From Heterodontus francisci (Eukaryota): a DNA stretch of 64,000 bases. The notes under the pieces are model-generated. The model made no database searches. It had not been told where the DNA came from and was given only the letters and a program-made list of their open reading frames with translations. Position numbers and translations under genes: made by a program. The stretch is from contig NC_090397.1 of NCBI RefSeq assembly GCF_036365525.1, positions 37,329,679-37,393,678 on the forward strand. The letters run 5' to 3'. Position 1 is the stretch's first letter. Each line of letters opens with the position of its first letter. Below are positions 1-64,000 of this stretch, piece after piece.

Positions 1-540
1 TCTCTCTTCCACTGTCCAGCTGAGTAGAACTGCCCTTACTTGGTTCCAGTCTTACCTATCCTATCTCTTACAACAGATTTTATTACTGCACCTGCACTGT
101 TACCTTCGATTCCCCCAAGTACCTATTTTGGCTCCCTCCAATTTCTCATTTAATGCTGCCCCTGGCAGCATCTTCCAAAGACTTGGTGTCAGGTACACTT
201 ACAACACCCATCTCTACCCCAGCACTGTATCTTTCAACCCCTCCACTGCCTCTTTGGATCAACCAGCTTGTCTGATATTTAGTCTTGGATGAGCCACAAT
301 TTCCTCCAATTGAATACTGTGAAGGGCAAAGCCATTTTCCTTACATTCCCCCACCAAACCACCCCCCCCCCCCCCACCCGACCTTACAAACTTCATCTTC
401 TCAGCACTAATTCCATCCTCTTTCCCAGCAAATGTCTTAGGTGACCCAGACAGTTTGTAAACTCAGCAACCTATTTTACCAAGCTCAGCTTCTGACCCAT
501 TTCCTCTCAAAGATCACCCACTACTACCTGTGAAACAGGA
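1..540 (+). mobile_element. Degraded L2-clade LINE fragment
   Basis: Similar to the reverse complement of 21400-21950 (ctgcccttacttggttcc..., gatattagtcttggatgagccacaatttcctcca). Confidence 0.65.
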
Positions 541-1373
541 CAATGTTATGTAACTGTGGGTCTATGGGATAATATGAAAGCATTTGAAAGAGAATGTGTA
601 TTTCACTGAAAGATCACTGCATGATTTTTCTTCCTCCAAGACCAATTTCACTCCTAATATCTCCTCAATGTTGGTGATTCCAGACACTTTAACTTGCATG
701 TTCAAAAAAATTAACTCGCAAAAGCATGGACAAACACAAGCACATTATTTTCACAATTTGAAACACTGTTGGTACCTTCCAACAAAAATGATACACCTTT
801 TAACAGTAGAATTATTGACATTTCACTGTGTAAAGAGCCAGAACAAATTGTTCACATACTGGAGCTTAAAAACATAATACGATATTTCTACTATGCCCAA
901 TATTCTTAAAGCAGCTATGGGCATCTTTTCTATTCCATCCATGTGCATCTGGCTCAGGCAGTAATTATGCCCGAAAAAATAAGTGACTTGAACCTGGGTC
1001 TTTACCAATATCACAATTTACTGGTCACAAGGTAGATAAATATGACAGAATAGCTCTCACTGAAATTTTCTTTCCTGTGTGGGAATATTTGACCTGGAGG
1101 CAGAGATTAAAAAACTCAAAACAGGCAGAACAAAAGAAATCTAATTTACGACCCTATGGTGTAGCACACTGGCATGCCAAAGCAACCACATTTTTGAAAA
1201 AAATCTATTTCAATATTGGCACATACAGCCTGCATTGCAATACTGAATATCTTTATGGTTTGAACCCAAAATGGAAACATCCCACATCAGATATAACTAC
1301 TTTTTCTAAAAACGCCTGTTTGACAAGTCTCAAGATTGAGGAAAAGGAAAGTAAAGTAATACATAATCAATAC

Positions 1374-1530
1374 CTGCTGTGCACTTCTCTGAGTTTGCAA
1401 GTGTGACTGTAACCGTCGAAGTAGGGGTACACCATTTCTTGATTGTCGTTTAAGTGTCCAGTAAACATATAATCTCTGTATAAACTGTTTTTTTCGTGGC
1501 ACTGACACCTGACTCATTATTTTATTTAGC
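1374..1530 (-). CDS. BRD1: BRD1 (BRPF2) coding exon 2 (157 nt); the gene continues beyond the left edge of the window
   Basis: Acceptor TTCTCTGCAG at 1540-1531 and donor GTATTG at 1373. Translates (R)[52 protein letters not shown], the BRPF-family segment after the PZP domain. Phase matches the upstream exon (AG|G = Arg). Confidence 0.95.
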
Positions 1531-1939
1531 CTGCAGAGAAATTCATCTTTTTTTTAGAAGTAGTAATTTCAGACATTATAACAATCATTAGATGTCTTGG
1601 GAAACTAAGTCCCAGATGTTTTATTTAATATTGCACCAATTTTCTCTCTGCCTATTATTTTAGATTATTTTTCATCAAAGCATTCCCTTGTATGTTGCTC
1701 TGTGTGAGCAAATCACATTTTGTAAATGTTGATGGATTCATTAAAACTAAGTAAAATATCATTTGGTAATCTTTTACACTATAAACCCTTGTTCATACTA
1801 GCTAAAATAAAAATATGTTGTGCATAAGCTTTTGCATAAACTTATGAATAGAGCCATGAAGGAAAATGAGTATGGGAATGGGGAGACAGAGGAGGTGGTT
1901 GAAATTCCGACCTATATCTAGAAAATTGGCCTGTGTGCT

Positions 1940-2495
1940 ATGAAATTACTTAACGGACATTCAGTCTTGGATGAGTCCCAATTTCCTCCAGCTAAACTTT
2001 CAGTAGACAAACTTTCATTGGTCCACAACAAAAACCCAATACCCTTGCTATCAACTCCATGCCCATTATCCAGCATCACCTCAAGCTAAACCAGACTGTC
2101 CGTAATCTCAACATCCTATTATTAAACCATGAGCTAAGCTTCCAAATCCTCTCCATCACAAAGACTGCCTACTCCCACTCGAGCATAAATAGCCTTCTCC
2201 CCAACATCAGTTCTTTTGCTGCTGAAACCCTCAACCATGCCTTTGCCACTTTCAAACTTAACTACTCCAATGCTCTATTGTTTGGCCTCCCTTTTTCCGC
2301 CCTCTAAAAACTGCAGCTCACCCAAAAGTTGACTGTCAAATTCTATTCCTCACTATGCTCATCCTCTCCTCCTTGAACACCCACCTCTTCAACCAAGTTT
2401 TGTCAATGCTCAATTTTTTTTAAAAAAATAAATGCCCCTGTGAAGCACCTTGGGATGTTTTCCACATTAAAGTCACTACATAAATGCAAATTATT
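1940..2495 (+). mobile_element. Degraded L2-clade LINE 3' fragment
   Basis: ORF relic AAETLNHAFATFKLNYSNALL and tail gtgaagcaccttgggatgttt...taaatgcaa, shared with other copies. Confidence 0.7.
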
Positions 2496-2672
2496 GCAAC
2501 CACACAGTTGTGCATTGCTCCATTGGAGCTTGTTAAAATCGTAAAGCAACAGCAGATGTCAAGGCTAAACCAGCATACATTTATGCTGCAGTAACCTAAT
2601 GAGTCCTGCTTATTAATGTTTTTAAACAAACAGCCAGACAAAATGACTTTGCAATAATATAGGACTTCTGGC

Positions 2673-3024
2673 AGATTAGATTAGAGATACAGCACTGAAA
2701 CAGGCCCTTCGGCCCACCGAGTCTGTGCCGAACATCAACCACCCATTTATACTAATCCTATACTAATCCCATATTCCTATCAAACATCCCCACCTGTCCC
2801 TATATTTCCCCACCACCTACCTATACTAGTGACAATTTATAATGGCCAATTTACCTATCAACCTGCAAGTCTTTTGGCTTGTGGGAGGAAACCAGAGCAC
2901 CCGGAGAAAACCCACGCAGACACAGGGAGAACTTGCAAACTCCACACAGGCAGTACCCGGAATCGAACCCGGGTCCCTGGAGCTGTGAGGCTGCGGTGCT
3001 AACCACTGCGCCACTGTGCTGCCC
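2673..3024 (-). mobile_element. Full-length HE1-like V-SINE (tRNA head, V domain, (TCTAA)n tail)
   Basis: Head GGGCAGCACAGTGGCGCAGTGGTTAGC...GGTTCGATTCC has Pol III A and B boxes. Near-identical to three other copies in the window. Confidence 0.9.
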
Positions 3025-3577
3025 TTAATTGTGAAGCTATGAGATTTTGTTGATTAAAAAGCAGTCAGTAGTTGGAAAGTACCTGCAATGAATACCACAG
3101 ATCTTGAAATGGGGCATAAGCACTGAATATTAACAATACTCGACTTGCATTTAAATCACTTTTCAGCATCAGCATTTGGGACATCCCAAAGCACTTTACA
3201 GACAATGAAATACTTTTTAAGTGTGCTCATGTTGTAATGTAGGAAATTTATCTGAGCTAAGGTCTTGGGAGGCTGACATAATAAACATGCACTGACCAAG
3301 AAAATGGCTAAAAAGAACCATAATGCACTGAAAGCAAGATTAAGTCATCCTCATACCGGCAAGCTTCTAAAATTAAAAAGGAAAGCCGGTGATTTTCAAT
3401 AGCCCAATGAGGGTATCCAGTAAATGGCTAACTATACAAACAAGGTACATTGCAGTTTGATTCCTGACATTTGCTGAGCCAGCTGACCTCAGTCAAGGCA
3501 CAAATATAGATACTACAATTGGCGCTAAGGAGGGGGAAAATCGGCCAAAACTCCTATTCCTGATTATTACTCTGGAA

Positions 3578-4235
3578 ATAAAAGAGAAAATGTTGGATAT
3601 ACTCAGGTCATGCAACCTCTATTGAGAGACAAACATTTCAGGTCGGAGATCTTTTGTCAGAACTGGTTGTGGGTTGATAACCTTCTGTTATGAAACATCA
3701 ACCTGAAATATTAACTCTGTTTCTCTCTCCACAAATCCTGCCTGACCTTCTGAGCATTTCCAGCATTTTCTGCTTTTATCGGAATTCTGGAAATTATATC
3801 AGCTTAATACAGTTTGGTGATGCCCTCATGGACTAAATAGATTGTCAATCCAACCTGCCATTGTGCTGAAGCATTGGAGGGGGACTGTCACTTGCAAACC
3901 TTACAGTAGCCATTAGGTAAATTTGCTCAAGAGGAGGAAATAATAATAGGCATAAAATGCTTCTTTTAAAAAAATGCAATGAACTAAAAGTATATTGAAA
4001 AGCAAAATACTTTAGATACTGAAAATCTGAAATAAAACAGAAAATATTGAATATACTCAGGTCATGCAACCTCTATTGAGACACAAACATTTCAGGTTGA
4101 TGGTCTTTTGTCAGAACTGGTTGTGAGTCAATGACCTTCTGTTCTGAAAAAACAACCTGAAATATTAACTGTTTCTCTCTCCACAAACCCTGCCTGACCT
4201 TCTAAATACTTCCAGCATTTTCTGCTTTTATTAAA
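3578..4235. repeat. Two near-identical ~200-bp foldback units (3580-3780 and 4030-4232) of a short repeat also found at 16185-16320, 47740-47828 and 47975-48117
   Basis: Each unit pairs aaaacagaaaatg.tgga.atactcag... with its reverse complement ...cctgctgagcatttccagcattttctg.tttta. The two units share the same spacer. Confidence 0.8.
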
Positions 4236-6269
4236 AGTATATGGAAATTCATGAGAAATTTTGCATGTTGTGAGAGCAATTAAAAAAAACTTGGTGAAGA
4301 TGACCACTTGATGCAAGCTCAGCAGAGATCTTACAGGTATAGTGTCTCTCGTGTTTTCCCTCTATTTTATGTGCAGCTGAATAATTGAACCTTGAAATAC
4401 CACTGCAATTTTCTTTTACTATTAAATGCTACGAGGGTTTGGGAGGGCGGGGGAAATGATTCAACATTTGCCATTCAGGTAATTTTGCTATTCATTACAA
4501 TATCCAAACTATCCCAGCTGTAGTATTTATTCTGCTCAGATAAATACGATAGAATGTTCAGTCTCTAATTTTGTCATAATTAAGCTACATGCACAGATGA
4601 AGACTCATCGCACTCAGGAATGCTTTTCTTTCACGGTGGTCATAAAAGATAGTCTCAGCCAAAGACTAGACTAAACCAATGGAACACTGGGAATGAACTA
4701 GATATGTATAGAAGACCTAAGAAATTGGGGGTTAGATATAGTTGACGGTGTCAGTTTAATGTCTCATCACAAAGTTGAGACACCATCTGTCCTTCCGCGT
4801 GGACATAAAAGATGCCTCAGCACTATTTGAAGACTAGCAAGGGAGTTCTTCCTAGTGCCCTAGCCAATACCTATTACTCAAGTAATACCTGAACAGACTG
4901 TCTGGTCATTATTTCATTGTGGGACATTGCTGAGCACAAGTTGGCTGCTATGATTCTTACGTTACAACAGCGACTGCAATTCCAAAGTACTTAACTGGCT
5001 GTAAAGTGCTTTGGGACCTCCTGAGGTTGCGAATGGAGCTATATCAATGCAAGCCTTTTTTCCTTTTAAGATTAGAAACAGAAAATAAAAAGAAGAAAAA
5101 TAGCAAGAAAATTCCAGTAGTCACAAATTACAGGATATAAAAGGCATGGAAAATTAAAAATCTGCATATGCAGAGGCCCGGAATTTCCTGGATCCCTCTT
5201 GTGCAGGAATTATGGCAAAATTTATCCTTTTTTCCCCCAAGCCAATCTTACCTGCGAGAACTTATGCCAAAATTTCCTGAGAATTGTGGTAAAACGAGCA
5301 GAAATCAGGAAAAAGTATCAAAGCCTGAGGGGTGTGGAACATGTGGCATTTCCTTCACAAGTCTATTTATCTTGTTATAAAAATTAAGTTTGTAGTCATC
5401 AAACCATACCTTATACACAATAAGTACAAGATATTTAAGAAAATGCAGTTGTGGAAGTTTTTCCTCTTAAATCCAAGAGATTCTGTTGCCACAAATGCAC
5501 ATTAAAATATATAGAAAAGAGCGTAGATTTCAGGAAAAATACATGGGGGGCAGTGGAACTAGGTTAATGAGCCAAGTGACATTTTAGTAACTCGAAACGG
5601 CACAAGTGATCGAGGATATTCACATGTAATAATGTTTCAGCATTAATCAGTAATGAGCGAATTTCCTTGGGAGGAAATAAAAGGCACAACTCTGCTCTTA
5701 CACTGTAGTTATGCCAAAACACTGCACGTAAGTCCAGGCCAGAGTTTTATCTAGGAAGTGAGGCATTAGCAATATTGTGTTGTAATCTAACTTTGCACCC
5801 TTGTAAAATGTAATTCTACAGGCAGTCCAAAAGCATTAAAAAAGTTCCAAAAAACACATTTGCATGTGACTTTTTTTTAACCATGAGTAGATCTAATAAT
5901 CCAAGACTTATTTGCTATTATCACGAAGAACTGGAAAGTATGTTATATTTATCTGCGAAAAAATATTTTAGCAGCAGCAAAGTTAGCTGGATGGGAAATG
6001 CTGATGAACATTTTCCTTCATTATCCCATGTCCCATCCATAATTTTATTTAATAGTTTGAACAATTCAATGGTATTTCAATTTCAATTATTCAACTGCAT
6101 ACAAAACAGAGGGAAAGCACAAGGAATTATACTTTCAAGATCTCTGCTATGATTCCATCAGGTGGCCTTCACCTCCATAAACAAAGCATTAAGATGTGAA
6201 TGATTTATTTCTGAAACGGTCAGTGTTTTGATTCCCAAAATTGTACTGTGACATGCAGCAACTAACACA

Positions 6270-7200
6270 GCACTTTCAAGTGTCCCAAGAAGCTTCACAG
6301 AGGCATATGGAAAAATAAAAAGGTGCCATATCAAAGATGATATTCAGATAGGGTGAACTAAGTAAGTCCAGACAAAAAAAGGTAAATTTTAAAGAGCATA
6401 TGAAATTAGGCAAGAGGTTGACCATTGTAGGGTTTCTAAAATGCAGGCTCCAAATGGAAGGCATAGCTGCCAATGGTGAGGTGAGGTGGAATGAGGTGGG
6501 GCGGGGGACACGGTGGGCAGAGAATGTAGCACGATAAGAGGTTACAGAGATGGAAACGGGTGAGGGACCCTAAAGGGGAACTTATTTTTTTGTATACTCC
6601 CTTATGTCCACGTTCTGCATTGATTTAACTATGATACCTTTATAACATCCATTTCTTGAAAATTATTTGTAGTTTTCAGAGTGAAAAACTTAACTATTTT
6701 CAATGGACTCTTCATCTCGTCAAACCAGACAACTCCTATCCTCAACTCACCAACTAAATTGCAGTACAGTGACTTTGCTGCACAGCAAGTACTGATCTGG
6801 GAGAAGGTTTCAGACATTCCATGAAGATTAGGTGGAGTGACCTATGTGCTCCTAACAAGTTTTCACCAAGACCTGTTTGTCCATCACCCTCTGTTCACTG
6901 ACCTACATTGCCTTCTGAACCACAATGCTTTGATTATAAACTTCTCAGTGTTCAATCCCTCCAAGGCCTCACCCTCCTCCAGCTGTAAAACTTCGTCCAA
7001 CTTTGCATTCCTCCCAACTCTGTCCTCCTGTGCATTCCCCATTTTCTGTGCCACATCACTGGCAGCCTTGCCATCAGCCACCCAGACTGCAAGATCTGAA
7101 ATGCCCTCCCTAAATACCTCTCATTAAAACACACCTCTTTGACCAACTTATCCTAATGTCTCTTTCTTCAGTTTGGCATCGAATTTGGTCTGACAACACT
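6270..7200. mobile_element. Two degraded L2 3' fragments in opposite orientation (~6270-6570 minus; ~6870-7200 plus)
   Basis: Similarity to the L2 3' regions at 20780-21200 and 34250-34730. Confidence 0.55.
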
Positions 7201-8572
7201 TAGAAACAAGGGTGGCAAAACTGGTCCAGGAATGGATCTGGACTGTTTGACCCTGGAGAAACATCGCTGTCAGCTCAGTATATAATTAATGAGTTCAGAG
7301 CAGAGTAGCAGAAAAAAAGACAATGCTTTAGGTTTATCAGGAAAACTGACAAGCAAATGTGTTTATCATTTCTTCTATAAAAAGTACTCTGCTTAACACA
7401 TTCCTCCTTCAAGCATTAGCAATTTCTGCACTCTTTATTTAAATTATTTGTGCGTGGGTGGGGGAATCTCATTTTGTATTTAGCCTGTTATTTTTCTATC
7501 CAGTTTCAGACAAACATCCAAACACTCAATAAATAGTAGTCAACCTCCCATCACACTACACCAGTAATCGGGAGCATAGAGCTCTGTGTGGATTACGTTC
7601 ACTAAACCAATGTTGCCACTAAGTCATCAAAGTCTTGTAACGGTTCCTCACTGAGTGAAGGGAAAATAGGAGCTCTCAGAAATTAGCTTTAGACCTACAA
7701 GGTTCTGTTGGTGGAAAGCTCTGTGCTTTCTGGATGGGTGTCTGGGAAGCATGTCACTGCATTGTGTACAGTGGAAGCTCTCAGTATAACTAAGCTGACC
7801 AAAGTAGTTTGCAAGTTTTCTGGGAGAGCTACTTTGATCTCGAGTGTGTTAATTACCCCTTCCTCCCTCTCTCTGCTACTTTCCATTATACTTAACTTTT
7901 TCTGTTACTCTTCCCCCTTTCTCTCTGACAATCTATTCCTGTCACTCTCCCTCTTTGTGTTCTGTATTTGTCTATCTGCTGTGAGAGCTGCACGAGTGAA
8001 AGCGACGAGCAGCCTAACCAGCACAGTGGGAATGATATCAGTACAGTGCATGTGCCTTTGATCTACACATGCACTTTTCATATCAAGCTTTAGTTGGGCT
8101 GAGTTCTGCGTTCAGGGTTGTGAATGGGTGCGATGCTATATGCTCCAAGTGGAGTGTGTACACAGATTCAAGGCTACTGATTGTGTGGTGGGGGAAGGCA
8201 AGGTTGGAAGATATTACTGAATTGCCCTAAAAGTGTATATATTGCATGGGTGGCTGGAAACCACAGTTTCTTTTTGATGGAATGTGATTGGTACCATTTC
8301 TGAACCAGTGAGTTAGTTATAGGGTCTGATTGAACCATAGCTTCAATTGACTGAGCAAAAAAGGTTAAAAATGATTTCAGGTTTTCTACTTTGTTTGGCT
8401 TAAAAGACACCCTACAACACAAAACAGAAGAACATAGAAGCATATTTTTTTTTTAAAGACAAATTACATTTTCTTCTAACTTTTCCATTAGATTTATTTA
8501 ATAGTCTGTAGATTTCACCACAAAGCTTCCAAATGAAAGTCAGGTATTTAACAAGTTTGTGAAGACACTCAC

Positions 8573-9939
8573 CTATCAGGCTGAATGCATGGGACAGATA
8601 CTACAGGCACAGCAGTACATTTTTCAACTAAGAGTTTCCTAGCCTTCTTTGTCTTCTGCCTCGCCTTACATTTTATTTTAGTTGCCTTGTTAGGCGAATC
8701 TTTTCTACATATGCCATTTTTCACTTCAGCTGGCTCGTAAATGTTTAGTGGCCTTCTCACGCACCCTGGAGGAGTGTGCACAGCACAGAATGCAGTCTTT
8801 TTCACATTGAATGTTGTTGTTCCATTGGATGCTGTTTCTTTAATAGGCTCCATTTTCATGTACAGACCCGCTTGTTGAGCACAAGTTACATGGAATGCTG
8901 TATAACAATTTGCCTTATGGCACTGGATGCAAGCACCAAGCCCTTTCTGTTTGCAGAGGTAACACGTTAATTTCCACCTGGCTGCTGGAATGTTTTTGAC
9001 ACCATCAATAGGCTCAATGAATACAGTGTTAGCAAATCCAACTTCAGGAATCCACAGTGCGCACACAACATGTCCCCACTGACCATCATCTGTCTTCTTG
9101 AAAGCGCCACCCTTATTTGGACACAAAATACAATCAACAGATCGAGAAGGGGATTGCAAACAACGTCGGCACAACCACTGTCCTTCGGGTATATAAGGAA
9201 CCCCATAGCATTCCTGATGCACTGCTAAGTTACACATGTCGCAAAACAATATTACATTACTGTTTTGACATTCTCCATCCATGCAAATACAACAAACAGC
9301 ATCTTCATCAATTAGTGACTGAGGATCACCTTGATTAGAATTTTCAAAGTAAGATTCCTTCTCTAGTTTATCCATAAGGAACTCAAACACATTCTGTGAA
9401 ACTGCACTCAAACCATCACTTTTACGCCTTTCATTAATCATTTCCAACCATGCATAATCTTCCTCATCCATATCATACTCAACTTCATTATTGAGCTCCT
9501 CTGGGGATTTCTCAATGAGTCTGTAATAAGATGAAGGTCGACGAGGAGCAGAAGGTGGTTCGTAATCTACTATTCTAAATCTGGGTTCTGGCAATGCATT
9601 CACCTGTGTTGGAGCTCCATGTGTACTCTGAATAGTGGCATCCTTCTTTTTCACTTTATTAGATTTGTACCTTTTAGTCTTTATGAAAACAGGTGGACGT
9701 TCACTGTTTTCCTTGTTGCTGTTACATTCAACAATTTCTTGGGCAGTTAGGTCATCTTCCAAAATGATCTCCAAAGGATCATAAATACTGATCCTGTGCA
9801 GCCGGCCATCAATCTCCATTTCAACCATTCGCTGTGCTTGAGCATATGTCAGCATTTCACGGCTTGGCGAATGTTTCAGAGTGCAAGGTGAAGCTGGACG
9901 CCTTGCTGTCCCTCGGTGGCACCTTCCTTTCCTTCTCAT
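8573..9939 (-). CDS. BRD1: BRD1 (BRPF2) first coding exon: EPL1/EPC-like region plus PHD-Zn knuckle-PHD (PZP) module
   Basis: [13 protein letters not shown]...[17 protein letters not shown]...[14 protein letters not shown]...[42 protein letters not shown]. The N-terminus is BRD1-type and lacks the BRPF1 C2H2 finger. Acceptor (T)8CAG places the exon start at 9957; donor GTGAGT at 8572. Confidence 0.97.
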
Positions 9940-10429
9940 CGCTAATAAGGAAGTAGACTGAAAAAAAATTGATCAAAGTCAAGAAAAGCTATTGACATTT
10001 TATTAAAAGTTACAAAACATTACAAGAACTATCCCATAAGTTAGAATGGACTGAATCCAGCAACACCTCTGCATTTTTCCCACTTCAATTCTTTCTCAAA
10101 GTCCAATTTTCTGCACTTTTCCTCTTCTCCAAAAGGTAGAGAGACTCATGATGTGACACAGCTCCATGTGTGTTTCACACTTTCTAGCATCTTGATAGCA
10201 TGGCAATTCTTTATATGCAAGTCTAAATAGCAAGCGCTTACAGGCTTTTTACTGTGGAGAACATTGCAGCTCAGCTGTAATCTATCCACAACTGAAATTT
10301 ACAAATGCGCTCGTCAGCAAGGGTTATTAGATCAGGGTCAGGATTGGTGTTTGCCGTTCCTATCCCAGGGCACTGAAGCCAAACTGAAATCAGATTAATG
10401 CCCATTAAATCAGGAATCAAACATATGCC

Positions 10430-11040
10430 CACAGAACCATACAACACAGAAGGAGGATATTCAACCCATTGCTTGTGTTTCATCATTACTAAAACAACTC
10501 AAAACTAATGAATTGCCCTATGCTCTGCCCATAACGCTCCATCCTTCTCAGCTTCAAATATTTATCCAATTTTCTCTTAAAAGATGTAATAACTGCTTCA
10601 GTCACTCCTATGGTTAAGCATTTCTCATGCTCCAACAACCATGAGCAAATGAATTTCTTCTAATCTCTCCCCTTAATCGCTTGGTAACAATTCTGAATTG
10701 ATGACCCCCTTGTCACTGACTTCCCAATGAGAGGTGTTTCTTAAAGCCTTCCATTATTTAAAACCTTCATTAAGCCTCCTCTTAGCCTTTCCTGCTCCCG
10801 TGAATATAGTCTTTGTTACTGTAGCTTTCCATCCCTGATATGATCCTGGTCAATCTACACTGTACACTCTCTGGTCTTAATATCCTTTCTACAATAAAGG
10901 TACCCAAAACTGCAGAAGTACTCCAAGTGGCCTAACGAATGATTTGTATAACTTTTTTTGATTGTATTAACTCATATTCTAATTCTCTATTTATAAAAGC
11001 TAAAATGCTGTTTTTAAATGGCTTTAGCTACTTGCAAATT
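10430..11040 (-). mobile_element. Old CR1 3' fragment
   Basis: Degraded similarity to 26600-27250. Confidence 0.55.
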
Positions 11041-14000
11041 CTGAAGTTCATTAATTACATCTTAAGATCATTTATCAATAATTGTTTAAATTATATTCAG
11101 TAAGTTTCTAAATCTCAAAATAGACGGTGCTTTGTTTCCTGCATGTATTATACAAATTTTGTAATTCAATTCCTATAGTAATTTATAATGAAATTATCGT
11201 GGCAAAGATACCCAATGTGAATGTATATGTTTTATCCAAAATTTACAATGCATCATTTCAAAGATGTGCAGAGTTTGAATGAGGATTGTTTGATTTCTGC
11301 ATTAATCACTCAAAGTGATAATTAATAGATAACTTTTCAAATTACATGATTCCTCGCCAATTGTGCGTCATTGCCTTTCTTGAAGGAGCTGACTGGTACT
11401 AGAATGTGGTACCACAGGCACTCGGCTGCACTAATTTCCCAAGTAGCCAGCCTTCATGTGTAAGCTGACATTGGGTGTCAGTAGATTCAGCAACTGAGCA
11501 AGTTATCAGTTAAGCTCGACTCTGTCCTCAGCAAACAATACATATGCACTTTGCAGCAGGGATCACTGGATGATGATTATGAACGGGAATACTGATCAAT
11601 TTCCCCCTTCCTAGGCATAGGCATACAATAGTGCCCAATTAACTACCTGATCATAGGGCAAGAATCAAAATTGGAATCTCTGACCAGTATAACTCATTTA
11701 CCAACTGAGCCAAAGGAACTCCTGGGTATTTTTTCTAAATTACATTATGCCAGATATATTACTGTATAAGGACTGAGGTTCAGTAATAATCACAGATCAT
11801 CTAAATTCAGTTGCAAGCAAGTTGCAATGCCAAGAATAGACTGGGGATAAGTTGGCCATTTTACACAGATATGCCCTCTCATTCACTGACCAAGTTCAAA
11901 ACTACATACAAAAACATTGCTATCATCCCATAAAGGGAGGGGAGGGGAGGGGAGGGGGGGGGGGGGGAGGAGAAATCACCTACTTAAATTGTTCAAGATC
12001 TTTGGTAGGCTTTAAACAATTGCTTTCCTATGTGCCTCCTAAGACCTGTTGTGAACTGCCTCCTCAGTTCTGAGACAATAGAAAGCTCACAGTATTCAGT
12101 GACAATGACTCAAATCAATTCAAGTAAAAGATATAACATATGCTATCGCCAAAAGATTCTTCTGCATGGGAATCAAACTGTAGCCACAGAATTTGGGAAG
12201 ATCATATTCCAGTGTTAGTAAGTCAGTTAATTTTTGATTAGTATACCTTTTGTTTGTATTTAACATTGAATACAGAGAGGAGGCAGAGGACCACCAATTT
12301 CAGATGGCGATGGACCACGTCATAATACAAATAACACATCTGAACTCAAAACAATAACCCCACAAAAGGTTTTGTATAACATCCTACTGCATGTGACACC
12401 ACTTGAGGCCATCGTTGAGATGCTGCAGGATGCGTTCAACATTCTTGCAGGCATATTTTTCTTTTTTGCAGCCCTCCTGCCTCCCAAAATATACACAACA
12501 TTCTGCTGCCCTCCAGCTACCAGTGATATTGTTGTAATCACCAGTAGCAAAGATGCAGTTTTACTGTCCACTTGTAGTGAGGAAATTGTGTTAATACCAA
12601 CACACCCACCCACTATAAGCAGTGGTGACTGCATTGCCTTTAACAATATCAAGACATGAGGGCCAGTTTCACGTGTATACGGATAGCATCCAGCTCTGAC
12701 TCCACTACCATTCTGTAAAAATGCTTGTCCGACATCCAGACTGCGACGAACCTCAACTACTACAAACTTTGCACCCATGTCACCAACTCAAGTCTGTACC
12801 TTTTTCAGTCTGCATTAGACTGTTCCCAACCTTGACAACCTTCCAATCTTGCAGCTGCTCCACCACAAGAACTGCCCTACTTCCACCTCTAGTGCATGCG
12901 TTCATCCCACCTTAGCCCATCTACAGCTGAAACTATTAATGTGCTAATGAGTAAGTGGGATAGGATACAGATGGTAGAGTTTTGGATCAGCTGAATTTTT
13001 TGGAAATGGGAGCCAGCCAGTAGAGCACTGGAATATCAGGTCTAGAGGGAGGACAAAAGCATTGAGGATTGTAACCAATGCTGAAGCCTTGTGGAGGATT
13101 TTTTGCAGCATTCTGTCATATTACTGCATCTGAAAGAATAAACTATTCAGTACAGTTAACCATCAAAGACAGACTATTTGAGGATGAACACGACTGGAAA
13201 GGAAAGAGAGGCAGGTAGTTTCATCTTCTCTCGTCACCTATAGGTTTTTAATTTCTGGCCTCAAAGGAGATGTGCTTACTAAAATAAAGCAGCAGATTGA
13301 ATGCTGAGCTTTTGACAGGCAGGGAGAAGAGGAATCTTAATGTTCATACATGGGTTACAATTTGGACTCTGCTGTTCCAAAAGCTTGCATCTAATTGTCT
13401 GGCCCTAAAGAGGGGTTCCAGCAATTTGCTTTGTAGATCTGCATTACAGATTTTTAGCTAGAACATTTTGGATAACATCCAGCACTAAAAACAATTAAAA
13501 ATGACTGCTGCAATAGATTGCCTGCATTAGCTTTAGCAGTGTTCTACTGCACTGAATATTCATACATTTAAGTACTTAATTGTTTCTGAATAAACTCCAC
13601 CCAATGTATTTGGTAGGAAGCCTTTTACATTTGTAGTTCCCTCTCAGGGCATCTGTTGCAGTTATCAAACTTGCAAGGTTCCTTTTTTTGGATAGACAGA
13701 TGCTTTCCATTACCATGGGGATTTTTCAAATTCAGCTTAGACTTGGAAAAACACAACAAAATTAGAGACTGAATAAGGGCCTTTGGTGGCAATGAGAACT
13801 TAGTAAGATTTATCATGTTAGGACACAACTGATGCGAATTGAGCCAAGCTCTCCCTCACAGCCCACAAGAAAGTCCACACTAATGGATGTGTCACTTAAT
13901 AATGAAGCAGAAACAGTATCTTGATAAAAACTGTTGCTGTAAGTATAACTGAACTGCTGAGGTCCACTTAAAATGAACAAAATAATTGAAATGCTACAAA

Positions 14001-14859
14001 GAAACAAATTATCATGGCATCACAATACCCTGCTTAGGGTGCATGTTCCAGCATGGACAAGGACATGGCTTGTGATTAATCAAGAGTTCTGAGACAAACT
14101 GTAACATAGGAATGAACAATCTTATGATTGTGTAGTCTTAAATTCTAGAACATAAAGACAAAGGAATGTGACACCATTGTCATTAATGTTTCAGAAATCA
14201 ACATTTAACATAATTGATTTCTTCTATGCATCAGCACTGGGAATAAAACTTGCGTTAATTGGCAGTAACAGACAGAGTATATATATTTTTTTAAATGCAG
14301 TTTCTTTTCCAAACCAGGTGTACATGGATGAAATCATACTGTCTCCCTTCCATTTGCACTACGTTTAAGCACCAACTTGTTGATATAATCTGACATACTG
14401 ACCAAACAGAAAAAAACCATTAAAAAAAAGTTTGCAGCATAAATAAAACATGAATGATATGCCAATACTGTGAACGATTTCACAATAGGAAATCATCCAC
14501 AAGAGCGAATTACACATCAACAGCCCCCTCCCCAAACTGAACATTTTTTTTTTCTGAAGTTTAAGTCACAATGGCTGTTAACATAGGAAGAGTCTTGGAA
14601 AGCGGTTGGGGGGGGGGGGGGGAGGGGGGGTGGTGTTCTTACAGGATTATAATCAGAGGGGAAATGAGCATGTCATAGCACAACACCATTGCATAACTGC
14701 AAAAAAGGCTGTTGAGATTCACGGGCCAGTTGAAAAGACAAGATCCAGCGCACATTACAGGACAACAGAAATTGTGGCAGCAGCACGATAATAAGGGAGG
14801 AAATGGGTGGAGTAGAGTTGTAATTTGAACCTGGTGGGGGGTGAAGGGCTGGGGATTGC

Positions 14860-15830
14860 CACTCCGTGTCGGTTTAGAAACCCGGAAGTCTCTCCCCGTC
14901 GGGAGCAGAGGGACCATGACGTCACCGCAGCCAGTGCTTTCCCGGGCCTGTTTGAATGGAGCGGCGGCAGCGCCCGGCCCTCAGCAGCGACCGACAGGCC
15001 CAGCAATGCAGCGGCTCCTCCCCCCAAACTGCGCGCCATACATCCCGCCTTCCGTAGCCCGTGCTGAACTCCGACGATACCCGGAACCCACAGGGCTCCG
15101 GCAAATTAATAATCTTGGCCAAAAAAAATGGCGTCCAACAAAACAAGGAGCAGAAAGGTACTTGGCAGGGCTTCCCCACCCCCTCCCTCCCAGTCAGGCA
15201 GAGGGTGAACACCCCCCTTCCTCGCATTCGGGACACGATCGACTGTGTTTCAGGGCGGACTTACCGCCTACTGTGTCTGTGTCACCGAGTGCGGGACTGT
15301 ACTGACGCGCCCTCTCCGTGCAGGCCCCAGCTCCACTCGGCTTCTCGGGACGTTCATCAAACGGACCGCGCTCTCGAGACGCTTCTCTTTTCCAAATAAC
15401 AACACGGCAGCCTCGGCCCGCGCTCGAGGACCGCTCCGCCCGCGCGCCTCTTCCTCGCGTTCCGCAGCCAACTGTCACGGAACGCGCGAGCATTCGACAG
15501 CGCCAGCCCTTCTGCCGATTATTTTTCTCTCGCTCCTCTGGAAGCTCTTGCGCTTCTTCAACAACAATGCACCGTTTCGGTTACACAAGACGTCGAAGGC
15601 GGCGACGTCACGCGCCGGCTCACTGGCCGACAACTGCCGTTGGCTGACTGCCTGTCACCGCCAATCAGCGCGCGAGGAAGCGAGCGAGGCGGGGGAGGGG
15701 TAGCGAGAGGGATCGCGCGAGCCCACCCCCGGACTGGAGCGCGCGGTTAACCCTGGGTTGCAGGAGGGTGCGGGGGGAGGAAGGAAGGAAACCCAGTTGC
15801 CGGGTTTCAGGCCAGAAGAGGGAGAGTGTA
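14860..15830. promoter_or_regulatory. CpG island / BRD1 promoter, with probable non-coding exon 1 (~15600 to 15265, minus strand)
   Basis: CpG-dense GC-rich block in an AT-rich background. Minus-strand donor GCG|GTAAGT at 15264. Motifs: CCAAT 15661, full CRE TGACGTCA 14917-14924, ETS CCGGAAGT 14882-14889, YY1-like AAAATGGCG 15125-15133. The TSS is not determinable from sequence. Confidence 0.8.
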
Positions 15831-16050
15831 TTTTCCAGTTGCAGACACTTCGCGTTTATATTTTAAAAAATGGTGCGATGCTTTGTCTTGATAAGTGTGT
15901 ACTGTTTGCGGTGCCCATGACTGGGAGGTCGGGTCGAAAAGGGCCGGAGGGAAAAGCCCAGTTGTTGCGTAAGGGGTCCAATATGCGTAACTACATTTGG
16001 GGCCTTTAACCACCTTGGCGGCGTCATTTTACACAAACACCAACATTTAC

Positions 16051-16072
16051 ATATATATATATATATATATAT
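16051..16072. repeat. (AT)n microsatellite
   Basis: About 11 AT units. Confidence 0.9.
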
Positions 16073-16499
16073 GACTGCTTTGTTTGCAACCATGAAGCGC
16101 TGACTCTCCAGTTTCCAATTCCAGGGGCGCTGCAAACCACTGCCAGCACGGTAAGGCGAAACGAGCATGCCCTTTGCTGGGAGAATAAAAGCAAAATACT
16201 GTGGATGCTGGAAATGTGAAATAAAAACAAAGTGTTGGGAAAAGCTCAGCAGGTCTGGCAGCATCTGTGAAGAGAGAAGCAGAGTTAACGTTTCAGGTCA
16301 GTGACCTTCCATCCGAACCTGGGAGAAGCCTGATAGAGGTGAATGGGGTGGCTCAGTATCTTGATCAGGAATCTGGGAGAGGCTGAACCTGCTGTTATTG
16401 TGGCTGACTTGGATATGCAAAAGCTGCTGACTGAAGGAAGAAAAAAAAAACTTAAGAAAATCGTCCCAAGAAAAAGCGACATGAAAAACTTTTTCACAT

Positions 16500-17575
16500 A
16501 GGATGTAAATGCGTTGGAGACAGTACAGAGAAGGTTTACGAGACGAATACCTGGAATGGGCGGCTGTCTTACAAAGAAAGATTGAACAGGCTAGACTTGT
16601 ATCTGCTGGAATTTAGAAGAGTAAGAGGTGACTTGATTGAAACATAAGATCCTGAGGGGTCTTGACAGTGTGGATGTGGAAAGGGTGTTTCCACCTTGTG
16701 GGATAATCTAGAACTTGGGGTCACTGTTTAAAAATAAGGGGTTGACCATTTAAGACAGAGATGAGAAGAATTTTTTTTCTCTCAAAGGGTTGTGAGTCTT
16801 TGGAATTTTCTTCCTCAAAAGGCGAGAAGCAGAGTCTTTGAATATTTTTAAGGCAGAGATAGATAGATTCTTGATAAGCAAGGGGGAGTGAAGGTTATTG
16901 GGGGTAGGCGGAAATGTGGAGTAATCTGTCCAGTCATGAACTTTTTTTTTTAGAGATATAGCACTGAAACAGGCCCTTCGGCCCACCGAGTCTGTGCCGA
17001 CCATCAACCACCCATTTATACTAATCCTACATTAATTCCATATTCCTACCACATCCCCACCTGTCCCCTATATTTCCCTACCACCTACCTATACTAGGGG
17101 CAATTTATAATGGCCAATTAACTATCAACCAGCAAGTTTTTGGCATGTGGGAGGAAACCGGAGCACCCGGAGGAAACCCACGCAAACACAGGGAGAACTT
17201 GCAAACTCCACACAGGCAGTACCCAGAATTGAACCCGGGTCGCTGGAGCTGTGAGGCTGCGCTGCTAACCACTGCGCCACTGTGCCGCCCTATTGAATGG
17301 CAGAGTAGGCTCGAAGGCTGAGTGGCCTACTCCTGCTCCTAATTCGTATGTTTGTAGCGAATAGTTAAGGTGTGGAATGCACTGCCTGAGAACGTGGGGG
17401 AGGCAAGCTCAATTGAAACATTCAAAAGGGAATTGGACTGTTGTATGAAAAGGAAGACTGTGAAGGGTTACGGGGAGAAGGCAGTGAGTGGAACTAGGTG
17501 AAATGCTCATTAGGAGAGCCAATGCAGACATGATGGGCTGAATGCCCTCCTTTTGCACTAACAATTCTGTGACTG
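16500..17575 (+). mobile_element. CR1 LINE 3' fragments, the first interrupted by a V-SINE
   Basis: Encodes ALETVQRRFTR..RLNRLDL..RRVRGDLIET (CR1 ORF2 end) and the tail ggcctactcctgctcctaattcgtatg. Confidence 0.85.
16942..17290 (-). mobile_element. HE1-like V-SINE with an A-tail, nested in a CR1 3' end
   Basis: Same sequence as 2673-3024. It splits the CR1 tail motif cagtcatgaac | tattgaatggcagag. Confidence 0.9.
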
Positions 17576-18219
17576 GTAGTTTCCATCTTTATTTGATGCC
17601 TGACATTTTGACAATTGTTCACAAAGTTCCAATGGAAAATTACCAGTTTAAATCATTGTAAAAATTTTTAAAGTTTCTGTTCCCTACATTACGCAGAGAA
17701 TGTTTTTAATCTCTGTTGGTAAGCAGTATTTGTTTTAAAAATGTCCTGTGTTTAGCAAATCAAGCTACAGCAGCAAATACTGGTCAGAAACAATCGATTA
17801 GTTTCTTTGTTCTGATGAGAGTTTGTGAATTTATAAATACTTTCTTGGGGAAGCTTACTGAAATTGTATCATAATGCAACTTGTAAAGGATTGTTCTTAA
17901 AAACGTACCTTGGGAAGAAAAATCACATTAATGCTTTTCTCAAGTTTAACACTTAAGAGCGTTTCACATTTCCTATTTGTAAAGCAAGCAATTTTAGCAC
18001 ATTTATTACAAATGTAAGAATAAGTTTGCATAGGGAGAATTTGATGGAGTTATGTGTTGAAACATTTCATAAAATTTGAGTTTGTGTATTTCAGTGGAAG
18101 AGGCATAAAGGAAGGTATCAAAATACATATGTTATAATAAATACATTTTAAATCACTTTGAAAATTGTGTTATCCTAACTATCTGTTTTACAAAAGATTC
18201 TACAGTTTTTTAAACTGTT

Positions 18220-18930
18220 TTGGGGATTGGCTATATTGGCTCCCAGCACCCCCAACAGCACAGATTTAAAAGTATTTTCCTTGTATTTAAATCCCTTCAT
18301 GACTTTACCCCTTTCTATCTTTGTACGCTTTAAAGACGTCTGCAAACGCGACATGAAGTCCTGTGACGTTGATCACAAGTCTTGGGAGTCAGTTGCCAGC
18401 GTTCGCCAGAGCTGGCGGGCAGCCATAAAGGCAGGGCTAAAGTGTGGCAAGTCGAAGAGCCTTAGCAGTTGGCAGGAAAAAAGACAAAAGCGCAAGGGGA
18501 GAGCCAACTGTGTAACCGCCCCCGACAAACAAATTTTTCTGCAGCATCTGTGGAAGAGCCTGTCACTCTAGAATTGGCCTTTATAGCCACTCCAGGCGCT
18601 GCTCCACACACCACTGACCACCTCCAGGGGCTTACCCATTGTCTCTCGAGATAAGGAGGCCAAAGAAGGATCCTACAACTGTGCCCCAAACTCTTCGATC
18701 CTCAACTCTGGCCTCTTTTGTACTCACCCCACCATTAATGGCCATGCTTTCAGCTCCTTAGATCTCACTCTATTACTCCCTCAACTGTCTCTACTCTCAA
18801 ACCTTTTTTACCAAGCTTTTGGTCACCCATCCTAATATTTCTTAGATTAGCATCCATTTTTGATCATGCATCTGAAGCACTTTGGGATATTTTTCTATGT
18901 TAAAGGTATAATGTAAAGTTGTTATTGTTT
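18220..18930 (+). mobile_element. RTE-clade LINE 3' end (~18320-18670) nested in an L2 3' fragment
   Basis: ORF relic RFKDVCKRDMKSCDVDHKSWES...SWRAAIKAG is typical of the RTE C-terminus; tail gaggccaaagaag. The flanks resemble L2. Confidence 0.75.
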
Positions 18931-20066
18931 GTAGTTTAATAGCAATGAAAAATTGAAGTCTGAAGACATTACTGTATGGTCTGGAGATACAGATAGGACA
19001 GAGCATGTAAGGGTAGTGGATTTCCTTCCCTAAAGGACATTAGCGTACCAGATTGGCTTTTGTGACAATTGATGATAGATTCACAGCACCATTACTGAGA
19101 CGAGCTTTCAATTCCAGATTTTTCTTTTATTAATTAATCTTAAACTTCACCAGCTGCTGTGGTGGGACTTAAATCCATGTCCCTATGGCTTTAGCCTGAG
19201 CCTCTGTCTTACAAGTTCAATGACATTATCACTACACCACTGTCTTCCCCCAAGACTCTTGAGTGGAAATTGAACCTGCAACTTTTGACTCAGAGGCAAG
19301 AGAGCTACGAGTGAGCAACAGCCAATACATTAGATGTTGCTTTTTTCCACATACCCAGTAATGGATCATAAATATGTTTAATCAAAACATCCTGCTTTTT
19401 GCCTTGCATCAGGGAAACACACAAATTGCATACTGCTTACATTTTACATCATGGTGCAGAAAGGTAGTGGTATCACATAACTATTAAACTAAACATCTGT
19501 TAAGGAAATGAGAAGGTTGTAATACTTCATTAAGTTTTAGAAAGTTGCTTTATCTAGATTTTAATGCAATAACCTGCAACTTTTGAAGCTCTTGCAGTTT
19601 ATATCTGTTTGAATATTGTTACAGAACAAAAGATTCTGAATTTAATAGAATATACATTTACAGTGTGTAGCCACAATTATTGCAGGAATGATTTTAAATT
19701 GCTGTTGTATTGATGGAACTGGGATGGGGAGGCTTAATACATGGTTGATGAAGTACTGAGGATTGTGCTTTACTTCCATTTCAAGAAACTTATAGTTTTG
19801 TTTATAAAAGTAGACAAATGAAATTACTTTATCTTGTTTTTGGTACCATATTAAACTATTTTGATTTGTAATACTGCAAAAGTCATGATTAGCCAAAGTA
19901 ATTAGGAAACTTTCATTAATAGTAGAGGCAGTGATGAGAGAGATCAGAAGGAAGAGAACCATAGAACTGTTGGTGACAAACAAAATAACTCATCATTTAC
20001 AACCCTAATAAGCCCTTTTCATGGTAATATTGATATCAATACAGGTGTTTATCTATTCCATCTATT

Positions 20067-22450
20067 AGCGGTGGAGGTTCTAGGAAATAAAAATCAGCTG
20101 TCTGGAATCATTTTATTTGTCCACTGCAGATATTACCAAAGTAATTTGTGTGCATTACAACTGAGCATTTATTCGAGATAAGAAATAGTCAGACCTTGGT
20201 ATAAGTTGTCTAATGAAGCATCTACATTGATCTCATCCATCTGCACTTATATATGATTGTGACAATGCTGCAAATTCATCATCTCTATCAGCTTCTCCAA
20301 CATTTTTGTGTTCCTTGCAATCTCTACTACTTCAGCAGACAATTAAACCTACTACTCAAAAAAAAAAACAGGACAAACCTCAAGCATGGAATCATTTTAC
20401 TATGTCCCCATAGACTACACAAAGGCATTGTGAATTTTGGAGCACAATTCTGGAGAACTAATCCACCACAGTTGATGGAAGTCTGTTTGCCACACATAGA
20501 AATCTTTTGAAGTTGGCAGGAAGGAAATGAGCAGCTGGATTGCATCATTTAGTCAGGTAATCCCACTTGTTCAATTTCTGATGCATAAGATAGGTAACCT
20601 AATTGAAGAAACCATAGGAATTGACGATATGTTGAAGACGGAGGAAAGCAGTGGTTATCACTTTCTATCTGCACTTCACAATCTAAAGTAGATCTTCTCT
20701 GCTTTAGTGGATTTTCATTACAAGACATCCACCTTAGAGAATAAAGATGAGCAATATAAGCGGGAAATGATTAATGAACATCAATTTATATTTATATATT
20801 GCCTTTAACCCAATAAACCGTCCCAAGTTGCTTCATAGGAGCATTATAAAACAAAATATGACACTGAGCCACGAGATATTAGGTAAGATGATCAAAAGTT
20901 TGGTCAAAAAGGGAAGTTTTAAGGAATGTCTTAAAGGAGAAAGCAACGTAGAAAGGTAGAGAGGTGTAGGATAGGTATGCCAGAGTTTAGGGGCTAGGCA
21001 ACTGAAGCTGTGGCCACCAGTGGTGGAGTGATTAAATCGGGGACGATCAAGAGGCAAGAATTAGGTGAGCGCAGACATCTTGGAGGGTTGTGGGGCTGGA
21101 GGAGATTGCAGAGATAGGGAGGGTCGAGGCCATGGAGGGATTTGTAAACGAGGATGAGAATTTTAAAATCAAGCCATTGCTTGACTGGGAGCCATTGCAG
21201 GTCAGCAAGCACAGGCGTGATAGGTGATTGGAGACTTACTGCGAGTTAAGACATAGGCATTAAAGTTTTGGATTATCTCACGTTTACAGAGGGTAGAACA
21301 TGGGAGACCAGTCAGGAGTATGTTGGAAAAGTCAAATATAGAGGTAACATAAGCACGAATGAGAGTGTAGCAGCAGATGAGCTGACGGGTGAATTAGGCC
21401 AACGTTAGAGGTGGAAATAGGCGGTCGTGGTGATGGCACAAATATGTGGTCGGAAGTTTATCTTGGTGTCAAATATGACACCAAGGTTGCGAACAGACTG
21501 ACTTAATCTCAGACTGTTGCCAGGGAGAAGGTATCTATGGAATGGAGTTTGGAGCAGGGACTGAAAATGATAGTTTCAGTTTTCCCATTATTTAATGGGT
21601 GGAAATTTTTGCTCATCCAGTATTGGATGTCAGAAAAACAGTCTGATAATTTATCAACAGCAGAGGAGTCAAGAGAGGTAGTGGTGAGGTAGAGTGGGTG
21701 TTGTCAGCATACATGTGGAAACTAATGCTGTGCTTTGAGATGATGTTGCCAAGGAGCAACATGTAGTTGAGAAATAGGAGGGGAGCAAGGATAAATCCTT
21801 GGGGACGCCATAGGTAATGGTACGGGAGCAGGAAAAGAAGCCATTGCAAGTGATAGTCTGAATACAATTAGATGAATGAAGCCAGGTGAGAGCAGTATCA
21901 CCCAACTGAATGACAGTGGAGAGGTGTTTGAGGAAGATGGTGTGGTCACTTGTGTTAAAGGCTGCGGACAGGTCGAGAAGGATGAGGGAAAGTTTACCAT
22001 TGTCACAGTCACGTGTTACATTGATAAAAAGCTGTTTCGGTACTGTGATAGGAGGTTGAAACCTTTTTAATTATACTTCCAAAGGGATGATAACTTATAT
22101 GCTACTGGCTACATCTTGGAGTCCTCTTCAAATGAATCATTTGATGGTCATGAGGATCAATTGTCACTCCTGTCCAGTATAAACTGGCAGCAGTGTAACA
22201 GTTTATTATGCATAAGTTGCCAGAAAGAATGGTATTAGAGTATTTTGAGGAAGTTATATTTGATCAAAGCTGTGGCCCTCTATTGGAAGCTAAAAAAAAG
22301 ATTTTCTGGCCAATGCTTGCAGTTAAGTTTCTTGAGTGTCCTCCCTCTGCTGTTAGTCTCACAAAAATGGGATCTTGCTGTCAATCTGATCATTTTCAAG
22401 AGATTGCTAGATTTGTGCATCAACATAGTTCCAATATTGCATTTAAGATG
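20067..22450 (+). pseudogene. ZBED4: Decayed ZBED4 (domesticated hAT transposase) pseudogene, split by an L2 insertion
   Basis: Stitched translation (/ = frameshift): SGGGSRK*KSAVWNHF/YLSTADITKVICVHYN*AFIRDKK*SDLGISCLMKHLH*SHP (BED finger, 20067-20239); QAWNHFTMS/IDYTKAL (second BED relic, ~20380); SVCHT*KSFEVGRKEMSSWIASFSQVIPLVQFLMHKIGNLIEETIGIDDMLKT/ALHNLK*IFSALVDFHYKTSTLENKDEQYKREMINE (~20482-20778); after the L2, KLPERMVLEYFEEVIFDQSCGPL/YWKLKK/FWPMLAVKFLECPPSAVS (hATC dimerisation domain). These are collinear with recalled human ZBED4 and lie at its syntenic position and strand. Confidence 0.88.
20779..22060 (-). mobile_element. L2-clade LINE, 5'-truncated, inserted in the ZBED4 pseudogene
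   Basis: ORF relics GVPKD..., HSISFHMYADNT (RT YADD-like motif) and LADLQWLPVKQWLDFKILILVYKSLHGL. Confidence 0.88.
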
Positions 22451-24662
22451 CAAAGATCAAGTGGCTCATGATATTAATGTCCTTTGCAGCTTTAAACACT
22501 AATATGCACCTCTAATTAAGACAATGGTGGGGTTGGGGGAAATGGGTTTAGCCCATTTTTGGGTTCTAAAACCAGTCGAGTGCCAAGTGCCTAACCAGGA
22601 AGCCCAAAGCTGTGGGAATTTGCTTATTTTTGCTTGAGCTGCCAATGATTGACTAACCACATAGACAGCTTGTGCTTTTCACTAGAAGTACCTGCTCCTC
22701 CTGACTCCAATATTTATTTTGGTGGCATAGCAACCACTTAATGCCGCGCACAGCAAACGTGGGTTCTGCTATTCTCAATCAAAATGAAAGTGGCTAAAAC
22801 GGGTTGAGTCCCTCCTTTACAAATATAAAGGTGACTGATGCCTGTATTTGGCAGCTGCTCGAGATACCCGCAAACTCACCTTTACCAGTATGGACATGGG
22901 ACACTGTGCCATGAAATTGATCTTTTATACCTGCTTACCATTGAGAAAATGGGCACAATGAGGACCAATTTCTATCCCTACTGTCAGAATATTAGAAGCT
23001 TGAAGTTCCTCGGACCCGACATTTAGTTGCTTTCAAGCATATTTAAAATTGGAGAGGATAGCTTTGCATGAAGTTTTATAAGTAATGAATTGTGCAATTC
23101 ATTGGTTAGGATTGAAGAGACAACTGCTACAACCTTAAAAACGTCAACTTTAATACCCTGGTTGCACCAGAAAAGATCCACATGTAAATACTGGTATTCT
23201 GTTACAAAGAAAGTTCAATTAAAAGTCTGTTTAAAATAAATACTTGCACTGTAATCAATTTGCACGTTACTATTAATTTGTCATTGCTAAAATATTTATT
23301 TATACAGATGCCATATTAGACGAACAGTAGATAACCTGCTCTCTCCAGGAGATTTCGCTTTCTTGAAAATGGACCAAGTCTGCTTCACAACAGTAAAAAT
23401 TATAATCAAATAGAAAAACCTTTTAAAACTTGGACCCTCATAGCTTTTTTCCAGTTATTTTCTGAGATTGTGTATAGTGGTTATAGCAGTGATTAATTTT
23501 CATTCAAGTGGCTCCAAGAAAAAAACTTCACAGATGCAGATTGTCAAAATGACTTGCTTTTTGTTCCTGTGACAGAAGCCTACTGTTTCAAATCTAGGCA
23601 AACGTACAGTACCGAATTTCCCTAGTTGTACTGAGAATAATGTAAAATTACAGCACAGCGGACAGGAATAGAGCCATAAATTTTCAACCATAGAGTTCAG
23701 AAGAATGAACTGGGCATTCTAATATACCAAGTTATCTTTTTATAGCATATAAAGTAATTTTACATTTATTGGTGCATGTCTGAGGTGTATGCGATTGTGT
23801 CTCAAGGGTTACATTAGGAGTTTAAATCCATGTTCCCATGGGATAACATTATTTTGATTTATAATTCATCCGCCACTAAAGTAACAAGCCCTTTCCAAAC
23901 TCCAGACTTTCAAAATTCAAAGAGGACAATGCAATAAGAAATATATGCACTCAAATAGGAATGAGTTGAGAGGTCGACACCTGATTTTGCAAACCAGGTC
24001 TATGCTACATTAGCTCCTAGTTTGAGTGCAAGACATGACCACTTTTAACAGTAAATCAGAGGATCAAAATAATATTTAGTCCTATGACTCAAAAACAACT
24101 TTAAAAGTTCCTGGTACTACAGACAGCTACACTGAAAGTTGTTTTTCTTGTTTCAATGTCAATTTCATTTTCAGAAGTGTAATTGTTACTTTTCAGCAGA
24201 CGAAGGTGAAAAATAGATGAGACAGGTAAACAAATTTAATTTGTACCACAGCAATGCATAATTATCATGAGGTTCAGTAAATGCATTCATCAGTGTGTAA
24301 TTTTCTGCCCATTCACTTCAATGGATGGAAATTTATGGGCTGGCAAGCGCAGAAGCAGATTTCTTATTGCAATAAAACTGAGGAAGGCATGATGCAGTTT
24401 TTAAAATCAAGGAGGAAACTGGGTAGGTGTAGAAATGCTCTGAGTAAAACTAGAAGTAAATAAGCAAATTCGACGACTTCATGTTTTCTAGCTTGACACA
24501 AGTTAAGTTACAACATCTTCACACATGTAGTTATCATATTTCATAGGCACCCACTTAGCACAGTGAATTACAATTTTGTTCAAGCACTAATAAAGCAAAT
24601 AGATTCTTGAATAAGCAGGAACTGTAATATTGAACAGAATGGTGGAATGGCCTGGATAATTT

Positions 24663-24912
24663 TTATCCTTTTCTCATATTTTCATGATGTGTGTATATTT
24701 TTTCTAATACCACTAATTTTGTCTCAATTGTAATATAAAATGGAGGTAGCTGAGATAAGTTAAATCCAATTCCACTAAAACCAGAAATATTAAACATTAT
24801 CTTATGGGTTTTTCTATACCGCGATATATAAATTGGGTTCATTTCCATCAGGTAGTGCGTATGTGCAATACTTTCAACATCTTCTGGTTTAAGATCTTCT
24901 CTCTTGTCATAC
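24663..24912 (-). CDS. ALG12: ALG12 last coding exon (9 of 9)
   Basis: Acceptor ATATAG| at 24913. Translates (K)YDKREDLKPEDVESIAHTHYLME...NLSQLPPFYITIETKLVVLEKIYTHHENMRKG*, matching the ALG12 C-terminus; stop TAA ends at 24663. Confidence 0.93.
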
Positions 24913-25849
24913 CTATATATCAAAAAAAAAAATCAAAATGACAATTTTTCATACTGCAACACCAGTAAACACACTTAAGCCACACTCTTGAATTTCCTTA
25001 TAACAGTTTCAAATTTAGAGATTTTAAGGACTTCCTGTCATGAACCATTTTCTTCTTCCCAGCAAAGGCTGTTATGTCCTATTTATAGGTGGTAGTCTTG
25101 GAATTCTTGAATACTCATGAAAATAACAGATTCTGTTCTGTTATTTAATCGGAGATCGCACTACCTGTAGGAAATGACTACTATACCATTTACCATTCAG
25201 AATCCAGCACAGGCAGTGAAGTGCGGTTACGGATCGGGCAGACATTATTCGCACCATCCAATTTTCCATTTCTATTAACTTCAAAACTGGGCGGGGTGAA
25301 CAACAGGCAGCTGATCCACAACCATCAGTTTACTGCCCGCAGCAAAAATGATAATTGACCCATAGAATCTTGAAGCAAAGGAGGAGCCTACTTGGCCCTT
25401 TGCTGGCTCAGTCCCATTATCCGTATCTTTTTAAAAATATATAGGACATCCTACCAACCCATAAGCAAAATCATTTCACTTCTCCCTTTGTTCTTTTGAT
25501 CAAACATTTTGCCCTCGAGTTACAGACTTGTCAACTTGTGGATTTATTTTTTTTTACTGTTTACCTTACCAAAACCCCTCATTTTTTAAACAGCTCTATC
25601 AAATCTGTTATTGACTTTTTCTATTCTAATAAAAAAAGTCCAAGTTTCTCTTGTCTCTCCTGGTCACTAATGCCTTTAAATCATTTTAATGAATCACTTC
25701 TGCACCCACTCCTTAACATTCTTTGTGAAATAAATGTTCAAAAATGGACACAATATTCTAACTGCAATGTAATTAATTATTTGTACCAATTTTGCCATTT
25801 GCTCTTGTACCTATGCCCCATATCCCTTGATACTCTTACTTAACAAAAA

Positions 25850-26405
25850 TTTATCAAACTCAAGTCTCAAATTTCAATTGACTCAGCGCCTACAGACTAT
25901 TGGAGAGTGAGTTTATACAACCTATATTCATAATTTAATCCTTTCAGCCCCAGTATCATTCTGGTGATTATGCTGTACTCCAAGGCCAGTATATCTTTCC
26001 TGAGGTTTGGCACCCAAAACTGAATGTCGTACTCCAGATGGGATCTGACCATGGTTTTGTACAACTAAAATATAACTTCCTCCTTTCTGTATTCCTATCC
26101 CCTTGAAATAAATGGCTAATATTCTATTAGACTTTTTGACTACTTTTTCTATCTGTGCACCAGCTTTTCCTGATATGTGCACAGGGACACCCAAATAAAT
26201 CCCTTTGCTCCTCTATCTCATAGTCTTCTCACCATTAATAAAATATTCATATTTGTCTTGTTCAGATCCAAAGTGGCTGACCTCACACTCCTCCACACTG
26301 AAATCCATTTGCCCAGTAACTTAGTTTGCCCAATTCACTTTGTAACTTCCTGCTCCCATCTATACAACTTACTGTGCCTCAAAGCTTAGTCTCAGCTGCA
26401 AACCT
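25850..26405 (-). mobile_element. CR1 LINE 3' fragment
   Basis: ORF relic AQIEKVVKKSNRIL; similar to the other CR1 copies. Confidence 0.75.
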
Positions 26406-26597
26406 CTCTCTCAACTACAGTATTTTAGTCTATTTTCTCAATTTCTGTGGTACCTGCTTACTTTTGGTAAAGTCACAATCCCAAGCTAATTTCAACTGTC
26501 AACATGAGGAATTATTAACAGGAAGCCAAGGCTTTCCCATCAGTAGAGAACAAATAAAATGCCTTAGGCCATTTGCATGCATCTCTTAACACTTTAG

Positions 26598-28650
26598 TTA
26601 TCACAGAATGGTTACAGCGCAGAAGGAGGCCATTCAGCCCGTCATGTCTGCGCTGGCTTTCTGAAAAAGCAATTCACCTAATACCATTCCCCGACCTTCT
26701 CACCGTAGCGCTGCACATTTTTCCTTTTCAGATAATCCAATTCCCTCTTGGACGCCTCGATTGAACCTGCCTCCTCCACACTCTCAGGCAGTGCATTCCA
26801 GATCCTAACCACTTGCTGCATGAAAATGCTTTTCCTCATATCTCCATTGCTTCTTTTGCCAACTACCCCAAATCTGTGCCCTCTTGTTCTTGATCCTTCT
26901 ACCAGTGGGAACAGTTTCTCCCTATCTACTTAGTCCAGACCCCTCATGATTTTGAATATCTCTGTCAAATCTCTTCTCAGCCTTCTCTTCTCCAAGGAAA
27001 GGAGACCCAACTTCTCAAATCTAGCCACGTAACTGAAGTTCCTCATCCCTGAAACTATTCTTGTGAATCTTTTCTGTACTCTCTCTAATGCTTTTACATC
27101 TTTCCTAAAGTGTGGTGCCCAGAACTGAACACAATACTCCAGTTGAGGCCGAACCACAATTTTATACAAGTTTAACATAACTTCCTTGCATTTGCACTCT
27201 ATGCCCCTATTAATAAAGCTTAGAACGTAGTATGCTTTATTAACTGCTCTCTCAATCTGTCCTGTCACCTTCAATGACTTATGCACATGCTTTTGCACCT
27301 CCTTGTACCCTTTATTTTATATTGTCTCTTTGCATTCTTCCTACCAAAATGAATCAATTCACAATTCTCCATTAAATTTCATCTGTTACTTGTGCCCATT
27401 CCACCAACCTGTCTATGTCCTTTTGAAGTTCTACACTATCCTCCTCACTGTTTACAATGCTTCCAAGTTTTGTATCATCCACAAATTTTGAAATTGTGCC
27501 GTGCACACCAAAGTCTAGGTCGTTAATATATATCAGGAAGAGCAAATGTCCCAACATCGACCCATGAGAAACTCCACTACAAACCTTCCTCCAGTCCGAA
27601 AAACAACCATTAACCAGTACTCTGTTTCCTGTCACTCAGCCAATTTTGTATTCATGTGGCTACTGTTCCTTTTGTTCCATGACCTGTAACTTTACTCACA
27701 AGTCTGTTGTGTTGCACTTTATCAAATGCCTTTTAAAAGTTCATGTGCACCACATCAACTGCATTGCACTCATCAACCCTCTGTTACCTCCTCAAAAAAA
27801 CTCCAGCCAGTTAGTTAAACATGATCTGCCCTTAACAAATTCATGCTGGCTTTCCTTAATTAACATGCATTCGCTGAACAGACTATTAATTTTGTCCTGA
27901 ATTATCCTTTCAAGAAGCTTCCCCACCACCAAGATTAAACTGTCTGGCCAAGAGTTGATGGACTTATCTTTACATCCTTTTTTGAACAAGGGTGTAACAT
28001 TTGCAATTCTCCAGTCCTCTGGCACCGCCCAAGTCTACAGAAGACTGGAAAATTATGCCCAGTGCTGCCACAATTTCCACTCTCACTTCCCTCCGTATCC
28101 CTGGATGCATCTCATCCAGTCCTGGTGCCTTATCCACTTTAAGTACAGACAACCTATCCAATACCACCACCTTATCTATTTTAAATCCTTCAAGTGTCTG
28201 CATTACCTCTGCTTTCACCATGACCTGTGCAGCATCTTCTTCCCTGGCAAAGACAGTTGCAAAGTATTCATTTAATACCTCGGCTATCACCCCTGCCTCC
28301 ATGCGTAAATCCCCTTTTTGGTCCCTAATCGGCCTCCCTCCCGCTTTTACCACCCTTTTATTGTTTATATGCCTATAGAAGACTTTTGAATTCCTTTTTA
28401 TGTTAGCTGTTAGTCTCTTTTCATACTTTTTCTTTGCTACTCTTATTTGCTTTTTCACTTCCCCTCTGAACCTTCTATATTCAGCTTGATTCTCATTTGT
28501 ATTATCCACCTGACACCTGTCATAAGCACACATTTTCTTCTTCTTCTTAATCTCCATCTCTTCCGTCATCCAGGGAGCTTTGGATTTGTTTTCCCTACCT
28601 TTCCCCTTTGTGGGAATACACATTAAAGATAGCTTGGGCACAGTCAAAGG
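26598..28650 (-). mobile_element. CR1 LINE ORF2 (RT) and 3' end, disrupted
   Basis: ORF relics KAPGLDEMHP, PEDWRIANVTPLFKKG, YINDLD...KFVDDTKLG and VRPQLEYCVQFWAP. Confidence 0.93.
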
Positions 28651-29722
28651 CAGCCCATTTACAGATTGGAAGGATTTATTTTTGTTTCTGCTTTAGTCAC
28701 TCAGTTTTTTCTTCCTTTTAGCTTCAGACTTTTTCCCTCCTTGGGTTCTCCGGATTTTCTTTGGGAGGTGATTTTTTGGCAGGGGGATGGCTACAGTTTT
28801 CCAATGTTAACTCTCCCATAGGAGATGATTCTATGGTTTCATAGTTGTTGTTTTGACTAGGTATGCGTTCTTCATGTATGCATGTACTTACTAGACTACT
28901 GGACTGTGGACAACATCATTGCAGACCCTAGCCTTCCTTCACTTGATATGTGTATACCCACACATGTACATAGAATTTCAACAAGCATTGCTTGGTAATT
29001 ATGAGTGGGCACTCTCTGGTGGGAGAGTCCAAAACCATGGGGCATATTCTTCTAATTCGAGCAAGGCCATTTAAGGTGGGGTCAGCACACACTTCTTCAT
29101 ACCTAGCCTAGTGGAAATCTAGAACTCTCTCCCAAAACGCTGAGGCTATGTCAACTGAAAATTTTAATACTGAGATTGCTTTTTATTAGGTAAGGGTATT
29201 AACGATTAAGGAACCAAAGCGGATAGATGGAGACAAGATACAGGTCAGGCATAGTGAAAGTGAATGGCAGGCTTGTGGGGCTGTATCTCTCACTCCTATT
29301 CCTATTTATTCTGTTCCCGCCCGCCCGCCTCACTCCCCCGAACCGGAAAATCAGGGACACTGATGCTAATTGTATCTTAACTGCCACCCAGATTGGAACC
29401 TTCAATTTCCTACTGAAAAGAATGACATAAAATTTTTATTTGCAACATCACACACAAATGTTCACGGATTCTGATATGCGTAGTTAACATTAGACATTTG
29501 TTTCAATAATTGGTCTGAGCTGCTTTGTTAAAGATAAACAGACAAAATAGAATACAAAAGAAATGAAATGACATGAAATTGAGGTGAACGGGAGAACAAA
29601 AGGATAGGGGAGAGACTGAATGCAACTTTAATGACATTATTTCAAGCAAGAAGATGCATTTGCTTCATTAAAAATTCCAGTTAATATCAAGAGTGCTGAA
29701 TATCCATTAGGAAATAACTTAC

Positions 29723-29798
29723 TTCCAACTTTGATTGAGTTCAAGAAATCGGGAAACACCAGTCTGTGCAGAAGCCACATCAATGTGCACTGAAACAG
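29723..29798 (-). CDS. ALG12: ALG12 coding exon 8 (76 nt)
   Basis: CTTTTCCTCCAG| ... |GTAAGT. Translates (A)[24 protein letters not shown](K). Not in the supplied ORF track. Confidence 0.95.
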
Positions 29799-29929
29799 CT
29801 GGAGGAAAAGATGGAGATGAGAATGATGCCAGGAAAAATCATGAAATTTTCACATGAAAATAGTTTCAGAACTATTATTAAGTAACATTCTGCTTTCAAT
29901 ATATGACCATTTAGTGAAATCAGAATGTA

Positions 29930-30960
29930 TCGGCAGTGTTTGATCGAGTATGACATCAAGGAGTCCAAGCAAAACTGGAGTCAATGGAAATCAGGGGAAA
30001 ACTCTCTGCTGGTTGGAGTCAAACCGAGCACAAAGGAAGATGATTGTCTTGCCTCATTTGGACACAGGCTACTTCAGTATCTGAGGAGTCGTGAATAGTT
30101 CTGAACGTTGTGCAATCATCAGCGAACATCCCCAATTCTGACATGATGGCGGGAAGGTCATTGATGAAGAAGCTAAAAATGTTGGGCTTAGGACACCACT
30201 CCGAGGAAATCCTGCAGTTATGTCTTTGGAGGTCAATCATCTCAGTCCCAGGACATCACTGCATTATGATAACTCAATTCCCCACTATCGACATTCTGGG
30301 GGTTACCCTTGACCAGAACCTGAACTAAACAAATCACAAATAGTGTGGCTACAAAAGCAGGTCAAAGGCTAGGAATTCTGCAGTGAGTAACACACCTCCT
30401 GTCTCCCCAATGCCTGTCCACCATCTGTAAGGCACAAGTCAGGACTGTAATGGAATACTCTCCACTTGCCTGGAGGGTGCAGCTCCAACAACACTCAAGA
30501 AGCTCGACACCATCCAGGACAAAGCAGCCCGCTTGATTGGCACCCCATCCACCATCTTCAACATTCACTCCCTTCACCACTGACGCACAGTGGCAGCAGT
30601 GTATACCATCTATAAGATGCACTGTAGCAACTCACTAAGGCTCCTCCGACAGCACCTTCCAAACCCACAATCTTTACCACTAGAAGGACAAGGGCAGCAG
30701 ATGCATGGGGACACCACCATCCGCAAGTTGCGCACAAAGCCACACCCCATCCTGACTGGAAACTATATCGCCGTTCCTTCACTGTCACTGGGTCAAAATT
30801 CTGGAACTCCCTTCCTAACAGCACTGGGTGTACCTACATCCCAAGGACTGCAGTGGTTCAAGAAGGCAGCTCACCACCACCTTTTCAAGGGCAATTAGGG
30901 ATGGGCAACAAACGCAGGCCGAGCGAGCGACGCCCACATCCCATGATCGAATAAAACAAA
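29930..30960 (+). mobile_element. CR1/L2-group LINE fragment with an internal inverted segment
   Basis: RT motif FINDLP...MFADDCT is on the minus strand (30048-30218), while the flanks (ILGVTLDQNLN, 3' tail gggcaattagggatggg) are on the plus strand. Confidence 0.8.
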
Positions 30961-31316
30961 ACTCCTATAGTCCTTGCATCAGTGAGACTATAAATAACTT
31001 GCCACAGGAAATATCCAATCTCTCTCTCATTCCGACTGCTCAGCCATTGGGGAGTGGGAATGTAAAATAAAGAGACAAAGGAAAATCACATCGAGCTACT
31101 CTTGCACACCTCCTACTGGCTAGCCTCAGAATGGTGCCGACATATCACTTGCACAGATTACTTGCCTGACCCTTCACCTAGAAAACTTTGAACGACCAAG
31201 AGAAATCACCTTGAGTACAAGCTAGTGTACAAATCATGCCAACAAAGCAGTAGGAGCCACTAATGGTCCCCAATAACCAGGAAAATCTGAAAAAAGTATA
31301 AATAAGTAGTGTGTTT

Positions 31317-32309
31317 TGTTATGACTGAGGCGGAAGGAGTGCACTGTTTATTCTAGTTTCACTTCTCCACAGATCACAACAAATATTTAAATTTTTTCCC
31401 ACTTACCGATATGGTCAATCATAGACAATATTTTTATCCCAGAATTTAAAGGCAAGAATTTTCTGGAATCAGCCATTATATCACCATACATCTGTTACAA
31501 CATCAGATAGTTGCATAAATTAATTTTAGTTTCCATTTGATTTTTGTATGTGATTTTAACTATGAATTCTGTTTTTGCTTATAGTTACGACTGCTTCAAT
31601 TTTACTGTTAGATTTTGAAGATTTGTGGGTTAAAATTGAAAAGGAGTCCATGGATTTTTTTTTTTTACAAGGGTCGCTGAGAGGTCTGGATTGTAAACAG
31701 TTACTAGAAGGCACTTGTCTCCAAATAATTACGAATGAGAAGATATGAAAAGATGACAGACGTCTGTTTTGCTATACAAATGTGTATGGATGGCCGTCAC
31801 TGGGATTTTTCTATAACAGTTCTTGTCAGGCGACGTTGAAGATCAGTTTGGGCAGGCTTTCCAGGAAAACATACAGCAACAGGAGGTTTCAGGCAGTTTC
31901 TTACACTTGTTTCTCAGTTTCTCAAGAGATAGAAAACTGGCAGGCTTTTTCAAAGAGCTGGAATAGACTGAGCTGGGTGTTGCTCTCTTGGTAAGTTTTC
32001 TCCAACTGTATTTTCAAACCATTGTCCATATCCCAACTCATTCCCAAAGTGAAACCATAAACAATGTCAGGAGTCAAGCCTCCTGACCCCTATAAATCTT
32101 GACCTGTCACTTCTCAGTAAACATCTTTGCCCAAGTCAAAAACAACCTCTGCTGGGTAATTATTTGGAGACAAGTGCCTTCCAGTAACTGTTTACAATCC
32201 AGACCTCTCCATGACCCTTGTAAAAAAAAAAAAAACATCCATGGACTCCTTTTCAGTTTTAACCCACAAATCTTCAAAATCTAACCAAAAAATTGAAGCA
32301 CCCGTAACA
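31317..32309 (-). mobile_element. Solo LTR (same family as 48850-49782) with 4-bp TSD GTTT and an internal inverted duplication
   Basis: TG...CA termini; GTTT at 31313-31316 and 32310-32313. Reverse-complement similarity to 48850-49782. Confidence 0.85.
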
Positions 32310-33514
32310 GTTTTAAAAAAAAACTATAATAACCAAAAACCAAATTCACAGTTATATAAAAATCAAATTGAAGCTAAAATTAATTTATTCAACTATCTGA
32401 TGTTGTGACAGATGCCTGGTGATATAATGGCTGATTCCAGAAAATTCTTGCCTTTAAATTCTTCAAATGTGCTCAATGTTTCACCCTACTGAGCAAAATT
32501 AGAAGTTGATTGGCCAAAACAATAATGGAGATATTGAAACATATTGCAGCAGACATCTATTAATCATCCACCCAAATTCTTGGAACTCCATCTCAGCGAA
32601 GAGCTTTCCAATACAGCAATTTATTGTAGTTTGACTATGTATTCATTGTATTTGTGGACTGTGTGCTCTTTTTATATATATATTATATAAATATAGAATT
32701 TATAAAGAATTCATATATATGTATACACTTTGAGGAGACAACTTATATTGTTGCTTGTTGTTCTTCGCAAAACAATGGAAGTGGAAGCATGCATGTAAAT
32801 GTCATGCAGCGCTTGTCTTTACCATGCCCTAATTCTCAGTGACAGCATGCAAATGGTTGGTTTATGAACAGGTAATAACGAGTGTTGTCAATGACACAAT
32901 ACATGGTAACCCTTAGATTGTCAATAGTTCCAAGGAATTGAAAGCTCCCCGTGCTGGCCAATTTTTATTTTTCATGTACTGTCAGACTAGAACAAACCCT
33001 AGTACAGTAGTGTAATAGTAGTGGTGTAATATTAACCCAAAACTACTAAATTAAAAACACTACAATAAAAATGCAATTTGTCTGCCCTGTCTTTCTTCCC
33101 CATATTATTCTCCCTTCCTTTTGTTTTGATTTTAAAATTTTATTTCCATCTCATATGCACGATTATAACTTTTCTACTAATTCTTCTCTTTTTAATGTTT
33201 AAATATTACTAGCTGTGTAGTTCTGTCTCCAGGTCCCACTATCTGTTTTGAAGGTAAGACCTGAATTGTACAAATTCACCTCTGACCGGCAATAAATCAT
33301 TTTTGACATTGAACGATCAGATGTATAAAGACTAACATAATCTGTCATCGACCTCATTCATACAAATTTAGAAATACTGTAAGATTAGACAGCTTTTAAA
33401 GAAAGTAGAGAGCTTTCAAATCCTTCGGGCATAAATTGACAGCTTGTCTGACATCCAGAACTAGATGAGCAGTGATTTCCTCTAACTAAATAATGGCAAG
33501 ACCAAAGCCATTGC

Positions 33515-34010
33515 GCTGAATTTTCCCAGCATTTTGAAGAGCTGGATATGTGGCGAGGGAAGGTGTTGGGAGGGGAGCTCAATGTCTTCCCGCCACCATG
33601 GCACATTGCCAGCGGAGGGAACCTTGGCACGTGGCCGCCCACTGTGCATCCAAATGAGCCACTTAACGGCCAATTCAAGGGCAGTTCCCATCCCGCAGGC
33701 ATTTTGCTCACGTTGGGAGGAACTGCTGCCACTGCAGATATGTCAGAGGGTAAACCCTGGTGGCCTCCCAGCAGTTTCTGGGGCTGGTGCCCTTTTAATA
33801 GGCACTCCACAGTCCTCAGAGGGGCCGCCCGGTGGCAATGGCTGCCCCTGCGGTAACCGATCTGCCGGCCCTCCAATTGGGCCAGCAGCTCTTAGGGGCG
33901 AGCTGCCGTCCTCAATTGGATGGCGGCCTCATAATTGGCCACTGCCATCAATATGCTGGCCCAGGGTCCTGCAGCCTGCTGAAGCAAGTTGGCTTCCGTT
34001 TTCAGACCTG
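33515..34010. repeat. GC-rich unclassified interspersed repeat, probably a non-autonomous DNA-transposon derivative
   Basis: Abrupt GC-rich block with internal palindromic motifs (ggccaatt/aattggcc, ccaattgg). The overlapping ORFs are uninformative. Confidence 0.45.
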
Positions 34011-34735
34011 GCAGCAGGACATCACCTACAAGTCATATTTGACCCTGATATGAGCTCCCGACCACCTATCTGCGCCATCACAGAGATAGCCCATTTTTAC
34101 CTCCTAACATCGCCTGACTCCATCCCTGCCTCAGCCCATCTGCTGCTGAAACCCTCATTTTTGCCTATGTTACCTCTAGATTACACCATTCCAATGCAAT
34201 CCTGGCTGGCATCCCACATTCTACCCTCTGTGAACTTGAAGTCATCCAAAACTCTGCTGCCCATGTCCTAACTCATATCAAGACCCCTTTACCCATCACC
34301 AGTGTGCGTGCTAACCTTCATTTGCTCCCGGTTAAGCAACCCCTTAATTTTTAAATTCTCATCCTTGTTTTCAAATCCATCTATGGCCTTGCACCCCTCC
34401 ACCTCTAAACCCCTGTAGTCCCACAACCCTCTGACATACCTGCATTTCTCTAATTCTGGCTTCTTGAGCATCTCTGATTTTAATCTCTTAGCCTTCAGCT
34501 GCCTTGGCCCTTAGTTCTGGAATACTCTCCTTAATCCTCTCCGCCTCTCTACCTCACTTTCCTCCTTTAAGACACTATTTAAAACCGTGCTCTTTGACCA
34601 AGCGTTCAGTCATCTGCCTTAATATATCATTAAATGGCTTGGTGTCATATCTGTTTTATAATGCTCCTGTGACGTGCCTTGGAAGTTTTATTATGTTAAA
34701 GGAACGATATGAATTCAATTTGTTGCTGTTGTAAT
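34010..34735 (+). mobile_element. L2-clade LINE 3' part
   Basis: Reverse complement of 20780-21480-type sequence; ends ttgttgctgttgt. Confidence 0.85.
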
Positions 34736-35361
34736 CAACATACTTTAAAACCTATAGATTACTGTTGTTAGGTAAATGCGGCAGCAGAATTTATATACAC
34801 CTAGGTCCTACAAACAGCAAATGAATGATAAATTGGCTTTAGGTGAAAGAGGAACACTGCACAGGACCAGGATCCTAAAGATGGCTATTTAAACAATGCA
34901 ATACTTCTTCAATACTACACTGAAGTCTCAGCCCAGATTATGTGCTCATGTCCTTAGTGGGGCTTGAACTCACAATTATCTAATTTAGAGGTAAGAGTAC
35001 TACCAAATGAACCAAGGTGATCAAGATGATTCTTGCAAAGTCTGTAACTAGTTACTCAGAAGGGGCAGAGAACGTGGATGGGCATGTAAAGAGCACAATT
35101 CCTGTAAAGTCAATTTAATGTTGCAGTATCAATCTCACTGCAGTCAAACATAAAACCTTGGGTTGCCTGTATCTTATTTTGCAAAGGTTGTCAAAATTTA
35201 CACACTCCTTACAAGGATAACACCACTAATGGTAAATGGACAACCTATCCAAATTAAAAGTCATTACCCATTGATTTGTTTTTACACAACTGCAAAATTC
35301 AACAACCTATGTTGTCGGCCAATCATGGAAACAGGTAGTGAACTGGTGAACACCACATACA

Positions 35362-36700
35362 AACATACGAATTAGGAGCAGAAGTAGGCCATTTGGCTCC
35401 TCGAGCCTGCTCTGCCATCCAATAAGGTCACGGCTGATCTGTTTGTGTCTCGAATTCCACACTCTCATCTACCCCCAATAACCTTTGATTTCCCTTGCCT
35501 ATCTATCTACCTCTGCCTTAAAAATATTCAATGACCCCGTCTCCACCACCTTCTGAGGCAGAGTTCCAAAGTCACACAACCCTATGAGAGAAACAAATTC
35601 TCCTCATCTAAAACGGCAATCCCTAATTTTAAAACAGTGCTCCCTAGTTCTGGACTCACCCACGAGAGGAAACATCCTTTCCACATCCACCTTGTCAAGA
35701 CCATTCATGATCTTATATACTTCAATCAAGTCTCCCTCACTCTTCTGAACTCCAGTGAAAATAAGCCCAGTCTGTCCAACCTTTCCTCACAAGACAACCC
35801 GCTCATTCCAGGTATCAATCTGGTAAACCTCCTCTGAACCGCCTCCAAGCATTCACACCATTCCTTAAATAAGGAGACCAAAATTGTACAGAGTATTCGA
35901 GAAGTGATCTCACCAATGCCCTGTATAACTGAAGCGTCACACTTTATTTTCAATTCCTCTCGAAACAAAGGATAGCATTCCATTAGCCTTCTTTATGACC
36001 TGCTGTACCTGCATACTAACTTTTTGTGACTCATGCAGGAGAACACCTAGGTCTCTCTGCACCTCTGAATTCTGCAGTTGTTCTCTGTTTAAGTAATACT
36101 CTACTTTTTAACTCTCCCTGCCAAAGTGAACAACTTCACATTTTCCCACATTATCCTCCATCTGCCAGATTTTTACCCACTGACTTAACCAATCTAAGTC
36201 GGTCTGCAACCTCCTTATGTCCTCTTCACAACATACTTTCCTACCTATCTTTGTGTCATCTGCTAATTTAGCTACCAAGCCATCGCTCCCTTCATCTAAG
36301 TCATTGATATAAATTGTAAAAAGTTGAGGATCCAGCATAGACCCCTGCGGGACTCCACTCATCACATCCTGCCAATTAGAAAAGGACCCATTTATGCGCA
36401 CTCTGTCTTCTGCCAGCCAGCCAATCTTCTATCCATGTTAATATGTTACCCACTACAGCATGAGTGCCTACTTTGCACAATAATCTTTTATGTGGCACCC
36501 TGTCAAATGCCTTCTGGAAATCCAAGTAAAGTACGTTATCCTTTATCCACAGCGCGTGCTATACCTTCAAAGAACTCCAATAAATTGGTTAAACAGGATT
36601 TCCCTTTCACAAAGCTATGCTGACTATTCCTGATTACCTTGAGTTTTTCTAAGTGCCCAGATATAGCCTCCTTAATGATCGTTTCTAACATCTTCCCCCA
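35362..36700 (-). mobile_element. CR1 LINE (RT and 3' end), ending about 25 nt from an ALG12 donor site
   Basis: ORF relics GVPQGSMLDPQLFTIYINDLD...KLADDTKIG and LEAVQRRFTRLIPG. Confidence 0.92.
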
Positions 36701-36725
36701 CGACAGACATAGCAGGGTAACAGAC

Positions 36726-36895
36726 CTGTTGTTGAAGGCACAGTCTCATGTAGCTTTTGCATGGCGACTCCACCGGGGTAGTTGTAGTGGGATACATACA
36801 GTAGCATCCCAGTGTAGCAGGCATTTACCAGTAGATGCGTGATCACAATAAAGGATCCTAACTTATACAGAAAGGATTTGCGATAATTGATCATT
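36726..36895 (-). CDS. ALG12: ALG12 coding exon 7 (170 nt)
   Basis: TTGCACAG| ... CAG|GTCTGT. Translates [56 protein letters not shown], containing the ALG12 motif NYPGG. Confidence 0.94.
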
Positions 36896-36954
36896 CTGTG
36901 CAACAAAACAAATAGAAGTATTTAGTGATGTGCTTTTACCAGTCAACACATCTA

Positions 36955-38515
36955 GGAACACAGGCATAGGAATAGACTATTCAGGCTCTCGAGTCTGTTT
37001 CAATACTGAATTAGATCATGACTGATCTGTACCTCAAACTCCTTCTCCGCCTTTGTTCCATATCCCTCGATGCTCTTCGCGAAATTTATCCATATCCATG
37101 AAAATTTCAACTAACCCAGAACCCACAGCCATTTGGGAGACTGAGTCCTAGATTTTCGCTACCCTTTATGTGCAATGGCCCAGCTCTAATTTTACAATTA
37201 TGCCATTTTGTTTTCGATTCCCTCACCAGTAAAAATTGTTTCTTTGTATCCACCTTATTGAATCTCATCATTCAAACACCTTGATTAGATCACCTCTCAA
37301 TCTTTTAAATCTAAGGGAATAAAAGCCAAGTTTATGCAACCTATGCTCATAATTTAACCCTTTTAAGCCCTGGTATAATTCTAGTGAATCTATGCTGTAC
37401 CCTTTCCCGAAGTTTGGTGTTTGAAACTCAATGCAGTATCCCAGATAGAGTCTGATCAGTGCTCTGTACAGCTGAAGCATCACTGCTTCACTGTCCACCC
37501 ACCCTAAGGTAAAGGTTAGCATTCCAACAACAATGTATATTTATACAGCACTTTTAATGTAATAAAACGTCCCAAGGTGCTTCACAGGAGCAGTATAAAA
37601 CAAAATATGACACTGAGCCACATAGGGAGGTATTAGGTCAGATGACCAAAAATTTGGCCAAAAGGTAGGTTTTAAAGAGCGTCTTAAAGGAGGAAAGCAA
37701 GGTAGAGAGTAAGAGAGGTGTAGGGAAGGTATTCCAGAGGTTAGGGCCTAGGCAACTGAAGGCATAGCCACCAATGGTGGAGCAATTAAAATTGGGGATG
37801 CCCAAGAGGCCGGAACTGGAGGACCACCGATATCTTGGAGAGTTGTGGGACTGGGGGAGATTACAAAGCTAGGGAGGGTTGAGGCCATGGAGAGATTTGA
37901 AAATCAAGACATTGCTTCACTGGGAGCCAATGTATGTCAGCGAGCACAGGAGTGATAGTGGAATGGGATTCAATGCGAGGTAAGACATGGGCAGCAGAGT
38001 TTCGGACGACCCCAAGTTTACGGAGGGTACAATATGGGAGGCTAGGCAGGAGTGCGTTGGAATAGTCAAGTCTAGTAAATGTTTTGATTAGTTTTGTACC
38101 TGTGCATTCGATGTTACTGATTTAAGTGCATGGACACCTAAATCCCTTTGCTCCTCCGCAGCTCCAAATCTCTCTCCATTAAAATATTCAGTTCTATTTT
38201 TCTCAGATCCAAAGTGGATGACCTTTCACTTCCCCACATTGAACTTTGCTCACTTAGTCTGTCTATCTTCTTTTGTAGCTTCCTACTTCCATTTATGCAA
38301 CTTACTATCTCCTAACTTAGTGTATTCTGCAAACTTAGATATACAAATCTCTATTGCTTTATCCAAGCCATTAGTATACAGTGAAAAGCTGAGGCCTTAA
38401 TACAGATCCTGGTCACACCCCATCAATCAGAGAATGAAAGCTTTATTCTTACTCTATCTTGTACCTTCCATCCAATTAACCTCCAAATTTTACCTTCAAT
38501 TCCATGTGATCTTTT
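36955..38515 (-). mobile_element. Old CR1 fragment interrupted by an L2 3' fragment (~37525-38075)
   Basis: CR1 relic QLYRALIRLYLGYCIEF...RLRGDLIKVF. The central part is highly similar to 20780-21340. Confidence 0.8.
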
Positions 38516-39100
38516 GTGTTCTTATACAACAAGTTTATAGATACTGGGTATGATCCCAGTTCATCAGAGGCACAATGCAGGCCGATATTTCCTTCTGCTA
38601 CAGTAGTTTTTTTTAATAAAGACTGGAGTTCAGAAAATTTGTTTCTCATTCCTTTTTATAATATAAAAAGTCAAAGCACTTTGCCATTCTGAAACTAATG
38701 CTGAAATAGAATATAAATAATGCAACAATCAGGGTATAAAAATATTGTATATTCACAAATGAGGTCCTTGTATTTTTTTTTCTTTGTCCATCTCGTAGAC
38801 CTTTCCAAATTGAATTAAATGGACACATGTCTGCTCCTTTGGGAAACATATATTTGGAAGAGAACGATTATTGGAGGAACATTAATAAGAACAAATTGGC
38901 ACATACTTATTCAGTGTTGCATAACCAGACCCTTACCTTTACAGCGTGTGCCAATGCGGGCTTAACAAGCCTAATAAAAAAGGTGCTAGTAATGCAAGAC
39001 TAATTTTAAATGTCTCATCACCTACATAACATCTGCTTTACAAAAAGTACAGTCAATTTAAACTCTTGACATTTTAAGTTCAATGCCATTGAATACTTAC

Positions 39101-39324
39101 AGGTACGAACACCCTATTGCTGCAACGACATTCAAGACAGGAAAAGTGTAGATTATGAAGCGCAACTCCTTGTGAGGTAGGAATGAATATAAAAATATGA
39201 AACCGAGTGTCGGGAATAGTAGCCTCCAACTCCTCCGGTCCCTAGCTCCAAAAGGCAGAAAAATTATACTGCAACCAAGAGCACGAGGCAGCACCGAGTA
39301 AAAATACCAGAAAAAGGGTGATGT
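39101..39324 (-). CDS. ALG12: ALG12 coding exon 6 (224 nt), downstream of the U12-type intron
   Basis: TTTAG|ACATCACCC ... |GTAAGT. Translates [17 protein letters not shown]...[29 protein letters not shown]; HKELRF is the GT22-family motif. Confidence 0.95.
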
Positions 39325-40579
39325 CTAAATAGATTCTGAGTCAAGGAAACACAAAAACTTGCAATCTGTTACTTAAGTTATTAAACTCAAAAAAAAAAAT
39401 CTACATTTAAGGAACCAGCAAATAATACTGCAGTTAATATTGTACAAATTTTCAGCCTATCTAATAGAAAATCAATTGAAATTAGTCAAGGATATTGATG
39501 GATTGTCAAGCCCATAGAACTGAATTGATCCTCAAACTTATGAGTCATCTTTTCAAATTTCCTTCCAGAGACAACTTCTAATACTCCAAGGTTAAGCACA
39601 GTATGGATTAGATGCAGAGAAAAGCTCCCTCGTCTCTGTTCCAAAATTTTTTTTCTGGTCCCCCCCAACCCAACCCCACAGGAGGCAGTAGGCAATGTGA
39701 CATTTCCATACTTATGGTTCCTTGGAGGCAGATTGCCAGTGAGTGACAAATTATGGATACTTTTATGTTGTGGATTCATGCCCATTAACAATGATTTCAG
39801 ATGCTTACAGCCAGAAGGCAACGAAGACTTTTGTAACATCAGTCTGTACTGGATTTGAGCCCATACCCTAGAGGTGAAAGGACAGTGTGTTTAATTCATG
39901 GTACTAATTAGTTCCACTTGCATCAGCGTTAAAATGAAACATTTTTTTTGAAAAAGCAATCTGTATCTCAAAGCAGTATGGTACTGAGAAGCAGGCCATT
40001 TTTAAAAATAATTCACATCTTTCTCAACAAATCAGAACCCTACCTTTAGCACACTGATAATTGCAGTGAAACTGCCCTCTTTAGGGATAACATTTACAAT
40101 TATGTTTTCCTGGCTTAGCACCTCACCTGCCAGATGTACATCAGGAATTCTCCATTTGTAGCTCATTTTCTGTCTACTAATTTTAATGGATGAAAAATCA
40201 TGGACTCCAAACACTCAATTCCTAAAATATGCTTCCAGCAGTAGAGACCATGCCAGATGCATGCAATTAGAAAATTTACACGTTATAAAATAATCTTAAA
40301 CTGTGACAAACTTCGTAAACATCGAGTTACCGGCGGGGGTGGGGGTTGTGAAATTCCTACCTTCATTAATTTTTGTGAAATGCTGATGTCAAACAGTACA
40401 AAGTGACTTCTCCCACATAGCTTTAAAATTACTGATGAACATCAAAATCATATTGGAAGCAAGAGCCTGATAATGTTTTTCTCTTGAATCTAATACTGAC
40501 AACAGAGATAATGAATGTCTGGGAGTAATGGTTGAGATGATACACAAGCCCTCACGGTTTACAACCTTCAGTTTATCTT

Positions 40580-41255
40580 TATTCGTTTATGGGATGTGGG
40601 TGCTGCTGCCAGGGCCAGCATTTATTGCCCACCTTTTATTGCCTTTGAGAAGATGGTGCTGATCTGCCTTGAAGTGCTCTAGTCCATGTGGTTAGGTGAA
40701 CCCACAGTGCTGCAATGCTGGGTGGTCCATTTGGTTTTATTCTTAATTGACTTTTTCATAGCGGTTTGATACAACTGAGTGGCTTGGGTCAACCACATTG
40801 CCGTGGGTCTGGAGTTACAGCTGGGTAAGTGTTAATTGTATAGTAATTGAGTATTTAATTATATTCGGGTGGTGTGAATTAACCGGGTATTCACTTGGGC
40901 TCCTATATATAGGAGCAGACTGAAACTTTGGGAGGGAGAGAGTTTTGGAGGTACAGGTTTGTAATGTGTATCTCTAAATAAAATCTTATAAATATTAGGC
41001 GTCAGTTCTATCCTTCACCACCTGACTTTCTGGAATAGAACATTAAGGACAGCAGATTTCCTTCCCCAAAGGACATTAGTGAACCTGATGGATTTTTATG
41101 ACAATCCGTTAGTTTCATGGTCAGCATTCCAGATTGATTTAATTAACTGAATTTTAAATTCCCCAGCTGTCATGGTGGGTTTTGAACTCATGTCTTTGGA
41201 TCATTAATCTGGGTGTCTGGATTATTAGTCCAAGTAACAGAACCACTATGCTATT
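40580..41255 (-). mobile_element. tRNA-headed SINE sharing its 3' tail with the LINE at 30880-30950; related copies at 18975-19245 and 58405-58860
   Basis: Shared blocks gggatgtggg...ccagcatttattgccc, gcagatttccttccc.aaaggacattagtgaacc and tggatta.tagtcca. Confidence 0.75.
40830..41042 (+). mobile_element. Short (213 bp) solo-LTR-like insertion inside the SINE
   Basis: TGTT...AACA termini; internal TATATATA then AATAAA; flanked by GTAAG/TTAAG. Absent from the sister SINE copy at ~58635. Confidence 0.65.
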
Positions 41256-41568
41256 AGGTTTTACTCTTGGACTCACTCTCATTGATTTTTATCTTTATTG
41301 AAAACTGCCATTATGGTGATGCCAACAGCATCAATGTGAGATAACTCTCACACTAATAGATGAACAACTGTAATATTTCATTAATAATCATCAATTGCAT
41401 GGAAATAAGACAATCAGCACATCTCATATGGAGCCGAATATATAGTGGGACTGTTTTTTAAACTATATATTCTCAAAGATGACAATCACAACTAAAATAA
41501 ACATTTTTACTTTTCTGAATTTGCTTTTGAGTTCTTCTATAGTAATCTGAAGGCCGTGTAAAGGATAG

Positions 41569-41672
41569 TCCCCATTTGGAGCTCTTATTCAAGACTGTGT
41601 TGTACCAGAGTACTTCTCCCTCAGGCCATAGGAGACGTCCCCAAAATATCGAATCCACACACACTGTTAGAC
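41569..41672 (-). CDS. ALG12: ALG12 coding exon 5 (104 nt)
   Basis: TTTCAG| acceptor. Translates (G)[34 protein letters not shown] and joins in frame to TSPF of the next exon. Confidence 0.94.
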
Positions 41673-41775
41673 CTGAAATGAAACATACTGGAGGTTACTA
41701 GATGTGTTTATTTGGTTGTATGAGCAAGTCTTTAAATTCAAGACCCTGTCAAAGAACAAACAGAATGTTACTTAC

Positions 41776-41970
41776 CTAACCACACCAAGCCAGCTGGTAC
41801 TGCATGGCAGAGACTTTTGAAAATAGAAATACGATGGGTCACTAATGACAGCAGCAGCATGAGGCCCAGGAATATGCAAAGCTCGGATCGGAACACAATA
41901 ATAGATAACGCAGAAAGCCAGATAAAGGTGCCATGGTTCTGTTGCATCCAGGCAGTAAACGCCAAGATAA
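41776..41970 (-). CDS. ALG12: ALG12 coding exon 4 (195 nt)
   Basis: TTTTACAG| ... |GTAAGT. Translates (V)ILAFTAWMQQNHGTFIWLSALSIIVFRSELCIFLGL...AGLVWL. Confidence 0.95.
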
Positions 41971-42184
41971 CTGTAAAATAGACGAAATATACATTTTTCA
42001 AATTAGTGTGTCCCTTAAAGACTATGTCCCTAAATAATGTTTCAAGTTTTTTTTAAACCTTTGCTGGAAGTAAAAGATCCTGCATATCAACATTTAATCC
42101 TTAAAACAATTTTTCAAATTTTAATTTAGCCCATCACAGTTCCATTATTACAAGTACTATATATTCTCAGTTACTACCTTCAGG

Positions 42185-42505
42185 AGTCAGCCTTGGCTCA
42201 GTGGCAGCACTTGTCTCCGAGTCGGAAGGTTGTGGGCTCATGCCTCACACCAGCATTTGAGCACATAATCTAGCGTGACACTTTGGTGCAGTACTGAGGG
42301 AGTGCTGCATGGTTAGAGGTTCCAACTTTCAGATGAGACATTAAACCGAGGCCCTATCTGTTCTCTTATGGACATGAAAGATCCCATGGCCCGATACAAA
42401 GAAGTTCTGCCAGTTACAATACTTCAAAAGTACTTAATTGTCTATGAAGTGCTTTGGGAAGTCCTGAGGTTGGGAAAGGTGTGATAGAAATAGCTTGCAT
42501 TTATT
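42185..42505 (+). mobile_element. Deu-domain-type SINE (SacSINE1-like); related fragments at ~4750-5055 (+), 34740-35020 (-), 47335-47675 (-), 63900-64000 (-)
   Basis: Head tggctcagtggcagcac...; core cagatgagacattaaaccgaggccc...aaagatcccatggc; L2-like tail aagtgctttggga.gtcctgaggt. Family name is from recall. Confidence 0.65.
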
Positions 42506-43019
42506 TCTAGATTATATTGAATTTCAGTCCATTAAACATCCTTTTTTATTAAACATCTAATTTCTGGTGATACTGCATAGGAGGTGTCAAACAAAGATGA
42601 AGTCTGCTCCAATATGAGCCTCCGGTATCACGCCTTACCCCCTTAATCCCAGCCACCCAGTACTGCTGAGGTTTCAGTAAGAAGATTGGAGCCATATGAT
42701 AGAAAACACTTCATTTCATGCATTCCACTATTTTATTGTGTTTCATGAATGGCATAAAATAAATGTATTTCCATCACTACACTGTTCCACAGTATTTAAA
42801 GAGATTGTTAATTAATATATTATGAAAGCTCTCAGCTTACTGTCAAATAGAATTATGTATATGCATATTTCAGAATTCATCTTATTTCCTGAATTTGACT
42901 AACATAAATATGAAAATTAGTTCATACATTTCCAAGTTTATTGCAGTGGCAAACCAAGTTACAATGGACTCCATCTCCACAAAAGAATAAAATAAAAAGA
43001 ATTATAAAGCTGCACTCAC

Positions 43020-43193
43020 CAATAGGAAATGCAAATATATTTGGGAGAGTTCTTGAGCAGTAGAAGAGAAGATGAAACTGCGTTGTTGAGATCCAACAGT
43101 AAAAACAAGCTACTGTTGAGCCAAACTGTTTCCTAACTGTTTTCTGAAATGTCCACAATGCATAAATCACACAGAGACCCAGACATCCTCGAA
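43020..43193 (-). CDS. ALG12: ALG12 coding exon 3 (174 nt)
   Basis: AAACAG| ... |GTGAGT. Translates (V)[13 protein letters not shown]...[20 protein letters not shown], with the RTLPN motif. Confidence 0.95.
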
Positions 43194-43329
43194 CTGTTTT
43201 TAAAAAAAAACAAAGGAAGCTGAATACAATTAAACATTTTTTCATTCATAGCGATTACATTTCTGGTAGGTTTAGAAAACCAGAAGATCAAAATAAAAGG
43301 AGTACTTATTACATAGTCCAGCTACCCTG

Positions 43330-46300
43330 TTTACCAACTGGCCACAACAAGGAAGATATCCAGACTATGGCAAACAAATTCTCGAGTGCTGCCAATAATT
43401 TTGGTCTCCAAATCAGTGTCTCCAAGACCGAGGTGATATTTCAGTCAGCACCAGGCACACGCTATGAAGCGCCAGACATAACCATTGATGGCACCAGTCT
43501 CAAGGCTGTAGAAAAATTTCCATACCTTGGTAGTGTGCTCTCTAGGAATGCCATATTGATGAAGATATCTATGCACGCAACCAGAAAGCAAGCTCTGCCT
43601 ACGGGTGACCCCATGATGAAGTCCAGAAGCAGCATGGCATCGGGCTAAAGACTAAAATCAAACTCTACTAGGCCATTGTCCTTACCACTGTGCTGTATGA
43701 CGCAGAATCCTACGTCTGCTATAGGCTCCACATCAAAGCTCTGGAAGACTTCCACTAAAGACACCCGAGATCCATCATGAGATTTCGATGGCAGGACAAA
43801 ATCACAAACAACGAGGTCCTCCACCGTGCTGGGATCAACAGCATGGAGATCACCCTCCAGAAAATTCAACTTAGATGCACAGGCCATGTCTTCCGTATGA
43901 ATGCTTACAGAATCCCCAAGCAGATCTTCTATGGGGAATTGTCTGGAGCATAAGATCTTAAAAAATAGGAGCAGCAGTAGGCCATCCAGCCCCTAGAGCT
44001 TGCTCCGCCATACCTTCCCGCCTGCCCCCAAAACTCTTTACTCCCTTGTATATCAAAAATCTCTCTAACTCAGCCTTGAACATGTTCAATGACCAAGCCT
44101 CCACTGTTCTCTGGGGAAAGAAAATTCCAAAGATTACCTACCCTCAGAGAAGAAATTCCTCCTCATCTCTGTCTTAAAAGACCCCTTATTTTGAAACTGT
44201 GCCCCCTAGTTCTAGATTCCCCTACAAGGGAAAGCAACCTCTCAGCATCTACCCTGTCAGGCACCCTCAGAATCTTATATGTTTCAATAAGATCACCTCT
44301 CATTCTTCTGAAGTTCAATGAGTATAGGCCCAACCTTTCCTCATAAGACAATCCCTTCATCCCAGGAATCAGCATATCCTTCCTTAGGTAAGGAGGCCAA
44401 AACTGTACACAGTACTCTAGGTATGGTCTCACCAATGTCCTGTACAGTTGTAGCAAGATTTCCCTATTATACTCCACCCCCCTCTTGCAATAAATGCCAA
44501 CATTCCATTTGCCTTCCTAATTACTTGATGTATCTGCATGCTAACTTTTTGTGATTCATGTACGACACCCAGATCCCGCAACACTCAAGCATTCTGCAGT
44601 CTCCCTCCACGCAAGTAATATTCTGCTTTTCTATTCTTCTTGCCAGTCACCAACCTCGCACTTTCCCACATTATACTCCATCTGCCAAATTTTTGCCCAC
44701 TCACTTAACCTATCTGTATCTCTGCAGATACTGCGTGTCCTCCTCACAACTTGCTTTCCTACCTACCTTTGTATTGTTTGCAAACTTGGCTACAATACAC
44801 TCAGTCCCTTTATCCAAGTCATTAATGCAGATGTTAAATAACAGGGGCCTCAGCACTGATCCCTATGGCACTCCACTAGTTACAGTTTGCCAATCTGAAA
44901 TTGCCCCATTTACCCCGACTCTCTGTTTTCTGTTAGTTAGCCAATCTTCTATCTATGCCCCAACACCATGTAATAACCTTTATGTGGCTCCTTATTGAAT
45001 ACCTTGTGGAAATCCAAATGCACTACATCTACTGGCTCCCCTTTATCCACCCTGCTTGTTACATCCTCAAGGAACTCGAATAAGTTTGTCAAACACAATT
45101 TCCCTTTCATAAAACCATGCTGATTCTTCCTGATTGCATGATGATTTTCTAAATGTCCTGCTACTACTTAATAATTCTAGCATTTTCCCAATGACTGATG
45201 TTAGGCTAACTGGCCTATAGTTTCCTGCTTTTTGTCACTCCCCTTGCTTGAATAGATGTGTTACACTTGCGGTTTTCCAATCTGCTGGGACCTTTCCAGA
45301 ATCTAGGGAATTTTGGAAGATGACAACAAATGCATCCACTATTGTTGAGGCTCAGATGAGATCAGCCATGATCGTACTGAATGGCGGAGCAGGCTGGAGG
45401 GGCTGAATTGCTTACTCCTGCGCCTAGTTCTTATGTTCTTATCTCTGCAGGTACTTCTTTTAAGACCCTAGGATGCAGGCCATCAGGTCCAGGGGGCTTG
45501 TCAGCCTTTAGTCCCATTAATTTTCTTTGTACTTCTTGTCCAGTGATGGTGATAATTTTAAGTTCCTCCCTCCCTTTTGCCTCTTGATTCTCTGCTATTC
45601 TTGAGGTTTTTTCATGTCTTCTACTGTGAAGACAGATACAAAATACTTGTTCAAAGTCTCAGCCATTTCCTTATTTCCTATTAATTCCCCAGTCTCATTC
45701 TCCAAGTGACCAATGCGTACTTTGTTACTCTCTTCCTCTTTACATATTTGTAGAAGTTCTTATTGTCTATTTTCATATTTTTTGCAGGTTTACTCTGATA
45801 CTCTAATTTCTCCCTCTAATTTCTCCCTCTTTTTTTTTTTAAGTCATTTTCTGGCCTACCACCAATCTTGGCAGCATTGTACACCTTTTCTCTCAATTTG
45901 ATACCATCCTTAACTTCCTTAGTTAGCCATGGATGGTGCATCTTTCTCAGAGTCTTTCTTTCTCAATGGAATATATCTTTCTTGAGATTTATGAAATATC
46001 ATCTTAAGTGTCTGCTACTGCTTCTCTACTGCCTTACCTTTTAACTTATTTTCCCAAACCACTTTAACTAACTCTGTCTTCATACCCTTGTAATTGCCTT
46101 AATTAAGTTTAAGACACTAGTTTCAGACCCAAATTTCTCACCCTTAAAGTGAATGTGAAATTCTATCATGTTATGATCACTCTTGCCTAGAAGATCCTTT
46201 GCTATGAGGTTTATTGATCCTGCCTCATTACACATTGCCATGTCTAAAACAGCCTGCTCCCGAGTTGGTTCCAGAATGTACTGTTCTAAGAAACTGTTGC

Positions 46301-46530
46301 TAATACACTCCATAAACTCATCCTCCAGTCTAATTTGATTAGACTAATCTATATGAAGATTAAAATCACCCACGATTATTGCAGTACCTTTCCTACAAGG
46401 CCCATTATTTCAAACGACACCAAGGTGGTCAGTACAAATAATATAAGGACATTCTAAAAAAAAAAACAGCCTTACAAATATCTGCATTGAAAACCACCTC
46501 TCTTGGGAAAATACTACAGCCAACCAGCCC
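43330..46530 (+). mobile_element. RTE-clade LINE fragment (43330-43948 plus 46411-46530) split by a CR1 insertion
   Basis: ORF relic FGLQISVSKTEVIFQ...LKAVEKFPYLGS, then RIPKQIFYGEL..G, resuming after the CR1 as KRHQGGQYK.YKDIL. Confidence 0.8.
43949..46410 (-). mobile_element. CR1 LINE, ~2.4 kb (endonuclease end, RT, 3' tail), containing an inverted CR1-tail fragment at ~45345-45440
   Basis: ORF relics FLEQYILEPTREQAVLD...LGKSDHNMIEF and LYRTLVRPYLEYCVQFWPP. Confidence 0.92.
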
Positions 46531-48849
46531 ATGTGGAGGTAAGCACTGAAATTTGGTTCAGCATGTTTCCAGAACCATCTACGCCAAAGTTTCAAAATCT
46601 GAGGTGCCCAGAAAAGGCCAGAGGTGGCGTAGCTGCAGAAGTTCGCCCAAGCACCAATAATGACAATATGAACTACCAGTTCTATGGACATCCATGCCGA
46701 TCCCTCAGTCATGAGGACCCACAGAAGATAATGAAATCATTTACAGCTTGGACATACTCAAACAAGAAATCTACCACGGCCAAGCACTCATTAACCAGAA
46801 ATCCTAACAACGCTTCCACCTTCAATTCTCTGCTACCCAATGGATTCCAGTTATACTTGTTAATAGATGGGAGATCATGGACCATAATTTGCTGTGGCAA
46901 TTTAGCTAATGCATCTGCCATTTGTTGGACTTCTTGTGTATATAGTTTTTAAAGATTTTCACATAGTGTGTTGTTGAAATTACAAGTTGATAACGTCACA
47001 GCCAGGCAAACAGGGCATTTGGGACCTGAATGAGCAGGGAAAGCAGCTATGTATTCCCTTAAGCAATCAGATGAAGGATGTGAAATTAACAGTACAAGGA
47101 CCAAAATGGAAGTGTAAATTAGAGTGGGTGAATTCTATTTCTGTTTCTCTACATGTTTTGACATTAAGAGAGGGATTTGATCAATGAAGAGAAAAAAAAA
47201 TAAAAAAATAATAAATTAAAAAGTTACATTTTTAAAAATCTCCAACAACAATTAAAGCCAGAAGGAATGAGACTCCTTACTTGTAATAGTTACTCAGCAG
47301 TGTCAGAGAAGCTGACTGGCAGTAATTAAGAAGGAAAGAAAGGCTTGCAGTTTTATAGCATTGTTCATGACCACAGGATGCCCCAAAGCACTTTACAACC
47401 AATAAAGTACTGTTGAAGTGCTGTAATGTAGGAAACGTGATAGCCATTTTGTGCACAGTAAGCTTCCACAAACATCAAAATGATCATGACCAGATCATGT
47501 TTTAATGATGTTGGTTGAGGCATAAATATTGGCTAGGACACCAGGGATAACTCTCATACTCTTCTTCAAAATAGTACTTCTATGTTCACCTGAGAGCACA
47601 TACAGGATCTCAGTTTTACCCTCTCCTCTGAAAGATGGCACTTCTCACAGCGCAAGGTTCCCTCAGTACTGCACAAGTTAAAAAAAATGCAAAGCTGAAA
47701 TTTTGACATGGGGATATGAGGTAACCAATATTGCTTTTGGTATAACAGAAAAAAATTCTCAGCAGGTTTGGCAGCATCTGTGAATAGAGAAACAGTGAAC
47801 GTTTCAGGTCGGTGATCCTTTGTCAGGGCTTTGCTCTTGTACATTGCTTTTGATGCCGATATGAAAAAGGTATTACTTTATCCAATTTTGTGAGTTGAAT
47901 TCACTTGAGAAAAGTTGGAGAAAGAGAGAGCTTTTTGTCTTACTCTGTTCAGCCTAAGGACCAAGCCAGACAATGAAACAAAAGCAAAATACTGTGGATG
48001 ATGGAAATCCAAAATAAAAACAGAAAATGCTGGAAATACTCAGCGGATCAGGGAGCATCCATGCAGACAGAAACAGAAACAGAGTGAATGTTTCAGGTCA
48101 ATAACCTTTTGTTAGAAAGAAACACCTAGGAGACTCAAGGTAAGGTTGAAAGGAAAGGAGTCTAATGTTACTCACTTCAGTGGAGGGGAGTGGGGAAAGA
48201 GAGGGAGAGAATGCCTGCAGTACTGATCAGCCAACTCCATAATATTTGGTACAAGTAATATAGAATAAATGTATAAATGCATGTATCAAATAAAGAGAAG
48301 ATGGAAAGACCACGAATAGCTAATGATTTTGGCATCTAGGTTATTCCTTCTGAGATACAAAAGCTCATTGCAAGAAAAGGCAACAGGAGATTGATGCAGG
48401 AGAAGATTTAGGTTTGACTCAAATGGTGTATCCACTTTCAAATAAGAAAGTCATTGCTTTTTTACTGATACAATAGACTTTAAAATAGAGCATTTCAGTG
48501 CTATGGTTTGTTTGGTTATTCAACTATAAAGGCCTATACATAGCATAATCCTTGAAACTGGAATTCTAAAACATGTTACATTAAATGAAACCGTACACTT
48601 GTAATTTTGAAAACATGTTTTTCTACTATTTGTGGTGATTACTTCAATAACCATGCTGCCTTTGCACATGTAGATTTAAAATAATAAGTGATGTTACAAA
48701 AACAATGTTGGCTGCCCTTAATTTCTCTAATAAGGCAACAGTTAAATGGTATTGAAAGAATATTGAACTTTATTCAGCTGACCGGCAGACTATTTCCTTA
48801 TCATTTAGGTTGGCAATGTAAGACAACTCAACAAAATAAGTTCAGCATC

Positions 48850-49782
48850 TGTTACAAGTGCTTCCATTCTTTTGATAAATTCTGAAGATTTATGTTTTAA
48901 AACTGAAAAGGGATCCATGGATTTTTTTTTTTTTTTACAAGGGTTACTGGAAGGCACCTGTCTTCAAATACTTACCCCATCAGGGGTTGTTTTTGTCTTG
49001 GGGAAAGATGTTTATGAAGAAGTGACAGGTCAAGATTTATAGGAGTCAGGAGGCTTGATTCTTGTGACATTGTTTTTGGTTTCGCTTTGGACCATGAGTT
49101 GGGATATGGACAATGGTTTCAAAAACTCAGCTGGAGAAAACTGGCCAAGGGAGCAAAACCCCAGCTCACTCTGTTCCAGCTCTTTGAAAAAGGCTACCAG
49201 TTTTCCATCTCTTGAGAAGCTGAGAAGCAAGCGGAAGAAACTGCCTGAACCCCTGTAACTGCATTTTCCCTGGAAAGCCTGCACAATCTCATCTTCAACG
49301 TCACCTGTCAAGAACTGTTCTAGGAAGATCCCAGTGACAGACGTCTATACGTACTTGGGATGCCAATTCAAAAAAAAAAAACATCTGACGTCTTTTCATA
49401 TCTTCTCTTTTTTCCTTCAAGAATTAGCAAGTATTTTGGCCAACATTTTCTTTTTTGTAATAGAGCTCGAAAAAGAAAATCTCTTTTTTTTGGTTAACTG
49501 GTGTGTATGTGTGAGGGACCGGGGCTAAGGTAAAAAGAGAACTTTTATATTTCAATCTGTGTATTTATGCTTTGCTTCATTACTGGTTAAGACTTGTTAT
49601 ATAATAAACTGATAATTTTGTTGTTTATTAAAGAAACCCAGTTGATGTTTTTTATTCCGGGATAAAAATAGAGTCTATGATTAACCGTATCGGTAAGTTG
49701 GAAAAAAAATTAAATATATGTTGTGACCTCTGGAGAAGTGGACTAGAATAAACAGTGCACACCTCCTGCCTCAGTCATAACA
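48850..49782 (+). mobile_element. Solo LTR, 933 bp, 4-bp TSD CATC
   Basis: Termini TGTTAC...ATAACA; CATC at 48846-48849 and 49783-49786; AATAAA at ~49603 and ~49747. Confidence 0.85.
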
Positions 49783-49871
49783 CATCAAACAAGATACATT
49801 CCAATTTTTTATCAATTGTGGCCATTGGAAAACTGAAATATTCCAGCTATCAGCCCCATCTTAACATCTAG

Positions 49872-50214
49872 TTTTAGATTAGAGATACAGCACTGAAACA
49901 GGCCCTTCGGCCCACCGAGTCTGTGCCGACCATCAACCACCCATTTATACTAATCCTACACTAATCCCATATTCCTACCAAACATCCCCACCTGTCCCTA
50001 TATTTCCCTACCACCTACCTATACTAGTGACAATTTATAATGGCCAATTTACCTATCAACCTGCAAGTCTTTTGGCTTGTGGGAGGAAACCGGAGCACCC
50101 GGAGAAAACCCACGCAGACACAGGGAGAACTTGCAAACTCCACACAGGCAGTACCCAGAATCGAACCCGGGTCCCTGGAGCTGTGAGGCTGCAGTGCTAA
50201 CCACTGCGCCGCCC
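49872..50214 (-). mobile_element. HE1-like V-SINE
   Basis: Near-identical to 2673-3024, with a short deletion in the head. Confidence 0.9.
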
Positions 50215-50877
50215 CTGAAAATTCCTGAAAATAGAATATCCAGTCCTAAAAAGGGCTCAGAGCTGAGGTCCAAAATAAGCATTAATCATTCTAACAGAGA
50301 CAGCACACTACAATATACTAAGCTGCATGCATGTGTCAATATTAACTGTTTTGTTGGGCCACAACCAGGATCTGTCCACAAAAGCCATACTATGAGCTGA
50401 ACCAATAATTAGGAATAATTTTTATTTAGAAATACAATAGAAAGATTTATTGACAAGATGTTCATTTACTACGATTCAAATAATAAACTGGAACAAATAT
50501 TGAGAGTATTTTCATTGAGGCAGAGATTCCAGATATATCAGTAAAATGCTTAACACAGCACTATAGTGTTATACTCCACGGAGTATTAGTCAAATTGGAG
50601 TGAGCCTGCCTACTTCAGATCTCACTACATCTCACAAAAGCATAACTGCACCCTATAACAGATTATTTAATATATTCTCAATTGTAGTAAAAGTAGATAT
50701 ATGTTATGCAGTATGTATAAAAGGGTTCTAATTAAACTATTTATCAAGTTTTATGCAAAAGTTATAGGTTTTTGTAGAGCATGCTTGGATGATTGCCAAG
50801 ATTTCTTTCTCAGCTTCGAAACCAACTGCAGAGACGAAGACTGCAGTGCAATTTAACTTAAAATTAGTCAGACATAC

Positions 50878-51010
50878 CTAGAAGCTGTGAGTAAAACTTG
50901 GACACGTCAAGAGTTGAGAGGACAGAAGCTGCCGGTGCAGAGAGCAATGAAAGAAAAAGCGGCCCCACGAAGGTCCTTGGAACAACACCGGGGAACTCGT
51001 GGTGATCGTA
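50878..51010 (-). CDS. ALG12: ALG12 coding exon 2 (133 nt)
   Basis: TTTTGCAG| ... |GTATGT. Translates [26 protein letters not shown]...SKFYSQLL. Confidence 0.96.
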
Positions 51011-51141
51011 CTGCAAAAACAAAAAGAGGCCCAGAAAGCGCTTGACATCATTCTCCGAAAATGAAACAGGCAGAAATGGACACCGATTCAATGTAGCGGG
51101 AGGAGCTGGAGTACAAGTTGCAGGCTCTCTGGAGCTACTAC

Positions 51142-51306
51142 CTTGTCCAGATGCAGGCGGTGGTACAGCAGGTCGTGCGCCGCTTGCAGGTTGAAACTTT
51201 CCTCTACTTTAGTGAAGGGACAGGCCAGCAGATGGAGGGAGGCGAGCAGAACCAGAAGCACCAAGAGCAACGCTTCCCTTCGCCCAGCCCGGCTCCTCTC
51301 AGCCAT
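51142..51306 (-). CDS. ALG12: ALG12 (Dol-P-Man:Man7GlcNAc2-PP-Dol alpha-1,6-mannosyltransferase) coding exon 1
   Basis: ATG in AACATGG context at 51306. Translates [15 protein letters not shown]...[21 protein letters not shown]; donor AAG|GTAGTA. A probable upstream acceptor TTTTCTGCAG| puts the exon start at 51359. The nine exons sum to 1491 nt with consistent phases. Confidence 0.96.
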
Positions 51307-51784
51307 GTTGCATTCACGTAGAGAGCCAAGGGTCAAAGGCGAGGAAGCACACTCACTGTCTGCAGAAAACAGTCAAAGTGCTGGCACAGCAATGCAAAAC
51401 AAAGTTAGCACCAGCTCCGTGTACACACGACAATTGAAATGTTGTCTGGACTGGCTGCCAAAAACCGTCTGCGTTCAGCAGATATTTTGGAAGCAATACT
51501 GTCATCACATTTGGTCTGTGTGTATTGCAGAGTCACTTAGCGTCCTCATGGTGGAGATGAGGCTCCAGCAGAGTGCTACACAAAGCTTTAAATAGAGGAA
51601 ATATCCAGCAACCGAACGCCCTCCCCGATGACGGCTAACAACATCCAGTTCAAAGGAGACCTACACAGGATGTCACTGCCCACAATGTGCATTCGCTGCG
51701 ATTGAGTCTGAGATTTCATTATTTACAATAAGTTAGGGCTCTTTTCATGTTGTCATTTGTGTGCATTAACAGTAATAACGCAAT

Positions 51785-51990
51785 TTTCTGTTGGACCTAA
51801 CTGATTGTGTTTGCCTGTTTATGCACGGATTTCTGTTTGCCTGTATTTATACATAGCTCTGTGTTTATGCATTAATTTGTTTGCCTGTATTAATATAGAT
51901 CGGTGTTCAGGCATTAATTTCTGTTTGCCTGTATTTATACATAGATCTGTGTTCAGGCATTAATTTCTGTTTGCCTGTATTTATGTATGA
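51785..51990. repeat. Minisatellite, ~46-bp unit, about 4 imperfect copies
   Basis: Unit ttctgtttgcctgtatttatacatagatctgtgttcaggcattaat. Confidence 0.85.
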
Positions 51991-52039
51991 ATTACTATCT
52001 GGATAGACTCATGCATTGATTCATGATATCACTAGCCAA

Positions 52040-52260
52040 AGGAGAGCAATCACGTTCCACGTGGGTGAGCGACCGCTCTGAGCGTGTCGACACCTGGTTG
52101 GTGGGTCGCCCGCTGGAGAGCGGCGTGGACCAATCGCGTTGCAGAAGAGAGGCGGGACCTGTGATTTGGAACGTCCGGATTGTGCGCGCGATGGGACGCC
52201 GGTACCTGCGGATGGGAATGTAGCGAGTCAGGGTTACCTGGAGCCCACTCACTGCAAGGA
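52040..52260. promoter_or_regulatory. Small CpG island: ALG12/CRELD2 bidirectional promoter with ERSE-II
   Basis: CpG-rich patch between divergent ATGs at 51306 and 52645. CGTGGACCAAT at 52124-52134 is the reverse complement of ERSE-II ATTGG-N-CCACG. Also CCACGTGG at 52057-52064 and a GC-box-like GGCGGG near 52151. Confidence 0.8.
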
Positions 52261-52644
52261 GGAAGTCCTGCTTGTTGATATTGGACTGTAACAGCTCACA
52301 GCTACTGTACTGAGGGTATTGCTTCGACTTGCAGTGAAGAGACACAGATATCTTCAGCCTGAACGTTGCAGTCAATGCTAGCTACAGCTTGGGACGGTAC
52401 CGTTGAAAGAAGAAGGCATCATTTACCTGCTTACAACTTTCTGATCCTCCACGCACACTTGCAGAAACCCAGTGCAAACTAAACCGTGAATTCATGTTTT
52501 ACATTAGTTTTTGAGTTTGCACTTCAGAGTCCATTAATTGTAATTAAACAGTACAACTGGCATTTTTTTCTATTAGCCTTTTATACCTAGTATTCCTTTT
52601 CAACCTAGTCTTTTTGAGATTTGTCTTTGATATAGAGTAAGAAA

Positions 52645-52773
52645 ATGGGTTGCTCCAGCAAAAAACTCAATTGTTTTCTGTTGCTTGGATTGCTGCTGTT
52701 ATCTCGTCATTCGTTAGGGTATGACAAGTTATCTTGTCCCACTTGCAAAAAAATAGCTAACAAATTTTTAAAG
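52645..52773 (+). CDS. CRELD2: CRELD2 coding exon 1: signal peptide and CxxC motif
   Basis: Translates MGCSSKKLNCFLLLGLLLLSRHSLGYDKLSCPTCKKIANKFLK, then donor |GTGAGT. A possible acceptor TTTGATATAG| at 52635 suggests an upstream non-coding exon. Confidence 0.9.
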
Positions 52774-53462
52774 GTGAGTACTTAAACTGTTGCTGGTTCT
52801 TTTATTTCCTATTTGAATTTCATGGCAGTTATAATTGCCACCATCTGGGTTTGTGGTCCTGATAGAAAGAAAGTTATTATCAATTGCTAATTTGAACTAT
52901 CTGATATGAAATTAAGATTGGTAGATGCTGGATGCTTGCAGTTTACATCCGGTGTATTTCCTTGGTCAGTAGAGAATATCAGAATTGTAAAGAAGTAGGA
53001 GTTTAAGTGCTGAACAAAATAAAAATATACTGGTATCAGAAGATTCTTGTATTTAAGAAATTCATAGATGATGCAGGTGAACAGGGAGTGGTTGTTGGAA
53101 CAATGGGGTCGGGCCTGTATTCTGTGGAGGAGCATAACCTAAAGATTAGAGGAACTATAGGCAGTTCAGTGGGTGGGAGTGTGATGGTTGATGTCATGCA
53201 GCAGTTCAAACAAAAGGTAGTGTAAATCTGGAATTCTTTCCCAAAAATGTTGTTGAGGCTAATCAATTGAAAATTTCAACAATGAGTTTTTTTTTATTAA
53301 GTAAGTAAATTTAAGGGATCTGGAACCAAGTTGGGTAAATTGAGTTGAAATACAGATGAACTGTAATATGATTAAATAGCAGAGCAGATTTGAGGAGCTG
53401 AGTGGCTTACACCTTTTCCTATGTTCTTACCTCATTGTTACTTCAAGTTTCACAAGTGTTAA

Positions 53463-53814
53463 GGGCGGCACAGTGGCGCAGTGGTTAGCACCGCAGCCTC
53501 GCAGCTCCAGGGACCCGGGTTCGATTCCGGGTACTGCCTGTGTGGAGTTTGCAAGTTCTCCCTGTGTCTGCGTGGGTTTTCTCCGGGTGCTCCGGTTTCC
53601 TCCCACAAGCCAAAAGACTTGCAGGTTGACAGGTGAATTGGCCATTATAAATTGTCACTAGGATAGGTAGGTGGTAGGGAAATATAGGAACAGGTGGGGA
53701 CGTTTGGTAGGAATATGGGATTAGTGTAGGATTAGTATAAATGGGTGGTTGATGTTCGGCACAGACTCGGTGGGCCAAAGGGCCTGTTTCAGTGCTGTAT
53801 CTCTAATCTAATCT
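53463..53814 (+). mobile_element. HE1-like V-SINE
   Basis: Reverse complement of 2673-3024; ends in TCTAATCTAATCT. Confidence 0.9.
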
Positions 53815-55160
53815 TGACGACTCTAGTTTATAAGCGCCAAAATGCATGTCGTCTTCACAATGGACTAACAAAAGATTCAGCAATAATGCATTGACAATTC
53901 TATTTGTGATACATGTGTGTATGTGCTAATTCATCTCACTAAAAGTCAAAATGCAATTAATGTGTTTTAGTGGAGTTTTGACCTGAAATGGTTTAAAGTC
54001 CAGCATACTGGTGCCTGCAAGTCTTGGACATCCAGATAGTGTTTCTTGGAAGTAAAATTAACCTGCTTTACACCACTCGACTCCATCCAGTAGAATTCTG
54101 TTTTAACAGCTGTTGATCAAGTGAAATACCAAAGAAGCAACAGTACTTTAACTTGTTTCCAAATATAGGCTGTTCATTAAGCATATATTTTTAAGTGCCT
54201 TTGTGTTTTCTTCTGTTAGATTTTAGTGTTTATACAAGATTTGAATTTAACACATGATGCATAATGGCTTTTTGGGCAGGTAGCCAGTGGTTTGGAATTA
54301 ATTGTATAGTAAACTAATTATTTGCTGGATCTTAACTGTTTACAAGTTGTGGAGCCCAGTCGTTTTCCATACGCTTTAAATTTGTATCTGGGGTAGGAAT
54401 GTTGAATGTCTTGGAGAGGAAAAAATGCAAATGTGCCATATACCTATTGGTTGATTATTGAATTTAGTTATGATATAGTCTCTAAAGTGTGTTCCATTTC
54501 TGCTAACTAGCCAGATTTACCATAACAATGGATAGATATGAAAGGGAAACGGGCGTCTTTGGTGAAAATAATATTTCACCATTTTTGCACCATATATAGT
54601 ACAGACAGCTCAAACTAATCTGTCTAGAGTATCATTTAAGAGTCTGGGCCCTCAATGCTTTAAAAATACCTCACTCTGGAAAAAAAATCTTTCAAATAGG
54701 AGAATAGATTCCAGCAAAGTTATTGGATAAAACTTATTTAGTGTCATTGGCTTAACCTTGAATTGAAAAATGTAAGTTGAGCTTTTCTCACATCCATAGT
54801 TCTTTAGTAACACAAATCTGGGAATTTGTCTAGGTAATGAACGTGCATTTAAAATTAAAGCTAGCTATGGGTTTAATGGCTGAGAGCAATCAATTGAGTG
54901 TATGCTTCCTCTTAATTTTGAGAGTTAATCAAGAATGTGTGTCTGATTGAGGGTTTTCTTTTGGGGGCACTGAGAGATGCATACTCTCCTTGCATAAAGT
55001 GATTAGTGATGTACTAAATGATACACTTTCCTACTGTGTATTGATAATCTAAAATGCAGTATTAATCAGCAGTGTCTCCAGCTAAATGCTTGTGTCTATT
55101 GCAACTGGGCTAAATACAAAAACATTTTTGCAAATGATCAAAATAATTTTTCAAAATTAG

Positions 55161-55243
55161 GGTGTAGAAGATACTTCCAGAAAAAATTTTGGTGGTGGAA
55201 ATACAGACTGGGAAGAAAGATATTTGTCAAAATATGAATTCAG
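55161..55243 (+). CDS. CRELD2: CRELD2 coding exon 2 (83 nt)
   Basis: TTAG| GVEDTSRKNFGGGNTDWEERYLSKYEF(S) |GTATGT; NFGGGNTxWEE is the CRELD signature. Confidence 0.96.
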
Positions 55244-55843
55244 GTATGTATGTATGCAGTTTGCCTTGAATCTTGTTCTGGCTGTGTCCTTGCATTTTAA
55301 ATACGAATATATGAAATTGAGGGACAGGAAAAGCCCAGGTGGTCCATCAAGCATCTTCAATAATCGATGTCAAGCTGATGGGCCAGTGGTTCCTTGGCTC
55401 TCATTTTGACCCTTTTTTGTTTTTGAAAAGCAAAACTACATGAGCTAGCTTCCAGTCTAAACAAATGAACTTTTGAAGATCTGAGCAAGGGGCTCACAGA
55501 GCACCTGTACCATCTTCGTAATGACCTTTGCATGTCTATTATCCAAACCTGGAAACCCATCAACCTTGAGCTTTTGTAATCTGTCCGAGATGACATTACG
55601 ATTTACTATTAATAATGCTATTCAATACAAAGCAACTCCCATCTGGAACATAAGTTTCATCTACAGGAGTATAGACTGATACGGAATAGACATTTAACAC
55701 TTCTGCCATAGTATGCATTCGCTAATAGAAATATTCAGCCTCATAAAGTGATTAAAATAAATTAAACAATATCAGAAAGGAAAATGGATTATGTATGAGA
55801 TTGGTTTTCTATTATGTAAAAGCTGCGTTTGCTGGCAACGCAA

Positions 55844-55857
55844 CCACTAGGTGGCGC
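55844..55857 (+). promoter_or_regulatory. CTCF consensus site within an intronic GC/CpG-rich block (55820-56370)
   Basis: CCACTAGGTGGCGC matches the CTCF core CCAC/GYAGR/GKGGCRC. Binding is untested. Confidence 0.55.
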
Positions 55858-57201
55858 GATTCTGGCACATGCGCGCATGCAGCTTCACTGACTGAAACGT
55901 CACTGTCTGCGACGTCTCTGGCAGTTGCCAGTAATAAAAATGGCGCTGCTAAATTTGACACAAAAAAATTGAACCCAAACCCCCTCACCCCTTCATGGCC
56001 ACTATCACCACCTCCGCCCCCCCCCCACCCAACAGCTGCCTCCCATAATCGCTGCATTCAGTTTCCTGCTCCTTTCTGATCACTGCCTCTCTTCCCCACT
56101 CCCACCCATGCTCGCCTTCTTGCTGCTCCCTCCTGCTGCTTCAGACTGCTCGCTGTTCCTTTCCGTCGCTTGCTCCCCACCCGGGGGAGTAAGTGGGGTG
56201 TGTTCAGCAAGGCGGAAAGTGAGCGGCAAGCAGATGGAACAGGAGAGTGTGGCGAGCATTCGGAAGCAGCGATTGAGGCGGTGATTGTGGGAGGGAACGG
56301 GGAAGAGAAGCGGTGATTGAGGCGGAGGGGAGCAGGGTACTGTTGGAAGGGATGGAGGCGGCTATCATGGCCATTGAGGGGTAAAGCAACACTTGGACAT
56401 CATTACGTTGAAGTGTGCATGTGTAGACCCATACTGGCAAGCTGGCAAATGGTCAGACGCATTGATGGTGTCATTCGATCGCTCTGCATTGTCAGGAGAC
56501 ACTCCGTTATGTGAAAGCTCTAATTTGATGGGTTTCTATGACCAAGCTGTGCAGTAGAATTGGAATGGGGATTGAATTTCTGCTCTTAATAGCAGTAGTA
56601 AGTGTTGTAGGAATGACTAGGAACTCTCTTCTTATGCCTGTCCATTTCTGTAAAATATAAATATCAAGGATTTGACTGTTACTGGAAGGGCCGAACTAGT
56701 AAATTAAAAATCAAATGTACTGAAATACTCAAGCAATTTGAGCACTTATCTCATCATGTATCCTCAATAGTTCTATAATAAGTGCAGTCGACTCATTATT
56801 TGCTGCCAATCTCGCCATTCAGATAGACTTGGTGAATTTAATAGGCAATGGCAAATTCAATTACAGCAACTTGCATTTATATAGTTATTCTCACATGCAG
56901 GAGGATATCTGAGTGCTTTACAATAAGGGATATAAGTATATAATGACATCAAGCATGGAGAAAGGGGGAGGAAAATATAAATAGGAAACTGAGGACACAG
57001 TCAAAGTTTTGAAAACAAGGAAGGTGGAAGGAACTGTGTAGAAAGTTCCAGAAGGTTGGAGTGTAGTCGTTGAAAGAGCAGCTGATATTGGAGTGTAAGG
57101 AATGAGAGATATGAAAAGTCTGGTGTTGGAGGAGCTGAGATAGCTTGTAGACAATTAAGGCAGGACAAGTTCAAAAGATGGCATGGATGGGTGATTAAGT
57201 G

Positions 57202-58113
57202 TGTTACGACCAGGTGAGAAGGGGTCTAGGGGTTCCCTCTCAGCCTTTGCCTGGTTTAACCGTAACAGGGTTTAATTTTATTAACACTGTTTTAGCTCCC
57301 CTCAGTGATTCCTGGTTCACCGCTTTCCAATTATAAGGCAAAGAAATCAGACAAGTTTTCTTAGATTTAAACAAGAAAGGTGGAAGTTTATTAATCTTAA
57401 ACTCTAATTCTGTTAAGGACTACGAGTACGCAACGCGACCACGCTAGCATGCATATGCGATAAACACACGCAGATGGAGACAGAATAAGTAGAAGGAATA
57501 AAGGGGAAAAGTTTGAGGCAATAGATGTTTTATAGTTGCAGTCCTTTGAGTTTGATGTTGAGTCTTTGGTTGTCGGTAAGTCTTGCTGTTCGTTGGGGCC
57601 CAGTGCATGCTTTAACTTGTTTCGATGTAGGAGTCTTTTCTCTCTTGAGGATTGCACAACTTCAGTGGGTATGGAGGCTTGGGAGAAAGCGAGAGAGAGC
57701 TCTCTTGTTCCAGGTTCAGTTGCAATCTGCAGTTTGACCAAACTGTCCTGTGAGCGCAATTCAAAATTCCAAGTTGGCCAGCAGGTTAGCCATGTGACTA
57801 AGTTTTGTCCCAACAAACTCTCTTGTGTCTTTTGTGGATTCCACAGCTCTCGGTGGGGGGAGATGGTGTAATGCTGTCTCCCATGACGACAAGATGTGGA
57901 TCACCGTTGCCCAGCCCAATCTCTTAATTGAATCAGTGAGCAATTCTTTTGTCTCTCCAAATACTGTCTCTTAGTATGCAAATGTTCTTCCAGCCACTGC
58001 CGGTGATCTCTTTTTAAACAAGTCATTCCTTCATTCCAGCTACAGTTTAAAATTAATGTTCATATGACAAAATTAATATGCCTCATTCTTGGCAGGTGGG
58101 GGTCTTCATGACA
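57202..58113 (-). mobile_element. Solo LTR, 912 bp, 4-bp TSD AGTG, nested in an old L2 fragment (~56865-58395)
   Basis: Termini TGTTACGAC...CATGACA; AGTG at 57198-57201 and 58114-58117. Orientation is inferred only from minus-strand AATAAA motifs. Confidence 0.82.
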
Positions 58114-59396
58114 AGTGAGTGACTGGGTAAACAAGAGAGTATTTTGAAGATCGACATGCTGGGACATAGAACCAGTGTAGTTTGGTGAGGGTGGGACTGC
58201 AAGACTTGGTGTGGATGAGGATGGCAGATTAAGCCCACTTAACAGGTTGTAGAGAAGTTAAGGCTTAAGATGAACTAGGTTTTAGGAGTGAAGATGGAAT
58301 AAAGCAGTCTTGGTAATAAAGTATTTGGGAGGGAGGCAAGCTGAACTTGGGGTTTAGCAAGATGCTGCAGTTCTGCATTGCTTCATTGAGCCTTTTTAAA
58401 AAAAATATTCATTCTTGGGATGTGGGCATCACTAGCAAGGACAGCATTTGTTGTCCATCCTTATTAACCCTTGAAAAAGCCTTCTTGACCCACTGCAGTT
58501 CATGTGGTGTAGGTACACCCACAGTATTTTTGCTGCAGTGGTTTGGTACAGCTGAGGGGCTTGCTAGGCCATTTCAGCAGACAGTAAGAGTCAACCACGT
58601 TGCTGTGGGTCTGGAGTCATGTGTAGGCCAGACTAGGTAAAGAGGCAGATTTCCTCCCTTGAAGGAAGCAGATGGGTTTTTATGAAAATCTGACAGTTTC
58701 ATGATCATTATTAATGAGACTAGCTTTTAATTTCAGATTTATGAATTAATTGAATTTCACTTCCCTAGCTGCCATGATGGTATTTGAACTCATGTCTTAG
58801 GAACATTAGTACAGGCCTCTGGATTACTAGTCCAGTAACATTACCACTATGCTCCCATCCCCCTGCTTGAGGTGGGAGCCAGGGAGGTCGATGGAATTCA
58901 GGCCTGAGACATGTGGATACTGACTGAAGCTGAAGGGGATGGTCCCCATTTTACTAACATTCAGAGGAAAGTTCTAGTTCCTAATATTTATTGGTCAGGC
59001 AATTTGAGACAGTAGCAACAGCCTTTGGTGCAGTGGAGGAAGCAACTTGTTTGTGTTGTGTGTTGTCACTAATTTACTACAGAGAGCATGTAGATAGAGA
59101 AGAGCAGTATGTGTTGTTGCGTTACAGAAATTTCCTTTTCACAGCACATCTCGAGGGTTCTAGGATGGGTTTGGTGCTGGTTAATGGCAAATTGAGTCAC
59201 TGTAGATGAGAGGGCATATAAGAACAACAAAAGGAGTTATTACACATAATTGTGCAAAAGGGTGATTCATAATCAGTTTATGTGAAGAATATTATGAACT
59301 TTGAAATGTTGCTCATTAAAATCGGAGACAAGAGGATTTTTAATCGGGTGCTTTTGTACAACAGGATTTTTGTTCTTAACTGTTCTTTTAATTTAG

Positions 59397-59507
59397 TGAG
59401 ACTCGTCTGGTGGAAATTATTGAGTCCCTTTGTGAGAATTCTGAGTTTGAATGTAATCTCATGGTGGAAACCAATGAAGAGCATATAGAGCATTGGTGGT
59501 TCACAAT
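59397..59507 (+). CDS. CRELD2: CRELD2 coding exon 3 (111 nt)
   Basis: TTTAG| ETRLVEIIESLCENSEFECNLMVETNEEHIEHWWFT(M) |GTAAGT. Confidence 0.95.
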
Positions 59508-60852
59508 GTAAGTGTCTTTTATAACTAATTTGATAACTCTTTTATTACTAAATCTGTGACATAAATCCAATGATTCATTATTTTTTGAGTTTGTAACACT
59601 CTTGTGTCTCTACATACTCTGCTCCTCTAATATAAAACATCCCTTGGTTCTGCACTCTCTCTGTTCTCTTGTGTCTTTTGTGGATTCCTTTCACTATTGG
59701 TGGCATGTATGGCCATTATGCTCCTGCCCTCAGGAACTCCATGCATGTAGCTCCCTCTATCTTGCCACTTTGCTCCCTGCCTTACAAAGATTGTGCCGGT
59801 CACTTTTAGTGCACTCCAACTCATATTCCATCATTTTTTATCATAGCTATAAAACATATTCCAGCACATGAACACTGTAAAACTTTATTTTACTGCCTGC
59901 ACTGTTATCAAGCTATTCCTTTAAGGTATCACTGCTGACCTGACCCTGTCTCTGCCTGACATCTGTTGGAAAATGAGCACATGTAGAAGTTGCTGACTAG
60001 TTCTCAGGAGCAGGGATTCTGGCTGACATTCTGTTTTGGTTCTATTCTCTCGAAGCCTAAGAACTGTGAGATTTAATTAAAGTGACCTACATTTTGTCTG
60101 ATTTGAGATCAGGTGATTCAAAACAAATTGGGAACATAACTTCAGACTGCCTGGTCATCATAGCATAGTAATATGTACTTGCTCCCAGTCTTTCTTTGTT
60201 GGAAATCTTGAACGTCTTCTAGAGTTGGTTTTTCTTCTAACCAAGACGACTGGTGCCATAACTTTTTCGTGGATCTAAAATATCCCTTTTTGATTAAAAT
60301 ACAATGACTGTACATCATTTTTAAGTTCTCAGAAATTCCTTCTAACAATTGTGCTGATTTGTAGTCTATTCCATAGGTTCAGAGCGAACCAGGTACTACG
60401 TGTGACTATATCAGAACTGGTTCAAAAACACATGAATTCCTCCAAACCATGTAAATTTAAAAAATAAAATAATCAGCATTGGGTTAAATGCTCTTAATTT
60501 TGTCCAGAATTATTCAAAATGGAGTTATGTTTTATTCTAATAATGGGTTTCATGACCATTGTCACTTCTATATTTAATGCCTGATAATGTTTTCACTGAA
60601 GGACTAATGATTGTTTTGTAATCACTGCAAGTGAATAGAGTGTTTGCCAGAAACAGCTTTCAAAAAGAACCTGGACATACACTTGAAAAGGAAAGAATAG
60701 TAGGGAAATGTGGAAGAGTGGGATGAATTAACAGCTCTTTCAAAAAGCTGGCACAGTCTCAATGGGTCGAATGGCCTCCTTCTGTGCTGTCATTCTATGT
60801 ACATGATCAGTTTTGGATGCTTAGGTAAATTTAATTTTATTTTTAATTGCAG

Positions 60853-60944
60853 GCAGAAAGATCATCCTAATTTCTTCCTCTGGTTCTGTGTGGATATGAT
60901 TAAAGTTTGCTGTCCTGCTGGGACCTTTGGTGTAGACTGTGTTG
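60853..60944 (+). CDS. CRELD2: CRELD2 coding exon 4 (92 nt)
   Basis: TTGCAG| QKDHPNFFLWFCVDMIKVCCPAGTFGVDCV(G) |GTACTG. Confidence 0.95.
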
Positions 60945-62875
60945 GTACTGTAATTCCTTTTGTGAATGTTATGAACTTCATTGTATGTAATGTGATATAT
61001 TCAGTGTATGGAAAGCAGTATAACAGAGTCTTGTGATACGGTTTTGATGGCTGTGTTAAAGTGTTCTTAATTTGATCATATTCTGTAGATTTAGTTCCTT
61101 CCCAAAGTAAAAAGCCTGCATGTTATTGCATTTTAACAAAAGGCTTCTTCTACAACATTAACCAACCTCTCATAGTTCAGTGGATCCCTTGCAAAATAGT
61201 GTGATCAGGAGCTCTTTGATTATCTTGAACTGTGTGCAAAGTTTGATGCTGACTGGTAAACACTACACTAGATCGAGGTAAAGACCGCATGTTATTCCAG
61301 GCAACAATAGAGCTGTCATTTCAGCCAGTTACAATTTCATGCTTTAGGCAGTCAAACGAGGTTTCAGTAAAACCCAAGGGTAAAATTCCTCTTGACAAAA
61401 TGAATGTTTTCCCCCTATATGAATGGACTCTTTACTGTTTCTTCTCTGTAATTTTGCCTACTACTTCCTCAAGCAGTGTTCTAATATAACACCCGAGTCC
61501 TTCTAAACAGCTACAGAATAGCCACCTAGTATAAAATCTTAACGTACAGCGTGAGTTTGATGTAACACAGCAAGATAATTTCAACAAGGTCAATGAAAGT
61601 GAGTAGATTTTAAAATAGTGTGTAGGCCAATGCTAAGTGCATACCCCTGAATAAATAGGAGCTCGTCACAGTTCTCATTATTGAATTGTATTCAACTAAT
61701 TGGAGACATGACTTGGGAGGAAGATTCCTTTTTGCTGTGTTGTCTTTTCCATAATTATGGGGACTGGGCATATGCTATTACAGATTAACTTATTTTCTGT
61801 TGCTTCAATTTTATTGCATCCTCTCGAGAGGGCATTGATTCATGCTGGGGTATGGTTTCATTGGTGCTGGCTGCCCTTAGTACCTCATCCAAGTGGCCGT
61901 TTTTTCAGGTTTGCGCCTCAACAATGAGTGTCAGCTTGGCTGTTTGACCATCTTAGCTGTAGGCCCATGCATTTCCAGCAGGGGTCACCTGATAGCAGTT
62001 AGCAGCAGTGTCATCCTCTTCTTCTGATGTAAGGGCACTGATGCCAAACGAACACGCCTACTGCACTCCGATCAGCTACCTCAGGAGACTGAGAATTGAA
62101 CCTCAAACATTCTGATCTATATGCACAAATGCCAAACGTTCCTTAATGAGCTATCAATAGAGCTGCTTCTTCATTGCTTTAATCTATTTATTATGATAAG
62201 TGATGTATGTACATTAACAACCTGCAGCACTAAAACCTTTCGACACTATCTAAGTATTGACATGGAAAATACATTTTATGTATTATGCCTAAATTACACT
62301 GCATGATCGTATTTGCTGCAATTTCTGAAATGTCAGTAAAATAAGGATTTGTCCAGAAACATTTCTGATTTTCTTGTCTGTTCATGCAGGTACAGTGGAT
62401 GTTTGAGTTTTACTGTGGAACAGTTCCTTGTTCTTTAGATAGGACTTGACTGAGCCTTTCTGGTGGGGGGAGGGGTGTGTACTTGCACGTGCACATGTGT
62501 GGCTGGGATGGCAATGGGAGCATAGTATAGTTGGCTTCAGTGTGCGTGAGTAATAACCTAGGTTTCTGCTTTTGATCACTATCTAGTGGCCGTTGCTGGT
62601 AACTGCATGTGGTGTCAGGATCTGGTTCAGTTGTAATGTCTCCCACAGTCAAATAAGTTGCCATCATTCCTCTTACAGGCTCATTTAAAGAGTAGTCACT
62701 AGGACGAGGTACTAGAGATGTGCCACTAGCTGTAGACCGCTATCCCATTCTGCAGCGTTACCTTTGGGGAGAGATTAAAATTATAGCAAATGGTCCTTTT
62801 GGAGTCCTGGGATTACATTATCAGACCTGTATTTCTAAAGTGGCTACTTATGTCGAATAAACTGTATTATTTTAG

Positions 62876-63052
62876 GATGTCCCGGTGGTGCAGACAGGCC
62901 CTGCAGTGGGCATGGTTCATGTGATGGCGATGGTACACGGACTGGAGATGGCTCTTGTAGCTGTACGAAGGAATACCAAGGCGAAGAATGTCTAGACTGT
63001 GCAGCCGGCTACTACAGTGAATTCCAGAATGAAACCCATTCACTCTGCACAG
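62876..63052 (+). CDS. CRELD2: CRELD2 coding exon 5 (177 nt, EGF-like); the gene continues beyond the right edge
   Basis: TTTTAG| CPGGADRPCSGHGSCDGDGTRTGDGSCSCTKEYQGEECLDCAAGYYSEFQNETHSLCT |GTAAAT. CRELD2 rather than CRELD1 is called from the head-to-head position with ALG12. Confidence 0.95.
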
Positions 63053-64000
63053 GTAAATTCCTGAGCTGAAAATGTAAGTTGCTTCAGTTAGTATTTGCTC
63101 ATTGTCAGAATGTCCCAAAGTGCATCACAGCCAATTGATTACCTTTAGATTTGTCGTCACTTGATATGTGGGAAAGCCTGGAGCCAATTTGTCCATTGAG
63201 GGAATGACGAGTTAATTTGTTTTAGGGATGTAGTTGATGCCACCTTACCCACGATGTTTGGTACTGAAGATATTGAATAGTAACCAGCAGTTATCCATTT
63301 GGTACAATCAAAAAAAACATGAGGTTGAAGTTCCTGCTTTCCTAAAAAAGGAAAAGATGAATACTTAAGAACTGAGGAAAATGCTTTTGTTTAAATTCAT
63401 TTTAAAGCTGCATTTTTAAAAAAAAGTTATGATTTCTTTAAATTTTGAAGATTTTGCAGGTGAGGATGCGGTTTTAAAAGGTGCAGGGTTGCTCAATGTG
63501 GGAGCAATAGACCTTCTGACCTTCTGTGCTAATGTTGCGTCTTTGGTTTAATTTGTAGAAGGATGGATGCTTTAACGGATCTTCCAAACCCAGTGCTGGG
63601 CAAGCATGCGCACTGGCTTAAAACCCCTGTTCCACTCTGGTGCAGTACCTGTCTGTGCCCTTGACACCAATGCAGCATTTCTCTAAAAGTGACTTGGGGC
63701 AGTATCAACAATACCAAGAAGTTGGGTAGGCACATGCCTGTGTTGAAAAAAGCAAGAAATTACTGCAAGACAAGTTAGCAGCATGGACAGATGGGTGGCA
63801 GATGTAGTTCAAAGCAGAGTACGTTTTGGGGGGAAAAAAACTGTGCAAAGAGGTAACTCTCAATGATGGGATGCTCAACTGAATGCAGGAAAAGAAAGAC
63901 AGACTTGCATTTATATAGCACCTTTCATGGCCTCAGGATGTTCCAAAGCATTTTACAGACAATGAAGTACTTTTGAATTGTAGTCACTGTAATGTAGGAA

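Follow-up and report, generated by a model that had tools for sequence, protein, structure and literature searches.

A single-copy ZBED4 relic in a shark genome that may descend from an early form of the gene

PMC7786948 describes zbed4 as present in bony vertebrates, and PMC3154125 proposes a role for ZBED4 in retinal Muller cells. In Table 1 of the founding ZBED survey (PMC3606216) each ZBED4 orthologue adjoins ALG12 and all are from bony vertebrates, and that survey reports that active transposons carry one BED finger and that the fingers of ZBED4 were duplicated after domestication. The survey appears to be without shark sampling, judging from four of its supplementary files, in which the words "shark", "skate" and "Callorhinchus" are absent. 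A literature search on ZBED4 in sharks, chondrichthyans, elephant shark and cartilaginous fish found no paper. A gene lost from a lineage can persist as a unitary pseudogene, that is, a disabled orthologue at the syntenic locus of a genome with no working copy.

Here we analyse a stretch of 64,000 nucleotides of the Heterodontus francisci genome (NC_090397.1, positions 37,329,679 to 37,393,678; hereafter the window), which holds on its + strand, between a BRD1-like and an ALG12-like gene, a single-copy, dead and shortened ZBED4 relic (Table 1). The relic lies head to head with the BRD1-like gene, whose first exon sits in an island with a GC content of 0.53 to 0.61 across 14500-16000 and is followed by a GT donor beyond 15265 on the minus strand. 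On its other side the ALG12-like gene extends to ~51400, with mannosyltransferase exons on the minus strand over ~24.7-51.4 kb (Pfam Glyco_transf_22 in the upstream exons; PDB match to the mannosyltransferase 9s6t, E=1.7e-33), and beyond it, near 57-63 kb, come plus-strand exons of EGF type (CRELD2-like). These matches agree with the presumptive names BRD1, ALG12 and CRELD2, the flanking gene being probably BRD1 rather than BRPF1. The ALG12-like (51091-51372, minus strand) and CRELD2-like (55.8-57.9 kb, plus strand) genes begin head to head, the order that a first, sequence-only reading of this DNA had given for human. That reading had also placed ZBED4 at this position, and the relic indeed adjoins the ALG12-like gene, as does every orthologue in Table 1 of PMC3606216.

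Table 1. Features of the relic and its flanks (window coordinates).
Feature	Position	Strand	Basis or remark
BRD1/BRPF-type gene, large coding exon	8572..9972	-	Pfam EPL1, PHD, zf-HC5HC2H; PDB matches to BRPF1 and BRD1 pieces
BRD1-like first exon, GC-rich island	15265..15639	-	contigs of 4 runs end at 15265
Possible remains of N-terminal leader (weak)	19906..20020	+	shuffles
BED finger A, complete	20079..20240	+	tblastn, frameshift-aware profile alignment
Inter-finger linker, ~45-50 codons	20241..20374	+	weak likeness to linkers after BED1, BED2 and BED3
Start of BED finger B, ~19 residues, frameshift 20411	20375..20430	+	cut by large deletion
Large deletion junction	20430..20431	+	contigs of both organisms A and B span it
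ZBED4 residues 922-1041 (Latimeria numbering): end of helical insertion and distal RNase H-like part	20431..20780	+	
LINE, 5'-truncated	~20777..22050	-	right edge approximate
Probable decayed linker ahead of hATC	22051..22207	+	21 of 200 shuffles reach score; alone not significant
hATC region, ZBED4 1096-1145	22208..22354	+	similarity to ZBED4; compensating frameshifts 22280/22293
Unrelated dispersed repeat fragment	22342..22423	.	9 other loci, 76-84%
ALG12-like 3' end and last coding exon	23172..24932	-	deep 1987-base contig starts at 23172

Three-frame translation reveals the pieces of the relic, and the frameshift-aware alignment to ZBED4 that the sequence-only reading had proposed scores 379, against 31 to 47 in 14 controls (12 shuffles, the reversed sequence and the reverse complement). 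The pieces lie on the + strand in the order first described, finger A, finger B, residues 922-1041 and hATC region, with the minus-strand LINE between the last two. Eight stops interrupt 332 aligned codons, four in finger A (20088, 20162, 20186 and 20228) and four in the 922-1041 piece (20431, 20473, 20497 and 20689); the five stops named at the outset are all present, and 20228, 20431 and 20473 come in addition. The well-aligned parts contain six frameshifts, namely 20115 in finger A, the compensating pair 20641/20657 in the 922-1041 piece and the three sites listed in Table 1, and the weak linker ahead of the hATC region has three more and a stop at 22196. An intact single-exon ZBED4 frame of ~1150-1300 aa is absent from the locus, which carries stops, frameshifts, a deletion and a LINE in its place, and the locus makes no ZBED4 protein today.

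Some of the domains first proposed are less complete than was thought. The first of the two BED relics is a complete finger (with its second Cys lost), but the second is a stub rather than a whole finger. The distal hAT catalytic region does match Latimeria ZBED4, yet it retains zero of the three DDE positions; by alignment to Hermes these fall near Latimeria 744, 819 and 1148, none within the relic, and the first (Asp) belongs to the deleted part. The hATC domain is recognisable by its similarity to ZBED4 but truncated, stopping three residues short of the catalytic Glu position, and Pfam alone gives no match to it or to any of the five relic fragments (0/5). The relic had been drawn to 22450; it ends near 22354, because 22342-22423 belongs to a dispersed repeat, a piece of which sits where the last ~40 ZBED4 codons would be. 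Those ~40 residues were not found (score 25.5, against 23 to 30 in 10 shuffles). The nine other loci of the repeat have 60-600 bases in common among themselves, and the repeat as a whole (L002-L010) is an unnamed, old sequence of 300-600 bases with copies 65-88% alike. A 90-codon open frame at 22199-22468 was rejected as one homologous frame, as it contains both the frameshift pair 22280/22293 and the repeat; with this frame a word-based homologue search retained 0 of 13 candidates and a PDB search gave 0 matches, since one part of it is out of register and another is repeat.

Lost with the large deletion are the first two catalytic positions, the remainder of finger B and whatever fingers may have followed it. 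If finger B is BED3, 431-438 reference residues (~435 codons) are missing at the junction. The deleted part was not found elsewhere in the window, nor was any further ZBED4 relic in 15650-20050 (37, against 31 to 35 in 5 shuffles). The score of the leader is reached by 1-3 of 100 shuffles with four single references and by 84 of 200 with the profile, which is not significant, and the inter-finger linker scores against linkers after BED1-4 are reached by 4, 9, 11 and 66 of 200 shuffles. The LINE, presumably of L2 type by its motifs, matches Pfam RVT_1 below the cut-off (E=0.0019), and contig depth is very high over 20740-22079; a scan found no target-site duplication. It is 60-78% alike to other copies, which would allow insertion after the death of the gene. 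A SINE of this genome is presumably of HE1 type.

The descent of the relic from the ZBED4 lineage is supported by database matches, in-genome comparison and phylogeny, in agreement with the orthology first claimed. Among 1.84 billion representatives, the 96-residue frame 20500-20787 has seven matches at E<=0.001 (best 4.3e-11), five of them named ZBED4 and two unnamed but alike by sequence, and neither ZBED6, ZBEDX nor the near free elements appear among them. Against 24/24 ZBED4s the C-terminal reading scores 117-145 bits, whereas with 29 hAT/BED loci of the same genome, comprising 25 of 150 scored hATC matches and 4 BED genes, it does not exceed 21 bits (E>=2.5). In the C-terminal tree, which used 13 of the 24 ZBED4s and left out ZBED6, ZBEDX and the nearest free hAT elements, the relic groups with ZBED4 (support 100/99); its branch is long and has no settled place inside the clade. 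Identity over 159 columns is 48-50% to lobe-fins and 46-48% to ray-fins, and 26 diagnostic columns show 11 lobe-fin states, 6 ray-fin states and 9 of neither, as for an outgroup.

In the 6.0-Gb assembly, 19880-20790 has one match, itself, in a search that gives a lower bound, and nine extra genome matches cover the repeat fragment 22342-22423 only. A stricter first look for an intact ZBED4 elsewhere in the genome scored 20 candidates and returned five matches, none of them such a copy, the other four being 22-28% identical; no multi-finger ZBED4-like frame was found either, with 5 BED fingers among 150 scored of 254 candidates. The relocated intact copy for which the sequence-only reading had left room was thus not found in the genome, and the three outcomes it had set against itself, placement among free hAT elements, many dispersed copies and assembly errors, did not occur. 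No terminal inverted repeats or 8-base target duplication bracketing the relic were seen within 19300-23400, where decay of ~0.2 per site could have erased them. We have little doubt that the locus is a single-copy, anciently dead ZBED4 orthologue, a judgement that covers jointly three of the readings weighed below, which share the orthology.

Contigs of run X1 (organism A, perhaps the source sample) match the window without a difference across 19400-20849 and 21843-22973. Organism B, represented by runs X5 and X6 (one sample) and X8 (another study), differs at 25 of 1295 bases (~2%) and keeps 8/8 stop codons, and its contigs bridge the deletion junction and both LINE edges. The lesions, for which a check against raw reads had been suggested, are reproduced by the X1 contigs, and organism B shares the stops, the deletion and the LINE, so they are not assembly errors. 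Relative to A, organism B carries an extra base after 20117 and lacks one at 22292, where A has two of its frameshifts, and it has a private 40-base deletion (20525-20564); decay has continued independently in the A and B lines. Of 74 columns invariant across 24 bony ZBED4s the relic keeps 45, and in simulations this figure and the eight stops in 332 codons each correspond to d of ~0.2-0.25 substitutions per site, with wide ranges. The agreement of the two measures suggests a protein near the bony consensus at death. This decay is ~20x organism A's share of the A-B distance. The gene was lost, as the sequence-only reading had it, but "in this lineage" understates the age, since the lesions are about twentyfold older than the divergence of organism B. 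A selection comparison between A and B has 12 scored sites in the ZBED4 frame, 5 of them silent taken singly, which are too few. Absolute dating by the per-generation rate of the epaulette shark is inapplicable, as it would need ~3e8 generations, and the available part of 10.1101/2022.10.17.512540 holds no usable figure for a time calibration.

In runs X5, X6, X8 and X10 long contigs end at the BRD1 splice donor, so these runs, none of which is recorded as RNA, are probably RNA. X5 covers 19367-23170 nearly continuously at a depth of ~5-34 (most pieces 7-17), against 84 for BRD1, and the runs of organism A are patchy over the relic. Minus-strand poly(A)-type hexamers at 19126 and 19377 lie near contig ends at 19114 and 19367, which makes ALG12 read-through the likelier source of the relic contigs. 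The probable-RNA contigs of organism B span both relic and LINE (19114-23170), likely by such read-through. On the far side of the BRD1 island, X10 contigs at 15788-16213 (depth 22) and 17428-18115 (depth 35), absent from three other compared runs, may be divergent transcripts arising on the side of the old ZBED4 promoter.

Finger A stands about equally far from the four fingers of bony ZBED4. Its profile scores against BED1-4 are 115, 118, 100 and 116, and its identity to each class is 21-26/46 (23 species); the four consensus fingers share 24-31/50, and BED1 and BED2 are each conserved at >=46/50 across the 23 species. It keeps 4/46 private residues (1/8, 1/11, 0/11 and 2/16 for BED1-4), on a consensus in which 1 of 24 rows is a turtle with its BED4 labelled BED3; the turtle was dropped from the tree. 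At 27 scorable variable columns, finger A matches at least two fingers at 15 (one of these hinging on the placement of a frameshift), one finger at 4 and none at 8. Simulated decay of one finger to the observed identity, using the fingers of Latimeria, gar, Polypterus and Ascaphus, left 10-17 identities with the other fingers, and the observed sum was reached in 0 of 1500 runs x 16 settings (24,000 simulated decays), under a purely neutral model without conversion between fingers or selected change before death. The best identity among 890 fingers in 248 fetched proteins is 27/46. The finger tree puts finger A among the ZBED4 fingers (clade support 98/97) and close to the middle of that clade, and AU tests over 50 columns reject none of its pairings with BED1-4 (p 0.26, 0.10, 0.17 and 0.26). 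The finger B stub, at 60, 41, 51 and 39 against BED1-4, leans to BED1, as does slightly the 3' linker of finger A, and with the extra base of organism B the starts of fingers A and B share 20/21 bases. An assignment of finger A to BED2 by the motif after WNHF was rejected, as the extra base of organism B at 20117 gives different residues. On a simple reading, finger A would descend from a finger near the common ancestor of BED1-4; conversion between fingers may be the main alternative for its central place. The initial view stands for orthology, place and single copy. An already domesticated, four-finger state would go beyond this, finger A being unassignable to any of BED1-4 and the residue that would reveal catalytic death falling in the deleted part.

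The best reading of the locus, to which we give a probability of roughly 0.55, is that the relic comes from an early ZBED4 whose tandem BED fingers had yet to diverge into the four of bony vertebrates. From the sequence comparisons we infer the following history. An Ac-family hAT element would have inserted here before the split of cartilaginous and bony fishes; one or more duplications of its BED finger would have followed, and the host likely kept the copy, lying head to head with BRD1, as an immobile gene for a DNA-binding protein. Bony vertebrates would have differentiated and frozen four fingers while the shark-side copy remained near the ancestral state, and with loss of function neutral decay would have brought the large deletion, at least eight stops, the frameshifts, the LINE and the small repeat, the order of these lesions being part of the same conditional account. 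A host function before death would be in keeping with the two tandem fingers and the single copy. Corrected for decay (50% observed over 0.61 kept), the C-terminus may have been ~80% like Latimeria ZBED4. Whether this is a cartilaginous-fish ZBED4 fossilised in mid-domestication, with the insertion and first BED duplication preceding the jawed-vertebrate split and the four fingers confined to the bony stem, we regard as an even bet. No named chondrichthyan occurs among the best 120 of 377 matches, nor among the best 120 of 325 obtained with a relic-weighted profile, and among the fetched proteins with long alignments (243/248) none exceeds 42% identity to the relic.

A modern four-finger ZBED4 might instead have died here, with two deletions removing most fingers and conversion or selected drift centring finger A. 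The best global alignments equate A with BED1 and B with BED3, with ~250 residues deleted between them, and both the estimated pre-decay likeness to Latimeria and the bases shared by the two finger starts, which would fit homogenisation, speak for it as well; but the handful of private residues kept by finger A, the near-constancy of BED1 and BED2 among bony vertebrates and the failure of every simulated decay to match make this account unlikely. We consider it similarly doubtful that the same ancestral insertion was never a host gene on the shark side and that a proto-ZBED4 transposon, dead around the split, has stayed readable through slow mutation. Little selected change would then be required, since finger A and the C-terminal part both lie near the inferred ancestor. 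Slow mutation in sharks (7e-10 per base and generation for the epaulette shark; PMC10587355) makes an age near the jawed-vertebrate split possible for the relic, and the description of zbed4 from bony vertebrates in PMC7786948, like the dearth of named chondrichthyans among the best matches just given, fits as well. Against this account stand two tandem fingers where active elements have one (PMC3606216), the lack of sister copies of the family in 6.0 Gb (by searches that give lower bounds) and the lack of bracketing inverted repeats, though age could have erased these.

Chance arrival at this site of a transferred ZBED4 or a ZBED4 retrocopy, or of a related hAT element that inserted independently, is far less probable. 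This genome is rich in hAT relics (150 of 1151 candidates were scored), but 0/29 sampled loci resemble the relic, its neighbour is that of all the orthologues listed in PMC3606216, and its residues mix lobe-fin and ray-fin states rather than copying either. Assembly errors in an intact gene are refuted by the contigs of X1 and organism B.

Other BED and hAT sequences of this genome are of a different kind. Intact single-BED hAT-derived frames of 667-694 aa occur at four loci, L011 (C6:16530558-16534637), L013 (C41), L014 (C40) and L015 (C19); we take the first to be ZBED1 from its look, and the other three are candidate domesticated genes. Another BED finger (L018) lies ~3 kb upstream of L014. 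At C45:17.14-19.21 Mb, 18 hATC matches, found in both orientations, cluster within 2 Mb; 15 of them have open frames of 623-635 aa, and they form a local array of intact-looking hAT-type frames. Among bony ZBED4s, the proteins of sturgeon, gar and bichir (P0164, P0168 and P0175) have an N-terminal extension that by eye is like the linker before BED3, a hint of further internal duplication. The bony ZBED4s examined have Gly or Ser at P0120 residue 744 and its equivalents, where Hermes has the first catalytic Asp, although PMC3606216 describes the DDE triad as conserved among ZBED genes.

The presence of a relic at the orthologous site would date the insertion back to the jawed-vertebrate ancestor, and "absent in sharks" would become "lost, or never finished". 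Should finger A be ancestral, domestication splits into datable steps (insertion, finger duplication and specialisation) that are rarely observable, and if the mid-domestication reading is true, pooled relics from sharks, rays and chimaeras would show the state of the gene before taming. The relic offers no new mechanism and no working product; it shows that a gene history of 400 million years can remain legible in shark DNA and yet be invisible to gene finders.

Like the bony ZBED4s (Latimeria P0120, Ascaphus P0002, Paramormyrops P0003, gar P0168 and Polypterus P0175), the relic is a single-copy neighbour of ALG12 with BED fingers in tandem ahead of a C-terminus derived from a hAT transposase, and it is 46-50% identical to them over the 159 columns. 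Unlike them, it is dead, its core is deleted, it has one whole finger and a stub, with finger A none of BED1-4, it has taken up a LINE and a repeat, and its last ~40 residues are gone. With Ac-family hAT transposases such as Hermes it shares a BED finger and hATC region (the ZBED4-Hermes alignment has E=1.8e-9), but unlike an autonomous hAT element it has two fingers, no surviving DDE position, no sister copies and no inverted repeats that could be seen. The ZBED1-like and other single-BED genes of the same genome (L011, L013, L014 and L015) are also hAT-derived frames with a BED finger, whereas they are open, have one finger each, are 22-28% identical to ZBED4 and form a separate clade. The relic resembles unitary pseudogenes in being disabled and syntenic, with no working copy found, yet here, unlike in the usual case, the comparison reaches across the deepest divergence of jawed vertebrates, and the modern form of the gene may be younger than the relic.

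Follow-up and report, generated by a model that had tools for sequence, protein, structure and literature searches.

A CT-AG intron, probably of the minor (U12) class, is exactly removed from shark ALG12 transcripts

Introduction

In human minor introns, changes at position +1 are the commonest disease variants by 5' splice site position (PMC7507305), and loss of CENATAC affects minor introns that start with A and not those that start with G, on a basis described as unexplained (PMC11874965). In the ALG12 gene of Heterodontus francisci, coding intron 5 carries U12-type signals and starts with C. Is this base real, is the intron removed at the ends that it marks, and is the C tolerated or regulatory? 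A sequence-only reading of the locus had left two possibilities, either a very rare natural CT-AG intron that could rate-limit ALG12, or an assembly error or polymorphism. The natural intron is upheld here, whilst neither the error or polymorphism nor the rate limitation has stood up.

The ALG12 gene and its fifth intron

ALG12 lies on the minus strand of the window, the whole stretch of 64,000 nucleotides that was analysed. Nine exons in the window translate exactly to P0001, a 496-aa protein named Heterodontus francisci ALG12 by its source, followed by a stop codon; the gene encodes a full-length, intact mannosyltransferase (PF03901), and exon 6 on its own is a 100% match to P0001. A DNA search of the 6-Gb genome with exon 5 matched one place, marking ALG12 as single-copy, and turned up no further copy with an ordinary donor. 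The features of the gene are as follows.

24663 to 51306, minus strand: ALG12 coding span, nine exons, 496 aa, Pfam PF03901 (translation to P0001)
51306-51142, 51010-50878, 43193-43020, 41970-41776 and 41672-41569, minus strand: exons 1 to 5
39324-39101, 36895-36726, 29798-29723 and 24912-24663, minus strand: exons 6 to 9
41569 to 41672, minus strand: coding exon 5, with K-W-G at its end (one genome match)
39325 to 41568, minus strand: coding intron 5, with U12-type signals (sequence; RNA join 39324/41569)
41560 to 41568, minus strand: 5' splice site CTATCCTTT, with C at +1 and the U12 consensus from +2 to +9 (sequence; same base in organism B)
39340 to 39349, minus strand: U12 branch box TTTCCTTGAC, with its branch A likely at 39341, at a distance of 16 nt from the exon (predicted U12 duplex)
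39325 to 39326, minus strand: AG 3' splice site, the only nearby end that preserves W-G-T-S-P (RNA join; organism B)
39101 to 39324, minus strand: coding exon 6, with T-S-P-F at its start (translation, P0001)

Intron 5 runs from 41568 to 39325 on the minus strand, is 2,244 nt long and in phase 0, and reads CTATCCTTT...TTTCCTTGAC...AG, giving it CT-AG ends. Exon 5 finishes with AAA TGG GGA at 41569 and the intron begins CTATCCTTTACAC, with the C at 41568. The 3' end is TTTCCTTGACTCAGAATCTATTTAG at 39325 (TTTCCTTGAC-TCAGAATCTATTTAG), after which exon 6 starts at 39324 with ACA TCA CCC. The gene has eight coding introns, and the seven others are all GT-AG. Only CT..AG and the one-base slide AC..TA reproduce P0001, and both are non-canonical; AT..AC ends can be had by a slide of 2 nt at the cost of changing Thr to Leu. 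If the intron is retained, 31 codons of read-through are followed by a stop. The sequence-only reading was accurate on all of these points: the letters at 41569/41568 and 39325/39324, the lack of any slide to canonical ends that keeps KWG-TSPF, the stop after 31 read-through codons and the intactness of the other exons.

Two further U12-like motifs lie within intron 5 on the minus strand. One, GTATCCAT (39753-39760), comes directly after a likely cryptic exon described below; the other, ATATCCTTGAC (39485-39495), reads both as a donor and as a branch box and is situated 170 nt before the true acceptor. On the plus strand, two ATATCCTT motifs, at 10880 and 44374, are linked to no gene in the window. 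Multi-copy repeats in intron 5 (40560-41290 and 39520-39935) attract hundreds of contigs.

Transcripts are joined at the CT-AG ends

Eight of 24 listed sequencing runs were examined, all as assembled contigs. That the runs are RNA is a guess, and it is the exon-to-exon joins that show transcript origin. A junction from 41569 to 39324 had been proposed as a check on the intron, and this join, which skips the 2,244 nt from CT to AG with zero shared letters, is present in the contigs of four out of four runs, representing organisms A to D and four studies, at contig depths of 162.9, 50.5, 17.1 and 13.3. In two additional runs from organism C, the loose contig end at 41569 consists of the first letters of exon 6. 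What the contigs of organisms C and D document is the junction, the donor being absent from the contigs of runs X16, X17, X18 and X20. Transcripts with the join encode Thr, and the AT..AC slide is unused. Intron 5 is removed in these transcripts exactly at the CT-AG ends that its motifs define.

The +1 base itself is read as DNA letters in the reference genome and in organism B only, and no displayed contig piece from organism A covers 41568. Over an intron contig of 1,799 nt, organism B and the window disagree at 39 letters and 26 gap positions, so that B is a close but distinct relative, a second species. Its contig in run X8 (41056-41598) reaches 30 letters into the exon side and has eight differences, all listed, with none at 41568. 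Another study of organism B (run X11) provides a contig from 41511 to 41670 with 0 differences, from which the upstream GT-AG intron has already been removed. At the far end, organism B keeps the AG acceptor of intron 5, and only position -3 differs.

Signals of the minor class

The 5' splice site motif TATCCTT is present at +2 to +8, and the branch box TTTCCTTGAC lies near the 3' end with no long pyrimidine tract. Intron 5 lacks the U2-type combination of a GT or GC start with a U1-type donor and a tract of pyrimidines ahead of the AG. The purine at +1 that characterises the GT-AG, AT-AC and RT-RN classes of U12 introns is replaced by C in the reference and in organism B. Taken alone the donor motif is not rare, xTATCCTTT occurring at eight sites in 64 kb on both strands; the intron 5 site is taken as real because of the RNA join and because it falls at a known U12 position.

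Matches to U11, U6atac and U12 in this genome exceed the Rfam cut-off and have matching pairing boxes. Donor positions +4 to +9 are complementary to its U11 and U6atac, and the duplex of TTTCCTTGAC with its U12 snRNA is predicted at -13.3 kcal/mol. In the unconstrained U11 duplex, C at +1 gives -8.3 kcal/mol, compared with -9.4 for G and -9.3 for A, and is thus weaker by about 1 kcal/mol. The genome as a whole (G000, including L003-L009) has eight U6atac-like matches, three U12-like matches and one U11 match, some with altered pairing boxes. The C may also pair with a G just past the donor-binding box of U6atac (-7.6 vs -6.6 kcal/mol; L003-L005, 41556-41572). That G presumably belongs to the catalytic triplex, by analogy with U6, and the pairing with C may not occur.

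The earlier claim that the first intron nucleotides are left unpaired by U11 agrees with a review, according to which this holds for the first three bases, which are read by the U11-48K protein (PMC3584512). The same review gives an optimal branch-to-acceptor distance of 11-13 nt, and the 16 nt of intron 5 is above this optimum. A structure preprint reports that only four U11 bases are free to pair and suggests the contact between U12 and the branch site as a driver of recognition (10.1101/2023.12.22.573053). CU-AC reporters are spliced correctly but less efficiently (PMC2831892, summarising Dietrich 2005). A +1 G>T change in a human AP4M1 minor intron leads to skipping (PMC7507305), so tolerance at +1 of minor introns is not general. 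Intron 5 is likely spliced by the minor (U12) spliceosome.

Ancestral state and age of the change

The human ALG12 intron at the equivalent junction is a GT-AG U12 intron (PMC8280824 supplement), in line with the placing of ALG12, in the sequence-only reading, among minor-intron genes. A metagenome scan, in which the U12 donor motif was required and only +1 was left free, returned 59 loci, 58 of which are ALG12 by tblastn (L023 was dropped). G is found at +1 in 58 of 58 of these distant loci, and all 34 with the next exon in reach end in AG; the 57 full-length segments amount to 37-42 distinct sequences. Together with the human GT-AG intron, these loci make G the likely ancestral base.

The age of the change can be sought in protein models. 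Where an annotation slides by 2 nt or reads through the donor, the first two intron bases leave a trace after W-G: Leu for CT or TT, Ile for AT and Val for GT. In a Leu trace, C and T at +1 are indistinguishable, and Val after W-G is sometimes not an intron trace (as in rows with V-Q-P or V-S-P-W). Of 426 ALG12 proteins fetched, 24 without the motif were set aside. Chondrichthyans account for 41 rows, of which 37 carry Thr, which is uninformative, and four carry Leu: Mustelus asterias, Cetorhinus maximus, Heptranchias perlo and Narcine bancroftii, representing three shark orders and one ray order. The other 361 rows comprise 323 with Thr, 19 with Val, 16 with Ile and one each with Leu, Phe and Ala. 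Since the rows are related by kinship, a Fisher test is given no weight. The lone Leu among the 361 belongs to P0280, an unnamed ORF on unspliced sequence that reads W-G-L-S-F, whose exon 5 is identical at 35 of 35 positions to a skate cluster including Leucoraja erinacea. Similarity of its read-through tail to intron 5 is marginal, 34 of 1,000 random windows scoring as high, and is given no weight either.

Leu traces thus come from three further shark orders as well as from an electric ray and a skate. A pyrimidine at +1 likely extends across both branches of sharks and into the rays, and the change likely predates the shark-ray split. Sharks and rays separated roughly 250-300 million years ago. 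Such a span was unforeseen by the earlier reading. Four public shark and ray models (P0004, P0009, P0121 and P0123) have Leu where the transcripts encode Thr, likely through an AT-AC annotation slide.

Ray-finned fish appear to have taken another course. Five sturgeon and paddlefish rows (P0039, P0152, P0161, P0162 and P0261) contain an I-S-F read-through and then T-S-P-F joined after H-Q-E; P0261 has Val in the continuation after H-Q-E. Read-through as I-S-F with the normal acceptor rejoined points to an AT donor and an AG acceptor, so that the intron of these fish would be a mixed AT-AG minor intron, and ray-finned fish likely have A at +1. Ile after W-G also occurs in carp, catfish, snakehead, pipefish and one gecko model.

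Retention and cryptic splicing

Contigs cover intron 5 in runs X5 and X8, and introns 3 and 4 are without cover. By contig depth, which cannot rank parts of a gene, the unspliced share of intron 5 comes to 13-20% for X5 and to 23-27% for X8. At the intron 5 donor, X16, X17, X18 and X20 have no visible retained contig. The start of the next, ordinary intron is kept in X5 at a depth of 14.7. In run X11, at depth 6, every form seen passes over the CT donor, either by retention or by a cryptic splice that joins 41510 to 40490. The sites concerned are listed below.

41505 to 41510, minus strand: cryptic major-type GT donor 58 nt into intron 5, used when the CT donor is bypassed (X11 branch at 41511)
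40490 to 40491, minus strand: cryptic AG acceptor, spliced in organism B to the donor at 41510 in a product that reaches a stop (30-letter loose end)
39761 to 39867, minus strand: likely cryptic exon of 107 nt with an in-frame stop (X5 contig piece; joins inferred)

The 30-letter loose end of the organism B contig corresponds to window positions 40460-40489. The likely cryptic exon is preceded by a pyrimidine-rich AG at 39868 and followed by the donor-like site GTATCCAT at 39760. An X5 contig ends at 41539. In organism A, the cryptic GT at 41510 is likely spliced to the AG at 39868, which would lead to an early stop.

For comparison, the GT-AG ALG12 intron in human controls has values of 0.107, 0.117 and 0.22 (PMC8280824), and a figure of 8% has also been given (PMC4667643); the human minor intron is retained in Roifman syndrome (PMC4667643). 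There is no sign that the C makes intron 5 a retention outlier, in what is a weak test. The C may cost more in some samples, X11 having donor-bypassing forms only. The suggestion that the C could rate-limit ALG12 is not borne out, the unspliced share of 13-27%, by the weak measure of contig depth, overlapping the 8-22% of the human GT-AG intron.

Alternative explanations

An assembly error or private polymorphism, the other branch of the earlier inference, would draw on the fact that this individual's base at 41568 is known from the assembly and not from reads; four of its own DNA runs include every one of the 51 words sampled, though the assembly may have been built from them. Because the same C is present in a second species, in two independent studies, both are very unlikely, and their chance of being right is close to nil. 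Very little credence can be given either to a true intron of another kind, be it a slid AT-AC intron (W-G-L-S-P), a wrong-strand call, a reverse-transcriptase artefact or an edited donor. A slide of 2 nt does yield AT..AC, Leu occurs in four database ALG12 models, and human CT-AG junctions in one survey (Parada) were mostly classed as non-spliceosomal. Nevertheless, the slid intron is ruled out by an RNA join that has zero ambiguity and encodes Thr. CT-AG is its own reverse complement, so a wrong-strand GT-AG intron is impossible, unlike the case of CT-AC, which is often such an artefact. No direct repeat exists at the intron 5 junction, and the C is read in intron-retaining contigs.

If the C is real, it could still be recent and genus-limited, with Leu elsewhere having another cause, and direct DNA evidence for it does come from organisms A and B only (39 letters and 26 gap positions apart over 1,799). 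This is distinctly improbable in view of Leu in models from Hexanchiformes, Lamniformes, Carcharhiniformes and Torpediniformes, and of a skate-type ORF on unspliced sequence with L-S-F at the place of V-S-F or I-S-F in other animals; a genuine change from Thr to Leu would take two base changes on each occasion. The C might also be a selected throttle, slowed minor splicing, retention and cryptic splicing limiting ALG12 in some tissues. It is likely long conserved, retained and cryptic forms with early stops exist, X11 at its depth of 6 has donor-bypassing forms only, and CU-AC is less efficient in reporters (PMC2831892). On the other side, the crude unspliced share in X5 and X8 overlaps the human GT-AG values, X16, X17, X18 and X20 have none visible at the donor, and X5 also retains the start of an ordinary intron (depth 14.7). 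A throttle thus seems unlikely. Selection of the C-start intron of this core glycosylation gene over the whole history of sharks and rays, whether as a tunable throttle with a cryptic major-type escape splice or through a minor spliceosome adapted to a +1 pyrimidine, is likewise doubtful; were it true, a single AG-ending intron of ALG12 would present G, A and C as a natural series and so reveal how +1 is read.

Proposed explanation and significance

It is highly probable that the ALG12 CT-AG intron is real, exactly spliced and likely of U12 type, and that it likely arose from an ancestral GT-AG minor intron by a change of the first base, fixed before the shark-ray split. The natural CT-AG intron rests on the RNA join in four of four runs, the C in a second species and the GT-AG U12 intron of the human orthologue. 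Intron 5 is best read as a U12 intron with a natural variant at +1 that is old and tolerated. As ray-finned fish seem to accept A together with an AG end, the C most likely reflects tolerance and not regulation.

In such a scheme, U12 would bind the strong branch box TTTCCTTGAC, whilst U11, and then U6atac, would pair with donor positions +4 to +9. With +1 outside the U11 helix, the C would leave the cut site unmoved. The branch point would set the 3' end, at the AG that lies 16 nt from it. A smaller share of transcripts retains intron 5 or uses the cryptic GT 58 nt downstream, with early stops either way.

At this intron, the minor spliceosome can likely dispense with the first-letter rule. 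With C in sharks, G in human and distant eukaryotes and likely A in ray-finned fish, +1 of the ALG12 intron forms a natural series, which may be used for testing what reads this position and which context rescues it. The C-start intron also accounts for erroneous residues in public ALG12 models from sharks and rays.

Comparison with known systems

Intron 5 is a transcript-validated, likely very old minor intron that starts with C and ends with AG. Literature searches, with subscription papers outside their scope, found no earlier description of the shark ALG12 CT-AG intron; six shark, skate and chimaera genus names do not occur in the supplement PDF of Larue and Roy, and the Parada table, with 16 human CTAG rows for 9 junctions, has no U12-like one among them. 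A supplementary tabulation of conserved animal minor introns contains two CT-AG introns (0.003%), 24 CT-AC and two CT-AT, alongside 54,669 GT-AG (74.2%, about 73,700 in total by that share; PMC10639083 supplement). Its CT-AG row has the termini of shark ALG12, and consists of counts only, without gene, species or RNA support; the two introns could be the shark ALG12 introns themselves.

The human ALG12 intron shares with that of the shark the W-G/T-S junction, the donor motif at +2 to +8, the U12 branch box and the AG end. It differs in having G at +1 where the shark has C, in an A in the branch box where the shark has G, and in a length of about 1,300 nt compared with 2,244 nt. Mixed AT-AG and RT-RN U12 introns are also a one-base departure from the usual ends, and are often mis-annotated by sliding (PMC1557818); RT-RN introns keep a purine at +1, however, where shark ALG12 has a pyrimidine. 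The Trappc9 U12 intron of mouse and rat resembles shark ALG12 in its natural CT start, with canonical orthologues elsewhere (PMC2831892). Trappc9 has an AC end and an AT-AC origin, and is known from two rodents (PMC2831892), whilst shark ALG12 has an AG end and a GT-AG ancestor, and its C-start intron likely extends across sharks and rays.
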